The position numbers were made by a program, and so were the translations under genes. This document shows positions 1 to 64,000 of a stretch of 64,000 nucleotides of DNA, one piece after another. Origin of the DNA: Bispira polyomma. Its lineage: Eukaryota. The stretch is from positions 63,736,001-63,800,000 of the forward strand of contig OZ287751.1 in the NCBI GenBank assembly GCA_965649765.1. The letters are read 5' to 3'. The number at the start of each line of letters is the position of its first letter. The first letter of the stretch is position 1. The notes under the pieces are model-generated. The model saw only the letters and a list, made by a program, of their open reading frames with translations, was not told the DNA's origin and did not search any database.

Positions 1-3000
1 CAGAATAGATAGAGCAAAGTGAGTGTGGAATTGTTCTTAAGTTCTCATAACCTCATACTTAATTCAAACTAATGTTGCTTGAGACAAGAATGTACTGATG
101 TTAATGCTTTCCTATAAAAGCCCCCAGTTTGCAAATATGTTTTAGGGTGTAAATATTGGCAATCAAAGTAATAATATTTTTTGCGATGTTATAATTAATT
201 AATCCAGTAAAAAAGATGCATGTAAATAAGTTAAGAACTGAATAATTAACATACAAGTAAAATGATTAATATACAAGTGCAAAATATTTATTTAACTGAA
301 AAAATAGTATGCCTCTTGATTCTAGAGCTAAGTAAACTGTACAATCTAAACAGGACAAACACTTCATCTTAGAGCAATTAATATTTGGACCAGAAATCTG
401 CACATTACCAAACCACCCACATGTTTATGACATACCAGTTCTCCAATACAATATAAGAATATAACAGGGAGAACATGGTCCCCTCCATCCTTAAGATGTC
501 TGGACAATAAAGGTTGTCTGGACAACGGTCAACGGACAATAGACACAGTGATGGTGCAAGGTTAATCTCCTGTATTTATGAAGTAAATATATACATATAT
601 AGAAACTATTAAGTGTATTTTTACTGATTTCTCTGACGATAAAAACATGTGCAAGTGCTTTGCAAATTCTGCTTTTAAATAAATCTACGTTATTTAATAT
701 TGTATTTTTAGTAACAATATGTCAATACTCTCGCCTAAACATACATGTATTTCCACTCTCAAATAATGTAACAGAGGTATAACAGTCTTTACACAAGAAT
801 AATTGAAACTATATTGAATTACACAAATTTATGCATGCTTAGCAAGAGTGATGATTTACGACAATTGGTGTCGTAAATTGTTTTCCTTGATAAAAATACA
901 TAAGAACGTAACTATTTGAATTTCTTTGCTATGTGTCAGCATAAATAAACAATGTATGTATATGTATGTATCAATGTCAAATCAATGTCAGTGCAAGGCC
1001 ATTGGTGATACTCTATAATAATTATATTAAAAAATAGAGTTATTTATACACAATATTGACCATGATTTTATACTTACCATGATGTAAAATGAGGGTCATG
1101 TGATAATAAAAAGTCGTGGCAACATACAACATATAGGCCTCCGAAAGTAAGGGCTGAAAATGTTGGAATTCTGCTATAAACTATCAACCTCCTCCAGGCA
1201 TGACAATAAACTATCTGGACTCTAATTAAAAGAAATACTATACCAAAAGTGGAGAGAGAATGTGTTTGTGGACAATGGAGGGAAGACAAATATAGAAATT
1301 ATTTTAGTTGAATAAAAGATGAGTAAATGGGTTCTAAAATTGGGGTAACATAAGTAATTAAAAAAAACCTTTCCAAAAATGAAGAAATATTTTTTTAAAC
1401 ATTCAATGGCATGTACTTAATTCCTTAACCCCATCTACCAAAAGAAAAGATGATTAAAAAAGAGATTTGCTAGGTGAATGGAAGCTTAAGTCTTTCAATT
1501 AGATGAATAACTGAAACAAATAAAACAGTTACACTGGCCCCTGATGTGGTTAAGTTAAAACAGCTGTGACTTGTTGACATGAATATTGTAACAGCATATC
1601 ACTCAAGTGGGATTCAATAAACAGAGAAAAAACTAACTTATAGGTTTAGCAGTGGGAAATGTTTCATTATTTACACTTGACATGGCAAAAAACTCCAACA
1701 GGATTTGAACTGTGAAAAAATCAAAGTCATGATTGAAAATTAAAGATAGAAAACTATGCCACATTGTTGTTCAAAAAAGCATAATCAAACACAAAGGTGG
1801 CTAAAGTAGTAGTAATAGGTCGAGAGAGTGTCTGAGAAGAATATCAGACAAAACCTGTTAGACCCTTTTGCACATAGGCGAATTGTCGACAAGCAGCGAC
1901 ATGAAATGTTGTGTTGTCGCAAAAGGTTCTCTCATTGCTTTCTTGATGTCAAACTCAATTATTTTTGTTTTTTTTTCTGTTATCTCCTTGTTGTCTCCAG
2001 TAAAGGCCCAATTGCCATGACCCTGTGGTTTTGCTGTTGTGTCTTTATTGTTTTCTATTGTCGCCAAACCAATAAAAGTAGATGACAGTAAGTGACAAGC
2101 AGGAGACATGAAAGAGACAATGTTGTACAGAAATCACAATAATGTCTCACAGTGGTCTTATCACTGTCGTTGAACAACCCGAAAATAACCAGGTTTGTCA
2201 TACCATTGCCTTATCCTTGCCTCGATGCTGATTCCCTACTATCTCCCTACTGTCTCACTGTGGCCTTATGGCTGTCCTAACTATGTCTCCTAGGGATCGT
2301 CATACTGTCTAAACGATTGTATTGAAAGGCCTCTTTGTTTTTGTTTTTTTTCCCAGGTGACAATGGAGCCAAATAGGCAACTAATTATCTAAACATTTTT
2401 GTTCAAATTTGGTGTCTGAGTGGGACGTCACTTTTAGCTTCTAATTATACTGGTGTTTGTTTATCTATTCTGAGGTGAAGGAACATAAATGCCACCAGAA
2501 AAATATCACAGTTTTTTAAGCAACAAAACTAAACATCTGGGGACATTGTGTCTTACATAAAAAGCAGCAACTCAAATGTTTATCAACTATAATGTTTAAG
2601 AATAGACTACTTTGGAGAACCTCAAATCGTCTTCAAGTGTATAGATAGATGTATATCTTGATTTACAGAGCATCTTCGTCTGTACTGAAGTGAATAACCA
2701 AGTGAAAATAAAAAAAAAAAAATATATCAAAACAATAGTAAAAATGCCGTCAGGAAAGATGATGATATGTGATACACCAGTATCAGCGTTTCCACTTTTT
2801 TGTGGATAATGTTTTTTACATATGCTTTTGGTCATTTACACAGTTAGTGATAGTCAAAAAAGAAATAGAAGAATTTAAAAATAAAATAAGTACCTCATAG
2901 GCAATTAGCAAGACAGCTATTAGCGGATATTAGCTATTAGCAGCAATTAGCAGGTATGTAAACCTGTCTGGAGACTGGAGAACATAGTACTCAACTCAGT

Positions 3001-4752
3001 TTTTTGTAAATGTTGCAATTGAGGCCAAATCAACAGTCAACCATTTATAGATAATGGGACAGTAGTATCTGTGTAAACAAAGGCTTTCTAATTTTTACAA
3101 TAACAATTTTAAAAAATAATATTGGTTTTTCAATATCATACATGACTAACTGTTTTTGTATGTATATATTTCTCCTTTTGCAGTCTAGTATAATTTTTTT
3201 TAAATGTTGTTGATGAAGGTTATTGCCTGAGACTAAGACCATTCTCAGTTCTAGGAATTGCATTCTATCAATATTTGAGAATATGGGCACAGCTGATACA
3301 GTCACAAAGCTTTAAATACAAGATTCCTGGAACATCTGAAAACCCCTTGTTCATCAATTCTATTCATTAAGTTGAAACCTGAACACAAATAACACGATAC
3401 GAGACCACAAACTTTAATAATAAACTGGGAATCTCACACATAGATACTTAACCCTGCTGAGGTAGAACAGTCTACTCGGGGTCCCAATAAACAGAGGGAT
3501 GAAAACGGGAGACAATTAGTTTAAGCAGTAGGGAATCCTGAATTTAGAAATGTCATATCCTGTGTCTCCTTGAGACATTAGAATAATAAAAATGGTTTAA
3601 AGGAGCAAACAGTGGTGTGCTTTTGTAGTCAATGCTGGTTTTCAGTGTTATTATTGTGTGTCTTTATTGTAACATATTTCAAATCAAATTAGCAAGAGGT
3701 GTCTGGCATTAAGGTGACTATGTGTGGTTGCTCCAATAATGTATACTTTATTACCTTGTGTAGTGTCTTGCAGCAGCAATCTTTTTTTGAAAAGTATACT
3801 TTTTTCCTTTAAGATATTAGTATTTTATTGTTGTATTGTACTTTTTATATACATTTTTTAACAAGCTTTAATTGGTGCGAGACTTTTTGTAAACTTCAAC
3901 AATTGAATCAATCAACCAATCATGCGTCCTACATCATAGCTCAGGTCGATGACAATGGCGTGTTTACTTCTTGTGCAAGGATGTTATCCCACCAATGAAA
4001 CTAGCAGCATTAGCAAGAGTCGAATCCACTGGAAATCATGCCACTGGGAGTGGAACCAAGGACCTTTTGATCAGCAGGCCAACTCTCAAAATACTAGGCC
4101 ACTACGGAGGACCATGCAGTTTCTCTGTTAGCTCCTTCAAAAAGTGTTCCTTACCTAAATGCCCGATATCATTCAGATAAATGTTCAGTAGTATTCATTG
4201 CATCCAGCAAATCCTGGATCCAGCAAATCCACTAATAGACTGACTAAAATTCCTCTATCCCCCCTCCTCTGCCACAAAGTTGTGGAGTGTTCAAAACAAT
4301 CTATAGCGAAACTGTGACAGACATGCCGCAAAAGTACCTCCACTAAAACCAACTAATGAGAAACGAAGACATAACCAAACACTGACAAATACCCACTAAT
4401 ACCTTACTAATCACAATGAAAGCTCAATATCTGCTACTAATTGACACTACAACTAGCAACACAACTTGATACTGACGTGAAACATTCCAAAATGAATCAA
4501 ACGTATACCTCTCCGCCCCCTCCCCCCCCCCCAAAAAAAAAAAGCCCTCACGGACACATTTGCGTTGTTTTAAAACATTTTTGTGACGATGCGAATAATG
4601 CTCATGAATATCAATGAAAAGTTCCGAGGCGCTCCTAATGTAGGTTTACCTAAAACAAAGTTGAAACTCATTGATCGATACAAAGACGTTTGTGTTGCAT
4701 TCGTAATGACCATCCATGTAATTATGCCCCTGTTACGCCTCTGTGTTGAAGA

Positions 4753-5010
4753 GGGGGCCGCGGTCGCCTAGTGGTTAGCAAGCATTGCGCTTCACAATCA
4801 CTGGTCTCTCACCTCTGGACGGCGTGAGTTCGAATCCCGTCCATGCCTATGTGGAAAAGGTGGTAGTTCCTTACTGTGGGCTGCTGGTTTCAGTGCAGAG
4901 CCTTGATCAACTGTATGCAGTGTTTTCTCCAGCGTTTCCAACTACCTGTCCTAATATAACCTAAACAAGTACTAGAGTGGACGTTAAATATTCAAATTCA
5001 ATTAAAAAAA
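4753..5010 (+). mobile_element. tRNA-derived SINE, family A
   Basis: A box (TCGCCTAGTGG) and B box (GAGTTCGAATCC). Near-identical copies at 10138, 18125 and 19266. Degenerate 15-bp TSD CTCTGTGTTGAAGAG (4739) / CTCTGCATTAAAGAG (5011). Confidence 0.9.
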
Positions 5011-5377
5011 CTCTGCATTAAAGAGCTTCTACTGTACAACGTTTAAAACGTTCCATAAAGTACCACAAAATGAGTATTCCTTGTGTGAACGTTTTTTGAT
5101 GTCATATTTCATTTCAGAAACATCTACATTTTGTCCTCCGCAACAATTATTTCAAACTGTTAAAAATAATCGTGGGAGAGGTCGCTGTTTCTGTATTCGT
5201 CACAAAATGTTTCACCAAAATAGCACTAAGTAGGAATAATTAAGTAGCTATATCTAGTACTGGATTGTGATAAAGTAACTATTTTTCTTATATTTTGATC
5301 TGAAAACGTCATAAACGTACAATGAACTTACGTATTCCTACTAACTAAAGTTACTGGATGCTTCTGAATGGCCCTTA

Positions 5378-6000
5378 TGTCCTGGTCACACCTTTCTGTT
5401 CTAGGGCTACGTTTGTGACATGTTTTGATAAATTTTGAAATGTTTTGAAACGAAGTAGAAAGTGGGGATCCTTTCTGCCATCGTTATGTGACAGATGATA
5501 TCGTTCCAGAAACGTCTCCGTTTGGTCTGCTGCCACAATTGTTTCAAACAGTTTGACAACTGCCGTTTCTCCACGAAGGCTACATTCATCTCTGTTTGTC
5601 CCGGAACGTTTCCGAAAGTAGCATATACGTATCATAGACATATCAGTAAGTAGCTCTACGTAGTAGTAGGTAGCGAGGAAGTCCCAGTAAGTAGTGATAT
5701 TGTCTCCACACGTTGTATTCGTCATTCTCTAGGTAGCAGAATGAAGCAGAACGCACCAGTAAGTGGAAGTCAATAGCTCCACATAGTAGTAGGTAACAAT
5801 ATCCTACCAGTCAAAGGTTCCTTTTTTTGCCCCCGCTCCGTGTGTATAAGTACCAATATCATCATGAAACGTCAGAAAATGTCACAATTGACTCCCTCTT
5901 TACGAAAACAACGTCACTTTGACACGAAGCTACCACATTTTCAGTTTATATTGCTTTGCTACGTTGTGAGACGTTAGCACATGTAGGTGTGACCAGGCCA
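5378..6000. mobile_element. Harbinger/Tourist-type MITE
   Basis: TIR TGTCCTGGTCACACCT ... AGGTGTGACCAGGCCA with TTA TSD (5375-5377, 6001-6003). Related copies near 13120-13661 and 62590-63075. Confidence 0.85.
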
Positions 6001-6967
6001 TTACGAGGCCAAAAACTGAAAATGACATCATCATACACAAGTTTTTCACTACGCTACTCAGTGCTACGTTTCAAACATAACTTTAGACATTATGGAACGA
6101 TTCACTGTGTAGGTGTGACCGCGCCAAAAATAACTCCCCCGCGCCCCCCCCCCATTTGTCCGTCTCCCTGGCTGTCCCTTAATTTTTTATTTTTGCCTAA
6201 CCCTTTTTGGTTTAGTGCTCTAGGGTCCTGTACCTGCAAACGCTTAAATTACGTTTCATTAGATACGTACATTTAATACAGGTTAGCAATGAATGTCTTC
6301 CAGTAAGTTATCTAGCTGTGTTTGTAGTACTGGAGTGTGACTAAAGCCTGACTTTTACCTTAGAATAAAAAAAAACAACAGCAAAACACACTGTATGTTA
6401 TAAAATATATAGGATTTTGGTTTGTTTGTTGTCTTTTTTGTAGTAAGTTGCCATTAGTTACAAATATAGGCAAATTCGTTACATCAAACATGTAATATTA
6501 TTTATAGAGTGTAAATATTGGTATTTAATAATCACCACAAATATGTGGTATTTAAGAGTCACTACACCCATAAAGCTGTATTTTACACATGCAATGAAAG
6601 CTTCCATGGCTTTCCATACAGTAAATTTATCCTTATATTTAATAACTTGCTGAAAAGGTTTGTTGCTTTACTGTCATATACAGCTGGTGTATGTTCATGC
6701 CTCTTTATTAAAATAGGGGTTTTATTAAAATGCCCCCCCTCCCCTCCTTAAAATTTGTTTTTGTTTAGTTGTGTGTGTTGTAGAATATTGAATAAAAAGA
6801 AAAAAAAAGAGCAGCACATTGTCAGTACGACTCCTCTTCTCAAAAGGCTCAATTGGCTACCTGTCAAGTGCTGCATCAATGTCCAGACCAATTTGTAAGC
6901 TGTAAACCTTTGCCAGTTCCCAGATCTTGCCTCACTGTTGTCTTTCAGCAGGTCTACCAGGGGGAAC

Positions 6968-7262
6968 ACAATCTCAGTCTCTGATACCAGCACTAGTAAA
7001 CGAATTGGATTCTATGCCTTCTCTGTTACAGCACCTACCTTATGAAATCCTTTACTAACCAATATAAGATCCCAGGAAACTCCTTCTGGCTTTAAAAGTA
7101 ACCTTAAGACTCATTTCTTCACCCATACTTACCCTACAAAGATTTCTTTCTCCTCTACGTCATCCCCGATCGAGAATATTCATTGCAAACGGACTACGAT
7201 TTTATCAACTTTGTCAAAGATGTTGCACTTTAGAAAATGCTTGGCATATATCATATCATCAC
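6968..7262 (+). mobile_element. L2/CR1-group LINE 3' fragment
   Basis: Degenerate ORF2 end (..AFSVTAPTL*N..FKSNLKTHFF..) followed by the family 3' UTR (GTTGCACTTTAGAAAATGCTTGGCAT) shared with other copies. Confidence 0.75.
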
Positions 7263-7424
7263 ATTTATAGATTCCTTAATGTAATGCCACTTTATCAAAT
7301 ACCAGGTGTTTGTCCTTATTTGGTGTCAGTGCATTTTTACAATTTGCTTCCAGGTTTTTTTTTTACCTTGATTAAACAAAGGGGTGATTTTTAGAGTCAT
7401 TTGTCTGAATACATAGTAAAAGAC

Positions 7425-7457
7425 CACACACACACACCCAAAGCAACACACACACAG

Positions 7458-7535
<78 letters not shown>

Positions 7536-7547
7536 CCAAACACACAT
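7425..7547. repeat. (CA)n microsatellite
   Basis: Pure CA run ~7460-7534 with interrupted flanks. Confidence 0.97.
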
Positions 7548-8960
7548 ACAACATATAAAAGATTTTCCCCTCCGTGTGAGTGAGGCAGAAATCACTGGAG
7601 CTGTGAGTAAAGCTAATGAAAATATCACAAGATACAAAGGGATTTGAGAAACTTGACATAGGAGACTGAGTTTACTGATTTGTGCTGTGTTGGTGTGGAC
7701 TTGTTATAGTGTAGATTCAGTAGCAGGATTTGTTTGAGATTTAATTGCAATAAAAGTAACTTAACATTTGAAAAAGAAAACTGTTGCGTTTGGTGTTTTG
7801 ATGAATATGTACGAATACACTATGCAGACTAAATGAAGGAATATAATACATTGATATTTTAGTGTTAGTTTTGTTTCATTAAAAACTTCATCAATATTAT
7901 GGTGGTGATTCTGGCTCATGAAAGGACATTTGAAAAGTTAAAACCTCTTACAAAAAACTACAGTTATGGGAAAATACTAATTGAAATATTAAGCGTTGTA
8001 CACAAACTGGACAGCTATAGCAAATTCATAATTGTAGATAATAGTGTCGTACAAGAAAAACTACACCATTATTATAAAAGAGAAAGCAATATGACCTATG
8101 AAAACCATTAACAATAATATATATAAGACAATAGCGATGATTCAAAAGTATGACAGTCACAAAATGCAATTAGAATACATCCTTATCTGATTAAGATGCA
8201 CCTTATCTTATCTGATTTAGGTGATAGGTTTTGTTTGTGTTGCAAAAAAAGGAATTTTCAGGTAAGTTAATGTAAAACAGTGTTGTTAAAAATAATAGAC
8301 CTGAAGAATCGTTTAAATTGACTTTTGACTGTTTGTTGCTCTTTAGAATATGCCTCGCAGGAATAAGGTGTGCTAGTCACAGAAGAATTGCATACAATAC
8401 AAATAGATTTCTGTTAAAACTATTCTTGTTTTGGTTATGTTCAAATTGTTATTCTCAAAATTAAGCTGTAAAATATTGTAAACTGAAGATTTAATGGATA
8501 TTTAAATTCGGATCCTTCCCTCCCTTTTGGTAAACTTAATGAGTGGTTACTTGGTTGATATACCCTTAGTTGTTGTTCCCCTCATCTTGGTCAAGTGTGT
8601 GGCGTCTGTTAAGGCAGTTGGGATAATTTAATGCAAAATACAATGCATTAGTCAGGTATGTATTTAAACAGACTGTGAGGATCCGTCGGTGGTCACAACG
8701 GACATATGCAGGGTGAAGAATACCCTTTTAAAGAATTTTTTCCCATGGAAAACATAAGACTAAATGATCAAATGTGTGAACATATCACAATATATTCTAA
8801 AAGTGGACATCGCCGCCCCCAAACCCCCACCACCCCCGCCTCTCCAATCCTTACAAAATCCTGGGTCCACCTCTGGGATCCTCAGTTTGTAATCTGATCC
8901 TATTCAATTAAAGGATTTTGTATTGCTCAATAAATTTGATAAAGACCATCTTTTTCTGAC

Positions 8961-9214
8961 CCTCCAAAAAAGTGCTGGTTCATTAAATTGTAAAAAAAAA
9001 AGAGTTGTCACTTTAAAAAGTGCTTGACCGTGGGAAAGTGGCTTACTTTGTTGGTAAAGAGGGTAGACATAGCCTGAATAAAGTAATGAGGGTGTACTAT
9101 TTATAGATGTAGGACATTTTGTGGACACCTCGTGTTTCAAGTACTTTTGAGTGGATATCCAAACCTCTGCACAATGTGATGTAAAACATGTTGTTGGCTA
9201 AGTTTACTCTTCCA
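8961..9214 (+). repeat. Local duplicated segment, copy 1 (copy 2 at 10426-10653)
   Basis: CTCCAAAAAGTGCT..TTCATTAAATTGTAAAAAA ... GTTGGCTAAGTTTACTCTTCCAT occurs in both places, diverged and with indels. Confidence 0.8.
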
Positions 9215-9216
9215 TG

Positions 9217-9762
9217 TTATTATTATTATTATTATAGATTTTTACCGCGCTTTATTGATGCTAGACATCTTCTAAAGCGCAACAGCAGAATCATTGGTCC
9301 AATCATTAAGTCCATGGACATTGCAAAGTCGTAAGGAGGGAAGTGGGAGCGTGCACGAGGAAAGCTAAGGTGGGTAGGCAAGATTAAAAAGATAGGTTTT
9401 AAGCTTTTTCCTAAAACCGATAAGTGTGTCAACTGATCTGAGGTCAACTGGGAGACTGTTCCATAACCGTGGAGCTGCAGTGGAGAACGCTCTGAAACCC
9501 GCCTTTCTGATTGGTCTGACAGAAGTGACAGAGAGTCTGTTGCCTCTCTTGCGGTTACTGAAGGAAAGAAGGGAGGCAAGGTAGGGGGGGGGCTGTTGAG
9601 TGACTACAGCCTTAAAAGTGGTAACGTGAATTTTATACAAAGTTCAAGAGTTAATGGGCAGCCAGTGTAATTTTTTGAGGTAAGGAGTGACGTCTGTGCG
9701 ACAACCAAGGCGAAAAATGACCCTACATAGGTAGTTTTGGATGGACTGGAGCTTTTTAATGT
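9217..9762 (-). mobile_element. L2-clade LINE 3' fragment (ORF2 C-terminus, 3' UTR, (AAT)n tail)
   Basis: Minus strand encodes LQSIQNYLCRVIF..PYLKKLHWLP..RAFSTAAPRLWNSLP..FRKKLKTYLF. Terminal stem-loop GCGCTTTA..TAAAGCGC; (AAT)n tail at 9217-9233. Confidence 0.9.
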
Positions 9763-9800
9763 GTGACTTGTTTGCTCCGTACAAGAGAGAATTATATCAG

Positions 9801-9804
<4 letters not shown>

Positions 9805-9842
<38 letters not shown>
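9805..9842. repeat. (AT)n microsatellite
   Basis: Pure AT run. Confidence 0.95.
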
Positions 9843-9844
<2 letters not shown>

Positions 9845-10137
9845 CGACCGACACCAGCAGATATCAGGCCAATATTTTTATTAATCCCGATACTGACAGT
9901 AGATTAGTCACTTTTGTGTGTCGGATGAGATGTTGGGCATTTTTGACGTGCTGAAGCTTTACCTGTAAAATTCTGGTAATTATACTTTGGGTTCTTTTCT
10001 GTCACTGTACTGGTTTTATTCAGTACAGACAAAAAACAACTTTTCAAGGTTTTGGAACTAATATTCAGATAAATGCTCTTCTTGTGAGACAAGGAATCAA
10101 TAAAGGTAATCCTATATCTGTTTTTAAAGATAATAGA

Positions 10138-10389
10138 ATTTGAATTTGGATATTTAACGTCCACTCTAGTACCTTTTAGTAGGTTATATTGGGACGAGTG
10201 GTTGGAAACGCTGGAGGAAACACTGCATACAGTCGGTCAAGGTTCTGCACTGAAACCAGTGGCCTACAGTAAGGAAGTACCACCTTTTACACACAGGCAT
10301 CGACGGGATTCGAACTCACGCCGCCCAGAGGTGAGAGACCAGTGATTGTGAAGCGCAATGCTTGCTAACCACTAGGCCACCGCAGCCCC
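10138..10389 (-). mobile_element. tRNA-derived SINE, family A, full length
   Basis: Reverse complement of the 4753 SINE. Perfect 15-bp TSD TTTAAAGATAATAGA at 10123-10137 and 10390-10404. Confidence 0.95.
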
Positions 10390-10425
10390 TTTAAAGATAA
10401 TAGACATATACTGCAAAAATTTTAC

Positions 10426-10653
10426 TCCAAAAAGTGCTAGTTCATTAAATTGTAAAAAAGGAGTTTTTGGGTAAAGAGGGTCGACCCATCCTGAATGAAG
10501 TAGGTTTTTCAATTGACTTACAAACTAATGAGGGTGCCCTTTATACATGTGGGACACCTTGTGCACACCTCATGTTTCAAGTGCTTTGAATTGCTATCTA
10601 AACATCTTCGCACTGTGATGTAAAACCTGTTGTTGGCTAAGTTTACTCTTCCA
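10426..10653 (+). repeat. Local duplicated segment, copy 2
   Basis: Collinear with 8961-9214. Confidence 0.8.
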
Positions 10654-12781
10654 TATGTCAGATATAAATATACATAGATATGTATTCTTATAAAGATAAG
10701 CTCTTTGTGAATGTGAAAAAAGAAAATATACTCCATTTTACAAAATATTTAGTATCTATTTACAGCAAACGGAAAACCTTTGAGCTTCTGTCAAGTGTTT
10801 AGTTCTAAACCTGAACACCTGATCACGAAAATAGCAGAAGTCTGGTTACCAACGTACTAGACCTTATCTGATAACCAAAAGTCAGATTGAGTTACACATG
10901 TAGGTTGTTCTTCTCAATGTCAATTTTTGATTTAAGTTTCTTCTACTTTTTATTTAATTTTGGCAAGATAATATACACAGCATACCATTTGTTATCTCAT
11001 CCAATGAGGTCATGTTTTCCTATGTGTCTGTTGATTAGGTAGGAAGTTACTTTATCATCGGAGTTGTACTGCAATTTTAATGGAATGAAAGCGAAGGGGC
11101 ATGTGGCCAAGAGAGGCTACATTAATTGGTTTGGAGTAGATAAATGAGGAAAATGGGTGATTATTTACTCACTGCTATGTGTTACTGGAAATTTAAAGGA
11201 ATCTCTTAAACCCACCTTTCCCCACGGTGAAATTTTAGAAGTGTGCAATAAATTAATGTAATCTCTTTAACTGACCGTTTTATATACATCCAGTGGGATG
11301 CATGCACAGTGTGTTCTGCACTGGATATCTGTTGTGTGTGTACAGTTTAATAACACTGCATAACTCATATATACACACTGGTATTGTAAAATGGAAAGGA
11401 ATTACTATTTTCACTCAAAGATTCTATGTTCCGCTGTAGTACAATAATATCAGTACTAATAACAATGAAAATTAAAAGAAAGAAATAAACCCTGTAAAAC
11501 TTCATTGTGCAAGGTACTATGCATAATACATTACATGCCTATTATTTTTTTGACACTTCAAACAATCATATTCATAACCATTTAAATTTAATAATAAAGT
11601 AATATTTCCATTAATTGATAAAAAGATTTCTGTTAAAATAAATGGTATCAATGATGAAAAAGAACATTCGAATGGGATGGGACTTTCTGACAGTCCATGA
11701 GCCTAGGTAAAGGCTAGTAAAGATAGAGGAGTTTGTAAAAGTTGTTTGTTCCAACAGTGAACAGTGATGTCATATGCCATTGATTTTTTTTGTAGCAGTC
11801 CGATATCCAATACTTTCTTAATAAATCAGTGCTGATTTGCAATACCAGATAGCTTCCCTACACAATGAATGCATCTGCAGTGTGGAAGTGAAGCCAAAAA
11901 AATTCTTTCAAGGAATTTACTTGTTTTTGAGTAAAATTTAAAAAAAAAAAAAAAATCACCTACTTATGACAAATCGTAAACTAAATGTTTAAACTCAAAT
12001 CCCAGGAGCCTTTTTTTAGTCTTCAACTTAAAGTGTTGGTCTGAAATATTTAAAAGGATACCTGATGTTATTTTTAGCATTTAGAGCACAGTGAACACAC
12101 AGTTAAGGGCTAAGAAAGAAATCCTAAACTTTTGGGGGGTCTAGGTTCCGATCAAATATCTTATATATCAAAAATATTGTTTCCATCTACGCATGACACG
12201 TTGTCCCTATATATACATCCCTAATCCACCCGTCATGGAGGCAAGATATATTTATTTGATAACATACACCGTTTTTTAAGGTATAAATTTCTAATTTGTT
12301 ATCTTATTTTGATGAATATTTCACACAACTTGCAGTGTCGGTATCTATCAAAAATCGCTAACGGAGGATGATCTACATTTGTGTATGGGAACACTCTAAA
12401 AAGAAATATATATAAGGAGCAACAATTTTTGAATGCAAACGTGTGACATATTATGGATGACTTTATAACGTGTGTATGGAGAAAGAATGCATAAAATACA
12501 AAGACTTTTCACCATTCAGTTTTATTAGAGCTTTTAACAACTCAAATATGCAAGCAGATTCTATGACATCCACTAATCCACATTTGTACGGTGGAAACCA
12601 ATTTCCATGTAATTAGTTGGAGGGCTAGGCCATGGACTAAGGTAGACTCCACCAAATTTTCAAAATAGCAAGTTCCAGGTTTATTTTTATTTTTGGTACT
12701 GTGGTGCCTGGACAAGGTAGGTATGCACTCTACTAGGTGCCCATTTAGTTATATATAACATGGCATTCCAAAGAGGGACAA

Positions 12782-12990
12782 GGGGTCGTGATGGCCTAGT
12801 GGTTAAAACCACCTGCTTCATAATCACTGGTCTCTCACCAGTGTGAGTTTGAATCCTGTTTGTTCATTTATTTGGTAAAGTTTGTCGGGTTACTTGACCA
12901 AGTATGTCATGATTGCTTCCACCAATAAAACTGGCTGTCGTAATATATGACCTGAGCTGTGGAATAAACTAAAATTTAAACTAAATTTAA
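12782..12990 (+). mobile_element. tRNA-derived SINE, family B
   Basis: TGGCCTAGTGG and GAGTTTGAATCC boxes; head shared with family A. Body AAAGTTTGTC..TCCACCAATAAAACTGGCTGTCGTAATAT; inverted relative at ~56640-56900. Confidence 0.8.
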
Positions 12991-13119
12991 CAGGACAGAG
13001 TTCATTAATAATTAAACAGAGCTGACTATTGGTACAATGTGTACACTGTTTCCACTGTTTGCAAGTGAAATTCCCCAGGCGCCAACTTCAAAAAAGGCGT
13101 GTGTGTGACGGGTGTGGGA

Positions 13120-13661
13120 CGTTTTCAATTGTTTAGAAATTTAGTACAGACGTAGCAGAAAGTAATGCCAAAGTGAGGATCCCTGGTGTGTTCGTTTCCG
13201 GATGTTGCTTAACCGATGATATTGTTTCAGAAACGTCTCCACTTAGTCTGCTACCATGATTATCTAAAACTGTTTGAAATAATCGGGACAGAGCTCTCCA
13301 TTTCTCAAGGACATCTCCAGTCATCTGTGTAAGTAGCAGTAAGTAGTGATTCGTCTCCACTCGTCTGTACTCGTCGTGGAACGTTTCACAAAGCATCATA
13401 ACGCACCAGAACGCTGCCGTAAGTAGAAACACAGTAGTGCTACAAAGTAGTAAGTAATGATATCCTACCAGTAAAGTTTTCGTTTTTTTTCTTCCGCTTC
13501 GGGTGTATAAGTACCAACATCGTCACAAAAACGTCACAAAACGTCATAATTGACTGAACCTTTGTCAAAATGACGACACTTTGACACAAAACTACCCCTT
13601 TTTTAGATATATTGCTTTGCTACGTTATGGGACGATAGCATGTGTAGTTGTGACTGGGCTA
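13120..13661. mobile_element. Harbinger-type MITE (5378 family); left end unclear
   Basis: Shares ATATCCTACCAGT..GTGTATAAGTACCAA..TTGCTTTGCTACGTT with 5378-6000. Right TIR GTTGTGACTGGGCTA|TTA. Confidence 0.75.
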
Positions 13662-13850
13662 TTAGTCTTTAATTAGTCTCAAGCAATTTAATTTGTGTTG
13701 GTCTAAAATATTGAACACTGTCTACTTTTAGACTTTATGTTAAGCCCAAACAGAGCATATTTTCTAAATGTTACTGGGATTAAAGACTAAAATTCCAACA
13801 TTTACTGCCAAAATGAAAGGCAACAATTTTAAGCTTCAGACTAAGACTTT
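13662..13850. repeat. Dispersed GACTAA-rich repeat (inverted relative at ~41640-42832)
   Basis: AAATGTTACTGGGATTAAAGACTAAAATT..ACTGCCAAAAT matches the reverse complement of 41888-41935. TTAGTCTCAAGC matches the reverse complement of 42620-42631. Confidence 0.65.
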
Positions 13851-13873
13851 TTCATAATACGGCCCATCGGGAT

Positions 13874-14080
13874 AACAAGAGTTGTCTTTTAAAAAAGACA
13901 CAGTGTGAAATACTTGATGCGGCCATTATATACTCAGGCCCCACTTTATAAATAAATCTGACACCCCTCAGTTTCATCAGGTCGATTCCTTCGAACCAAT
14001 CTTTGAAGGCCTTACATATTTTCGAAAAAGGTGGCATGTCTTTCATAATGAATAACAAAATCGATGATGTGCCTGATAAA
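13874..14080 (+). mobile_element. Helentron-like non-autonomous repeat (AACAAGAG family)
   Basis: Starts AACAAGAGTTGTCTTTTAAAAAAGACAC and ends GCCTGATAAAA; five copies in the window. Family assignment is inferred from the terminal hairpin and A/T-run context. Confidence 0.6.
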
Positions 14081-14657
14081 ATATACATATATCAAAGTAA
14101 AGTGAGAAACCATGTTCTTCCCTTTATTAGCCCCTTGTATATATACAAGGTTGTATTTACGAGAGTATGAATGATTCACAAGAAATCCTGGTCTGTAATG
14201 AGGCATTATGTCACTTTTTTTATCTAGATTCCAGGTCTAATTGCTCTACAATAACAGTAACTAGGCATTATTGGACTATGTGACTCTATTACCTTAGTCC
14301 TGAACAGAGGGATATGCTTTTTTTGTGTGTTTTTGTAACATAGTTTATACATAATGTTGATGTAAAACTGGGTGTGTCCCTTTTTGGGCTTGTCAATAGA
14401 TAAGTACATACATAATTTACAGGTAAAACTCACACTAAGACGTATTATATGTTATCGGCCAGCTAATAACAAGAATATGGTAACACACTGTTACTAACAT
14501 TAAAGTGGCTATAAAAATTTAGAGGACTCTTTTCAAATGACACTACAAATAATGCAATTGATTGATGACGACTGCTGTTTTATCTAGTTCCATATTTTTT
14601 TTTACTCATGTTTAATCCATTGTATTATAAAATATTTTAAGCAAAAAAGCATTGCTG

Positions 14658-14916
14658 CTTCGTTTCTATACATCCTTGGGCAAGATGTAACACAAGTTTT
14701 TCCTAGTGGCTCGGATGTCACCACTTAAAATGGTGCTGTCCTCTTTCACTGAGTAGTATCTCCAGTGGCAGATTAAAGATCCTCTTGGGGACTTGGATAC
14801 ATGGTGTCATCCTCAAGCAAGCCTTAGCGCCCATATTGGCTGCTAATGAGGGAAGCGCATTTGAAACGGCCCTGTGTTGTATAAGTGTGCTATAACAAAT
14901 GTCCTATTTCATTTCG
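14658..14916 (+). mobile_element. SINE family C, 5'-truncated (CORE-like motif, L2-like tail)
   Basis: Reverse-complement match to 45008-45337. TCCTTGGGCAAG motif; tail AAGCGCATTTGAAAC..GTGCTATAACAAATG. Confidence 0.8.
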
Positions 14917-15062
14917 TTAGATATACTGGATGTTTACTTTTTGCAATTAAATTACACACAAAAAACTTTGCCATTGAAAAGGAAGTGTCCTCACTTTTTA
15001 AACAATGTACACTTACACATATATATATAGAATTGTGTCAAGCACCAATCGATACACCAGTA

Positions 15063-15570
15063 TAACTCCTGTTCTTAAGAAATTTCATTGGCTTCCTGTT
15101 AAACAGTCCTCAGTGTTTAAAAGAGCCACACTTGTTTGATAGTTTCTTCGCACTGGTTTTCCCAAGTATTTTTTCCCCATATCTTTCCTCTTACAGTAGT
15201 TCTTACAATACCAGGTACAGTCAGAGTGGTGGTAATTTCCTTGTTCAAAAGTTCTACCTGTATACTCAAAAGTCAGTTAAACATTTTGGATATAGCTTTG
15301 CTTTTGATGCTCCCATTGTTTGGAATGCTCTTCTTGGTGTGATTCGTGCGTCCCCCTCTCTAGCCTCTTTTAGAAAGCAGCTTAAAACCCACCTGTACAC
15401 CAAGGCATACCCACATTAGTCTTAATCATCCCCTGGCGGTCTCTGTTGTGCGGACCTTTTTTCTGTCCTTGGATATTGATATTGGATCACTGTCTTGGTG
15501 CTGTTGCTCCTTAGAGTCCCCTTCGTAAATGGGGGATTAAGTGCTATAAAAGTCAAATTACAATTAATTT
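15063..15570 (+). mobile_element. L2-clade LINE 3' fragment
   Basis: ITPVLKKFHWLPV..FAFDAPIVWNAL..FRKQLKTHLYTKAYP, then a 3' UTR ending AAGTGCTATAAAAGT. Confidence 0.85.
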
Positions 15571-15635
15571 AAGTAGGTTAGAATATTCACTGGTTTAGTC
15601 TCTCTTTGAACATAGAGAACAGCAGTTGAGGTTTT

Positions 15636-15795
15636 GGGGCAGTATTCACAAACATTCTTAGTATACAATTCTTAGAATTTTCTTAGTCTCACCCAATGAG
15701 AATGTTTGAAACAATATAGTCAGCCAATTAAATTGTTTAAGACAAAAATTTATGAATAATAAAAAAGAAAAAGAATAATTGTGAATACCAGTCCT
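15636..15795. mobile_element. Small MITE-like repeat
   Basis: Inverted ends GTATTCACAA ... TTGTGAATAC; internal TTCTTAG repeats. Confidence 0.5.
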
Positions 15796-16161
15796 GGAGA
15801 TTCGGGATTCGGGATGTGAATAACATTTTCTCTCTGGATAAATATTACATACCACAAAAGGTCTACCCACAGTTGATCTGGACTTTATGCAATGTAAACA
15901 GACACATCATTATTTATATTGGCCATTATTCTTGTTGTTATTATTTTTTTCAGGTCACAGTGGTACAGCCAAGCAGGAAGTCTTGGCCTCATTTGTACTC
16001 TAAAAAACCAGTGGGTAGACAATTATGAGCTCACTCTGGGGGATTACTAAAACCTCCTTTAAAAACCTTACACCAACACAGTGTGTTTACAGTTCCTGTC
16101 AAATCAATGTAAAACAACCCTTGTAAAATGCTGCTTACCCCAAAAATAAATTCTCCTTAGT

Positions 16162-16181
16162 AATTTTTTTCTTATTCACAG
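16162..16181 (+). promoter_or_regulatory. Likely splice acceptor of the GPCR coding exon
   Basis: AATTTTTTTCTTATTCACAG ends 162 nt upstream of the ATG. An alternative acceptor TTTTTTTCAG ends at 15953. Confidence 0.5.
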
Positions 16182-16343
16182 AGAAAAGAGTGAAATAACA
16201 TCTCAGGTGGTGATTAGGAGAGACATCAGTGTGTGAAATAAAAAAGCCCAGCCAAAACCAAGTCATGTAGACAGATTGAGGTCTAAAAAACCTGATTTGT
16301 TTGAAGGGTAGATCTAAGACATTAGATCAAAACTCAACCCAAA

Positions 16344-17690
16344 ATGGATTTGACGACTGTAAAAGGAATGGCTGTAAATGGAAGATTAGAAGGAGGCTAT
16401 GATGCTGTTGATGCTTATCCTACTACCCTAGAGACCTCCGCCTCCACCAATAATTTGTCACTGGGCTTAATTTTGAGTAATGTGACAGAAGATGGTAGCC
16501 CCATCCCAGGTCAAGGGGGCGGCAGGCCTTTGCTGTGGTACCTGCATCTTTACCTCACCCCGGCCATCATCGCCGTAGGTCTGGCGGGTAACGGACTGAG
16601 TTTTATAGTGTGTGTGAAGACGCGCCTACGTCACCTCTCCTCCTCAGTGTACCTAGCCGCCCTCTGCGTGTCGGACTCCATGTTCCTCATCCAGCTCTGC
16701 GCCTACTGGCTCATCTACGTCCGCGTCTTCATCTTCCACATGGCCGGCCTGTGCCAGGTATTTGTTTACATTAGCTACGTCAGCAGCTTTCTCAGCGTCT
16801 GGTTTGTGGTGGCCTTCACCTTGGAGCGCTACATCGTATGCGTGTACCCATTACGCAAGCAGTCTATTTGCAGGGTGTCTAGGGCCCGTATAATAGTCGT
16901 CTGCCTCACAGTGATTGCCCTTGTGATGTACAATTTTGGCGCCTGGACCTCTGGCACAGTGAGTCAGCCCAGTGGTCACTCTGAATGCATTCCCCTGTTC
17001 AAGTACCGCTCCATCATCTCAGTTCTAAACAACATTGACACGTTCATCACCCTACTGGTCCCGTCCGTACTGATCATCTTCATGAACTTGCGGATAGTCT
17101 TCAACCTCTCCCAGCTGGGATCGGTGCGGGTGAAACTCCTCGGACCTCAGACCGAGGAAGACAACCGTATCCTGTCAAGGGCGCCCAGCCAGCTGAGCCA
17201 CAACTCTGTCGCCAATTCGCACGTTCATCAGCGTTCGCTGATCCAGAAGTCACAGGTGAAGATCACCAAGATGCTGGTGAGTGTGTCTAGTATCTTCATC
17301 ATTCTCAACCTCCCGAGTCACGTGATCAGAGTCTACATCACCATGGTGGATCTGTTCTCTGACAAAATGTACGATCCACCACACAGTGTCGTCATGTGGC
17401 AGCAGGGGTTCTATTTCATGTACTACACCAACTTTGCCGTGAACTTCTTCCTGTACTCGCTCTGTGGCCAGAACTTCCGACATGCCGTCCTGACACTGTT
17501 CGTCAAGGTGAAGTCGCGCATCAAGCGGATAAACACGGGCATCCACGGGTCAAGGATGTCGAGGAACACTACCATGGAAATGTGTTCAGTAACGCACAGT
17601 GGCAACGCATCCCCAACGCAAGACAACGACAAGACAACAAGATTTCCAAGCTCCTTAACTTTAAAAATCTCAAATAGTGGTTCTAAATAA
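16344..17690 (+). CDS. Class A peptide GPCR, FMRFamide/sex-peptide receptor-like group, most like CNMamide receptors; 448 aa, intronless CDS
   Basis: Seven hydrophobic segments: TM1 GN, TM2 LAALCVSD, Cys at the top of TM3, FTLERY, ECL2 Cys, TM5 LLVP, TM6 TKML..LNLP, TM7 NFFLY..GQNFR. N-terminal sequons NLS and NVT. AAAATGG start context; GC-rich codon usage. Confidence 0.95.
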   Translation: MDLTTVKGMAVNGRLEGGYDAVDAYPTTLETSASTNNLSLGLILSNVTEDGSPIPGQGGGRPLLWYLHLYLTPAIIAVGLAGNGLSFIVCVKTRLRHLSSSVYLAALCVSDSMFLIQLCAYWLIYVRVFIFHMAGLCQVFVYISYVSSFLSVWFVVAFTLERYIVCVYPLRKQSICRVSRARIIVVCLTVIALVMYNFGAWTSGTVSQPSGHSECIPLFKYRSIISVLNNIDTFITLLVPSVLIIFMNLRIVFNLSQLGSVRVKLLGPQTEEDNRILSRAPSQLSHNSVANSHVHQRSLIQKSQVKITKMLVSVSSIFIILNLPSHVIRVYITMVDLFSDKMYDPPHSVVMWQQGFYFMYYTNFAVNFFLYSLCGQNFRHAVLTLFVKVKSRIKRINTGIHGSRMSRNTTMEMCSVTHSGNASPTQDNDKTTRFPSSLTLKISNSGSK

Positions 17691-18124
17691 CAGAATGTAC
17701 ATTGTTTTTGTCAAATGATATTTATTAAAGGTTTTGAGCTCTGCTTTGAACTCCAAATATCACATACACTATAACCTCTATTATCCAAAATTCATTTTAT
17801 TGACACATTTTATTGACACATTTGAACTCTCCCAATTTCATGTTAGCTATTGTTTAGTACTAGAATGCCTCTTCTAAAAGAGCTTTCAGCGAAGAACCGG
17901 AAAATGTAGTCAGATTTTAGTTTTATGTCTTGTACACACAATGATACAGCAGGACATGTATTTTGAGATTATTGCAAAAACAGTTGAATTGATGAACATA
18001 CTTTAATTCTTTTCTAAATTGATGTTTTCCTCTTGTTTTGTACTAGGTTTCCTCTTCTATTTTAATGAATCTTGTATTGTCTATACACGCCCAAACAGGT
18101 ATATAGAATACCTTACTTTTGGGA

Positions 18125-18329
18125 GGGGCCACGTGGCCTAGTGGTTAGCAAGCATTGTGCTTCACAATCACTGGTCTCTCACCTCTGGGTGGCATGAGTT
18201 CAAATCCTGTCGATGCCTATGTGGGAAAGGTGGTAGTTCCTTACTGTGGGCCGCTGGTTTCAGTGCAGAACTTTGATCAACTGTATGCAGTGTTTCCTCC
18301 AGCATTTCCAACTACCTGTCCCAATGTAA
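18125..18329 (+). mobile_element. tRNA-derived SINE, family A, 3'-truncated
   Basis: High identity to the 4753 and 19266 copies. Confidence 0.9.
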
Positions 18330-19265
18330 TTATAATACAGCTTTTAGCGAAGAACTCAAATATGTAATAATCTATTTTAGACATCTTTAAATACAGAACA
18401 AAATATATTTTGGGATTATTGATTTAATTTCAAGAGCCTTTGATAAACAATGGCCCATATATTAATATTTAAATGTGAATTTATTCATGTACTTTTTGGC
18501 ATAAAAAGGACAGTCTTGTAATTTATCATACCAGGGACTTGAACCAGGGACGCTTCTTTCACCAGATCAACGTCCACTTAAGCCACGGGAGACTATAAAC
18601 TGCAAACCTGCTTTTGTATTGCAATTAATTTTTTTCTATGCTTTCAGTACTATGTATTTGCCTTAGTAATTTTATATATCAGTCATTTTTGTGTATGTGT
18701 ATAAATAATGAATATAACATGATATAGAATTTTAAATTAAGACTACTTGCTTATCATATTTAAAATATCTAAAATATTCTAATCAAAATTCTTTTGAAAT
18801 ATTCATTGAGCTAGTAAAGTATGATTATGATTCTGGTATGATTATGATTCTGGTTCAGTAACTTGACGCAGTGTGTTAGACAGTATTGATAGTTACTTTA
18901 GTTGTTATATTGCAAGTTTGATGTTGAATTCAATACGTTTTACTTAGGATAAGTGGGTTAATTTTATCCTACATGGTCCTTGAAGAGAGTGAGAAGCCAG
19001 AGGGAGGGTATATGTAAGGATTATATCCAAGAGATATAATCAGATTTATAATGCTAGGCTAGCTATTGTATGTCTTCACGGTGTATGTGTATGATTCATC
19101 TCAAGCAGTGTTTCTAGTTTAGTACCAAACATCTTGTGTGTGCAGTCTGTTTTTTGTTCTCTCAACAGCCACATCATTTTTATATACTTTCTAATTGGGT
19201 GTGTTATTACAATTAGAGTTTAATCCATCCCAGTGTTTACTTTTGTATTAATATACTTAGAGCTA

Positions 19266-19500
19266 GGGGCCACGGTGGCCTAGTGGTTAGCAAGCATTGC
19301 GCTTCACAATCACTGGTCTCTCACCTCTAGGTGGCGTGAGTTCGAATCCTGTGGATGCCTATGCGGGAAAGGTGGTAGTTCCTTACTGTGGGCCGCTGGT
19401 TTCAGTGCAGAACCTTGATCAACTGTATGCAGTGTTTCCTCCAGCGTTTCCAACTACCCGTCCCGATGTAACCTAAATAGGTACTGGAGTGGATGTTAAA
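19266..19500 (+). mobile_element. tRNA-derived SINE, family A
   Basis: TGGCCTAGTGG and GAGTTCGAATCC boxes; high identity to other copies. Confidence 0.92.
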
Positions 19501-19542
19501 TGATATTTCACTACACATCTATATACCACAACTTAAAACTAC

Positions 19543-19786
19543 CATTAACTACGTTTAGTTAAGCTTGATTTAAGTTAATCTTAAACAAGGTTAATTTTAA
19601 ATTTAAAGGTGACGTCGAGTCACCTCACCGGCTTGACTTTAACTTGAATTAAAGATGAAATTTATTTCAATTTAATCTTTAAGGTGCCCTTACTTCTAGA
19701 GGGTCATCTAAAGTTACATTTTTTGTGTGCCCTTACTTGAACAGGGTTACCTTAATTAGAGTTTAAGATGAAGTTATAAATTCATT
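19543..19786 (+). mobile_element. Remnant of a YR-retrotransposon 3' UTR related to E2
   Basis: Collinear blocks with the reverse complement of 45985-46198: CATTA..CTACGTTT, GCTTGAT, ATCTTAAA, AACTTGAA, two GCCC..AGGGT(C/T)A motifs, ATAAAT(T)CATT. Confidence 0.65.
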
Positions 19787-20804
19787 ATCTCCAGTGTGTA
19801 AAAAGTATAAGAAAGAAAGTGTTTTCCTTTATTTCAAAAAAGTGCACTTTGTTCAGTAAAAAAGTATTTTTAAAGGTTTTGCTTGTAATCCATCGTAGAG
19901 TGCTGTCTTCCTAAATGCTCTACTATTATTCAGTGTGTCATTTCATTCCATCTTCACCAAATGACAACACATTAACTAGTTTGCTCCAATAATGGGAGGG
20001 CTTATTAAATAACCTACAAATAGAAATTTTGGTATATTTGTTTATATTTTATCTTTTACCAAATAGTTGTAAATTCAGTGGAATGTTTAGGTTATTTTCT
20101 ATTGTTCGTTCATAAGTAGAGGTATACAGAACTTTTGTCAGTTTGTGAACTTATTTGTCGCATAAATTAAAAAAAATTCCTGGTGAAAATGTACTCTATT
20201 ACAATATCCTATCAAGCTGATACTAGAAAAACTGAATCATATATGACTACACACTACAGTAAATTGTATTGGGAAAAAATTGTATTGCGATATATTTGAG
20301 ATATTACAGTTATATTCACAATACGTATTGCAATATATTGGATCTTAATACCTTTACAAGAATTATAGGGAGTTTTAAAGTCAAATGAGTTTCTGCCCAT
20401 GCACAAAAGCTTGCGCATAAATGATCTTGGAAGAAACTGTAAAATGTAAATGAACATTTGAGTAATATATTTAATCTATTAATTGTGAAGACTGCATTGC
20501 TTTATTTCTGATTCTGTTCTGACAAATGTCTTGCATGATCTCAGACTTTATTTCTAGACTACCAAGAAGTGGACGATATTCAATGCTTTTTTGAAAAAAT
20601 TATGTATCCAATACTTATTGTTTTTTCAATTTCGTATTGCAATATACTGTATTGTAAAAATATATTGGGATATATTGAGTTTTTAATATATTGTTGCTTC
20701 CTTAGTTGTAATGTTTTTAATTATTAGGATTTTTTTTTACATAAAGACAAATTTGTTTTGAGACATTTAAAATATCTGGTTTATAAGCTTATAATACAAT
20801 TCTC

Positions 20805-21275
20805 TCCATACCTCCAAAAGCTTGACTGACTTCCCATTCATTATCGTATTTTGTTTACAATTCATGTAACTGCTTTCAAAGCTTTTATCTCTCAAAAGCC
20901 CTTCTACCTTTCTGCTCGCATTGCCTTCAGTAACCTTGAAAAGGGGAAAGAGACGTTCTGTTTCCTCTGTTAAACCTACTAATAGGGTTGGATAAAAAGC
21001 TTTCTCTATTGCTGCTTCTATGTTATGGAAGTGTCTCCATGTTGAGCTTAGATCTGTTGAAAAACTTTCTGGTTTTAGGAAAAAGCTTAAAACCTATCTC
21101 TTCAAACTCACCTACCCTTCTTAGTTCTCTCCTCACACCCTCACATCCTTCCCAGCGATCTTAACTATGTTTTTGAACTTCTCTATTGGTTAACTGATTC
21201 TGTTGTTGCGCTTTAGAAGATGCCTTGCATCAATTTAGAAGATGCCTCTCCATCAATAAGGTGTGTTACAAATAA
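20805..21275 (+). mobile_element. L2-clade LINE 3' fragment
   Basis: Same family as 9217-9762 (..GFRKKLKTYLFKLTYP*; GTTGCGCTTTAGAAGATGCC). Confidence 0.85.
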
Positions 21276-23104
21276 TATCAGACAAAAATAATAACAGACA
21301 AAAGAACAAATCTATCAAACCTAAGGTCAAGGTCACAGCAGATGCAGTGAGGTCAAGGTTACAGGAGAGGCACTGTGTATATTTTTGACAAATATTGTCT
21401 TAAATTTTGTTACCTTCGCCAAATAATTACAGGGTTATTATCAAAAGACAAACAAATAAGGATGCATTATAAGTGTCACTTTCAGTTAGAAGAAAAAATT
21501 ATGTTTATTATATAGTTATATCATAATACAAGCTCAATAAATACAAGGTTGGTAGTACCAAAGGTAAACAAATTATTATAAATGTACAGAAATGCAGTTT
21601 TATTTTTCAAGAAAATCATAAAATACCTGCTGGTAACATAAAAGATTTATGTTGCATCAGGGATAATGCATATACTCAATTTTCCCTTGAGGAATTAAAA
21701 ATTAATTGTTTCCTCTAAAACACAACTTGTGTTTTAAAAAATGTATATAAGACTATAATTATGGTAATATTGTTTATATTTATGCACTTTGAGTGTGAGA
21801 AAAAGAGTTAATAAATTCTCACTATCGAGAGTCACTAGCAAAAATAGCTAAAATTAATTCCTATAGTTAAAGGGTCCACTTATAACATTATATATGGTTT
21901 ATAAAACCACCATGTCATGTACACATTGACTTGTATTCACTAAGAATTGCTCACTTTATACAATATATTGCATGCTGTATCTGTACTTATATATTGTTGC
22001 CTGTGTTGAATAAAGTGCTTTCGTCATTTATTATTGGAGTATTATTGCAAATGACTCTACTATCATAATGTATTGTACCGAATCAAGTGATCAATCATGT
22101 GTCCCTACAACATAGCCTGGGTCGTCATCTGTAGGTAATGGCTTGTTCACATCTTGCCCATGGTTGTTATCCCACCATTTACCTATAAAAATACATCTCA
22201 GATAAGTTATAGGTCACATACAGTTTGTGTCTACGTTATCAGGGCCTATTTTAGCCTTTTTAACTTGAGCAATATACCTTCTTAGTGAGATACCTATCTC
22301 TAGTACTTAAACCCATTTTTGTCACATGACGACTTCCGAATTATCTCTGATACCATACACATTTTATATCATATCACAATAATTTATCCATCAAATGTTA
22401 ACAACAAAATAATCCGATCATAAGACCAACAAAAAAAGGTAGCTGTTATGGATAAGATTTGGCCAAGATTGGGTTTTATGTTATAGGCAATCTAAATGGC
22501 ATTAAATCTGGCTATTATGTCAATTGACATGACAAAGATGTGATAAAGACATGATCGGCAAGAATCTCAATGTTTGATATTTTGCAAAAGTCTGGCAGAA
22601 TAGCTTCTCTGACCCCGGAAACGTATTGCTGAATAAGTTCGATGTTATTGTCAATACGTTCTGTCTGATAGGTCTTATCTCACTCCAGGACTGTCCTAAC
22701 AATAGCCAGTTCGAGTTTATAGTTGTGCGATGCGGAAGAATATAAAACCATTTAGTCAGTAGCGTTGGCATAGTATTCCCAACCTTGATTATTAGAGGTT
22801 CGATCCTGAGAGACGGGGGTATATATCCATCAGATCCTATTGCCATTACAGTCGATCCAAGGCAACAGGTCAGATCCTATCACCAATCAGTTCGATCCTA
22901 ACCAGTTTGGGGAGGCCAGGCTAGTTTTAGAGCGGACTTCAAGGTCGATCGTGATCTGTGTCCAGTCAAAATGGGACGCAATCAATTCGATCTGGAAAGT
23001 CGCCCCACATTTTCTTTTTCCAGCCCAAGTTATTAAATTTATTTCTTTTTTCGCCTCAAACACCTCGATCTTCAAATCGAGCCCATTCTCCCAATCGTTC
23101 TTAA

Positions 23105-23332
23105 ATGTGGAACCACCACATAATATAAGATCCCAGGAAACCCTCTCTGGTTTCAGAGGCAACCTTAAGACCCATTTCTCTCCCCTCGATTAACCTCCAT
23201 AGACATTTTACTCGTCTCGATTACGAATTTGTATTGCAAATGGACTACAATTTTAACAACTCTGTCAATGATGTTGCTCTTTAGAAGATGCCTGACATCA
23301 ATTAGGCGTGTTAAAAATCAATCATATCATAT
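23105..23332 (+). mobile_element. L2-clade LINE 3' fragment
   Basis: ATAAGATCCCAGGAAAC..AACCTTAAGAC..TTAGAAGATGCC, closely matching 6968-7262. Confidence 0.8.
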
Positions 23333-24399
23333 GATGACTAAAAGTTGAGTAAACATTGTAGCTGGTAAGCACATGCCGGCAAAAATGGGACATGTTTCTG
23401 ATGAAGGTTATGTTACTGTGGAGATATCTGCTATATTGTAGGGTTTACACTATGACGGTATGGAGTGGCGCAAGGAATCCTACCTATAATTTCTTAAGCT
23501 TAAGTTTTGGGCATTGCCAAACTTCCGACTAGTTTTCTAGTATTGCCGAATCACTACTGCAACTCTTCCAGTTTATTAATGAAAGTTGTATACATCTTTT
23601 AAATCATAGCAGTTCAATAATGTTTGAAAGCACTTTTTCTCACCAACGTGTCAAGTTAAATAAAGCTAATAGTTCTATTTCAAAGATTCAAAGGTTGTAT
23701 TGACATTTTGCTTGGTGTAAAGCATCCTTAATTGTGATGCTAAAACGTTCAGACAGGAAATTGGAATGGAACCGGATTTAGGAACATTGACATGTATTAA
23801 GGGGCTCAGTGGTTCTTGCCTGGAGATATGGCCTTTGCTATTACCAGTTCGGTGCGATATTATTTGATTCTATATTAATGCTACATTTATATGCAAACTG
23901 AGTGAAAGAAAAAAAAGACCACCTTAAAGGATTAAGGTGGAAACTCCAAGGGCTCTCTTTTCAGAATTACCTTTATTATTTGGCAGGTAGCCTGTTTTGC
24001 CTGTCAATACCATTTCTTTTAGCTAAAGGGGCTGTCCCACTATCAAGATCCTTTGGGAGGAGACCCCAATAATGTGGTCGGGAGCAATCGTTAGTATTTT
24101 TCCCCGATTCTTTAAAAAAAATGGCGGGAAAATTTAAGTCAGACAACTATAATTGTATTGGTTAATGATTGTAACTTTAGGTCGGGAGCAAGGCCCGATA
24201 GATCCTGTAAGATCGGGGATTTGACTCGTACGAAGCAAATATATCAGGCCAATTGACAAAGATAGGCAGTTACAACCACTTACGATCATAAAGATAGGTC
24301 GTTGTCATCCCCTATAGGTCGCTACCTTAATCCCAATAGATTGCTACCTCGATCCCGATGACTTGCTACCTCGATCCCGATTGGCAAGATGGATCTTTC

Positions 24400-25360
24400 A
24401 ATTTTGCAATCGGGAGAAAAGGCACTGTCAGAAAGGTACTGTCACCGGGACTGAAGATTGCAATAACTGTAAGACATTTGGCGACTGGGGAGTCATTATG
24501 CATTGTGGGTGGGGAGGTCAACCATCACCACATTTGTTCCTAAGGTTTGCGAGGCTATCATCAATAAATTTCTCTGCTGCCCCACCACCCCAGAGGGCTG
24601 GAAGAAGGTCGCAGCTGTATACAGAGACACCTGGAATGTCCCCAAAGCCCTGGGTGCCATAGATGGCAAACATATAGCAATGAGATGTCCAAGAAAGGGG
24701 GGTGGAGTGAGTATTTCATCTACAAGGGATTCCATTCCATCATTATGCTGGCCCTGGTGGATGCTGAGTACCGCTTCATGTAGGTGGGCCTGGGTTCCAG
24801 TGGCTCCTGGTCTGATTCCGAGATTTTCAACCTATCTGAATTGAAGGAAAAGATTGAGGACCAGTCTATCAACTTCCCCCTCCTCAACCCATAAGCCCTG
24901 GTAGGCCCCCCACCCCCTACTTCATCATGGGAGACGACACATATGCCTTAAAGACCTAGATGATGAAACCCTTCTCCAGACAAGAGCTGGACCCCAATCA
25001 CTGCATGATTAACTACAGGATATCCCGGGGCAGAAGGGTGGTGGAGAATGCCTTTTGAATATTAGTGGTGAGGTTTAGACTTTTATTCTCGACCATGCAG
25101 CAGAAACCACCTGTGGTAGCCACCTTAACCCTAGCCTGTGTTGTTCTCCACAGCATGCTCAGAAGTGCAAATATCAACCAGGGAGGATAGCACCTAAACC
25201 CAGCAGATGACCCCCCCTCCCCTCCCACAGGATGCACTGCTTGGAAATCAAAACAACCCAGCTAACATCAGAAATCTTAGCTGAGTAGTCAAGGAACAGA
25301 GAGACACCCCGATGGACTACTTCATGAATGAGGGGGCAGGGCCATGGCAGAACGACCGTG
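24400..25360 (+). pseudogene. Harbinger DDE transposase (HARBI1/DDE_Tnp_4-like), disrupted
   Basis: Across frames: [69 protein letters not shown]. Several stops and frameshifts. Confidence 0.9.
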
Positions 25361-25689
25361 AGCCTGAGGCAGAAAAATCAGCCCTTTTGAGGGCCACCCA
25401 AAACATCCAAGAACATGTTTTGAGCTGTTGTTAAAAAATAACATCAAACAAAAACCCCTCATGACAAAAAGCATATTGGCCGCACACAAAAAATCCAACC
25501 CACAGAGACAAAGAACAAAACATTACCACCCTGTACAGAAGTCTGTTAAATTATTTCACCTTTTTTTTGAACAGCGTAAAAATTAATTTCTCAGTTCTTT
25601 AACTTTGTAAACCACTTCAAGTAGAACTATTTTAAGGGGAAATTGTCTTAATAGACTTCTACTTGGTAATGTTTGTGTTGTAAGCACAT

Positions 25690-26720
25690 GTGGCCCGGGC
25701 TGTGGCAGTGGAGGAGGCTGTGGTCTTGGTTGTTGCTGTCATGGCGGTGGCTTTTGATAAAAGTAGTGTCCCTGCTGTGGTGGTTGAGGAATGTAAGCTG
25801 GAGGTGCCATCTGGTAGTGGGTTAAAACCTGTTGCTGTGGCTCAAAAGCTGTTCATGGAGCTGTTGGAGCGGCTGCCCTTTCCTGGAGTGGGTTACTAGG
25901 TTGAAGGACTCCCTCTTGGGGTTACTTGGCCTCCTTTAGGATCCCTGTTTTTGTCTCTTTCATCCTCCCAATGGAATTGCTCAACTCAATGCTGAACCAA
26001 AAGGAGGATCCAAAGGCTGTTGAAGACTTTGGTGAGGCCACATTGAGGGACGACTCCATCTCGCCCTGATTTGTATCGGAGTGGAACAACACACCAGGAG
26101 ATTCATCAGGGCCGGCCTCCTGAGAAGCTGACGCAATAGGCTTGAAGCCGGCAGATTTGTTAAGCTGGCGTCTGATATGCGGCTTCAGGAAGTTGAAGTT
26201 GGTCTTTACCAAATGCTGTCGCTCAGTCAACTAGACAGCAGCTTGCCAAGACTTCGCCACACTCAGCTTGCTGAAGATAGTCCTCTGGGATTGGAACCAC
26301 TTAATCACCTCTGTGTAATCCAATCCCCTGGCCGTGCAGTACTCCTCCCACGGAATGTTATTCTTCTGAGTGTCTTTATACAGTGGATCGCGCTTTTTGT
26401 AGAGCCACTCATGGTCCTTCAGGAAGTCCACCACAGCCTCCTCCTGTTCATCAGTTAACAACCCAGTCCTCATCTTCCCCTTCTTCTGTTTGCGACCAAA
26501 GGCCGACGCCACCTCACTGTCCGGTGTATTATGTGTTTCCCGCATATCCTGGGTATCCTGGTTCAACTGAGAAAAAGTTCTGGGGTGTCACTGTCTATCA
26601 CGAACTGTTTTTAGAATAATCCCCTCATCATCTGTGTCTCTTCCTTCCAACTCTCTCTCCTCCTCCTCCTGTACTTTCTGTATCCTCCTCTTCTTTGGAG
26701 CTCTCCTTTTTCCTGGCAAA
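25690..26720 (-). pseudogene. Harbinger Myb/SANT (MADF-like) DNA-binding protein, disrupted
   Basis: LTDEQEEAVVDFLKDHEWLYKKRDPLYKDTQK..WEEY..KWFQSQRTIFSKL, then TERQHLVKTNFNFLKPHIRR. Basic KRRAPKKRR and an acidic stretch near 26720. Both ends approximate. Confidence 0.8.
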
Positions 26721-28311
26721 TTGCAATATTTAATAAACTAAGTCTCACTTTTTCTTAAAATAAAAAATAAAACCCTGTTATAATCATCTATAATAAAAAT
26801 TGCAAATCCATGTTTTCTCTCTGACAGCTGGGATGAATCTGCTTGCCACACACTATTTGCACCGGAGTTCTCGCTTTCACTCCCGAGTTATCCTTTGTTC
26901 TGCCAGACCTATCGTTAGTCTTACCAAGCTATCTTTAGAATCGGGGCTTCCTAAGAATCTATCGGCCGCTTCTCCCGTTATCTTTATAATCCGGAGCATA
27001 ATATCGACCTATCCTTATGACATTCAAAAGTTATCTTTGATAACTTGTAATGCCCCCAACCCATGGACGGGATGGATGGGACGATAAATAATTATCATAA
27101 AGGCAAAATTTACACCCGATTTAGATCCCAATAGAAAATATTGGTCATTTTGAGGTAAAGATAACTGGTTAGCAGCTTACGATTGACCCCGACCTATCAG
27201 CTGAAGGTCATCCAATCGCAGAGGTTTTCTAACATGTTAGTAAATTTGCACGAGTGACCAAGAATGTCCTGAGTGACCACGATAAGTCGGGACAACTCAC
27301 CGATTGTCCCAAATATTGTCCCCATTATATCCCGCTTGTATAATTGGGATGGTTTGGAGCTATGATCGGCATACTGGGACACCCCCTTAAAGCCCAAAAA
27401 ACGAATTTTAGCTGAATGTATATTAAAGTATGTATTCTTTAAGTAACACCCCACTAAGATGAACAGAGACCTTTTAAAAAATACAATAGTTCTTGAACTT
27501 ATTTGGTTAAGCCCCTGTCTCACTGTGGCAGAATAGATAGGCTATTACAGACCTTCTACTGCTGAGAACACTATCTGTAACTTCCTCTAAGTTTCCTTCC
27601 TGAACCCTCTACAGTCAGCTGTGCGAGGCGGAAGTTTTGGGTATGTTCCAAACTTTTGCCTTACTAAAGCGGAAAAAGGCGGTAAAATTTTTCTGCCCAT
27701 TTCCAAGTAGTACCAAATTACAACTGTAAGTCTGTCGTTCCTGTAATTGTGTGTGTCTGTCCGTTTTCTGACTATTTCTGCCCATTTCTGAGTATTTTCG
27801 TTTCACTACTGTAAGTCTTCCATGCCAGTATTCATCTTTTCCTGTCACAGTGAGACAGAGGGTTTTCGCTACTTGTGTCAATACTCGCCCACTGAGAATA
27901 AACTGATACACTTTAGATCGTCTTACTGCCAGAAAAACTGTATGCCACCTCAGGGGGTTTACTGTATTGATAGAGAAGAAAAGACTTTCCGCTCAATCCC
28001 TCTAATCACAGAGTAATAGCCCCATTCGCGTGGTGTATAGATACCTATCTTTGGAGTAACCTTTGTCCAGTTAAGTAGCAGAAGTAGTTCTTCGGGCACT
28101 CAGCCGTAAAAAAAGATAAGTACCAAAGTTAGCCGTGGGATTACAAGTGATTAGTAGGTAGTGCTTTCGATGTAGAGATATACACTTATTTTGACAAACC
28201 AGATAACAAGAGTATTATACAAATAAAGATCACACATGTATATTTACTTTATTGTGTTGATAATGTTATTCTGATTTTTTTTTGTTTTTTTTTTGTACAT
28301 GTTTGATTGTT

Positions 28312-28530
28312 CTTTTATCAGGCGCAGCCAGATGTAGTTTTCGTTCTAATAAACAGCGCCTTCATTAAAAAGGACACTGCTAGAAATAACAAGTTTGACC
28401 TTCATGGACTGGTTAAAATCAATTGACCGGTGCAAAACTGAGGGGGTGTCCGATTTGCCTGAGTATATAGTGGGCACTTTAGTGTATTTCACAGTGTGCC
28501 TGTGTCTTTTTTAAAAGACAACTCTTGTTG
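28312..28530 (-). mobile_element. Helentron-like AACAAGAG-family repeat
   Basis: GTGTCTTTTTTAAAAGACAACTCTTGTT at the right end; TTTTATCAGGCGCAGCC hairpin at the left end. Confidence 0.6.
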
Positions 28531-30044
28531 GAATTAATCTGATGGCGGATTGCTTCACCAAACAACAAATCACACTTGCAGGACAAGGGTCAGGGTCACA
28601 ATGACTTATCTGAATTCATTCTGGCTTGGTGACAGACAGGTATCTCTCGTGAATATCAAGATGTCGTAGAGCTACATATACTTGCAACAAGCCAGGAGAC
28701 TGGAGCTAATGCAAAATAACTTTCCCAATTTTTTTTTTTCAAAAAGCCAACTTCCATTACACCAGATTATCAAACTCTTGGTTAGGCCTTGGTCGTTTTC
28801 TCTCTAATAGTAATTGATGTATTTATTCATTTATACACGAAGGTATACAAATAATAATGTATATACAGTAATTATGCTCAAACAGGAAAAAAACAACACT
28901 CTGTTTAGGAAACTAAACAAGGAAGTCAGTAAATCAAAACACAATATGAAACTTTAAAAAGAAAAGAAAAAGGAACAGTCATTACATATCTACACAAATG
29001 AGCATTATATGTCAGCTCCTGAAAAATACTCTAATGAACACACCAATTCTGTGTAGGAGAACTGTCGAGAACCAAGAGATTCTTTAAAATTAATAGTCCT
29101 AGACAAAGGCGAGGACAATTATTTTAAAGAAACTTCTGATTCGAGGCAATTCTCTGACTTAAACTGCTGAAACATAAAGTGACAGTAACAAATTGTATTT
29201 TTAAGTATTGTTTAAAGTCCTTTCGAATTTCTAAATATACATACATCATAGATATAAATAAAGGTAAGGCGATACAATTTTATGTTAATATAATTTTAAA
29301 TCACAATTTTGATGAATAAATGTAATATATATTTAAAAGTTACTGAATATGATGTACCAATGTAAACTTGAACTGACTAATATATTAAACAAGGTCATTC
29401 ATTATTGTGGCACAGAAAGAGGACAGGACATTCTTTAAAAAGAAACATCTGTTTTAAACAATAGGTATCACACAAACAGGAGTTTGAGTATTAGTGAACT
29501 GTGAATATTTACTGTCCCTGATCCTTAATATTACCTACACATATAAGATCTGATGTACTGTAGATTTTATGAAGATACTGGTCATCATCTTACTTTAGAA
29601 CACACTCGGTGTGGGCATACACCCAGCTTCTATTGCAGTTCATAGTTTCAAATACCACATTCATACTATCACATGCACTAGAGCAGCTACGATTGATTGC
29701 TAAATTGTAAAATAAATTCTACACAATTTTTTTTGTCATATACCAAAAACTCCCTAAAAAGAACAGAACCCTTCCATTAATACTACCAAACTTCACTGAG
29801 ACTGCATCTCTTGAAGGACACATTGAGTTGGCTACCTCTGATGTCACACTGTGATCATATTACACTCTCTCCAGATTAAATATCACAGTTGTCGTTAGCA
29901 TGGTCTTTGTAACAAAACTATCAACTGTCACAGCAAATTCCTATCATTAAAAATAATAAAGGAGTCTCTTTTAAAAGCCATACTGTCATTTAGAAGCTAA
30001 AGCTTATTATCTGAAGTACAAAAAGGTATTTTATTATCAAGTTA

Positions 30045-30470
30045 AAACATCTGTGGAATATGCAGGTATATTAGTCTTGAAACTCCGGTCCAAGTGGCAA
30101 ACGTGATGGTGAGCAGTCCGCTAGACTATTGCAATTCGTTACTTTGGGGTATTATTAAGGTCAATATAACAAGGCTCCAAAGAATTCAAAATGCGGGAAA
30201 TGGCATCTCTGTTTCCTCAATCCAACCAAACAGAAAAATCGACAGGCACCCCACACACTGTCAGATTACAGAACAAAATCACTGGTTTCAACAGCCATCT
30301 GAAAATGTACCTTTTCAGACTGGCCCACCCCTCTCCTTAGCCGCTCTTCCCTTGGTAGATGCTTTCCAGTGACGACCTTTTGCTTCTGCCTGTACTTTCC
30401 CTTTTTGGATATCAGCACCTTAGAGTATGTTCTTATCGATTTAGCGCTCTATAAATGTTTTAATTATTAA
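30045..30470 (+). mobile_element. L2-clade LINE fragment, internally deleted
   Basis: VANVMVSSPLDYCNSLLWGI..RLQRIQNA; tail TTAGCGCTCTATAAATG. Confidence 0.8.
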
Positions 30471-30591
30471 TACTAAATTATGATATTTATCTACTAGCCT
30501 AATAATATATATACACTATAAGGATTATTGTGTAATGTGATTATATTTAGTTTTTTTTATTGGACTTTTGCTAAGTGTTTCAGTGCATTGC

Positions 30592-31123
30592 AGTCTGTAA
30601 GTGCTAAGGCCACCACACCTTAAAAAAATTCATGTTCTTTTAAAATTGTAGTAACATTTTTCAGAAAGATTTCAACAAGGGGTTTCACCTGAGAAACTTT
30701 GTATAGAAAGAGACTTAATTTAGGTCTGATTCACAGAATATGTAAAAGGTAAGCGACAAGCCTTTTTTTTAGTAATTAAACACTATTTTACAGTGTATAT
30801 TTTACAAGTTAATCAGACAAATTTAGAGTTTTATTTTGGTCCAAAGATTTTCTTTTTGTATTGTGTTGTACATTTTTAACGAGCCTTATTGATGCTAGAC
30901 ATCTTCTAAGGCTCAACATCAGAATCAATAAACTGGTAGAAAAAACAAAATAATAGCCAGGTTGTCAGGAAGGATACGGGAGCGTCCAGGGAACGGCTAC
31001 GGAGGATAGACGAGCATGAAGAGATAGGTTTTAAGCTTTCTCCTATATCCAGAAAGTCTATAAAGCAAACTAAGCTTCCTGTAAGCAATCTTAGCTTGGT
31101 TATAAGTTCTTCTGAACACCACA
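30592..31123 (+). repeat. 532-bp direct repeat, left copy; contains an L2 3' end on the minus strand (~30870-31065)
   Basis: Ungapped match to 36363-36894 (offset 5771); 12 substitutions by my count. Confidence 0.97.
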
Positions 31124-31322
31124 GTGACTACAACAGTCGTTTAAGTTGTGAGTGAAATTGAAAATGTTGTACTGGCCTAGGGTGACCTCTAAAGGTCATA
31201 GATATTGAGGGTGAGGAATCAGATGCTGTTTGGGATAATTTTTATTCTAACTACTCGTCTCTATATCCAACTGTACAAGAAAATTATTTTCGATTAACAA
31301 TTTTTAAAATGCCAAAGCCAAA

Positions 31323-32302
31323 TTAGAAAGTAGAAGAGACGAGGAATGCGAAAGTTGTTGGAATAATTGTGGAAGCATGAGAGGTAGATTGAAGGTGAGA
31401 CCAAACAGCATCTGATTTCCAGCATCCATGTTTTTGAAAATGCTGAAGTTTAACGTTAGCATTAAATGCCAAGGAGGCTCCCGAGCGCCTGAAGCAATGG
31501 AAAGAATGCCCTTCTTTTGGGATATTCAACTGGGTTAAGATAGAGCTAAGGGTATGCCTTAAAGTCGAGTCTGAAAGGCACTGGCCTTTATGTAGTGGGT
31601 TTGCCAGTAATGGGTAAGAAGGGGGCAGAGGATATTTGCTAAATAGAGAAGTGGCTGCCTTCACAGGACAGAGCCATGGGTTTGAGAGTGCTGGTAGTTG
31701 TAGGATGTCTGGGTTTTTCCTGGTTTGGTTAGTCTTACTCCATTTTAATATGAGGTGAATGCCTGGGGGGGCAAACAACACGTCAGCCCTTGTTAGGTGT
31801 CTGGTAGGGTCAAAGGGGAGACCTGATGTGGTGGTCAGGTTAGAAATGCGTAAAAAACCAAATTAAGCAAACAGGAAAGCTGTTCTGAATAAGTCAGGAA
31901 ATGGAAACTGGTTAGAAGCTTGTGAAATTTGTTGTAATTGGTGCAAATCGAATACCCCTTTGACCCGAGGTGTGTATTTCGAAGTGAGTTCTAATGACCT
32001 CAAATATAATGGCAATCTAGGGTCATAAAGACCGGTTTGCTGAATGTTAAGAATTTTTGTGTTGTGCCTAATGGAAGATAAGTAATTACTCAATACTTTG
32101 TAAGAGACACCTGTTTGTGTCATAAATTCTAAAAAGGCTATAATGCTGTTAAAGCAAAAGGTTTCCCTTAAATCAAAATAAACTGTAAAGCTCAAAAAGA
32201 GTCTGAACTGGCTGTCATATTGCCTTTGTGTCCTAGGTCTGTGACTTTGTCTCAGTCGTCTCAAAGCTCCTTTGATCAGTGAGGAGGCTGAGTCAGAAGT
32301 AT
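31323..32302 (-). pseudogene. E1 tyrosine recombinase
   Basis: FGFLRISN, KWSKT, HCFRRSGA, HGCWKSDAVWSHL. In-frame stop at 31863-31865. The catalytic Tyr position reads His (VWTYI in E2). No ATG near the 5' end. Confidence 0.92.
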
Positions 32303-32308
32303 CTGAAA

Positions 32309-34807
32309 TTACACATAAGTATCTAAGGTAAAAAATTCAATGGGTATGTCATGCATGATGAAGTTGTGTACAAGTTCCTGTTTTATTGTATTGTCATAAT
32401 GGTCTAATTCAAACCACCTAGATAGAGCGTCTGCTATTATGTTGTCCTTGCCAGGTATATGTCTGATAGTCAAGTCAATATTCCTTAGGGCACAGATCTG
32501 CCAGATGTTCCTTAAACACAAACCTAAATAGTCGTCCCTGGTTCTGGATGACTGTACGACAGACACCACAGCCATGTTATCCGATTGTATCTTGATCTTT
32601 TTATTACTCCATTTGTGACCCCATAATTTGAAAGCTATGAGAATACTGACCATTTTGAAATGGACAATGGAAAGTGTTTGTTTAAGGAAGCATGGTAGAG
32701 GGGCTTTGAAAACCTCTAAACCAGAAATGCCACCGATTCCGGATAAACAAGCATCGACTTATAGTAACACGTCATGTGAACTATCCAGGTATGTGTACTT
32801 AGTTGTACCATTGAATTGTCTGAGAAAAGTTAAAAACCATTGTAAATCCTTATGAAACTCGCTTGTCAAAAGTACTGTTTTACTACTAGTAGATTGCCTT
32901 AATAAAGTTAACATTCTGTTCATAAATATCCGAGAATTCTTCACGCAGAGCTGTATGTATAATAACTTTCCCAGTAGTGACTGGTACTTCTGTTTACGTA
33001 CTTTATGCAAGTATTTAAATTCCATACAGATGTCAAATATGGAGTCTAATTTAGTTTGTTCAATACTGAGTGTTTCGAGATCTATGTCAATAGTGATGCC
33101 CATGCAAGTTACACGTTTACTAGGGGGAACTAGTTTCTTGGTATTAATAGGGAGGCCTAGGTCTGCTACGATTTCTTGTAAAGTAGTGTAAGCTAAGTCA
33201 GCCTTATCTTCAGTCTCAACGAGTATGAAATCGTCGATATAGTTGTAAACTATATATCCTTTCTGTCTTATAATATAAGTAATACAATCAGAAATCATCA
33301 TAAAGGCCACCGTGCCATGAGTGAGTCCAAAAGTTAGACTGAGATCAATGAAATAATTATTTTTCCAAAGGTAACCTAACTTCAAACAATCAAAAGGATC
33401 AATTCTTAAATTTCTAAACGCGTGCGCGATGTCCACTTTCGCTAAGGTGGCCTTAGTTCCTAACTCAACAATACGGGTAGTGATTTGATCAATGGTAGGT
33501 AACCTTAAATTAAACTCGACGTTATCATATTTATTTTTAATTGTACAATCATTTACAGATTGTCCCAGGGGGTGAGAAAGGTTAAGAACTAAATGACGCT
33601 GATCAATATCTTTAGGTACCGTTAATAAAGGTGAGCAATGTATATCCGGGTGAAGTTTTTCTAAAATAGGGCCCACTATGGTGCCCTTAGCTACTTCTGT
33701 AACGAAATACTTGTCAATGGCTTGTGGAAACGCCATAGCCGAATAATGGTTTTTGACATTTATGACCTTCAATCTGTCCCTCTCATACAGAGATATAGGA
33801 AACCCGAATTCTATATACTGTAAAACAATTTGATCCGGATAATCGACTAAGTATTTCTTCCAATTGAGAACATTGAGATCACTTTTAATGGGGAAACGCG
33901 CTTGTCTGTAGTTTGGCACCTTAATGGTTTTAATAATATCAGCTACTTCCAAAAACTTATCATAAGAAGTCAAGTCTACCTGTTGTCTGTCTGGTCCTAT
34001 GAAGTTAAAATGGTTTCTCCCTTGAGGGATGAAGCCATAAGTTCTTTGGTCAGTAGGTAAAATGTCCTCATTCACAAATTCTTCCCTTGTGGGCGAGTGC
34101 TGTATGTCATTGGTTTGTAATACAACGTCCTGTGGAATATCGGTTACTATGTGTGTGTCCTCAGTTATTGTATGGTTCCGTGAAAGGAACTTGTCATTCA
34201 CCCAAGCGTTTATATGCTTGTTGTATGTTGTTTGTGTGGTTTGTTTACAAATGTTGTCAATGATGGTAATATAATAATCAGAAGAACTGATGTTTGTACG
34301 GGTATGAGTAACCTTCTTAGGTTTTGGTAAAGGTTGAACCTTGCTATATGAAACAGTGTTTCTAACTAGAACAGGTACAGATAATGTGTGAACAAAACTG
34401 ATGGGCCACATTTTTTCTAGAGAGAGATCATGTTTATGAAGTGACCATTGACCTTGAAAGAAAACCCAAGTGTATACACCTGAAACACTGGGGTCAGCAT
34501 TACAAACAATATAATACACTGGGCCTTTTAGGCCATCATAACTGTGACTACTGTACAAGTCAACCAAAAAAGAGGTTGCAATAAAATTACTACTGCCATG
34601 AACTTTTGCTGGACAAAACTTGTGACCAATAGGATATGAAGCTGAATTTCTACTACACGAGACGTTATTTTGTCCATCTGTCGTGAATACATCACAAGAA
34701 CAATCATTTAAGAACTGTCCATGCCTAAAGCTCATACTGTTCATAAAAATGTTCCTTTGGTTGACTAACTCAGAATTTTGCTTATTATACTCATGTCTTA
34801 AGTTCAT
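32309..34807 (-). pseudogene. E1 pol (reverse transcriptase + RNase H)
   Basis: LAKVDIAHAFRNL, LTFG, YNYIDDF, CMGITID, SLLGKL. Frameshift near 32760, then VDACLSGIGG, SDNMAVV, HIPGKDNIIADALSR. Confidence 0.93.
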
Positions 34808-34912
34808 GCTCTCACAATGCTCCTGCTCTGGAATCTCGACATCCGAGGAGGAATTCGAGGAAGTTGAATTTGAAGATGAGCCGTTCGAAATTAAGGCCTG
34901 GGAATAGGACAG

Positions 34913-35970
34913 TCAGTTCATTGTCCACCTAGTTTCGTCTACCCAGCTGAGGCGCCCCTCTTCCACATCGTGCATGTTACATGCATACGAACCTCTGGCT
35001 ACCTGCCAGGAGATATTAGAAGCATCTTTTAAAGTATCTGCTAACTGGATTAACATGGCGCGAGAAATAGTAGGGTTTCTCACTTCTAAGATGTTCTGCA
35101 ACTGACCTGCAGCAAATTGTGACACAGTGAGCTCATCATAAGAAACTCGTTTCTTATTAATCCCAGATAAACATGCTTCATTAGGCCAACGTTTGATTGG
35201 GTCGGTAACACACACTTCAGATACATTGTACCGACCAGACTTGCGTTTAGTACTGAGCTTACCTTGAAGCGATTCATCAGCAGCCAATGCCTCGTAACGG
35301 GCTAACCGTTGTGAAACCTCGTTCTGTATCATAGAGGACTGCTTTAATACATCTGGAGTAGGCAGGATTGCATCATGTAGCGACCTATGAGCTTGGTCCT
35401 GAGTGTAACCCTCCCGTTGAGCGTTGTAACGTGTCGGGTACGTGTCATGGGAAATGTGAGGACGAAAATCGTTGACTCCTGTGTAATTCACTGCAGGGTC
35501 CTGGAACTGAGAGAAGCTCTGGGTAAATGGTAAAGAAGAACCTATGTTCTGTGTAAAAGGTGCTGAAGCTTAGGTGGAGCTGGCATCTGAGGCCTAATTG
35601 TCTGAGGTGTTGACGGGACCTGAGGGGAAAATGAACGAGATGTCTTTAAGCCGGATACGTCTTCCTGTAACATAGCTACCGTGGAAACTAGTGTTTTTAT
35701 CATAGACTGCTGCTCTGTGAAAATGTCTTTGTAAAACTGACCAGAACTCACGTGATCTTCAAAAAAGTGACTCGAGTCGGCGACGGAGTTGAGCGTGCTA
35801 GTTTCACCTCCCGCTCCATGAACTTCAGTAGAAAAGACTCTGCTGGCTTCTGCTTCTGACAACTCATCTTCGATGACTAGACGACACCTATTACCCACTG
35901 GTCAAGGGTGTGAAAAATTACAGCGTGAACACAAAGCTACAGTCACTTGCTTTCTCTTTCCTCGGCCCAT
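34913..35970 (-). pseudogene. E1 gag-like ORF
   Basis: ATG at 35970: MGRGKRKQVTVALCSRCNFSHP*PVGNRC. Frameshift near 35570. WPNE..SYDELTVSQF..WQVARG..EEGRLSW is homologous to E2 gag. Confidence 0.85.
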
Positions 35971-36362
35971 AACGAGATATCCAATTCAAAAAGCACACTA
36001 TAAGATGGTAGACGTTAAAACTGACTAAAATCACTAAACGTAAACGTGAAACAATGTCTAAAAAGTATAAAATAAGCTTGTTTCCATTTGCACAATCACT
36101 TATTTCCAATATGGCGGCTCTATTTGCCAATTCCAATGTGATTTCAAAGTGTTGCTACATTAACTTGCAACTTAATAATGACCAAATGTGGGAAAAGGCG
36201 GGAAATTGACTTAAACCTAAGGAATTTGATTGGTAGTGAAGTAAGAGAGGTTCTGGTCTAGGATTGGTGTATCTGGGTAAACAATTCTTAAGTAGGTAAA
36301 TAATACAGTAAGGTATTACAACTTCGCGACTGACTAGCCATGCTTTGCGAGCAGTGACTACA

Positions 36363-36894
36363 AGTCTGTAAGTGCTAAGGCCACCACACCTTAAAAAAAT
36401 TCATGTTCTTTTAAAATTGTAGTAACATTTTTCAGAAAGATTTCAACAAGGGGTTTCACCTGAGAAACTTTGTATAGAAAGAGACTTAATTTAGGTCTGA
36501 TTCACAGAATATGTAAAAGGTAAGCGACAAGCATTTTTTTTAGTAATTAAACACTATTTTACAGTGTATATTTTACAAGTTAATCAGACAAATTTAGAGT
36601 TTTATTTTGGTCCAAAGATTTTCTTATTGTATTGTATTATACATTTTTAACGCGCCTTATTGATGCTAGACAACTTCTAAGGCGCAACATCAGAATCAAT
36701 AAACTGGTAGAAAAAACAAAATAATAGTCAGGTTGTCAGGAAGGATACGGGAGCGTCCAGGGAATGACTACGGAGGATAGACGAGCATGAAGAGATAGGT
36801 TTTAAGCTTTCTCCTATATCCAGAAAGTCTATAAAGCAAACTAAGTTTCCTGTAAGCAATCTTAGCTTGGTTATAAGTTTTTCTGAACACCACA
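36363..36894 (+). repeat. 532-bp direct repeat, right copy
   Basis: Matches 30592-31123 without gaps. Confidence 0.97.
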
Positions 36895-37909
36895 TGTGCT
36901 GAACTTATTCACTAATGAGCTGGCTTAACTTTATAAGGCTATATGATGACCCTTCATAAGGATGGTAGATTAAACCATAGCAACAGGCTGTTAACAGCAA
37001 TGCTAGACACCAAAGATTCAGTTCATTCTCATTATATTGTATTGTGGATCTGTATGCACCTTATTGATGCTAGACAGCTTCTAAATTGAAGCATCAGTAT
37101 AAATAAATCATTTACAATGATAGATAACCGATTTTTTGTCACCATTAGGTAATGGCATGTTCATATCTTGCCCAGGGATGTTCTGCCCCAACGATCATTA
37201 TGGTGTTATCAGAAGATGAACAGGGGACAAAGGAAAAGTTTCACTCTTGGTTGATTTCATGCTATGACACAAAACTATAATACCTAAAATTTACAGCTTT
37301 TTCCTGTATGGATTGAATGCCTAGACTAATCAGAAGAGATTTTACAACTAACAATTATGGTGGCACAGCGTAATGTGTTTTTATGTTAATCATGCTACTC
37401 GCCTGAAAATCTTCTAATCAGAGTGTCTACGTTGCAACCACAAGCCAAATAAATCCAATTTTCTTTTTTCTAATTCGGAGACAAAATATCATTACAAAGT
37501 AAATATAACTCATAATTAACTACTGAACTTTAATCCCGATATTATCTGTCAAATAAGGGCTAAGAAGCTGTATTTAGAGAAAGCTAGACTTTTTACCAGC
37601 ATTTTTACCTCATTACAGCATTAACAACATCTCAGACTTACTTATACTGCATTTGCTTCCTCAATTATATGACTAATGGATACTCCCCACTGTCATTATT
37701 TTGGTAGACTATTTTCAGTGGCTGTATTCAAAGGTCTTAGTCTGAGTTAAGGTGTAATGTCGAGACGTTTAGATAGGTATAGTTATATTGCATTGGCATT
37801 AAAAAGCAGTAAAGTTTAACTTATGGCCAAAATAAAGGGTTGATACAAAGCTAAATGGTTGTCATTTATATATAAGGCTAAAGATGGAACTTAAGAGATT
37901 GTCAGTCAA

Positions 37910-37912
<3 letters not shown>

Positions 37913-37946
<34 letters not shown>
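37913..37946. repeat. (AT)n microsatellite
   Basis: Pure AT run. Confidence 0.95.
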
Positions 37947-37949
<3 letters not shown>

Positions 37950-38409
37950 TTTTTATAGTATCTGTTTCATAATAACTATATGGACAACATAAGATTCTAG
38001 CAAAATTTGTTGTAAAGAGAAGGTGAAAAGCAGTATGTTTATATTCTAGTGGTATGATGCATGAATAAGTTAGACTTTAAATTTAACAAAGCTGTAGTGA
38101 TGCAACTCTTATGTTACACCATCAAAGTTAGAGGTCCTGATTTATTATGGCCTTAAAACCCTGGACAGCCGTAAATAGCCCTCACTGACCCTGGCAAACT
38201 GTCAGAGTCACTGTCGCAAACTTAAGAACAACCCTTAAAACTATATTGTCACAGATTAGTTTTCCTCATTAAGGACATTATTTTCACTGTTTTCTCAAAT
38301 CTGGTGCTTCCTTTGCTTTCAATAACAATATTAAACCTCAAAACATTTAGAAACAGGGTTGTTGGAAATATGATGCATTTTGGACTTATTTAGAATTTAT
38401 CTCTCACAT

Positions 38410-38530
38410 AATAATAATAATGCATTTTTAACACGCTTTATTGATGCCAGGCATCTTCTAAAGCGCAACAGCAGAATCAGTGATCCAATCGTAAAGTCCA
38501 TGGGCATAGCAAGGTTGTAAGGGTAGGGGG
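38410..38530 (-). mobile_element. L2 3' UTR fragment
   Basis: CGCTTTATTGATGCCAGGCATCTTCTAAAGCGCAACAGCAGAATCA is nearly identical to 9247-9293. Confidence 0.8.
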
Positions 38531-39164
38531 GTTAACAGCTGGTTGATCAGCAAGCAACCAGATTGAGTATTAACCCACCCCGTAGCATCCGGCGGCAAGG
38601 GGCGCAACTCCCTTTCACGCTTCACATGGTGAAGGGTGCCGTAGCCAATAGCTTCAATTATTCTGGAAACTTTTGCTGCCATCATTCTCCCTTCTTTCCA
38701 ATTTTTTGGGGTTTAGCCTTTTAAAATTTTTACATCATATATTTATAAGATTTCTGTATAGCTATAAAAATTATATCTGCAAATAAACTCCCCAAACAGC
38801 ATCACATTTTACAACTTTAACTATAAATCTACCACTTTGTTTTAACCTTCACAAAAAAGTCAAAGGCTTGTCATAAAAATATCACAACTACAATTTTGAA
38901 CTTTATTCTATCACCAGCTACTTTGTAAGACTGTGAATGAAACCCTGGTAAAACCCTGGAGCAAACTGATTATCTGGACCTTGCAAAAAAGTTTTGGATC
39001 TTGATGGATTTGGCCTCGCTCATCATAGTCAACATTACCAATATACTTCATCTTTGTTTTGACTGTGCCTTTTAATTATCAGGGTAGTGAGCCCCATTAA
39101 AGTAACTACAAACTCTGACAACACTGGATAACTGGCACAGAGGTAGTACATCATGATTTAATGG

Positions 39165-39445
39165 GGCTGGATCTAGAGCTTTTTTCAATTGTTGACCTCA
39201 TATAATAGAATACCCTCCAAGTTCAGCTTAGATCACTGGACACATTAATCACTAGAAACACTTTTTGGGTTTAGGCAAAACCTTAAAATTTATCTCTTAA
39301 AACTTGCTCAAGCGCCTTCATTCTCTTCCCCTAAGCACCCCCACTTCATACCTTACACCCTTGGCTATGTTTGTTTGGACTTTTCCCGATTGGTTGATTC
39401 ATTCTGTTGTTGCGCTTTAGAAGATGCCTCCTATCAAAAATGTAA
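39165..39445 (+). mobile_element. L2 3' fragment
   Basis: GGGCTGGATCTAGAGCTTT..GCTTAGATC..GTTGCGCTTTAGAAGATGCC. Confidence 0.75.
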
Positions 39446-41654
39446 ACTACAATACAAGATAGTGGACTAATTTTGCCAGCTGGTTGAACTAACAGTGGGA
39501 AAGTTGGTCCCTGATCGAAAGGTTGTCGCCTGGTTCAACTGGTGGATAATATCCTTGGACAGATGTAAACACTTGTAATATTGGCAAAGAAAAATAGTTA
39601 CAGTAGAACCTTCATTATCCAAAATTCTATTTCAGAATATTTGATTTTATGAACTCTCCCAAATATATGTCTTTCTGTTTTTTTATACTGAAATGCCCTC
39701 CTATTATTTATCAATGAAAACCCATTTCAGAAGTACAGTTTGATGAAGTTTATATGTTTGTATTATTTGTTGTATATAATTTATCATGCTGAAAATGAGT
39801 ACTGATGGTATAATGGTGATGTTTGAATAAAGAATAAATAAATTGTATTGAGTTACTATAATTAATTTCTTTGCATTATACTTCACTTTGTATATTTTAT
39901 ATTATAATTAGGGATTTCATGAAATCCCTGGCTTAAATTTTCGTGATTTCTCGAATTCCATGGAAATGTTAAGGATTTCACAAAATCACTGACCAATTCA
40001 GGGATTTAATGGATCCCTGATTTACAAAATTCAATGTAACATATATTCTTCATGTCCTTAAAGATATAATAAAATGACAATTAGATTAAGTTACCAAATG
40101 TATGAAATTGCAAATGTATTTTACTAGCACTTCTACACAACTTATAAGCTTGTTTCCAATTGATCACATATTTTAATATAACTTCAAACTTTACATATAA
40201 ACTTGGGTTGGATTTATCTGAATCGACAAGTATCGTTTTCATTGATTTCTAGAAAAGAGCCTTAACAGTCAAACTCAAAGGGTCAGAGTTTCCACAGTTC
40301 TTCAATCTCTTGACACAGGGCCACTATATTAAGTGGTCATCTGAGCCACTATATACATATTTTCCTTCAACTAATGAAGACTCTAATAGGGGGCTCGCTC
40401 GAACCGAGGTCCTCTGTGTTACAAAAGGTCAATGTGGTACAACTGGGCCACTGGGCAAATGTACTGTCATATTGAATGAAACTTGCCCAGATAAGTTTCA
40501 TTCATGGAAACAGACGATTATACTGGCAAGGAAGAGTTACAGTAGTGATACAGAAACACATGATTGACAAGTTCAATAGTAATATTGAAATACTAAAAAA
40601 TATTCTTCCTGAGTGAGGCGCTATTTTTGAACAAACCAAAAATATCTGCTTTGCAGGGCTGACTGTTGAAGGTTCAGGAAGGAAGCTGACGTTAAAGAGA
40701 ATAGTTTTAGACTGGGTTCTTCCTGCACTACAAGGCAATATTCCTAGCATTTCTTACCGCCTCTCTATACCGTCATAGTATGAACCCCCACATAACCAAC
40801 ACACACCAAGCCACAGTTACTTTTTCCATTCCATTATTCTGTATGTAAGGTCCCACCACAACTGTATCAACTGACCAATAAACTACCTCTAGAATTACAT
40901 TGTACGGTCACGGTCTTTTCAATTAGTAAAAAATAATATTTTTCGGCTAACAAGTTGTAATTATTCATACATACCCCTACCCCTTAAATTGGCATACAAG
41001 AAGTGGCTGATAAATGAGTCAGGGGCAGTCAAATTATTGGAGATATTTGTCTTCAAACTAGGCTAATTATGCTAAAAGGTAATAAATATTGATGCTATGG
41101 CCATAAATATACAGGGACTATTTACAAATTAGATCTGCCTATGCCACAGCCATGGGTTGAAAGGTGACATGTAAGTTATTTACAATCAAATGCAGTTGAC
41201 TTTAACATTTATTAAATATTTGTCTATATATATAGTTAGTTTATGGGCTATTATTTCCACCCTCAGGTAAAACCAAAGATGAGAAAAATCATTCCTCAAA
41301 ATCCTGTAAAGCGAAAAAAATTCCACAATAAGTAATTCAAACCACAAGCTTTAAGTATTCTGTCCAGTTTGTGGCAGTTCATAGCCACCGGCGACAGACT
41401 GGCTACTATCCGCAAAACTTTACAAATCTGACAGGGCACTTTTTTATGATTAGATACAATATAAAAAATGAGAAAAAAAATCCAAAAATTGATATCAGCT
41501 TGAAAAATGCATTTATATATGGGCCTAAATTTATAATATTGTGTACACGGCTATTGTATTATTCATTACGACCACAAACTGAATGGATGATGATTATTTT
41601 CTCTATGTTATCTAGTGCTGTGTCAAATGTTTGTAGTTTTAAGCTTAAGAGCGT

Positions 41655-41887
41655 GATCTTTGATATCTTGATCTTTGAGATCTCTTTGAGATCTCTTTGA
41701 GATCTTGATCTTTGAGATCTCTTTGAGATCTCTTTGAGATCTCTTTGAGATCTTGATCTTTGAGATCTCTTTGAGATCTCTTTGTCTTTGACATCTTGAT
41801 CTTTGAGCTTTGAAATCTTGATCTTTGAGATCTCTTTGAGATCTCTTTGAGATCTTGATCTTTGAGCTTTGAGATCTTGATCTTTGA
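41655..41887. repeat. Minisatellite of mixed 11-bp (TTTGAGATCTC) and 15-bp (TTTGAGATCTTGATC) units
   Basis: Directly visible tandem array. Confidence 0.95.
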
Positions 41888-41935
41888 TTTTGGCTGTTAA
41901 TGGTAAGATTTTAGTCTTGGTCCCAGTGACATTAA

Positions 41936-42503
41936 TACCCCTGTTCCACTATGCTGATCATACCCCCGACCTTAATGATTGTCAGTCCGGGGGCCATTAT
42001 CGTGCATGATTCGCCCCACTAATGACTTAGTCTCTTGATGCAAAGACTTATCTTTTCCAATCGGTCACATAGGTTTGCGAGTGAGTGTGTCTTGGCCGAT
42101 CCATTGGCCCCCTGCCGGAGATATCTTATCTTTGTAACGACTTATCTCTTTCAGTTAGGAATTATCTTTTCCTTCCAATGACTTATTGTTTGATGAAAAG
42201 ACTTATCTCTTCCAAAAATTAAAAATTGTTACCTCAAACAGCAAGGTTGGCAGATTTATCTTTATAAGATCGTGGTGGGTTTAAGACCTATCTTTTTCAG
42301 TTAAGACTTTTATTTTCCTTCCAACGACCTATCTTTTCCTTCCAAAGACTTATCTTAATGTCCCTCCAGACTTATCTTTTCAATCTTTATATGCAAATTT
42401 TCCAGCTTTTTTTTTTGAAAATCGTGGGGAAATGCCAAGGATTGGCCAAGATGATATAATCGGGACCCCTGTCTAGTATAGTCTTGATAGTGGAACAGCA
42501 CCA
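41936..42503. mobile_element. Non-autonomous Harbinger related to 24027-27387
   Basis: TIR CTGTTCCACTAT..ATAGTGGAACAG. The rc of the right end, GCTGTTCCACTATCAAGA, matches the autonomous left TIR. TAA/TTA flanks; internal GACTTATCT repeats. Confidence 0.8.
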
Positions 42504-42642
42504 TTAGAAGAGAAATCTTTGCTTTTTAATGCTAACTTTGCACTTAACACTAAGACTACATAATAGGCAGTTTTAAATAGTTTAGACATAAATCTTTAAG
42601 CTTGAGAGAAAATCTTTAAGCTTGAGACTAAACTAAGACTAA

Positions 42643-42806
42643 AGGGCTTTACAGACAACCCACGGCACGGCACAACGCTTTTTTAATGATTTCTCCAAGG
42701 CCAATTGTGGTGTCGTGCAGTGTCGTGCTAGGACCAGTATGAATAATCTATATATATTCTCTTGTTTCTATTTTTATTTAGTGTCGTGGACAGTCTGTAA
42801 AGCCCT
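42643..42806. mobile_element. Harbinger/Tourist-type MITE
   Basis: Perfect TIR AGGGCTTTACAGAC..GTCTGTAAAGCCCT with TAA TSD; relative at 56233-56481. Confidence 0.9.
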
Positions 42807-43135
42807 TAAGACCTTTGTGTGAAAATGACCCCCTGTTCACTAGAGCCAGAATCATGACCAGCCAATTGCAGTTTCCTTATTATGTCTTATATCTTCACTT
42901 CCACTTGCAATGTGACACTGCTAATTCTTGCCATCTTCTTTTAGGAGCATATTATGACATTATTACAGATTTATTGATTTTCTCAGGAATACGAGAACAT
43001 GACCCTATTAAATGTGACCTTGTAAAGAACCCCACCTCGTGCTCTAAGTACCAGTCCATTAACAGTAGTGGTTCAGCTTTAAGTGGGAGCCCTCAGTGAC
43101 CTTCACCTCAACTACTAGTCTTTCTGAAGCGTGCC

Positions 43136-43427
43136 CTAACTATACAGGAGTGTTTTTTTAATTAAAGAATTATTGTAGAAATTTCAAAAGAAATACAATA
43201 TTTTATGTTGAAAAAGTAAACACACCTTATTTACTTCTTTGAAACTTGTGTCCAGTAAGGCGTCATAGATAACCTAATTAAAGTAGGTCAAATCGCTAAA
43301 TAAAATGGTTACTACTAAAGCCCGGAATGTCACTCGCAACCAGAATAGACCAGCAAAATACCCTTACAAAAAGCGGCTTTCAACTCCGTCCGACCTCCTT
43401 TATTAAAGGCTATTCTTGTTATACATT
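43136..43427 (+). repeat. Uninterrupted paralog of the repeat split by E2
   Basis: Left part aligns with ~45615-45768 and right part with 51295-51447, joined at CTAATTA|AAGTAGGTCAAATCGCT. Confidence 0.85.
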
Positions 43428-44214
43428 CCATCTGTTCCAAATTTGTTTGGTAATGATGCATCCATACAGTTTATATTAGTCACCCAGTTTGCATTTCGAC
43501 AAATGAGCATTATATGGCACCGCCTGTCTGGAATAACCCCACACTCCACATCAGGACATCAAACAACATTTCCCTCTTTTAGAAAACATCCTCATTTTGT
43601 TCAAGCAAACCTTTCAAACACAGATCTCATTTCCCTTGGCCCGATTTGAATCTTTTTGTTGACAACCTTGGCTGTGCTCATATTATGAACTGTGCCCGCG
43701 ATTAGGATGTTATAGCATTCCCTGGTTGTCAAATGATCCAGTGTTGTTGACTTTTTTGTGTTTCATCAATTATGATTTTGAGATACTGATTACCATGCAA
43801 CCCAGTGCCTTAGAATTTGATATAAAAAAAGAACTGAAAAAGGTTGATAATGATGATGAAGTTGAGGTAACATATAGGTAAAAATAGGTAAAATAATTTT
43901 AAATTCGAAGAAATTCCATAACTAAGCATCAGATTTCTCATTATCACTTGCCTAACAATATAATCCGACTGATAGACTTTATAGATCTCTCGCTGGCACT
44001 TTACATTGTTTGTGGTTACGCTTGTTTATAGTAAAGACTTTCCATGTCATGAACCCATAGGGATCTAACAACTCATTTCCCATAGTTTGCAGCTACCTTA
44101 AGATATTGAAAAAAAAAAAAAAATTTATTTCCCCCTTTTTTCACACCCTGGCCAGTAAACCATGAAGCAATCAAAATCTTTCCCCCAGTTTAGCTACATT
44201 TATCCAGGGTCAAC

Positions 44215-44400
44215 GAGCAAGTGTTTTTATCAGGCGCAGCCTGATATTGTTTTTCTGAAAAGGGCGCCTCCATCTTAGAAAATATGGAAGGCCTGGATTG
44301 GTTGAAAGTAAACGACCCGGCCAAAATGAGGGGGTGTCATATTTATTTGTTATCAGGTGCATCCTGCCTGAGTATATAGTGGCCATATCAACCTATAGTG
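44215..44400 (-). mobile_element. Helentron-like AACAAGAG-family repeat, partial
   Basis: Perfect hairpin TATCAGGC-GCA-GCCTGATA (44228-44246) next to a T run. TGCCTGAGTATATAGTGG is shared with ~28457. Confidence 0.6.
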
Positions 44401-44681
44401 ATACAATAAAACTTTTACTAAATTTAACTCAAGTTAATCAGAGTAACCCATTTCGTTGTCTTAGTGTAATATCCAAAATTAAGCTCTTTATCTAAATTTA
44501 GAGAATTGATACAAATCATTTAACATAAATGTTGAAATATAATTGTATGATTTATTTTTTTCATAATTATACAGTCCTTAGTTTCAACTCAAGTTTAGAA
44601 TCAAAATTACAACATTTATATTGTAATTACATTGCAAACAGGTGTTTTGCTCTCTTCACACCATATCTGGTTTTAGTTAAA

Positions 44682-44902
44682 GTTTATGTTATTTGTCGCA
44701 TTTAACACGTGTGTGGGCCATATTATACCATACAGGTCACTGTTGGAAGAAATCAGAACAGGGCAATTGGTCAAAATGTTCTCGCATACACCACCAACAA
44801 AACTACTGCCAAGTATCCAACAATACACGCCAAGACTGAGATTTAAACCCATAACAAAAAAGGTGGCATGTCGGTGTCTTACCACTACACTACTGAGGCC
44901 CC
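44682..44902 (-). mobile_element. tRNA-derived SINE, family D
   Basis: rc head GGGGCCTCAGTAGTGTAGTGGTAAGACACC..GGTTTAAATCTC; relative at 59979-60208. Confidence 0.7.
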
Positions 44903-45007
44903 ACCAAATGGGTAACTTACCACTTACAAATGCCGGAACTGAGATTCATACCCAAAACAGAGACGAGGCAACTGTGTTACCACTGCACCACTGAGGCCCC
45001 ACTATAT

Positions 45008-45337
45008 GAAATTAAATGAAATAGGACATTTGTTATAGCACACCAATACAACACAGGGTCGTTTTAAATGTGCTTCCTTAAAGGGCAGCCACTATGGACG
45101 TCCCTGAGGATGACCATTTATCAACCTCACCAAGGATCTTTAATCTGCCACTGGAGATATTACTCAGTGACAGAGGACCGCCATTTTAAGTGGTCATCCA
45201 AGCCACTAGGCAAACTAGTGTTCGCATCTTGCCCAAGGATGTTATCCTACGAAATGAAACTAGTGGCTGGTACCGGGAATAGAACCGGGGACATTCTGAT
45301 CATCAGACCAACACTCTAACCACTAGACCACGGGGGA
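45008..45337 (-). mobile_element. tRNA-derived SINE, family C, full length
   Basis: rc A box TGGTCTAGTGG and B box GGTTCTATTCCC; body matches 14658-14916. Confidence 0.85.
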
Positions 45338-46199
45338 TCACAACTTATATAGATATGGTAACTTACACATGCAAGGACTCAGAATTGAACCCACAATAAG
45401 AGGGGAGTATGTTACCACTAACCCACTGAGATTTCTTTTTTCATATTATAACATAGTGTCTTATTAGTTCAGAGGGCAAGGACTGAGATTCGAACCCACA
45501 AGAACAGAAAGGTGAGCGTGACCACTACACCACTGAGACCCTCTTTTTAGGTCAGAGACGTTCTAACGTGATTGGTAGCTGGGGGCCACCATGTTGTATG
45601 ACGAGTCTAAGATAAACTGTGTAGGGGGTGTAGATTTATTGCTAATATTCGTAAAAAACATATATCTTCTTTTATCATGGAAAAATGCAAGAATTGACTG
45701 ATGTAGAAATACACCTTTTTAATTCTGGGATTCTTGTGTCTGGTAAAACATCAAAACTGACTTAATTAGCAGTCCCCAACACTCCCAAGCCAATAATAAA
45801 TTCAATGAGGGTACATAATTTATTATATAAATTGTATAAAATATATAAAATACACTTCTAATCTACTGACTATTTACATTTCTTAATATGTTACGTAATA
45901 CATTAATGAATACAATGTGTAAAATTCTAAAAGTAAAGGTCATCTTGAGCAAAATAAGTTTAAGTTTTAACTTAAGTTACACATGAATGATTTATCAGTT
46001 TAAGATTATCCTTAAGCAATACTTTAAGGTTGTCCTAACCTGAGGGCCACTAAGGTTAACATACGTCATAATTTAAGGTGACCCTAATCTGAGGGGCCTA
46101 AATAATTTCCAGATAAAGTTCAAGTTGACCTAAACTTGTTTTAACATGTTTTAAGATACATCAGATCAAGCCTCAAACCCAAACGTAGGGTAATGACAT

Positions 46200-47197
46200 T
46201 TATACAGCATTAAGTAGGCGCTGGAAAGTTGCAGCCACTTCTGTTGAGCCATTATTGCTCTGAATATACGTCCATACACAATCCGACTTCCAGGTGCCAT
46301 GCTCCTTGATTTGCTGTATAGGTACATCTGCTTTATAAGCTAGAGTGGCACCTGAACGTCGAAATGCATGGAATGTATAATAATTAGATGGATAATCCAA
46401 TTTATTGTTAAGTAGTGCCAATGTTTTCCTAACTCTTGAATCCGTAGCCACCTGCCAGCCCTGAGCCATCTTGCACTGGAACAATGGATCTTTTTTACCA
46501 GGATTGTAAAGATGAAATAACTTTCTTAAGGCTGTATATGGACAAATGGTAGAAGAACCTAATCGTGGCAATGTCAAAATTTGCACCTTGTCCCTAGTTT
46601 GCATAGTCTTTGTCCATTTTAACTATATTTTGACTGTGTGCTTCTGAAAGAACACATCTGCACCAGTTAAGTGCCTGGTGTGATCAAATTCCCTGATTGC
46701 ATGTGGTGCGATATTTGAGAGTCTCAAAAAGCCAAAGTATCCTGTTAAAAAAATAGCCTTGTATACGTACGAATTGCTTATATAATTGCATTGAGCTACC
46801 AATCTTTCAAGTGTGGGCACATCCATGATATTTCTCTTAACTATAGTATGAGTTCTATTAATCTTTAATGACTTGATAAAGTATTTTATCTTCGGGTGAT
46901 CAAAGATTACAAATTGTAAATCATATACAATACACATGGCTTTAATAGCTGCAACGTAGTTTGCCACCATATGAACTGAAACTTTATTGATAACCAGAAA
47001 CTCTAGAAATGACATAATACCATTTATATTTAAACATTCCAGTGCTATATTAACACAAAGGCAAAAAGCCACAAAAGTTCTAAATAAACCTTGGTAGCAA
47101 AGCCTGGTCTTTGGTCGAAAGGCAGTGTGTAATCTCTTGCTAGCTTTTATCTGTAGCTTTTGCACTGCTCCAAGCTCTACAACACAAAGCATAGTAT
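46200..47197 (-). pseudogene. E2 tyrosine recombinase
   Basis: YFGFLRLSN, KWTKT, HAFRRSGA, HGTW, VWTYI (catalytic R-K-HxxR-H-Y present). One in-frame TAG at 46623-46625. Confidence 0.93.
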
Positions 47198-47203
47198 CTG
47201 TTA

Positions 47204-49791
47204 TTAAAGTGTATTATCAATGTCTGTCAATTCTAAAGACGTTTTAACCATACTGGGTTTTCCACCAATGTGTTCAATTCTTGTACATTATCAATTGTAT
47301 ATTTCCAACGTGACAATAGATCAGCGATTCTGTTGTCTCTTCCCATGACATGTATATATTGGAGCTCAATGTCTGCTACTGCAGCCATATACCATATATT
47401 TGTCGCACATGCTGAGAGATAAGGGTCTCTGGCCCTGCCAGATTGCAATACATTCCCAACTGCATTGTTATCACATTTAATAAGGACCTTACTACCTGTC
47501 CAGTATTTTTGGTATAACTTTAAGGCTACTAGTATGTTAATCATCTCAAGATGAACTATGCCAAGATTTTGAAAATTTGTTGGTATTGGAAGATGATATA
47601 CAAGACTTCTCCATCTTCCTCCCAGGCCATAAAGGCAGGCGTCTAATTTCAATGTTTGATCAATGCTTTTATGTCCATACATGTATACACCATTGTATAG
47701 CGGCAAGAATCTATCGAACCATCTCAGATCCCGTTTGAACTCTTCTGTTAAAATGACCTTGTTTGGATTTGAAATACCTCTTAACAATTCCAACATCCTA
47801 TTTAGGAAACACCTCGCAGGTTTGACGCATTTGTGAATGTATAACAATTGACCTAACAAAGATTGCAAATGTTTTTTGGTACATTGTTTTTTATTTTGCC
47901 ATTGACTGACCGTAGTTCTAATTTGCTGTAATTTCTCGTCTGGTATGGTCATTGTGCCTTTTACAGTGTCAATTAGTACTCCTAGGCACACTGCTTGTGT
48001 GCTAGGAGACACTAACTTTTTCTGACTGATTGTAAGTCCTAACTTTTCCATGATTTTATACAAGCACTGAAATGAGCCTTTTGCTGAGGTGGGCGTACCT
48101 TAACCAAGGAAATCATCAAAATAGTTGATGACGCTATGGCCACGTAGACGCATGATGTAACGCACGGCGTCACTGACGCGTTGGAAGAATTGGCTGCCGT
48201 GACGGCTCCCAAAGGGGAGACACGTGTCTACATAAGTACCTTGCCAATTGAGTCCTAACAAGTCATAATCAATGGGATCAATTTTTAAATGGTGAAACGC
48301 GCGACTTACGTCCAACTTATAGATGTGAGCGCCTTTTCCCAATTTGGTAACTTCTTTAGTAAGATTGTCAATAGTGGGGAAGCTGAGCTTAAAATCTGCC
48401 CCTAAATAGCTATCTTTTTCTACCCCATCATTTACTGAATAACCTATAGGCCAACTCAAGTCTATAATTACTCGCCTGTTATCTGAATTAGGCTTGTGCC
48501 TAGTCATGAACGGTGAATGATGGCCGTTTACAATTGGGTTTTGTTTGAAGGGTCCTATTATCGCCCCGTGACTTTTTTCCTCATCAGTGTAAATCTGGAC
48601 ATCATTGGGATATTCTATTGCTGACTTATGATTGTCCACATCACACCTGAGTTCACATTTCCGATTAAAACCTAAGGGAAACCCAAACTCAATGAGCTGA
48701 AGTAATTGCTGATCCCAATAGTCCCTCAACATAACCTTCCATTGTTCTGTGTTTAATTGAGATGTCACTTGTATTCGAGCCCCCATGAAATTTGGTTGCC
48801 CCTTTTCTTTGACTTTCTGATGTAACTTAATTGGGCATTGAATGGTTGTGTTTGTAAAGCTGCTACCACTTGGTAGTGTTTGCTCAGTGATTGGAATAAA
48901 TCCAAATTGAAACTCTGATTGTTTTGTAAACTTAGTGAAGCTGTCACAAATGCCACTGATTTGTTTTGCTTTGACACCTTTATTGTGAAACAATATTGAG
49001 TTAATGAATTTATCGTCCTGAATGCTATTTACATCAAACAATAGTTTTGTTTTGGCCGGGCTATTATCATCATGCGCCACTTTGTTCACTTTTGTGGGGG
49101 AAATCCCCCTTTGTGATTGTTGCTTGTTGTGTTTACACCTTTCCTGGAAGAGAGTAAGTTTTTGTGTTGTGACACTACTAACCGCATTGTTTGATTTTGC
49201 GTTGAGTGTTTTGACACCCTGTGGTTGTATTTGGTGTTTGCTTACTTTACATCAAAAACCCACACTATTTTGCCTAGCTTTAACCGCACTGGCATAAGAT
49301 CTGATTTTGACGTCATAACTGACGGCCCGATATGTGCACATGACACTTTGCAACGGACGAACGAGTAAACTTTCTATGTCACTTTTTCTCACTTCTTTGC
49401 TATAAAAAAATCTGCCAACATAACTTGTGTCACGCTGTTTACATTTAAAACCAGCAAGGTACTTTGCCTGCTTTGTACTGACATTTGTATCAATAGTATT
49501 TACACATTCAGTATTACTAACACTAGAACCATTTGTTTTTCCATTCACACTAAAAACATTGACAACCTCTCTGTTTTTGTTTACCTGTGACTGACTGGCC
49601 TTACTACTAAACCAGCTGCCTTCCAGTTTAGCAAATATGTCTGTGGAGTTTGCCCCCAATCTCGTGATCTTTGATTTGTTGACAAGCACCAGTCTGGTAA
49701 AATTTACAGAACCATGGTTTTTTGTTACTGTCAGATTTCGGCCAATTTTTTGTCCCTCCAAAATTATTATGGCTGGTGTGCTTTTGTGCAT
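47204..49791 (-). pseudogene. E2 pol (RT + RNase H), 5' end overlapping gag
   Basis: RVIIDLS, YKLDVSRAF, LPFG, INYFDDF, in-frame TAA at 48100-48102, LDACLYGLGG, CDNNAV, HVMGRDNRIADLLSR. 5' boundary approximate. Confidence 0.92.
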
Positions 49792-50692
49792 GAGCCCTGC
49801 GAATATGGTCTATTCTATTTGTGTCATCCCAGGTAAGGGAGCCCCTCTCCATCTCACACAGGAGTACTGCGTGAGCAGCCTTAGCCCCCTGCCACGTAAA
49901 ATCCGTGGCGTCCTCCATTAAATCAGACATATATGCGATCATTTTATCTTTCTTACCTCTATCAGATTCCTCACTTATGTTTTTGCAAAAACCTTGTACC
50001 CATTGGGACATTGACAACTGATCATAGGACAATCGAGTTCTTGTTGCCCCCCCTAATATTGATTCTTGAGGCCACGCTACTTTTTGTTTTACCACAACTT
50101 CCACTGGACAACCCCTTTTTGACTTAATTTTATTTACATTCTCAGTACCTGAATTTCTGCTGTCCTTCTCCAGTTACCTTAATCTGGAGTCAACTCTACG
50201 TTGGAAAGATGCCGAGGCCCTTAATGTAGCCAAACTAGGGAGTACTTGTTCCTCGTCAGAGGATTCACTATCAGATGTACTATCACTGCTATTCTGGTTA
50301 TTACATTGAACATTAGTTTTTTGACGAATTTTGCTTAACCTCCGCCCACCACTTTTAAGCACGTCCTTCTGTCGGCTGTTGCTGGATTCCGCTACCTGCT
50401 CCTCTACTACATCAAGACGAGAGTTCACCCGCTGTAGTTCCCTCAATATCTGCAACTGGACGCTATCCTGGACACTATCCCGCACTGCACTGCGTCCCTC
50501 AGCTCTTGCACTATGACTTTGCTGCCCATTTTCGCTAACATTAGTGTCCAACACTGTATGGGCTTCCAACACCGCCGTGTCATTATTATTGAATTTTTCA
50601 GTCAATCTTACACCACGTGTGCCCTTTTTTCCAGTTGGTGGAATGTGTTTTTCCTCACACTTTCTACACAGCGCCTTTGATTGTTTAGGCAT
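49628..50692 (-). pseudogene. E2 gag-like ORF
   Basis: MPKQSKALCRKCEEKHIPPTG. In-frame TAA at 50174-50176. WPQE..SYDQLSMSQW..WQGAKA; C-terminal CKFYQTGAC..H..HIC zinc finger. Confidence 0.88.
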
Positions 50693-52212
50693 ATTTCCGA
50701 ATGTTTACTGTTTATGCTATTATTGTTCTTATATCAGTTTCTGAAAGTAAGAAAATATACACAGGCCCCCAGCTCTCCCTTCTCACAGCACCATGACTTG
50801 GTTTAACTCGACGAATTTGACTATAAAGCAAGAATGATAAGTTAGGTTAGACCATCCCTTAATTCCGACCTAAAAAGGTCAAACCAAGCATGAGGCTGTC
50901 AGAATGAGCGATCTGTAAACACTGAGAGAGAAACGTTGTCAAATCCACACAATGTCTGTTGTAGATAACTAAAAACACTAAAATAAGTCCTTGTAGTATA
51001 ACACGTAAAACATTAAATAAAACAGTTTGTAAAAAAAAACTTGAAGAAAGTATTTTAGTTTTCTGCCACACTTGTCTGTGGCCAAATTCAAACTGACTTA
51101 TTATTAGGTGAAAAACCCTGCTGTTTATGGCTACAGCCAATGAGATTGATTGTTTGACATTTACTTAGCAACATGGGGGTTTGTTTACTTGTTTAGCCAT
51201 TAAGCAATTTTTACCTGTGTATTAGCCTGATACCCTCACTGAGTTTAAGGTCGTGTAGGACTGACAAGGGCAATGCCTTAACACTGCCCCCGAAAAGTAA
51301 GTCAAATCGCTAATCAAAATGGTAACTACTTAAGCCCGAAGTTTCACTCGGAACTGGAATACACCTACAAAAGTGATAATATTCTTACATAAAGTGGCCT
51401 TTAACTCCCTCCGAACTGCCTTAAAAAAAGCTCTTCTTGTTCATATTATCACACAGTGTCTTAGGTCAAAGTATTAACCTAATGCTTTTTGACTATTTGA
51501 GTAGAATTTTCAATCTTGTGAGAAAAATGACCTTGTGGGCAATGTGAAGTGTAAAGTGATGTCATGTGACCCTTTGATGGATGGCCAGTGTCAACAGTCA
51601 AACCACTTAAAAAGAAAGCCCCAACTAATGTCATATCATGTGTCTTTATGTCACCTAAATAAAAGACTAGTTGGATCACATCGGAGTTGACTTAGCTTTT
51701 AAAGAGAAATATCAACAAAAAACATACTGGAATTCACCTAGCTTTTAAAGAAGAGTTTTAACAATAAACAACAAGATAAGTAAAAGTTTTTCATCACAAG
51801 TTTAAGTAATATAAACACGTTATATAGATATATTCTGTAACATTTTCCCAGTTTGTGTTGCAGCAGCAAACATTATGAAACAAAATCGAAGTTTTCTTTT
51901 TGTGTTAAGATTAGATTTTGTTAATTTGGTGGAAAGTTTGTGCACGTGTTAAATATTGTTCATCAGTTCATTTGTTTCATTAACTTAGAACTCTACTTAT
52001 TTTCTGTATTTTGCTGTCTACATATTCTGTAAATTGAGGAATTTTATTTTTAACTAGACATTGTTAAGAGTTTAAGTGACTTTGAGTTCTCCTAGAGAGA
52101 AGATTTTGCATGGCCTAAACGGACTAGATTGCATTACATTAGATAAATATGCCAAATTATTGAATGTAATGTAAAATTTGGATAATCTAGATACAAGTAC
52201 CACCATGTGGGT

Positions 52213-52456
52213 AATTATAAGGGCACACTCTCACGGCGCATACCTCCATCATGATGCCACAGTTCCAAAATGTAAAAAAAATCATTCTTGGATCTGCCGT
52301 CCATAGGGATATGCTTCATATTTTTATGGATTCTTTTGTTGGCTCATGCAGCATCTTTCCACCAAATTTCATTTAAATAGGCCCTCACTTTTTTGTGTTA
52401 TCATGGTCACAAACTAACCAACCAAAACATATGGACGAAAACATCACCTATCAAAG
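52213..52456 (-). mobile_element. Helentron/DINE-like non-autonomous element
   Basis: rc reads AGGTGATGTTTTC..GTTGGTTAGTTTG..GAAATTTGGTGGA..GGAGGTATGCGC..GTGCCCTT. A similar end lies at 12718-12750. Confidence 0.5.
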
Positions 52457-52639
52457 TTTATTGATTTATGACCGAATTAAGCTGTTGGAAGCAATATAAC
52501 AAACTCGACAATGCAAACAATGTAAAGTGCACAGCATCAATTAACCAACAGAGAAAGCCATACAGATTAGGTGTTGATAATGTTTCTAAGACTGATCCTG
52601 CATTTACACAGCTGAGCACAGTCTTTTGCTCTGTCATTG

Positions 52640-52990
52640 TATTCTGCAAAGTTTTTAGCTTTGCATTGTTGCTCCAGCATTGGACATCACATCAGTGCCA
52701 CATTGGCAGGTCACATTTTAGGTTTCCAGATATCCCCATTTCTTAACATTAACTTTTGAGTTGCTAATGCCAGATCTTAGTGTATTGAGACATTTCCATT
52801 CAGCCCAGTTTGAGTCAGCACCAGGTGGAAGTTCTTCTTTGGCACTTATGTACATGGTTGCTGTTCTTTGAAGATTGACAAGCCTCTCTTCCCATAAGGC
52901 AGCTCTGGTATTTCAAGCTCCACTGGGTTCAACTTTGTTGAGGAAGCTTTTTTCTAAACTTAAGCTGACTCTTTGCTGATTCATAGCCAA
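52640..52990 (-). mobile_element. Vingi/Ingi-like LINE ORF C-terminal fragment
   Basis: Minus strand translates KEELPPGADSNWAEWKCLNTLRSGISNSKVNVKKWGYLET*NVTCQCG, matching the PPG..W..LNR.R.G..KWG..CxCG pattern. Not in the ORF track. Confidence 0.7.
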
Positions 52991-53844
52991 ATATGGAATG
53001 TCGCTCAATGACAATAGTTGTGTGTATGGTAGGATTTGCTTTATTTAGGGCTGCAACGTGGACACTCCTACCTTGACAAAAATGCTCTTATGGTCGCAAA
53101 TGTGTCGCTAACATGCCATGAATGCACACTTATTGTGTCACAAATCCCCACTTATACAGACAAATGCCCACGAAAATGTACCCAAACTAGTTAATTATGG
53201 TCAATAATCCCCATGTTTGTCGACTTATGGAAATAAATCCCCAAATTTTGCCACATACTGCAACTTTTACGAGCACATAGTGTTTTAAACAAAAAGAGAG
53301 AACCTCCCCTTAAAACCTGTCATGGATGCCTAATCCGTGACACTATTTTTAAATGATTTAAAACATTTGTTGTAGCTATGCTAATCCTCACTTTTCAATT
53401 AAGACATTTCTGAGAACCATTCTGAGAGATTCCGACACATAGGGCCACTTTTCAACACAGTTTTATTCGTGACACATTCAGAGCGGCGATTCATGTAAAT
53501 TAGACCCTAGATGTAAGTTGCAAAAAAAACCTCTCCTTTTCAAAACAGATTAATCTTGTGAAATACATTAGTCTGGTCTGTGACTGTTAGTGACATAGAC
53601 AGGCTTGTTGTTGTTAAGATTTTATAAGCAGTACCATATTTCTAGTCTGTAAATCCCACCCAAGAGAAGACATATTATTGTAGCAGCACAGACAGAGGAG
53701 AGGCTATTATTTAATTACAGAGGGGAAATAGGTAGAGGTTATTTTATAGGTGACAAACCTATATAGAAATAGGTAGAGGTTATTTTATAGGTGAGAAACC
53801 TTTTTAAAGATGATTTCACTGTAATGGTGTCTCTCCAAACCACA

Positions 53845-54022
53845 AACAAGAGTTGTCTTTATAAAAAGACACAGGGGCACACAGTGTGAGAATAACCTCG
53901 CCCCTCAGTTTGGAAAGATTGATTGCTTCCAACCAATCTATGAAGGCCTTACATAATATTTTCAACGTGGCGGCAATATCAGGCAGCACCTGATAATATT
54001 AAGCGGCAAAACCTGATAAAAA
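53845..54022 (+). mobile_element. Helentron-like AACAAGAG-family repeat
   Basis: AACAAGAGTTGTCTTTATAAAAGACAC ... TATCAGGCAGCACCTGATA. Confidence 0.6.
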
Positions 54023-54109
54023 TTATATCTTTTTACTATCCATTTTTTAAACTCCATGTTTAAATCTTTTAACAAACCTCCCCGCCCCCCCCCCCCCCCA
54101 CCCCCCACT

Positions 54110-54380
54110 CCCTTACTTTGCTGCTTGCTTTTCCTTCAGCAACTTTAAGAGAGAAAAGAGACTTTCTGTTTCCTCTGCTAAATCTACCAAGAGGGCTGGA
54201 TCTAGAGCTTTCTTGGGTGCTGCTTCAATGTTATGAAATAATCACCCCGTTGAGCTTAGATCGCTTAAAACACTTTCTGTGTTTAGGAGAAAAATCTAAA
54301 CCTGTATCTTCATACTTTCTTACCGTCAACTCCTTCCCTGTACACCCCTACATCCTTCTTTACGACCCTGACTATGTGTT
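54110..54380 (+). mobile_element. L2 3' fragment
   Basis: Aligns with ~20910-21170. Confidence 0.75.
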
Positions 54381-55764
54381 TTTTCACCCAAAAAAATTAC
54401 CTTTCTAATTATAATCAAAGTTTACATAATTGCAAAATCCATTTGATGGTTGAAGATCGAATGGGCCGGTGAAATACACAGAAGTAAACCTTTAGTGGTA
54501 CATTAGTTTTGCATAAAAGATAAAAAACGTCTGGCTTCAGGGTCAGGGAGCGAAATAATATAGATAAACCTGGCCATATTTGTGGGAGCTTTTGTGGAAT
54601 TGTCTTTTCAAAACATAATTCCTATGAAATGTGTAACACAGAGAAATATATTTTATTGGCTTCACGGAGGCATAAATGGGTAATAGTCCAACAAAAAACC
54701 TTGTTGGTGACATGGAACCCTAGACTAAGTAAAATATAGACAGTCCACATTCTGGACAAAGATATACCAAGAAAAAGACTGCCAAAAGAGTGGCTTTATT
54801 ATAAATTGTATCACAGAGTGATGTTTACTGCTTAAAGAACCAAAGAGACTAATACCTATGTCTCATATAGAGGAACCAGCGATACAAAGACACTACAAGC
54901 GTTTTTGTGATCTATCAGTGAGTATGCGTTTTAACTTTGTTATAGATTCACATGCATTCCGGGCGTTTCGTTGATATCTTTTTGGGGATGTTCAAAATAT
55001 GTGTGTCAGACAGTTCGTTTATGAGTGGTTTTGTGGGGGAGAGGGGATGGGAGAGCGGTCAGATGGTCATTTATTGATGTAAAAATAGCCTATAGCATGG
55101 CTACTAAGTATTGCAAGCATTATGAACATAAATAAATTAATCTTGATCACTGACTGATTTTTCAATTTCATCTATTTTTATCCACTTTGCTGGTATGCAG
55201 TTAAAACCTCCACCCCAACATTATTGCAAATCTTCTGTGTCAGCAATCATCTGTTCCCATCTGTAAAACTGATCTGGACAAGTTTCAGATATGTGTATTT
55301 CCCCTAGATTAAACAGTAGATTGTAACAAGGTACAGCACCTTCTGCTACCTTCTGCTCATACTGTAGGCTTGATAACATACAGTCGATACAACTGTTGGT
55401 GTGATTAACCTCTTCACTCTAATTTTCCACAGCACATTTAAACAAAAAACTATAATCAAGATTTGCCTATTATATTCAATATGATGATATAGGCTCACAT
55501 TTTCCAAAGCAAAGCCAACTCAAATTGAAAATCAAGTCAATGGCTGAAGTGTTTGTGTAACTTCTCTGTATAGAGATAAACTATACTTGTGACCATTCAT
55601 TTTACAAGACCTTTCGGTACTAAATTTAAATGTGTAGTCAGATGTTATGTAACGTCACTCTAGCCAGAGATGTGTAGGTATTAATAAGCTACAGTCCATT
55701 CAAAACTACCTATGCAGGGTGATTTTTCACCTAGGCGGTAGCACAGACATCACTCCTTGCCTAA

Positions 55765-55990
55765 AAAAAAACTACACTGGCTTCCCATTCACTTAAAAAT
55801 TTTGTTCAAACTTCAAGTTACCACATTTAGGAATGCAGTCACTTAACAGCCCTCTTACCTCACTGCCCTTCTCTCTTTCAGTAACCTGAAGAGAGGCAAT
55901 AGATTATCTGTTTCTTCTATTAGACCCACCAGGGAAGGCAGGATCCAGAACTTTCTCCATTGCAGCCCCCTTGTTATGGAACAGTCTCCC
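55765..55990 (+). mobile_element. L2 ORF2 3' fragment
   Basis: KKLHWLPIH..RTFSIAAPLLWNSLP. Confidence 0.8.
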
Positions 55991-56073
55991 TTGTGTGTAA
56001 GTCGACCTTGTGTGTAAGTTGACCTTGTGTGTAAGTCGACCTTGTGTGTAAGTCGACCTTGTGTGTAAGTTGA
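55989..56073. repeat. 17-bp tandem repeat x5 (CCTTGTGTGTAAGTYGA)
   Basis: Directly visible. Confidence 0.95.
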
Positions 56074-56232
56074 GCTTGAGATTTTTGGAGAATACGACCA
56101 CAGGTCTCGTATTTTATAAAAGCAACTACAGTTCCAACTCAAAATCAACTGTGACATAAAAGGCTATGTGGAAGTCCATGTATATGGAAATAACTTATAT
56201 ACTTCTGCAGGTTGTATTTTAGAAAAGACTAA

Positions 56233-56481
56233 AGGGCCTTACAGACGCTCGACAACACAACACTACGATAAAATAGAAATAAGGAAATAGATAGTGATTA
56301 TTCAGACTGCTCCCAGCACAACACTACACTACACTGCACAGCACGACACTGCAATTGGAGAGGTACATGTACACTTTTTAATATGTATGTGTAGTGTGGT
56401 GTGAATATAAATGTTGTGTAGTGTTGTGTCGTCCCATGTAGTTTGGTGTAGTGTCGGGTAGTCGGCACTTTGTAAGGCCCA
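56233..56481. mobile_element. Harbinger/Tourist-type MITE (42643 family)
   Basis: GGGCCTTACA..TGTAAGGCCC TIR with TAA TSD; internal (CACTA)/(TAGTG) repeats. Confidence 0.85.
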
Positions 56482-56639
56482 TAACTGGATTCAAACATGC
56501 TGACTAACTTTACTCTTACCAGCGAACTGTGCACTAAGACTTGTGAGTTCAGCTTGTTTTTTTTTGTTTATTTTTAGAATATGGCCACTGATTGATTGAT
56601 AGAATGAATCTACACTGTTTTGATTTTAAAAGTTTCAAA

Positions 56640-56900
56640 GTTTGGTTAGGTTTTACGTTGCTTTCAACAGCTCAGCTCATATCACAATGGCCAGATTCAA
56701 TGACTGAAGAAACCAGTAGTGACGTAATGTAAACCACCGACCTATAATGTAAAGAATATACAAACAAAAGAAACGAGAAAAAATAATTAGTACAAACATA
56801 CTTTAACATAGAATTAATTTCTACGGTAAGTACCTGACAAACTTTCTCATATGAAGTAACAAACAGGTTTCGAGCCTACATTGGTTGGACTCTTTGACTC
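56640..56900 (-). mobile_element. SINE family B, degenerate
   Basis: CAACAGCTCAGCTCATAT, GACAAACTTT and AACAAACAGGTTTCGA match the rc of 12782-12990. Confidence 0.6.
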
Positions 56901-57590
56901 CTCTCACTCATGAAAAACTTGCTTCAGTGTTTTGGTCAGCCCTTGGCCATTCAAATAAGCATTTTTGGACTACATCTATTGTTAAATTATAAATAAAAAG
57001 TTTAAACATTGTTGTAAGTCGAAATATCACTTATAAAACAAACAAACAAAAAAACCCACAAATAACAAGAAATAAAATCTGGCTTTTAGTGAACGGGCCA
57101 TTATGACAGGAAGCAAAATTTCCCTTTTTTGTTTCCAATTTATTTCCAGAAAAAGAATAAAAATATTACGAGAATATGAATCCACAAAGAAAGAAAGCTA
57201 CACTGAAGAAGAAGAAAAATAAAAAATGTAGTTCATCCAGGCCTTTAAAGTGATAAATGTTTTACTTTAATAAACTGAGTATTCCGATAGAACATAATAA
57301 ATGTGCTCAACATTGAACATATACTATGTGATCATGTTACCAATAAAAAACATGTTCACTGTGCACATATATCAATTTACAAACTATCAATACATTAACA
57401 GGGGTGTTATTTCAAATATCCCCGTAAAACAAGGTGTTTATCAAATGTTATTATCTAACTATCATATTTCATAGGTAAAAGGATATACCGTGTTTTGAGA
57501 CACAAAATGAGATGGTTTTATTTTTGTATTGTACCACATGTTTGTTTAGTAAACAGACACCATAGTAGTAGTACACTACAATCCTATTAA

Positions 57591-58236
57591 GGGGCGAATA
57601 TACATGGCCAATTTTGCTGCCGTATTCGTCATCTGACGTCCGTTTCCAGCATCTGTCTGTTTCCGTCAATACACTACATTCAAAAAAATTGTCCGATTTT
57701 AGGGTCCTAAGTCAGACCTAATCAATCATTTAGTGACTAATTATTGAAAAGGAATATATTTACTATGCATTATTATATGTCGTTTTACTATTAAAAGATT
57801 TAATTTGCTCTATATCTGCTAACAGATCTTAAGATTTTTAAGGAATAAGTTAGATAGATTTAATGTTATTGTTTTAATGTATTGTGATGTTTCAATGGAT
57901 TTTTTATGTTTTAAATGTGGATGTCTTTGTATACTATCTCTTAAATAAAGATTCCAAATCAAGTATATATCATTATATAAAGACTAAATAAACAACCTTG
58001 GGGAAAGACATGTTCATAAAAACGTCACCAACCTCAGAAAATCAATGAAATTTACTTTAACTTCCCGTCCGTCATCCTAAAAAAAATATTTTCAAAATAC
58101 GACTCTCAACTCTAAAGTGACCTCGGCCAGGTGTATGCTACTTCTATATTTTGTTATATTTTAATTTTTTGCGGTTGACTGAAACAGACGTTGGATGGTG
58201 GATTTGGAAGCAAAATCGGCCAGGTATATTCGCCCC
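57591..58236. mobile_element. Kolobok-type MITE
   Basis: 27-bp TIR GGGGCGAATATACATGGCCAATTTTGC (25/27); flanks TTAA and TTTA. Confidence 0.85.
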
Positions 58237-58475
58237 TTTATATGAACACCTTATGGCAGTCACAGGTGGTACAGACAATTAAACAATAACACATGACACA
58301 CCATCATCACATGACACACCATGATCCCCTTTGTGTTGCCTTCATAGAATTTGCTTCAATTTTCCCTCCATCGAATGATCTGCTAAGTATAACATTATAC
58401 ATATTTCGAATTTATTTTTGATTAAGATTAAACATTCTAGAAAAATTCTATCATTATTATTTGTCCTGCACTGAT

Positions 58476-58650
58476 TAACCTCGGCCTACGGGAGAGGTTA
58501 TTGTTTTCAGTCTGTGTACTTGCGTGTGTCTGGCTGTGTGTGTCTGTACAAACCATTATTACACAAAATCTACCATATTAAATGCATTCAAATTTACAGA
58601 TATGTTTTAAAAATGGGGACCTCTACATTTGTGCCAAATTTAATACAAAT
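58476..58650 (+). mobile_element. Helentron/DINE-like element end
   Basis: Hairpin TAACCTC..GAGGTTA followed by a GTCTG/TG-rich tract. Right boundary uncertain. Confidence 0.5.
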
Positions 58651-58869
58651 CGGTTGTGAACTGTAGCTTTTAGACGAGATTTTCTTTTTTATATCCAAAT
58701 GTACCACTGAAGATCTCCTTACTTTCACACCAAATATAAAAAAATGAAGACAGCAATTCGGCAAACTGAAAATACACCGACTCCGAGATCGGGAGTATAA
58801 GTATAACGCCATATGACGTCATCAACACAACACAAAATGAGTAAATATTTCTAAAAAAATAAATATATA

Positions 58870-59070
58870 TATTCAACATAATACCCTTAACTTCAAATTT
58901 TTAAGTAAAGTACACATTACGTGCAATAAAATAGGCCGTTTTTAGCCGATGTACTCCATATATTGACATTGGGATGTTAACATATGGAGTATATCAGCCA
59001 GAAACGGCTAATTTTATTGCATGAAGGGGGGTACTTTAAAATAGGAACATAGGGTCATTATGTCGAATAA
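58870..59070. repeat. ~200-bp imperfect palindrome
   Basis: TGCAATAAAAT..GCCGTTT..TACTCCATAT | ATATGGAGTA..AAACGGC..ATTTTATTGCA; centre ~58971. Confidence 0.85.
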
Positions 59071-59537
59071 AAACCCCATTTTTTGTTACATTCCTCTCTT
59101 AAAAATTAAATAGAAAGGGTGTGTATATTAAACACAATAACCCTGACTCATATTTAAAAGTAAAGAATACCTTACTCCATATATTAACCCCAATCGCCAA
59201 TTTACGAGTCCGTGATTGATATACCAGGCGAGGTTTTGCAGTCTCTGACTGCTATCTTCTTGCTTATATACTATTTACCATAGACCATGACAACGTATAA
59301 AATAGGTACTTTAATATGAGGTGAACTAGGGATTTTCTTTTAAGTCAGAAGAGTGATATTGCGAGTTAAGAAAATCAAATATTTGTATACTAGAGGTTTG
59401 GGAAATAGATTTTGTATTGCATTGTCATTTTTATAGTCAAATACAAATTAAATTAATCATGATGGAAACCTAGGTATTGTGCATAGTTACGGAAGCCTAT
59501 AAGGGTCACATGAGTAAAGTTTGAAAAAAATCTATTC

Positions 59538-59785
59538 TATGTCGTAATTACGACTTACTATGGCGTAATTACAACTTACGCTATGTCGTGATTACGACTT
59601 ACCCTATGTCGTAATAACAACCTACTATGTCATAATTACGACATACTATGTCGTAATTACGACTTACACTATGTTGTAATAACGATTTACTATGTCTTAA
59701 TTATGACTTATGGTATATCGTTATAACGACTTACTATGTTGTAATTACGACTTATGCTATGTCGTAATTATGACTTACTATGTTA
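59538..59785 (+). repeat. Tandem array of 21-23 bp units with palindromic core GTCGTAATTACGAC
   Basis: About 11 units of CTATGTCGTAATTACGACTTA. Confidence 0.95.
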
Positions 59786-59978
59786 TATAAATGACAAGAC
59801 TAATATGTTTTGATCACTGGATTAAAGCTTACAGACAGTGGATAGTTAATTTTGCAAACACAGTTAATTGTTCTTTACCTATTATTTAACATCAGTTGAT
59901 TTTGTGAGAATTTGTAACCTTGTTCTAAGTTATGGCACAGCTACACATACACACAAGGGTGTACACCTGGGCATACCT

Positions 59979-60208
59979 GGGATCTCAGTGATGTAGGGGT
60001 AACACCCTTGCCTCCCACCTATAGGGTCGCAGGATCAAACTATGCTGTGACTTTTTGTGGGAAAGTTGGTGGTATACTTGCTGAAAGTCATACAGTTTTA
60101 CAGAGCTTGACCAACACACCGGCTGGTTTCCTCCACCACTAAGCCACCTGTCGTGATATGACTTATACAATGTATTAAACACAATGTAAAAAAACACAAA
60201 TCAAATCA
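59979..60208 (+). mobile_element. tRNA-derived SINE, family D
   Basis: tRNA-like head, GGTTTCCTCCACC body, (AAATC)n tail. TSD-like ACCT(G/T)GGCATAC at 59965 and 60209. Confidence 0.8.
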
Positions 60209-60744
60209 ACCTTGGCATACTGTTTAGTTTGTATGTTGGATACAATAAAAAAGTGATTTTTGGGGTGGATCAGTCTATGTACATATTTCGTAAGTAAACC
60301 AAAACTGAGTTTAAGAAAATTATTAGCTTAAAAGTTATACAATCCAAACAAAGAACATTGTGGGGAATGAAACTGTATCACCTGCCAATGAAAACCTGTT
60401 AATGAAGTGTTTTAATAAAACAACTATCAACAATAAATAAATCTGAAGGAATTGCTGGGAATTAAAAAGTAAATGACATTCTTTGCAACCAAATGGCTCT
60501 AAAACATATTATTTGTAAATAAATAATATTATACAGGATAATCTTCGCAAAAATGGTAAATAGTATTCTTATGTGTAGGAGTCTACCTATCTGGTGTGAC
60601 AGGGTTCACATTCCCCCAACCACCCCCCCAAAAAGTATCACTTAAAAATTCCTGGCAACCCCTATGTTCATACATACATACATAAATTTTTTACTAATAT
60701 CGCATGTTTATAATTTATAGTAAATATATTAGTAACTTGTAGTT

Positions 60745-61038
60745 TGTCGTTATTACGACATACCATAAGTCGTAATTACGACTTATGCTATGGAATGGTA
60801 AGTCGTTATTACAACATAGCGTAAGTTGTAATTACAACATAGCATAAGTCGTAATTATGACATAGTAAGTCGTAATTACGACATAGTAAGTCGTTATTAT
60901 GACATAGTGTAAGTCGTAATTACAACATAGCATAAGTTGTAATTCGACATAGTAAGTTATAATTCCCACATAATAAGTCGTTATTACGACATAGTAAGTT
61001 GTTTTTACGACATAGGATAAGTCGTTATTACGACTTAT
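60745..61038 (-). repeat. Inverted copy of the GTCGTAATTACGAC tandem array
   Basis: About 13 units of TAAGTCGTAATTACGACATAG. Confidence 0.95.
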
Positions 61039-62589
61039 GAATTTTTTTAACTTTACTTGTGTGACCCGTACATAGTACATGTGTCATGCATAGTAAAAAT
61101 ATGGAGAGAACAAAAATTAAATTATCGTGTCATTATATATATTGTAATAGCTGCCTATTTTTAGATTTTTTCCAACTACGCAATACATCCCTTCCTTACA
61201 CAGGAGGCTACACACAAGCACTTGTAATATCCAAACTAGCACTATGGAAATGCACTATACTATGGACTGCCGCAAACACTGATTCAAAAACATAATTCTT
61301 CTTTTAGTACTTTTTTAAAAAAAATTGTAAAGGTGCTTAGTAGTAGGCGCTATATTAAAGGGTAATGTAATGTGTGTTGTGAAGTCAGTCACCTCACTCC
61401 TGTGTGTGTTTTTGGTGGCCTGTCACAAGGACACTGTCCTATGCATGTTTAAAATCTCATTTATCTTTATTTATAGTTAGCCACAGATCCCCAGAGATAT
61501 TATAACCCTGCACTCAACTAGACCACTAGCAGTCTCTTCACAGAGTGTAACAAACCGAATTACCCATCTCCTGGCCCAGATTACACACCACTAGTAATCC
61601 TATCCCACAATCCATAATCTCATTAGAATGGATCCTTTGTAAGAAGAAGCCACAAGTAGAAGTGGAGGTGATCAATTTTTTCCTCTACAGAAGCAGAATG
61701 CTGTTTGTTATAGAGGAGTGGATACAAGTATCAATTTTTAATAGCAGAGGTGCTGTGCAAATGAATTGTGTCAAAACAACCACAAAGTTGTCCCTAGATT
61801 ATGTTAACTTAATGATCAATGAGGTTTTGTGAGCCATGTTAAGTCAAATAACACTATGTTTATAAACAACACACATGTAGTTCCATTTTACTTCTTTATT
61901 GGCCCATTCACACTTTGGCGGTATGGGAGACTGTGCCAGAAGATACCACAAGATACTGTAACTTTACTTTACACCTGTTAAATTGGCTGTTCCTTCCAGC
62001 CCAAACATAACCCCCTGACACTTGTTTAGATAAGTTTTACACACAGAAACAAATAAATAAAGCCGGGAATAGACAATTACTACCATGCAATACTTACAGT
62101 AGGAGTTGCTATAGTGTTTCGGTAAAAGTTGAACATGAGCGAAAACAGGTGGAAATAGGCAGAAACAGTAGTGATTTGGCAATACTAGGAAATATTAAGA
62201 GGCAACACAGAAGGATTACTCTACCTTGTTCCACCTTGTTGAGGCAGAAGTTCTGACCCTACCCAAAACTTCCGCCTCGCATGGTCGATTGTATAAGGTT
62301 GTGATGAAAGAAGTTGAACTTAGAGGAAGTTTGGGATAGGGTTCTCTGTGCAAAGAAATAATTTCCGTCACAGTTTGAATGTCACTAAAAAGTTTTAATT
62401 GACAAAGTTCAGATGTTTAGACTGGTCCCTGTAGCAGTAATTGTAAGTAATTTCTTACAAATTAGTTTTCTCTTGGGGTTAAGCATACAATATATTGATA
62501 TTTAATCACGGTACCATGTTATTGTCTTTAAAACATTCCTTATTTCCCTTGCTTTCACCCATGTATTTTGGTTTGTTGTTAGCGGGCAT

Positions 62590-63075
62590 ATTAAACTGTT
62601 TGAAATAATCATGGCAGAGCTCTCCATTTCTCGAGGACGTCTCCAATCGTCTGTATAAGTAGCATAATGTAGCATAACATAGCATAACGTAGCAGTAAGT
62701 ATCAGTAAGTAATGATTTCATCTCCACTCATCTGTATTCATCGTGAAATGTTTCACTAAGTAGCAGAACGCAGTAGAACACAGCAGTAAGTAGCAGTAAG
62801 TAGCTCTATGTAATAATACAAAGTGATATCCTACCAGTAAAGTGTTCGATTTTTGCCCCCGCTCCGTGTGTACAAGTACCAACATCGTCACAAAACGTCA
62901 CAACCGACTACACCTTTATGGGAATGACTTCACTTTGACACGAAACTACCCCGTTTTCAGTTTATGTGGCTTTATGCAAGCTCACGTTTATATACGTTTA
63001 ATAAGCAAAATTTGTTTTAGATTTGTTTTTGATACGTTTTTATCTTCGAAACGGAAGCCTAGTGTGACCAGGGCA
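62590..63075. mobile_element. Harbinger-type MITE (5378 family); left end unclear
   Basis: GATATCCTACCAGTAAAG..CCCCGCTCCGTGTGTA..AAGTACCAA; right TIR GTGTGACCAGGGCA|TTA. Confidence 0.75.
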
Positions 63076-63191
63076 TTAGTTAACACTTTGGATACCACAA
63101 AAAGGTATACGGGCGATTACAAATTTGATTACAAATATGAATATATCTTATGTTCCAACAAATTATCCTTCTGATAATAAATAACAGTTAA

Positions 63192-63761
63192 GGTTGTTCG
63201 CTACCATTTTTTTCCCCAAAAAATAAATTTCAATATTTTTTCATGAAAATTGCAGAAAATGTGCTTTATTAAATTGTCTATTGGGAATCAGGTGTCATTT
63301 TGCCTTTTTATGAGCCACTCTGCTATAAATATTATGTTTATCTCCAGAAATATTCAAGATGTTTCCTATTATTTCAATAGAAACACAAGGTTTTGGGCTC
63401 TAAAAATTCTGAACAAACTGAGATTTTGGAAAATTTAGCGCTCTGACCCCCTGTTTTTTTCTCATATTTAGTTAGAGTTCATAATTTGCCACAACTGGGG
63501 AGAAAAAAAATAAAATTCTGTGGGGTGAAATTTTTTTAAAGTACCTTTTTATGGAATTTTTCCTTCCCAAAACAGGCTTTTCCATTGAAAACAATAGGCA
63601 AATAAATGAAAATACATACCACATTCAAAGCTCTGTAGATTTTGAAAGAGCAAGGTGTGACATAGTTTTTTTTAATATTTTTGTTCAACATATTAATCAA
63701 GCTTTTCATAAAACTTTTTTTTTGAAAATCTGTGGGGTCAAAAAAATGGTAGCTAACAACC
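63192..63761. mobile_element. Kolobok-type MITE
   Basis: TIR GGTTGTTCGCTACCATTTTTT (20/21); flanks TTAA and TTAT. Confidence 0.85.
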
Positions 63762-63898
63762 TTATGAGTCCTTAAATACATCAAATTACATGGGGCCGAA
63801 TCTATAGGAGTTACTTAACCTAGACCTACTTATCAGTGAAGGGCTTTGTACTTAATTTTACAAGGAAGGCAAGTTGTTATTTAGAAAAGTGTGGTCAC

Positions 63899-64000
63899 AA
63901 ACAAGAGTTGTCTTTTAAAAACAGATACAGGCACACCGTGTGAAATACACAAACGTTTACTCAGGCAAATCTGACATCCCTCACTTTGGACCATTTGATT
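63899..64000 (+). mobile_element. Helentron-like AACAAGAG-family repeat, cut by the window end
   Basis: AACAAGAGTTGTCTTTTAAAAACAGATACAGG..GTGTGAAATAC. Confidence 0.6.

Follow-up and report, generated by a model that had tools for sequence, protein, structure and literature searches.

A 532-bp host duplication around a truncated tyrosine-recombinase retrotransposon: a candidate scar of one-ended joining

The retrotransposon copy E1 lies within the 64,000-nucleotide stretch of DNA analyzed here (the window) between two long direct copies of one sequence, and the question that this locus raises is whether these copies belong to the element or to the host and, if to the host, how they arose, given that tyrosine-recombinase (YR) elements are reported to insert without duplicating their target (PMC3266345). 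Profile searches and self-comparison identified E1 as a minus-strand YR retrotransposon copy with split direct repeats and interrupted reading frames. Read in the element direction (all parts on the minus strand), it begins with repeat A1 (36140..36363, 224 bp), whose last window base, 36363, is the exact family end and forms a normal junction. There follow interrupted frames in the gag position (34913..35901), without a match in a Pfam search; interrupted frames for reverse transcriptase (RT) and for RNase H (RH) (32309..34912; RVT_1 E=5.9e-8, RVT_3 E=1.3e-4); a YR frame with one stop (31323..32336; PF00589 E=0.05); repeat B1 (31134..31314), which is 181 bp here versus 184 bp in the reference copy; and, beyond the internal B1|A2 junction at 31133/31134, a 10-12-nt remnant of repeat A2 (31122..31133), which is the abnormal, truncated end. 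Thus, the A1 side is exact, and the other side is cut 10-12 nt inside A2 at a 2-nt microhomology (CA). In a sister copy of E1, the YR domain scored better (PF00589 E=1.4e-4, a match below the Pfam cut-off), and its homologues have PF00589/PF02899. The first-pass annotation had described the insert as one unit plus 10-12 nt. Its length was right, but the full family element measures 6,503 bp, hence E1, which spans reference-copy positions 974-6503, is a truncated copy: B2, the spacer, and A2 except for 10-12 nt are missing, i.e., ~970 bp of the 3' end is gone. E1 is also short of the reference copy by ~259 bp near position 34844.

The plan of the family was established from full copies, which read A1, body, B1, A2, a spacer of ~580 bp, and B2 in the element direction, with A of 224 bp, B of 184 bp, and repeat copies 97-99% alike. 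The spacer contains no open frame of 80 codons, and self-comparison of a full copy revealed direct repeats only. By repeat plan and domain content, the family is assigned to the Ngaro type, and E1 would otherwise be an ordinary element of that kind. A split-direct-repeat plan without a methyltransferase defines Ngaro (PMC4157794, PMC9210276, PMC3783388). Ngaro (order DIRS) shares with the E1 family the arrangement A1-[gag, RT/RH, YR]-B1-A2-B2, the lack of a target-site duplication, and solo forms produced by recombination (PMC4157794, PMC9210276, PMC8547959, PMC3783388), solos being documented for Ngaro in PMC8547959. The E1 family differs from Ngaro in its ~580-bp A2-B2 spacer, in exact one-unit forms at 13 of the 68 loci, and in two copies with long host duplications. 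PAT-like elements combine split direct repeats with a methyltransferase, whereas the E1 family yielded no methyltransferase match: a search of four frames of a sister copy for a domain after RNase H gave no Dam match at E<=1, a threshold that a very divergent domain could escape, and the RNase H frame stops ~35 residues past its last motif. Like the E1 family, DIRS1-like elements encode a YR and RT/RH and carry an internal copy of the joined ends, and they are proposed to integrate where the host offers a short match, duplicating nothing (PMC3266345, PMC7192593); unlike them, the E1 family shows no inverted terminal repeats, no ICR, and no detected methyltransferase. The repeat plan of VIPER and TATE has also been described (PMC6681497).

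The two flanking copies, D-left (30592..31123, +) and D-right (36363..36894, +), were realigned without gaps and with 12 substitutions (97.74% identity), in agreement with the 532-bp ungapped duplication reported in the first-pass annotation, and the junction strings that it quoted are both present in the sequence. Since base 36363 is the last base of E1, the host duplication proper is 531 bp, or 529 bp if the terminal CA of D-left (31122-31123), which is common to host and element, is assigned to the element. A search of the 1.035-Gb genome with the repeat-free half of D, a check that had been proposed for an LTR-like repeat, returned two matches only, both at E1; a 19-mer taken from the far end of D likewise occurs exactly twice genome-wide. 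Beside 29 other family loci, D is absent except for one 41-bp repeat match. D is therefore single-locus host DNA, as had been suspected, and the alternative that it represents LTRs is ruled out, as it matches nowhere but E1 and does not flank other copies. An old interspersed-repeat fragment lies inside D (approximately 30850..31080, -), where its minus-strand reading ends in ...RRKLKTYLF. That a high-copy interspersed repeat is present there was borne out, and the fragment is likely the 3' end of an L2/CR1 element, given its ORF2-like ending.

If D is host DNA, the same picture could in principle be produced by an assembly in which an empty haplotype and a filled one had been fused. We compared the locus with assembled short-read contigs from three runs on two samples of one study, which may include the assembled sample. 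In X1, a contig begins exactly at 36363 with a depth of 33, versus 18-24 in the unique flanks. In all three runs, contigs begin at 36850, 30 bases ahead of the last difference between D-left and D-right and within a sequence stretch present only in the two D copies; this is the break predicted for a branch that does not rejoin, assuming 31-letter words. These starts are as a real duplication predicts, and the overlap at the join is only 2 nt, which also argues against a merging artefact. On the other side, the join between D-left and the element is spanned by none of the contigs listed, and the X3 contig over the host/D border at the left has a depth of 46 against 77-83 in the unique flanks, where a duplication predicts an excess. 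Overall, the assembled contigs fit a real duplication, and we consider an artefact very unlikely.

The first-pass annotation had also taken the left junction, where the last bases of the element adjoin its first ones, as a sign of a circular intermediate. This did not hold: full copies carry the same B1|A2 junction internally, so the junction is expected with or without a circle, and we reject it as proof of one. In the first search, A sequence preceded the junction at 22 of 29 other loci. The junction motif gave 45 matches in the genome and none for the control; A sequence lies upstream in 43 of the 45, of which 16 were viewed as 250-bp fragments, and the two without it are E1 and L097. A sister family of about 15 loci (L163-L178) has the junction motif too. 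One apparent second junction-proximal copy, L175, was discarded, as it turned out to hold a young SINE-like insert of ~250 bp inside A2.

How the family normally inserts was assessed at 68 loci, drawn from the best 40 matches of three DNA searches plus three pattern searches, a sample and not every copy; the 16 further junction loci known as 250-bp pieces, mostly of the sister family, lie outside this flank-duplication survey. Two exact ends were found at 45 loci (21 full-length, 13 one-unit, 8 solo B-spacer-A, and 3 short rearranged copies), one exact end at 22, and none at one; four short, internally deleted copies (L138, L157, L159, and L162) were counted as one-end-exact by alignment and may have both ends. 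The one-unit forms (A1-body-B1; e.g., L068, L069, and L088), all 13 of which begin at the true end, can result from B-B recombination or from circles freed when solo forms arise. Host tandem arrays allowed five empty sites to be rebuilt, and in all five no base pair had been gained or lost; among the 40 evaluable copies whose ends are both exact, none abuts a duplication of host DNA. Normal insertion in this family makes no target-site duplication, and E1 and L153 (below) depart from that. The seeming flank duplications of L083, L089, L094, L102, and L144 proved to be tandem arrays of the host, and these loci were set aside as not evaluable; the short flank matches of L071, L073, and L008/L076 fail to reach both element ends. 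Two other loci consist of circularly permuted pieces: L097 (C8:46.16 Mb) reads 979-3002 and then 594-979, opened 6-7 nt before the normal cut, and L154 (C3:29.68 Mb) reads 982-1145 and then 442-987. Both look as if small junction-bearing circles had re-inserted.

Insertion sites of the family share a bias on one side. On one side of the cut, the host bases resemble the element end: CA is found in 19 of 50 flanks (background 6.4%), A/T at +2 in 48, and G/T at +4 in 44, counts that include L080 and L151, later removed as non-host DNA. The bias reads C, A/T, N, G/T, C/T, and the other side of the cut has no clear bias. A target matrix built from the remaining 48 flanks places host position 30591 in the top 0.25% of window positions, which supports the earlier remark on its likeness to the element junction; the far end of D ranks in the top 0.75%. 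The actual join is at 30593, two bases from 30591, and has a mid-range matrix score; the copy at C1:77.99 Mb shows the identical two-base offset.

The first-pass annotation had called for a survey of long flanking duplications in the family. This produced a second case, with no significant enrichment. L153 (C2:106.04 Mb; within C2:106037000-106046999) keeps the B end exactly, breaks off at position 509 of 6,503, where the overlap is 2 nt, and lies between two perfect copies of 87-89 bp of non-tandem host DNA. It is the mirror image of E1, with the opposite end exact. Its 0 mismatches in 87 bp are compatible with a distance of 1.2% to its nearest copies (P=0.35). Long duplications occur in 2 of 22 one-end-exact copies versus 0 of 40 two-ended copies (p=0.12) or, leaving aside E1, which was itself the picked case, in 1 of 21 versus 0 of 40 (p=0.34). 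Thus, two cases in 68 loci are no significant enrichment. Duplications of another kind also affect the family. At C10:43.64 Mb (L063/L064, 43.63-43.65 Mb), a full copy is followed by 365 bp of host DNA, a partial copy (1653-6503), and the same host DNA; the tandem unit is 5,192 bp, 99.9% alike, with a 2-nt overlap. This tandem duplication postdates the insertion, and with it post-insertion duplication, a rival process for E1, is seen to exist in the family. In addition, a 4.4-kb tandem duplication (99.8%) with host breakpoints lies over a family fragment at L141/L142 (C10:53.59 Mb), and L146 contains a 522-bp internal unit repeated at 100%.

The age of the D duplication bears on whether it accompanied or followed the insertion. 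The D copies diverge by 2.26% (95% CI 1.2-3.9); the terminal branch of E1 is 1.06%, and the internal repeats of two sister copies differ by 1.95% and 1.23%. As the D divergence matches these measures of insertion age (Fisher p=0.41), duplication and insertion are of roughly equal age, and the duplication is far older than that at C10:43.64 Mb (12 of 532 versus 4 of 5,198 differences, p=5e-10). The ages are compatible with duplication at insertion; early or allelic exchange gives equal numbers. Changes fell on both D copies, 6 on the left and 4 on the right at 10 paralogue-covered sites, with one ambiguous. The differences are clustered, with 1 in the first 262 bp and 11 beyond (KS p=0.024), and they exceed expectation: by the stricter count, 33 E1-private changes in 5,229 positions predict 6.7 differences in D, versus 12 seen (P(>=12)=0.04). 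Both the clustering and the excess would suit two alleles or later gene conversion.

A further proposal was unequal recombination between two insertions that had arisen separately, one at each side of D. The product would be an element flanked by D, and both D ends are good targets. However, the sister copy of E1 is the same one in all three segments, the distance of E1 to that copy is even (0.8-2.8% over 11 bins), and the 12-nt remnant would be unexplained. We therefore reject E1 as a chimera or hybrid of two distinct insertions; the crossover is largely refuted and scarcely credible. Diagnostic sites for B1/B2 or A1/A2 were sought across 19 copies, and no fixed differences were found. The donor could have been a full circle, a one-unit circle, or linear cDNA, and loss of B2-spacer-A2 could also have come later by repeat recombination.

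We propose that the duplication is likely the result of a faulty insertion, in which the recombinase joined the A1 end only and host repair synthesis joined the other, and we put the probability of this reading at roughly 0.55. The A1 end would have been joined to the host at 30592/30593 by the element's own tyrosine recombinase, and the second join would have miscarried. The element's loose end, either trimmed back to the A|B junction or opened close to it, may then have used the CA microhomology to pair with intact host DNA lying ~530 bp off, after which repair would have copied the host segment between the two points, as proposed for aberrant retroviral integrations. E1 and L153 both show the hallmarks of one-ended integration: one end is exact, the other is truncated at a short homology, and the host duplication is long. 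The same division of labor between recombinase and repair had been suggested in the first-pass annotation, and it gains from the independent, mirror-image L153 and from the matching age. We favor one-ended joining because it accounts for an empty template at both E1 and L153, for the ages, and for a break within 12 nt of the junction, which by chance would fall in 0.2-0.4% of positions. L097 is a second junction-proximal join (6-7 nt). We regard the junction anatomy as real, having been seen twice, and its cause as probable rather than proven.

The most serious competitor is that a normal full-length insertion at 30592/30593 came first and that a later microhomology template switch or unequal exchange joined an empty chromatid, at the D end, into A2 of the filled chromatid, the recombinase playing no part in the duplication. 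Microhomology-mediated tandem duplication by template switching leaves one new junction, a 2-nt overlap, and a kilobase-scale unit, as at E1, and here, too, a single new junction with a 2-nt overlap suffices. The difference is that, at E1, the element is missing from the unit's other copy, which means that empty DNA served as the template. The event at C10:43.64 Mb shows such an exchange on a filled chromatid, and an empty chromatid would yield the product seen at E1; the 4.4-kb duplication with host breakpoints hit another fragment, and the clustered D differences fit allelic mosaics. Against this, the break within 12 nt of the junction would have to be chance, and an empty partner would be required at both E1 and L153. 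Moreover, the known post-insertion duplications are near-identical, whereas D dates with the insertion, and the listed unique-flank contigs of both samples show 0 differences, thus giving no sign of 2% allelic divergence. On balance, we consider later exchange unlikely, while giving it real weight. Were it correct, E1 would be an ordinary local rearrangement beside an ordinary transposon.

The recombinase might instead have made both joins, at targets 531 bp apart on two chromatids, with the internal junction of the inserted copy, cut at a look-alike CAGT 12 nt upstream, recombining with the far end of D. That far end is a strong family target by the matrix score given above, and the cut end opens with the four bases of the true end (22 of 6,503 positions do so). 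However, microhomology repair would leave the CA match too, the cut end of L153 is 509 nt from any junction, and 13 of 13 unit-length copies start at the true end. We hold this two-target scheme to be improbable.

One-ended joining followed by repair has a precedent in aberrant HIV and ASLV proviruses, in which integrase joins one end and host repair the other, often truncated via short homology, with duplications of hundreds to thousands of base pairs (PMC5041404). The cases seen there with weak or inhibited HIV-1 integrase, or with one bad ASLV end, resemble E1 in their normal end, their truncated end with short homology, and a host duplication of hundreds of base pairs (same source). E1 differs in its enzyme, a tyrosine recombinase whose normal insertions duplicate nothing, in that the copies are natural germ-line fossils, and in that the mechanism is reconstructed from them. 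A literature search of freely available main texts found neither long duplications nor one-ended integration described for DIRS/Ngaro (YR) elements.

More generally, and tentatively, with somewhat less than even confidence, the strand joins of YR retrotransposons may uncouple in the germ line, such that either end is joined alone, repair completes the insertion, and long host duplications are left. If so, these fossils, together with the permuted inserts and the one-sided target bias, would argue for integration by a single strand exchange that can accept incomplete DNA, and they would bear on the proposed model of DIRS integration, in which a double-stranded circle undergoes concerted exchange, while DIRS-1 cDNA has been observed to be mostly linear and single-stranded (PMC7192593). 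Integration of YR retrotransposons is largely an inferred process. If one join can take place by itself, it should leave copies that are exact at one end and accompanied by a long host duplication; such scars are countable in any assembly. Recombination between the two host repeats presumably offers such a copy a way to be lost cleanly. For annotators, a caution follows: what look like "LTRs" flanking a YR element may belong to the host.

Three other features of the window were recorded. A second RT/RNase H/YR element, which looks unrelated to E1, lies at 46200-50704 on the minus strand, and self-comparison of 43.5-53.5 kb showed no terminal or split repeats. At 16326-17690 on the plus strand, a single open frame of 454 codons matches the rhodopsin family of 7TM receptors (PF00001 E=5e-22). 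Finally, an element-like stretch at 59513-61039 contains a ~22-bp unit in long arrays, which are inverted and about 1.1 kb from each other.

Follow-up and report, generated by a model that had tools for sequence, protein, structure and literature searches.

A predicted gag-to-recombinase splice that would remove pol as an intron in Ngaro-type retrotransposons of Bispira polyomma

In Ngaro-type retrotransposons of Bispira polyomma, the tyrosine recombinase (YR) is likely translated from a subgenomic RNA that is spliced from a phase-1 donor midway through gag to a phase-1 acceptor closely following the pol stop; the predicted product joins the Gag N-terminus to the recombinase (GagN-YR). We put the probability of this reading at about 0.88. 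A splice of this kind, with pol as the intron, had been proposed by a sequence-only reading of two divergent elements, E1 and E2, in the window (the whole stretch analysed, 64,000 nt, positions 63,736,001 to 63,800,000 of contig OZ287751.1, assembly GCA_965649765.1). Fixed donor codons, an acceptor in fixed phase and an intronless genomic copy, L124, now argue for it. To our knowledge, the expression route of the third ORF in YR retrotransposons has not been shown. The family is abundant in this genome, with 13,246 first-look YR candidates.

Both E1 and E2 are decayed Ngaro-type YR retrotransposons. Their parts are as follows, with splice boundaries marked by a slash:

36140..36363, minus strand: E1 5' terminal repeat A1, which recurs as A2 behind B1 in sister copies
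35263..35970, minus strand: E1 exon 1, N-terminal part of gag, with a frameshift near 35560 in the window copy
35257..35265, minus strand: E1 splice donor AAG/GTAAGC, phase 1, within the Gly codon of Gln-Gly-Lys
32303..35262, minus strand: E1 predicted intron, the remaining gag and the whole of pol (RT, RNase H; Pfam RVT_1, RVT_3)
32303..32311, minus strand: E1 predicted splice acceptor TAATTTCAG/, overlapping the pol stop (32311-32309), in 20/20 E1-family copies
31323..32302, minus strand: E1 exon 2, tyrosine recombinase with Cre-like fold (Pfam Phage_integrase, weak, E 0.05)
31134..31314, minus strand: E1 3' repeat B1; A2, the spacer and B2 are absent from the window copy
45770..51296, minus strand: E2 whole element, by homology to sister copies (L128, L131)
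50149..50692, minus strand: E2 exon 1, N-terminal part of gag
50143..50151, minus strand: E2 splice donor CAG/GTACTG, phase 1, with GT in 16/16 mapped close copies
47177..50148, minus strand: E2 predicted intron, revised, 2972 nt, the remaining gag and pol (by Pfam and wider-clade comparison)
47177..47197, minus strand: E2 predicted intron end ATACTATGCTTTGTGTTGTAG/, with a conserved TACTATR motif, a U-rich tract and the acceptor
46200..47176, minus strand: E2 exon 2, tyrosine recombinase (Pfam Phage_int_SAM_5 and Phage_integrase, weak)

Exon 1 of E1 comprises a C-x2-C-x3-H-x-R-P-x-G-x2-C motif, a linker and a conserved helix, LP...IQ..V..RL. Across the mapped E1-family copies its donor reads GT in 14/15 and GC in 1/15, and its acceptor position is the one used in the spliced copy L124 of a sister family. 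The motifs from which the splice had been proposed are all present on the minus strand: CAAG/GTAAGC (35262) and TAATTTCAG/ATACT (32302) in E1, and TCAG/GTACTG (50148) and TAATAACAG/ATACT (47197) in E2. Recomputation placed all four sites in phase 1 and reproduced the exon lengths, 708 + 980 nt for E1 (with one gag frameshift) and 544 + 998 nt for E2. Neither window copy is able to make the full fusion, because both contain in-frame stops in their predicted exons (a premature one at 31865 in E1; one at 50176 in gag and a premature one at 46625 in E2). The near-equal lengths of the two predicted introns were rejected as a signal and are due to chance, because window E1 carries a deletion of ~260 nt at ~34844 that shortens its predicted intron, and the introns of sister copies measure 3158-3223 nt.

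Three of the proposed sites, the E1 donor, the E1 acceptor and the E2 donor, could be kept, whereas the E2 acceptor at 47197 could not. We fetched 20 copies of the wider E2 clade and scored 19 of them, finding an in-phase YAG at TTGTAG/ (exon start 47176) in 18/19 versus 6/19 at the position of 47197, so that the shared CAG/ATACT is no common acceptor signal. The E2 acceptor thus most likely lies 21 nt further downstream, at 47176, with a predicted product of 506 aa, and 47197 would be at most an alternative site. At the equivalent of the E2 donor, the wider-clade copies with an intact gag frame carry a GGT Gly codon.

The family counts are based on 37 representatives, 35 from this genome and 2 from a metagenome record, after 9 of 46 clusters had been dropped: L032 was mis-anchored, L035, L044, L046, L059, L076 and L081 had no gag anchor, L064 was a copy of the L053 family and L065 was not homologous at the anchor. 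L044, L046, L059, L076 and L081 were retained in the test of the acceptor behind the pol stop. A phase-1 donor G/GTA was found at the equivalent gag position in 36/37 representatives, formed by a GGT Gly codon 19-32 codons ahead of the gag WP anchor; L123 lacks the donor Gly. The base after this GGT is A in 36/36, and GTAAG follows the G in 26/36. In the alignment, the donor Gly column is GGT in 27/27 and the adjacent Lys is AAG in 25/25, whereas GGT makes up 0.10-0.68 of the codons in 29 further conserved Gly columns, and AAG makes up 0.20-0.48 in 16 further Lys columns. A coarser grouping into 26 groups, with a median YR identity of 39%, gave GGT in 20/20 and AAG in 17/17. Shared ancestry leaves the counts across families not fully independent. 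Judged by the donor consensus, the site is the best or tied-best match among the 43-88 GTs of gag in 32/36 representatives and is not top-ranked in 4/36; in the E2 clade it is weak (GTACT, GTAGT).

The acceptor is similarly constrained. A phase-1 YAG stands exactly 71 or 68 nt ahead of the YR anchor in 35/37 representatives, including the two from the metagenome record, which carry both donor and acceptor, and TTnYAG in the acceptor window is distributed 33/2/1 by phase. The first YAG past an intact pol stop is in phase 1 in 30/32, while control windows gave 0.31-0.34 per phase. Three single copies lack the acceptor AG (L022, L098 and L041, the last of which was replaced as a representative by its sister L042). 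The position and phase of both sites are kept across the families, and the predicted intron fits the U2 type in its GT..AG ends, its donor and acceptor consensus and its conserved position and phase. A second acceptor serving pol was rejected for this clade: in 36 representatives, the 900 nt leading up to the pol anchor showed no pile-up of TTnYAG in any phase or bin, and the gag/pol borders show signs of read-through or slippage instead.

One genomic copy, L124 (G000:C1:95304500-95312500), from a sister family of E1, is missing precisely the predicted GT..AG intron, 3,411 nt long. Compared with L112, it is 97-99% identical on both sides of the gap, whose ends are GTAAGC..TTTCAG. L124 is full-ended, starting at the element 5' end and finishing at the end of the B repeat, and its reading frame runs from gag (...DESIQ) straight into YR (DTSL...). 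Most simply, L124 is a reverse-transcribed copy of spliced element RNA; it is the one genomic copy showing such a putatively RNA-derived intron loss. No further spliced copies were found by four junction patterns (E1, the two E2 acceptors and the L053/L067 family), by open-frame lengths in the E2-type search or among 123 fetched loci, nor did a second copy of the L124 junction occur among 40 and 150 scored matches. Three read runs of uncertain kind, seemingly DNA, gave no donor-acceptor joint on E1 and L067 and are uninformative either way. In protein databases, the YR alignment retrieved 25 stand-alone ORFs and no fusion, and neither the exon-1 alignment nor the L124 junction region had a match.

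We considered whether the motifs could be by-products of constraint on protein or RNA structure, with L124 a chance microhomology deletion. The Gly-Lys pair does stand before a conserved K-S-G motif, and L124 is a single copy whose breakpoints share a 2-nt AG, which would also fit a deletion made by DNA repair. Constraint on the protein, however, does not fix synonymous codons, and the residues flanking the donor and their spacing to K-S-G vary while G/GTA stays constant. The rough chance of a random deletion yielding the L124 product ranges from 7e-5 to 0.04 by assumption, the upper value under generous ones, and we regard this explanation as extremely improbable. A different possibility is that YR is translated from unspliced RNA within a Gag-Pol-YR polyprotein, the ribosome crossing the pol/YR border by a programmed -1 frameshift (or by read-through). 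For Ngaro this is the route guessed at in print, -1 frameshifting having been assumed, according to the excerpt of Poulter and Butler (2015) quoted in PMC13003380. In 21/32 families YR is indeed in frame -1 relative to pol and overlaps it to some extent, and recoding signs are present between gag and pol of the same elements. But the frame offset between pol and YR varies among families, most of which have no start ATG: YR is in the same frame behind the stop in 9/32 and in the other frame in 2/32. The overlaps mostly span just 1-8 codons, a slippery heptamer occurs in a minority with no shared sequence, and the fixed donor codons, the fixed-phase YAG and L124 would be left unexplained. We regard the frameshift route as very improbable in these elements.

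Splicing might also be real without giving a working recombinase, the spliced RNA being regulatory or a by-product, or YR translation beginning at an internal ATG, whether on this RNA or on a separate one. All 19 close E2 copies scored retain an ATG two codons past 47197, and 9/37 representatives have a Met within the 22 codons ahead of the YR anchor. We rejected the E2 ATG as a conserved YR start, because 7/19 copies of the wider clade have ATA there and because it precedes the conserved acceptor. The remaining 28/37 representatives have no Met in the stretch before the anchor. The sequence-only reading had pointed out that YR of E1 has no ATG near its start; the first in-frame Met of E1 YR is 59 codons past the acceptor. 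A fold search with the AlphaFold model predicted for one family member found Cre (TM 0.65-0.70), although the YR profile had 0 matches when searched against PDB sequences. The YR exon starts just ahead of the first helix of a complete Cre-like fold, and in E1 a start at codon 59 would remove the first helices. Moreover, both sites keep phase 1, which matters only if the join is translated. We regard a non-productive splice or an internal start as very improbable too.

The preferred reading, splicing of gag to YR, leads to the following scheme. Unspliced RNA would yield Gag and also Gag-Pol, the latter through read-through of the stop in some families and a -1 frameshift in others, and spliced RNA would be translated into GagN-YR, predicted to consist of the N-terminal 130-260 residues of Gag and a recombinase of ~325 residues. 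The Gag part (Cys/His motif, coiled coil and conserved helix) would bring the recombinase into the particle or to the cDNA. Since pol carries no annotated protease, the fusion would stay uncleaved. A conserved splice would offer an alternative to the assumed Ngaro frameshift, with exact testable coordinates; it would redefine the recombinase as a Gag fusion, suggest a way for the enzyme to get to the cDNA that needs neither a protease nor a fusion to Pol, and imply that the Ngaro YR ORFs annotated in these animals are missing their true N-terminus. Whether this route is ancestral and obligatory for YR in the whole animal Ngaro clade, perhaps in Ngaro generally, with GagN-YR co-assembling with Gag and spliced RNA being copied and integrated as a pol-less element, and whether it is unpublished and replaces the frameshift model, seems to us an evenly balanced matter.

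In retroviruses and gypsy-type elements the env mRNA is spliced, and in copia the gag RNA is; these elements obtain a third ORF or a protein ratio by splicing the genomic RNA, with pol removed as an intron. Env is no integration enzyme and includes few Gag codons, if any, and integrase is there part of Pol. The elements described here, members of a separate retroelement order, would show a retrovirus-like division in which Pol is reached by recoding and the third gene by splicing.

Ngaro elements belong to the order DIRS, as defined in the accessible text of PMC4157794. The present elements resemble them in the order gag, RT/RNase H, YR, in having no methyltransferase and, for the E1 family and several others, in their split direct repeats (accessible text of PMC4157794, PMC9210276, PMC3783388 and PMC8547959). 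Pol stops 39-41 codons after the AD.LSR motif of RNase H in the 32 intact-ended representatives, with no methyltransferase behind RNase H, and Pfam gave no MT family for the window ORFs. Repeats arranged as A1..B1 A2..B2, with the internal pair downstream of YR, were found in 4/4 extended E1-family copies (L125, L126, L127, L133) and in L042, L089, L090, L092 and L100, with a spacer of ~0.6-1.4 kb between A2 and B2; the E1 window copy retains only A1 and B1. The E2 family shows no clear A2/B2 in 5/5 extended copies (L128-L132), which may be A1..B1-only copies. PAT-like elements are likewise YR retrotransposons, PAT having split direct repeats and a Gag zinc finger, but they and DIRS1-like elements carry a methyltransferase domain that is absent here, and DIRS1 has inverted repeats and a YR overlapping pol, whereas the repeats here are direct (accessible text of PMC4157794 and PMC3266345); we rejected both identities on these grounds. 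The string 'splic' is absent from the main text of PMC9210276, PMC3783388, PMC8547959 and PMC3266345, and a literature search, with key subscription papers and Repbase outside it, returned no published report of a gag-YR splice. A closely similar arrangement is the SD' RNA of murine leukemia virus (P50/P60), which has a donor in gag and an acceptor near the end of pol, joins the Gag N-terminus in frame with integration-enzyme sequence, and can be mobilised in its spliced form (accessible text of PMC10496198). P50, however, is an accessory protein that contains no more of the DDE integrase than its final 116 aa (same text of PMC10496198), whereas the second exon here holds the whole recombinase, which seems to lack any alternative way of being translated.

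The sequence-only reading had proposed that pol of the two Ngaro-type elements E1 and E2 lies within an intron, running from a phase-1 donor inside gag to a phase-1 acceptor just behind pol. The four splice motifs lie on the minus strand where it placed them, and its exon arithmetic was correct on recomputation. The observation is confirmed, and its interpretation as splicing of gag to the tyrosine recombinase (YR) is supported by the donor codons, a fixed-phase acceptor and an intron-less copy, L124, with the E2 acceptor shifted by 21 nt. Both window copies are decayed: in E1, gag is frameshifted, ~260 nt are missing where gag meets pol, and YR is interrupted by a stop at 31865; in E2, stop codons occur at 50176 and 46625. 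Their relatives are numerous in the 1.035 Gb assembly that contains the window (at G000:C4:63736001-63800000). The features of the window are:

32302, minus strand: predicted start of E1 exon 2
35262, minus strand: GT of the predicted E1 donor
50148, minus strand: GT of the predicted E2 donor
16326-17690, plus strand: intron-less 454-aa ORF, Pfam 7tm_1 (rhodopsin-family receptor), E 5e-22
59510-61040: two inverted arrays of a ~21-23-nt unit, ~1.1 kb apart, foldback- or MITE-like

Judged by gene order, domains and repeat layout, the elements are Ngaro-type by the definition in PMC4157794. Pfam searches of the window ORFs gave matches to RVT_1 and RVT_3, and weak ones to phage integrase, along ORFs ordered gag, RT/RNase H, YR, and pol ends 39-41 codons past the RNase H motif, leaving no room for a methyltransferase. 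An AlphaFold model of one family's YR exon (pLDDT 82) matched Cre over its full length (TM 0.65-0.70). Split direct repeats, A1..B1A2..B2, were present in 4/4 extended E1-family copies and were not found in five extended E2 copies. The A2-B2 spacer measures ~0.6-1.4 kb at the 3' ends of copies L125, L126, L042, L090 and L100; window E1, L109, L112 and L124 end at B, without A2..B2. E1 is also flanked by a 532-nt direct duplication (98%; window 36363-36894 and 30592-31123), whose second copy begins a few bases inside A2 and which possibly reflects recombination or duplication after insertion. At locus L128, a nested insertion, an E2-family copy directly adjoins a second Ngaro-type element within the latter's gag, near the donor region of that second element.

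Within the E1 family, the acceptor was kept in 20/20 copies, and the donor, mapped in 15 of the 20, reads GT in 14 and GC in one; all 16 mapped donors among 20 E2-family copies read GT. The near-equal window introns (2960 vs 2951 nt) are a matter of chance, since other E1 copies have introns of 3158-3223 nt.

For a wider comparison, we added 80 YR loci from the source assembly and three from one metagenome record. The 123 anchored sequences (of 125) formed 46 clusters at 80% nucleotide identity, from which 37 representatives were used; L042 stands for a pair whose other member, L041, has no acceptor AG. Position and phase of both sites proved conserved. A GGT glycine codon lies 19-32 codons upstream of the gag WP motif in 36/37 representatives, always followed by A (36/36) and forming GTAAG in 26, while families differ in the adjacent residues and in how far away the K-S-G motif lies. 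The aligned donor glycine is GGT in 27/27 and the adjoining lysine AAG in 25/25, against GGT shares of 0.10-0.68 in 29 other conserved glycine columns and AAG shares of 0.20-0.48 in 16 other lysine columns of the same shared ancestry. Among 26 groups at 70% (median YR identity 39%), the counts were 20/20 and 17/17. Protein constraint cannot produce such fixation of synonymous codons.

At the acceptor, 35/37 representatives have a YAG ending 71 or 68 nt upstream of the YR anchor. Strong TTnYAG sites in this interval number 33/2/1 in phases 1/0/2, and control windows give 0.31-0.34 per phase. The p-values (~1e-8 to 1e-10) overstate independence because the families are related. The two complete metagenome elements carry the donors CAAG|GTAAT and TCAG|GTAAT, with TTGTAG acceptors. 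Several YR ORFs of other assemblies (P0001-P0025) start F/I/V-rich (FCVIVD, FVAG, FYVIAD), as would be expected of a U-rich YAG acceptor read through in phase 1. A 367-aa YR ORF at L065 (G000:C8:47844400-47853200), with no gag or RT nearby and no acceptor, may be Crypton-like or a host YR gene.

The E2 acceptor had been placed at 47197. Among 19 scored copies of 20 more distant E2-clade ones, that site is an in-phase YAG in six, whereas 18 have an in-phase TTGYAG (or TTCTAG) 21 nt downstream. The downstream site sits at -68, a position common to other families, and the ATG between the two candidates is ATA in seven copies. On these grounds the conserved TACTATR-CTTTG..TTGTAG, with its branch-point-like TACTATR, is most likely the E2 intron end, giving an exon from 47176 and a predicted product of 506 aa.

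L124 (G000:C1:95308297-95310505), first picked out as a match with an unusually long open frame, is an intron-less, full-ended copy from a sister family of E1. Its alignment to L112 has a 3,411-nt gap with ends GTAAGC and ATAATTTCAG, flanked by stretches of 97.4% and 98.6% identity. L124 begins at the exact base where full copies begin and runs to the end of the B repeat; its 523-codon frame, from gag ATG to YR stop, has one internal stop. Because the breakpoints have AG in common, the gap can be placed in three equivalent ways. A random deletion would yield this product with a roughly estimated chance of 7e-5 to 0.04; the simplest reading is that spliced RNA was reverse-transcribed and integrated, whereby spliced RNA would be mobilizable as a pol-less element. 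Junction patterns, an open-frame search and the fetched loci yielded no second intron-less copy.

The published guess for Ngaro, by Poulter and Butler 2015 as quoted in the consulted part of PMC13003380, is that YR is reached by -1 frameshifting from pol. Where the end of pol is intact (32 representatives), YR has the -1 offset in 21, lies in frame behind a stop in nine and has the other offset in two, and the overlaps are mostly 1-8 codons with no slippery site in common. An internal start is unlikely, as 28/37 representatives have no Met within 22 codons upstream of the YR anchor; E1 YR indeed lacks a nearby ATG, and its first Met, at codon 59, would by the model remove the first helices.

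Under gag-YR splicing, unspliced RNA would yield Gag and, through recoding, Gag-Pol. Gag/pol borders are of two kinds, one with an in-frame stop (TAG G, TGA) and one with a -1 overlap that includes an in-frame heptamer (for example AAAAAAC), signs that would fit such recoding; a search found no conserved acceptor for pol. The stop type (L001, L018, L085, L114, L119) and the slippery type (L056, L060, L067) suggest two recoding routes within one clade. Spliced RNA would fuse the Gag residues up to the donor to the entire recombinase. This Gag part holds a Cys/His motif, a coiled coil and a conserved helix, with invariant alignment columns, and could target the recombinase to the particle or cDNA.

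The consulted portions of PMC4157794, PMC2632668, PMC3783388, PMC13003380, PMC9341512, PMC9210276, PMC6681497, PMC8547959 and PMC3266345 contain no report of a gag-YR splice, and in that of PMC7192593 "splicing" refers to a marker intron. Literature searches likewise turned up no such report for Ngaro or DIRS elements; the founding papers and Repbase notes could already mention one. The nearest analogue, from the part of PMC10496198 consulted, is the SD' RNA of MLV.

What the first reader, a model, noticed from the sequence alone, without database searches (positions are those of the whole stretch)
36318..36363. Minimal terminal architecture: no long ITR/ICR or split repeats, but a conserved 36-nt end motif and an offset short inverted repeat
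Established: DIRS1-type elements have ITRs plus an ICR, and Ngaro/PAT elements have split direct repeats. Seen: I find neither here. The right ends (element 5') share a 36-nt motif: E1 GACTGACTAGCCATGCTTTGCGAGCAGTGACTACAA (36328-36363) and E2 GACTGACAAGGGCAATGCCTTAACACTGCCCCCGAA (51259-51294). Each left end starts with CAGTC, complementary to that GACTG. The pairing extends: E1 CAGTCGTTTAAGTTGT (31134-31149) with ACAACTTCGCGACTG (36318-36332); E2 TAAATTCAATGAGGGTA (45797-45813) with TACCCTCACTGAGTTTA (51231-51247, 15/17). Inference: the 3' end pairs ~31 nt inside the 5' end, a panhandle with an overhang that could guide priming or circularisation. This may define a distinct YR-retrotransposon subgroup.
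Basis: partly seen in the sequence, partly recalled or inferred. Interest (0 to 1): 0.8.

Follow-up and report, generated by a model that had tools for sequence, protein, structure and literature searches.

The report
Ngaro retrotransposons missing their tail repeats
The two elements are ordinary Ngaro-type tyrosine-recombinase retrotransposons whose copies in this window have lost the tail repeats that most sister copies in the genome still carry.

Summary
The quoted strings and both element ends are correct, apart from E2 ending at 51293 rather than 51294. Dozens of other copies in the same genome stop at the same bases. Most E1-family copies (22 of 29) and the full E2-family copies have the Ngaro layout A1-ORFs-B1-A2-spacer-B2. 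In the E1 family A is 224 nt, B 184 nt and the spacer 577 nt. In the E2 family they are 248, 438 and about 270 nt. Both window copies lack the A2-spacer-B2 tail. E1 keeps only 12 nt of A2 and sits between two copies of a 532-nt host duplication.

The inverted repeat is not chance. It belongs to a hairpin across the B|A junction. The last bases of B (GACUG) pair 31 nt inside A, the first 30 nt of A fold on themselves, and an outer stem closes the structure. Both families fold this way (z = -4.0 and -7.75). The sense strand is the more stable in 24 of 24 junctions, and diverged subfamilies show compensatory changes. Its function is untested.

The scan reached the same tail-loss reading on another window (s1-632729).

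The parts
31134..36363 (-). E1: Ngaro-type YR retrotransposon copy with layout A1-ORFs-B1. Its ORFs are broken and the A2-spacer-B2 tail is missing.
   Evidence: RT Pfam hit; RH and weak YR hits; termini shared with 29 other genomic copies.
36140..36363 (-). E1 repeat A1 (224 nt, the element's 5' end).
   Evidence: In 22 other copies the same 224 nt recur as A2 directly outside B1.
31134..31314 (-). E1 repeat B1 (181-184 nt, directly after the YR stop codon).
   Evidence: It recurs as B2 at the outer 3' terminus of full copies.
31122..31133 (-). 12-nt remnant of A2 (CAGTGACTACAA on the + strand), making a B1|A2 junction. The rest of the tail is absent.
   Evidence: Identical to 36352-36363. 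In full copies the same junction...GACTACAA|CAGTCG..., is followed by all of A2.
30592..31123 (.). Left copy of the 532-nt host duplication flanking E1.
   Evidence: 97.7% identical to 36363-36894. No other copy of the family has this sequence next to it.
36363..36894 (.). Right copy of the 532-nt host duplication flanking E1.
36318..36332 (-). E1 A-side arm of the inverted repeat (helices P1 and P2 of the junction hairpin).
   Evidence: Pairs with 31134-31149 as 7 + 7 bp around a 2x1 internal loop.
36333..36363 (-). First 31 nt of A. They fold into their own 10-bp hairpin (P3) between the junction and the A-side arm.
   Evidence: MFE fold of the junction, z = -4.0. The same fold appears in 21 family junctions.
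31134..31149 (-). E1 B-side arm (the 3'-terminal 16 nt of B).
32759..34807 (-). E1 ORF with the reverse transcriptase domain.
   Evidence: PF00078, E = 5e-8.
32309..32653 (-). E1 RNase H-like piece.
   Evidence: PF13456, E = 7.6e-5.
31323..32264 (-). E1 tyrosine recombinase, split into two ORF pieces in this copy.
   Evidence: PF00589, E = 0.038 here. Sister copies have an intact 337-aa ORF with R..K..HxxR..W..Y and PF00589 at E = 2.7e-4.
45770..51293 (-). E2: a second, diverged Ngaro-type copy with layout A1-ORFs-B1. It is unit-length with no tail, and its ORFs are fragmented.
   Evidence: RT, RH and YR-SAM hits; termini shared with genomic copies.
51046..51293 (-). E2 repeat A1 (248 nt).
   Evidence: It recurs as A2 abutting B1 in full copies L061, L062 and L083.
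45770..46177 (-). E2 repeat B1 (about 438 nt in the family).
   Evidence: B2 and B1 self-match at 97.5-98.4% in L061 and L062.
51231..51263 (-). E2 A-side arms: the outer stem (51231-51247) and the inner GACTG (51259-51263).
45770..45813 (-). E2 B-side arms: the inner CAGTC (45770-45774) and the outer stem (45797-45813).

Best explanation
E1 and E2 belong to two diverged families of ordinary Ngaro-type tyrosine-recombinase retrotransposons. The genes run gag-like, RT, RNase H, YR on one strand, with no methyltransferase.

The transposing form in this genome has classic split direct repeats, A1-ORFs-B1-A2-spacer-B2. Both window copies lack the A2-spacer-B2 tail. E2 is a unit-length A-ORFs-B derivative, most simply produced by recombination between B1 and B2. 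E1 keeps the B1|A2 junction plus 12 nt of A2 and is bracketed by a 532-nt host duplication. That pattern points to an aberrant insertion that did not use the recombinase, of a molecule slightly longer than one unit.

The 3'-terminal GACUG of B pairs with CAGUC at A +32 to +36. A nt 2-30 form their own stem-loop. An outer stem of 7 to 18 bp closes the whole structure. In a unit-length strand this geometry places B's 3' end directly next to A's 5' end.

Inferred, not shown: the hairpin is the cis-acting junction element. It would be the direct-repeat counterpart of the DIRS-1 circle junction/ICR, used on the sense RNA or sense single-stranded DNA to join or copy across the ends, or to present the recombination site.
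For: Domains: RT, RH, and an intact 337-aa YR ORF in sister copies with the R-K-HxxR-W-Y residues. Only about 150 nt separate RH from YR.

Split repeats: 22 of 29 E1-family left ends read [B2 184 nt][C 577 nt][A2 224 nt][B1...], with unrelated flanks outside B2. E2-family copies L061 and L062 read [B2 438][C about 270][A2 248][B1].

No target-site duplication in 19 paired ends.

Tail-less copies are scattered among full copies in the tree. The reciprocal solo A-C-B units exist, at least 8 among the top hits.

The literature gives the same layout and comparable repeat sizes for Ngaro (A 236 bp, B 152 bp in Xenopus DIRS-53_XT; PMC9210276). It also reports isolated AB solos (PMC8547959) and a short spacer between A2 and B2 in VIPER/SIRE (PMC6681497).

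Hairpin: junction folds give z = -4.0 (E1 family) and -7.75 (E2 family). The sense strand is the more stable in 24/24 junctions, by 16-20 kcal/mol in the E2 family, which has 5-9 G-U pairs. Across 15 diverged junctions, 96.8% of cells are paired against 41-54% for slid controls. Three pairs show compensatory changes, and the covariation score is 0.100 against 0.061 for shuffles (0/500 reach it).
Against: No reference Ngaro, PAT or DIRS proteins were available, so placement in Ngaro rests on architecture and not on a tree.

A spacer of 270-577 nt between A2 and B2 is longer than any I could document in the literature.

I cannot tell recombination after insertion from direct integration of unit-length circles as the origin of the tail-less copies.

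The covariation is modest: 3 pairs and 8 cells, from related sequences. The whole junction-proximal region is conserved, so conservation alone does not single out the pairing.

No RNA data were available, so neither the transcript ends nor the strand that folds is shown.

The E1 insertion mechanism is inferred from a single case.
Confidence: 0.88

Rival explanations
1. One reading: these elements form a distinct YR-retrotransposon subgroup that truly lacks ITR/ICR and split repeats, and relies only on a short end motif and an offset inverted repeat.
For: Both window copies lack a tail. 7 of 29 E1-family copies and about 8 of 11 paired E2-family copies are also unit-length.
Against: Full copies of both families carry B1-A2-spacer-B2 with diverse flanks, so the tail transposes with the element. 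E1's nearest relative, L032, is a full copy, and short copies are interspersed with full ones in the tree. E1 itself still holds 12 nt of A2.
Confidence: 0.03
2. The tail-less A-ORFs-B copies and the solo A-spacer-B units are primary integration products. A circle carrying two B|A junctions is resolved by the recombinase into two smaller circles, and each integrates on its own. On this view they are not deletions after insertion.
For: Both reciprocal products exist. Short copies end exactly at the canonical termini and have no target duplication. Their scattered tree positions fit either model.
Against: Short forms are commoner in the family with the longer B (438 nt against 184 nt), as expected for homologous recombination between B1 and B2. 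No permuted A-spacer-B-A-ORFs-B copies appeared among 29 right ends. There is no direct evidence for circles.
Confidence: 0.25
3. The junction palindrome acts as double-stranded DNA, as inverted binding sites for the tyrosine recombinase (a lox/att-like site), and not as a folded RNA or single strand.
For: Tyrosine-recombinase sites are typically inverted repeats around the crossover point. The junction lies inside the palindrome. Flanks after the A end start with CA, the first bases of B, in 12 of 29 copies, which suggests a short homology at the crossover.
Against: Invariant G-U pairs and a sense strand more stable than the antisense by 16-20 kcal/mol in the E2 family are not expected for a duplex binding site. 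The arms are 30-31 nt and more apart, far wider than the 6-8 bp cores of known sites. Compensatory changes preserve pairing and not sequence.
Confidence: 0.2
4. The inverted repeats are chance matches in AT-rich non-coding DNA.
For: The arms are short and interrupted.
Against: Shuffle tests, fold z-scores, conservation across subfamilies that differ by about 25% in B, and compensatory changes.
Confidence: 0.02

Closest known systems
Ngaro retrotransposons (for example DrNgaro1; Xenopus DIRS-53_XT with A 236 bp and B 152 bp; PMC9210276, PMC8547959)
   Same: The gene order is gag-like, RT/RH, YR on one strand, with no methyltransferase. The split direct repeats are A1 at the 5' end and B1-A2-B2 downstream of YR, with similar repeat sizes. 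There is no target-site duplication. Copies that have lost part or all of the repeats are common, and isolated AB units occur.
   Different: A conserved non-coding spacer of 577 nt (E1 family) or about 270 nt (E2 family) lies between A2 and B2. I found no published description of the B|A junction hairpin in the searchable library. Phylogenetic placement was not tested.
VIPER and its derivative SIRE in trypanosomatids (PMC6681497)
   Same: The layout is A1...B1-A2-B2, with an 'exclusive' internal sequence between the A2 and B2 parts. The A2-spacer-B2 block also occurs as a free-standing short element, comparable to the solo A-C-B units found here.
   Different: The VIPER spacer is about 30 bp, against 270-577 nt here. 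VIPER has a different gene order and is restricted to kinetoplastids.
DIRS-1 internal complementary region / circle junction (Cappello 1985 model; tested in PMC7192593)
   Same: An internal sequence holds the two element ends joined together, and it is thought to let incomplete transcripts regenerate full ends. B1|A2 is the direct-repeat equivalent. The self-complementarity of the junction is also shared.
   Different: DIRS-1 has inverted terminal repeats, and its ICR is complementary to both ends. Here the repeats are direct, no ITR or ICR exists, and the complementarity is a local hairpin between the end of B and the start of A.
PAT-like elements
   Same: Split direct repeats and a tyrosine recombinase.
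   Different: PAT-like elements carry a methyltransferase domain (PMC4157794). Here only about 150 nt separate RH from YR.

Membership tests
Ngaro-like YR retrotransposons | Encodes a tyrosine recombinase with the catalytic R-K-H-R-[H/W]-Y residues | tested here: met
   An intact 337-aa ORF in sister copies (L046:1707-2717:-) shows GFLRISNL, KWSKT, HCFRRSGAS and HGCWKSDAVWSY. PF00589 covers profile positions 4-160 of 172 at E = 2.7e-4, which is below Pfam's gathering score. In the window copy the ORF is split.
Ngaro-like YR retrotransposons | Reverse transcriptase and RNase H upstream of YR on the same strand | tested here: met
   PF00078 in 32759-34807 and in 48100-49089. PF13456 in 32309-32653 and in 47233-48063. 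All lie on the minus strand, upstream of the YR pieces.
Ngaro-like YR retrotransposons | No methyltransferase domain between RH and YR | tested here: met
   About 150 nt separate the end of the RH match from the start of the YR ORF in E1. In E2, RH is followed directly by the YR SAM-like domain. Caveat: I know of no Pfam model for the DIRS methyltransferase, so the test rests on available space and not on a model.
Ngaro-like YR retrotransposons | Split direct repeats: A1 at the 5' end and B1-A2-B2 downstream of YR | tested here: met
   Met at family level: 22 of 29 E1-family copies, and L061, L062 and L083 of the E2 family. It is not met by the two window copies themselves. A spacer lies between A2 and B2.
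Ngaro-like YR retrotransposons | Integration without target-site duplication | tested here: met
   None in 19 paired ends. E1 in the window is the exception, with a 532-nt duplication.
Ngaro-like YR retrotransposons | RT and YR cluster with Ngaro reference sequences in a phylogeny | not tested
The large protein searches were not spent on this question.
DIRS1-like | Inverted terminal repeats plus an internal complementary region | tested here: not met
   The repeat scan of 30000-52500 found no terminal inverted repeats beyond the short arms described here. Full copies have direct repeats and not inverted ones.
PAT-like | Methyltransferase domain together with split direct repeats | tested here: not met
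   Split repeats are present, but there is no room for a methyltransferase between RH and YR.

The most novel reading that the evidence does not exclude
The conserved sense-strand hairpin that sets B's 3'-terminal GACUG against A +32 to +36, with A nt 2-30 folded as its own stem-loop, is the functional end-joining element of Ngaro retrotransposons. It would hold the 3' end of one unit next to the 5' end, so that reverse transcriptase can switch templates, or the ends can be sealed or recombined exactly at B|A. E1, which is a unit plus 12 nt of A2 inside a 532-nt host duplication, would then be a captured replication intermediate that shows where such molecules end.
Probability: 0.3. Interest if true: 0.55.

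Novelty: new member of a known kind. Interest (0 to 1): 0.3.

Why it matters
The practical lesson is that single copies of YR retrotransposons are unreliable guides to terminal architecture. Tail loss is frequent, so any claim of a new subgroup needs ends checked genome-wide. That check removes the claimed novelty here.

What remains useful is a concrete, testable cis-element. A hairpin across the B|A junction is conserved and covaries in two diverged Ngaro families. Nobody has shown how elements with split direct repeats prime reverse transcription, rebuild their ends or present a recombination site. A defined structure at the junction gives a target for mutagenesis in a retrotransposition assay.

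Tried and rejected
1. I searched for RNA sequencing runs to map transcript starts and ends. No RNA holder is on record, only contig-level runs of unknown kind. I therefore did not use read laying.

2. MAFFT could not align the E1-family and E2-family junctions in register. The cross-family comparison is therefore structural and descriptive. The formal covariation counts use E2-superfamily junctions only.

3. Within the E1 family the paired positions hardly vary. The few changes are transitions at CpG sites or at unpaired positions, so they say nothing for or against pairing.

4. I first thought that CASTG 12 nt before the junction might be a conserved half-site. Most E1-family copies read CAATG there, so I dropped the idea.

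5. I folded the whole A2-B2 spacer. There is no significant excess structure (z = +1.47 for the E2 family and -1.45 for the E1 family). A local element such as the one in s1-680826 was not examined.

6. A phmmer search of the YR ORF against PDB sequences gave nothing useful.

7. A literature search for a described Ngaro junction hairpin found none in the held library. The original Ngaro paper is not in that library, so this is weak evidence of novelty.

8. I did not run the large protein searches, because the domain calls were not in doubt.

Full report
**What is in the window**

The quoted strings are at the stated coordinates. Both elements lie on the minus strand.

- E1 (31134-36363) has an RT domain in 32759-34807 and an RNase H-like piece in 32309-32653. 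A tyrosine recombinase is split over 31323-32264.
- E2 (45770-51293) has RT, RH and a YR SAM-like domain in separate ORF fragments.
- Both copies are therefore dead. The window is 36.9% G+C.

A repeat scan and a self-BLAST showed two things this note had missed.

- The last 12 nt of E1's right end (CAGTGACTACAA, 36352-36363) recur immediately outside its left end (31122-31133).
- E1 is bracketed by a 532-nt direct repeat (30592-31123 = 36363-36894, 97.7% identical).
- The same reader logged the 532-nt duplication in a separate note, s1-686169.

**Genome-wide ends, E1 family**

I searched the window's own genome (1.04 Gb, 75 contigs) with 500-nt probes across each end.

- All 29 other right ends stop at ...GACTACAA, the equivalent of 36363. 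What follows is unrelated in each copy.
- At the left end, 22 of 29 copies do not stop at CAGTCG. In window orientation they read [copy of 31134-31314, 184 nt][577 nt absent from E1][copy of 36140-36363, 224 nt][CAGTCG...].
- In these copies the outermost CAGTCG abuts unrelated flanks.
- In the element's own orientation this is A1-ORFs-B1-A2-C-B2. That is the split-direct-repeat layout that defines Ngaro, PAT and VIPER elements (PMC9210276, PMC4157794, PMC8547959, PMC6681497).
- The spacer C is non-coding and is conserved in every full copy at 86-94% identity.
- The other seven copies end exactly at B1.

**Genome-wide ends, E2 family**

The same layout holds.

- Full copies read [B2 438 nt][C about 270 nt][A2 248 nt][B1...].
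- The A end is ...CCCCCGA, so E2 ends at 51293 and not 51294.
- Most paired E2-family copies are unit-length, as E2 is. This follows from the spacing of end coordinates.

It is met for both elements.

**Nature of the tail-less copies**

- A tree of the 1.87 kb shared by all left-end loci places the eight short E1-family copies among full copies, in at least five separate positions. E1's nearest relative, L032, is a full copy. The short form is therefore a recurrent derivative and not a lineage.
- The reciprocal product, a free-standing A-C-B unit of about 985 nt, also exists at eight or more loci. It resembles the isolated AB repeats of Cafeteria Ngaros (PMC8547959) and SIRE of VIPER (PMC6681497).
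- None of 19 paired ends shows a target-site duplication, as expected for integration by a tyrosine recombinase.
- Short forms are commoner in the family with the longer B. This fits recombination between B1 and B2, but I cannot exclude direct integration of unit-length circles.
- E1 itself is different. It keeps the B1|A2 junction and 12 nt of A2, then runs into the duplicated host segment. That suggests a molecule slightly longer than one unit was captured without the recombinase. This is an inference from one case.

**Classification**

- Sister copies carry an intact 337-aa YR ORF ending about 10 nt before B1. It has the R, K, HxxR, W and Y residues, and PF00589 covers nearly the whole profile.
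- Only about 150 nt separate RH from YR, which leaves no room for the methyltransferase of DIRS1 and PAT elements.
- There are no inverted terminal repeats and no ICR.
- By architecture the elements are Ngaro-like.
- The one departure I can document is the long A2-B2 spacer. VIPER has about 30 bp at that position (PMC6681497).

**The inverted repeat**

- The best duplex between the start of B and A beats 1000 dinucleotide shuffles. For E1, 0/1000 shuffles of A and 23/1000 shuffles of B do as well. For E2 the counts are 15/1000 and 10/1000.
- Folding true B1|A2 junctions in the sense orientation shows that the pairing is one helix of a larger hairpin common to both families.
- P1 is an outer stem, 7 bp in the E1 family and up to 18 bp in the E2 family.
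- P2 pairs the 3'-terminal GACUG of B with CAGUC at A +32 to +36.
- P3 is a stem-loop of 10-12 bp formed by A nt 2-30 alone.
- The junction lies between P2 and P3. In a unit-length strand, B's 3' end would therefore sit directly beside A's 5' end.
- The z-scores are -4.0 (E1 family) and -7.75 (E2 family).
- The sense strand is the more stable in 24 of 24 junctions. The margin is 16-20 kcal/mol in the E2 family, whose fold contains 5-9 G-U pairs. This points to a sense RNA or sense single-stranded DNA, and not to duplex DNA.

For covariation I fetched 12 further, more diverged junctions (80-88% identity). Two other fetched loci, L104 and L106, gave no usable junction. I aligned the 12 new junctions with the three already in hand, 15 in all.

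- RNAalifold recovered P1-P3 with 33 pairs. Three of them keep pairing through changes on both sides: UA to GC, AU to UA and GC to UA.
- In pair counting, 96.8% of cells are paired, against 41-54% for slid controls.
- The covariation score is 0.100, against 0.061 +/- 0.007 for shuffles, and 0 of 500 shuffles reach it.
- Further concerted changes in the distal part of P1 are visible by eye but are lost to indels in the alignment. Examples are GAGUUUA/UAAACUC against GAUUA/UAAUC, and the G-C against A-U split noted.
- The support is real but modest. The sequences are related, P2 never varies, and the whole junction-proximal region is conserved.

**The 36-nt motif**

It has 13/36 ungapped identities and about 23 with gaps. 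It scores far above any other 36-mer of E2's 5' region. The conserved parts are the 3' arms of P3 and P2 (GCAUKGC ... GUCAGUC in sense).

**Mechanism**

Shown: the architecture, the termini, the absence of target duplications, and the conserved junction hairpin.

Inferred: the hairpin is the cis-acting junction element. It would do for a direct-repeat element what the ICR/circle junction does for DIRS-1. In DIRS-1 the ICR is essential, and the intermediates are mostly linear single-stranded cDNA (PMC7192593). It could let reverse transcriptase cross from the 5' end of the template to the adjacent 3' end, let the ends be sealed, or present a folded recombination site.

Flanks after the A end begin with CA, the first two bases of B, in 12 of 29 copies. 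This hints at a short homology at the crossover. None of these functions has been tested, and no RNA data were available.

**Relation to earlier notes of the scan**

- s1-632729 described the same features on another window: a 5' hairpin, a short asymmetric inverted repeat, ends T...ACTG and no TSD. Its follow-up reached the same verdict, ordinary Ngaro elements that lost their tail. I reached this independently from this window's families.
- s1-680826 reports a conserved RNA rod in the A2-B2 spacer. My whole-spacer folds showed no excess structure, but I did not look for a local element.

**Verdict**

The claimed new terminal architecture is an artefact of reading two tail-less copies. The families are new members of a known kind. 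The junction hairpin is a worthwhile, modestly novel detail.

Noticed in passing
window 30592-31133 and 36352-36894: E1 is bracketed by a 532-nt host duplication (97.7% identical) and ends with the B1|A2 junction plus exactly 12 nt of A2. The joints show microhomology (CA on the left, A on the right). No other copy of the family has this flank or any target duplication. It looks like a molecule slightly longer than one unit, captured without the recombinase.
   Followed up: partly
G000:C2:79230947-79231929, C5:17343136-17344135, C7:13667957-13668947 and at least five more: These are free-standing A-C-B units of about 985 nt from the E1 family, with no internal region. They are the counterpart of solo LTRs, of the isolated AB repeats of Cafeteria Ngaros and of SIRE in VIPER.
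   Followed up: partly
L032:1279-1288 (minus strand) and L061:810-819: In both families the A2-B2 spacer starts, in sense orientation, with the same CCCACCCACC motif directly after A2. The rest of the spacers share no detectable similarity. The complementary strand is purine-rich, so it could be a priming tract.
   Followed up: no
G000:C10:43638560-43638911 and 43643752-43644103 (L023, L022): Two E1-family 5' ends lie 5192 nt apart with identical flanking sequence. This suggests a tandem or segmental duplication of an element together with its flank.
   Followed up: no
window 51294-51441 and 43280-43420: E2's right flank is 76-82% identical to a stretch 2.3 kb to the left of E2's left end. It is probably a dispersed repeat and not a target duplication. 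I did not check copy number.
   Followed up: no
window 30866-31076, 36635-36828, 37026-37107, 38408-38522, 39248-39440, 9222-9437, 20801-21234, 54114-54385: A short dispersed repeat family (MITE- or SINE-like, about 70-86% identity, in both orientations) occurs many times in the window, including inside the duplicated host segment that flanks E1.
   Followed up: no
window 44829-45537: A cluster of about 100-nt repeats with tRNA-like box motifs (GAGATTCGAACCC...) lies just to the left of E2. They look like SINE copies.
   Followed up: no
L038 and L012 (G000:C7, about 2.03-2.04 Mb): The first 16 nt of the right flank of this full copy recur 122-137 nt upstream of its left end (E = 6e-4). This may be chance, or a trace of a rearranged target.
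   Followed up: no
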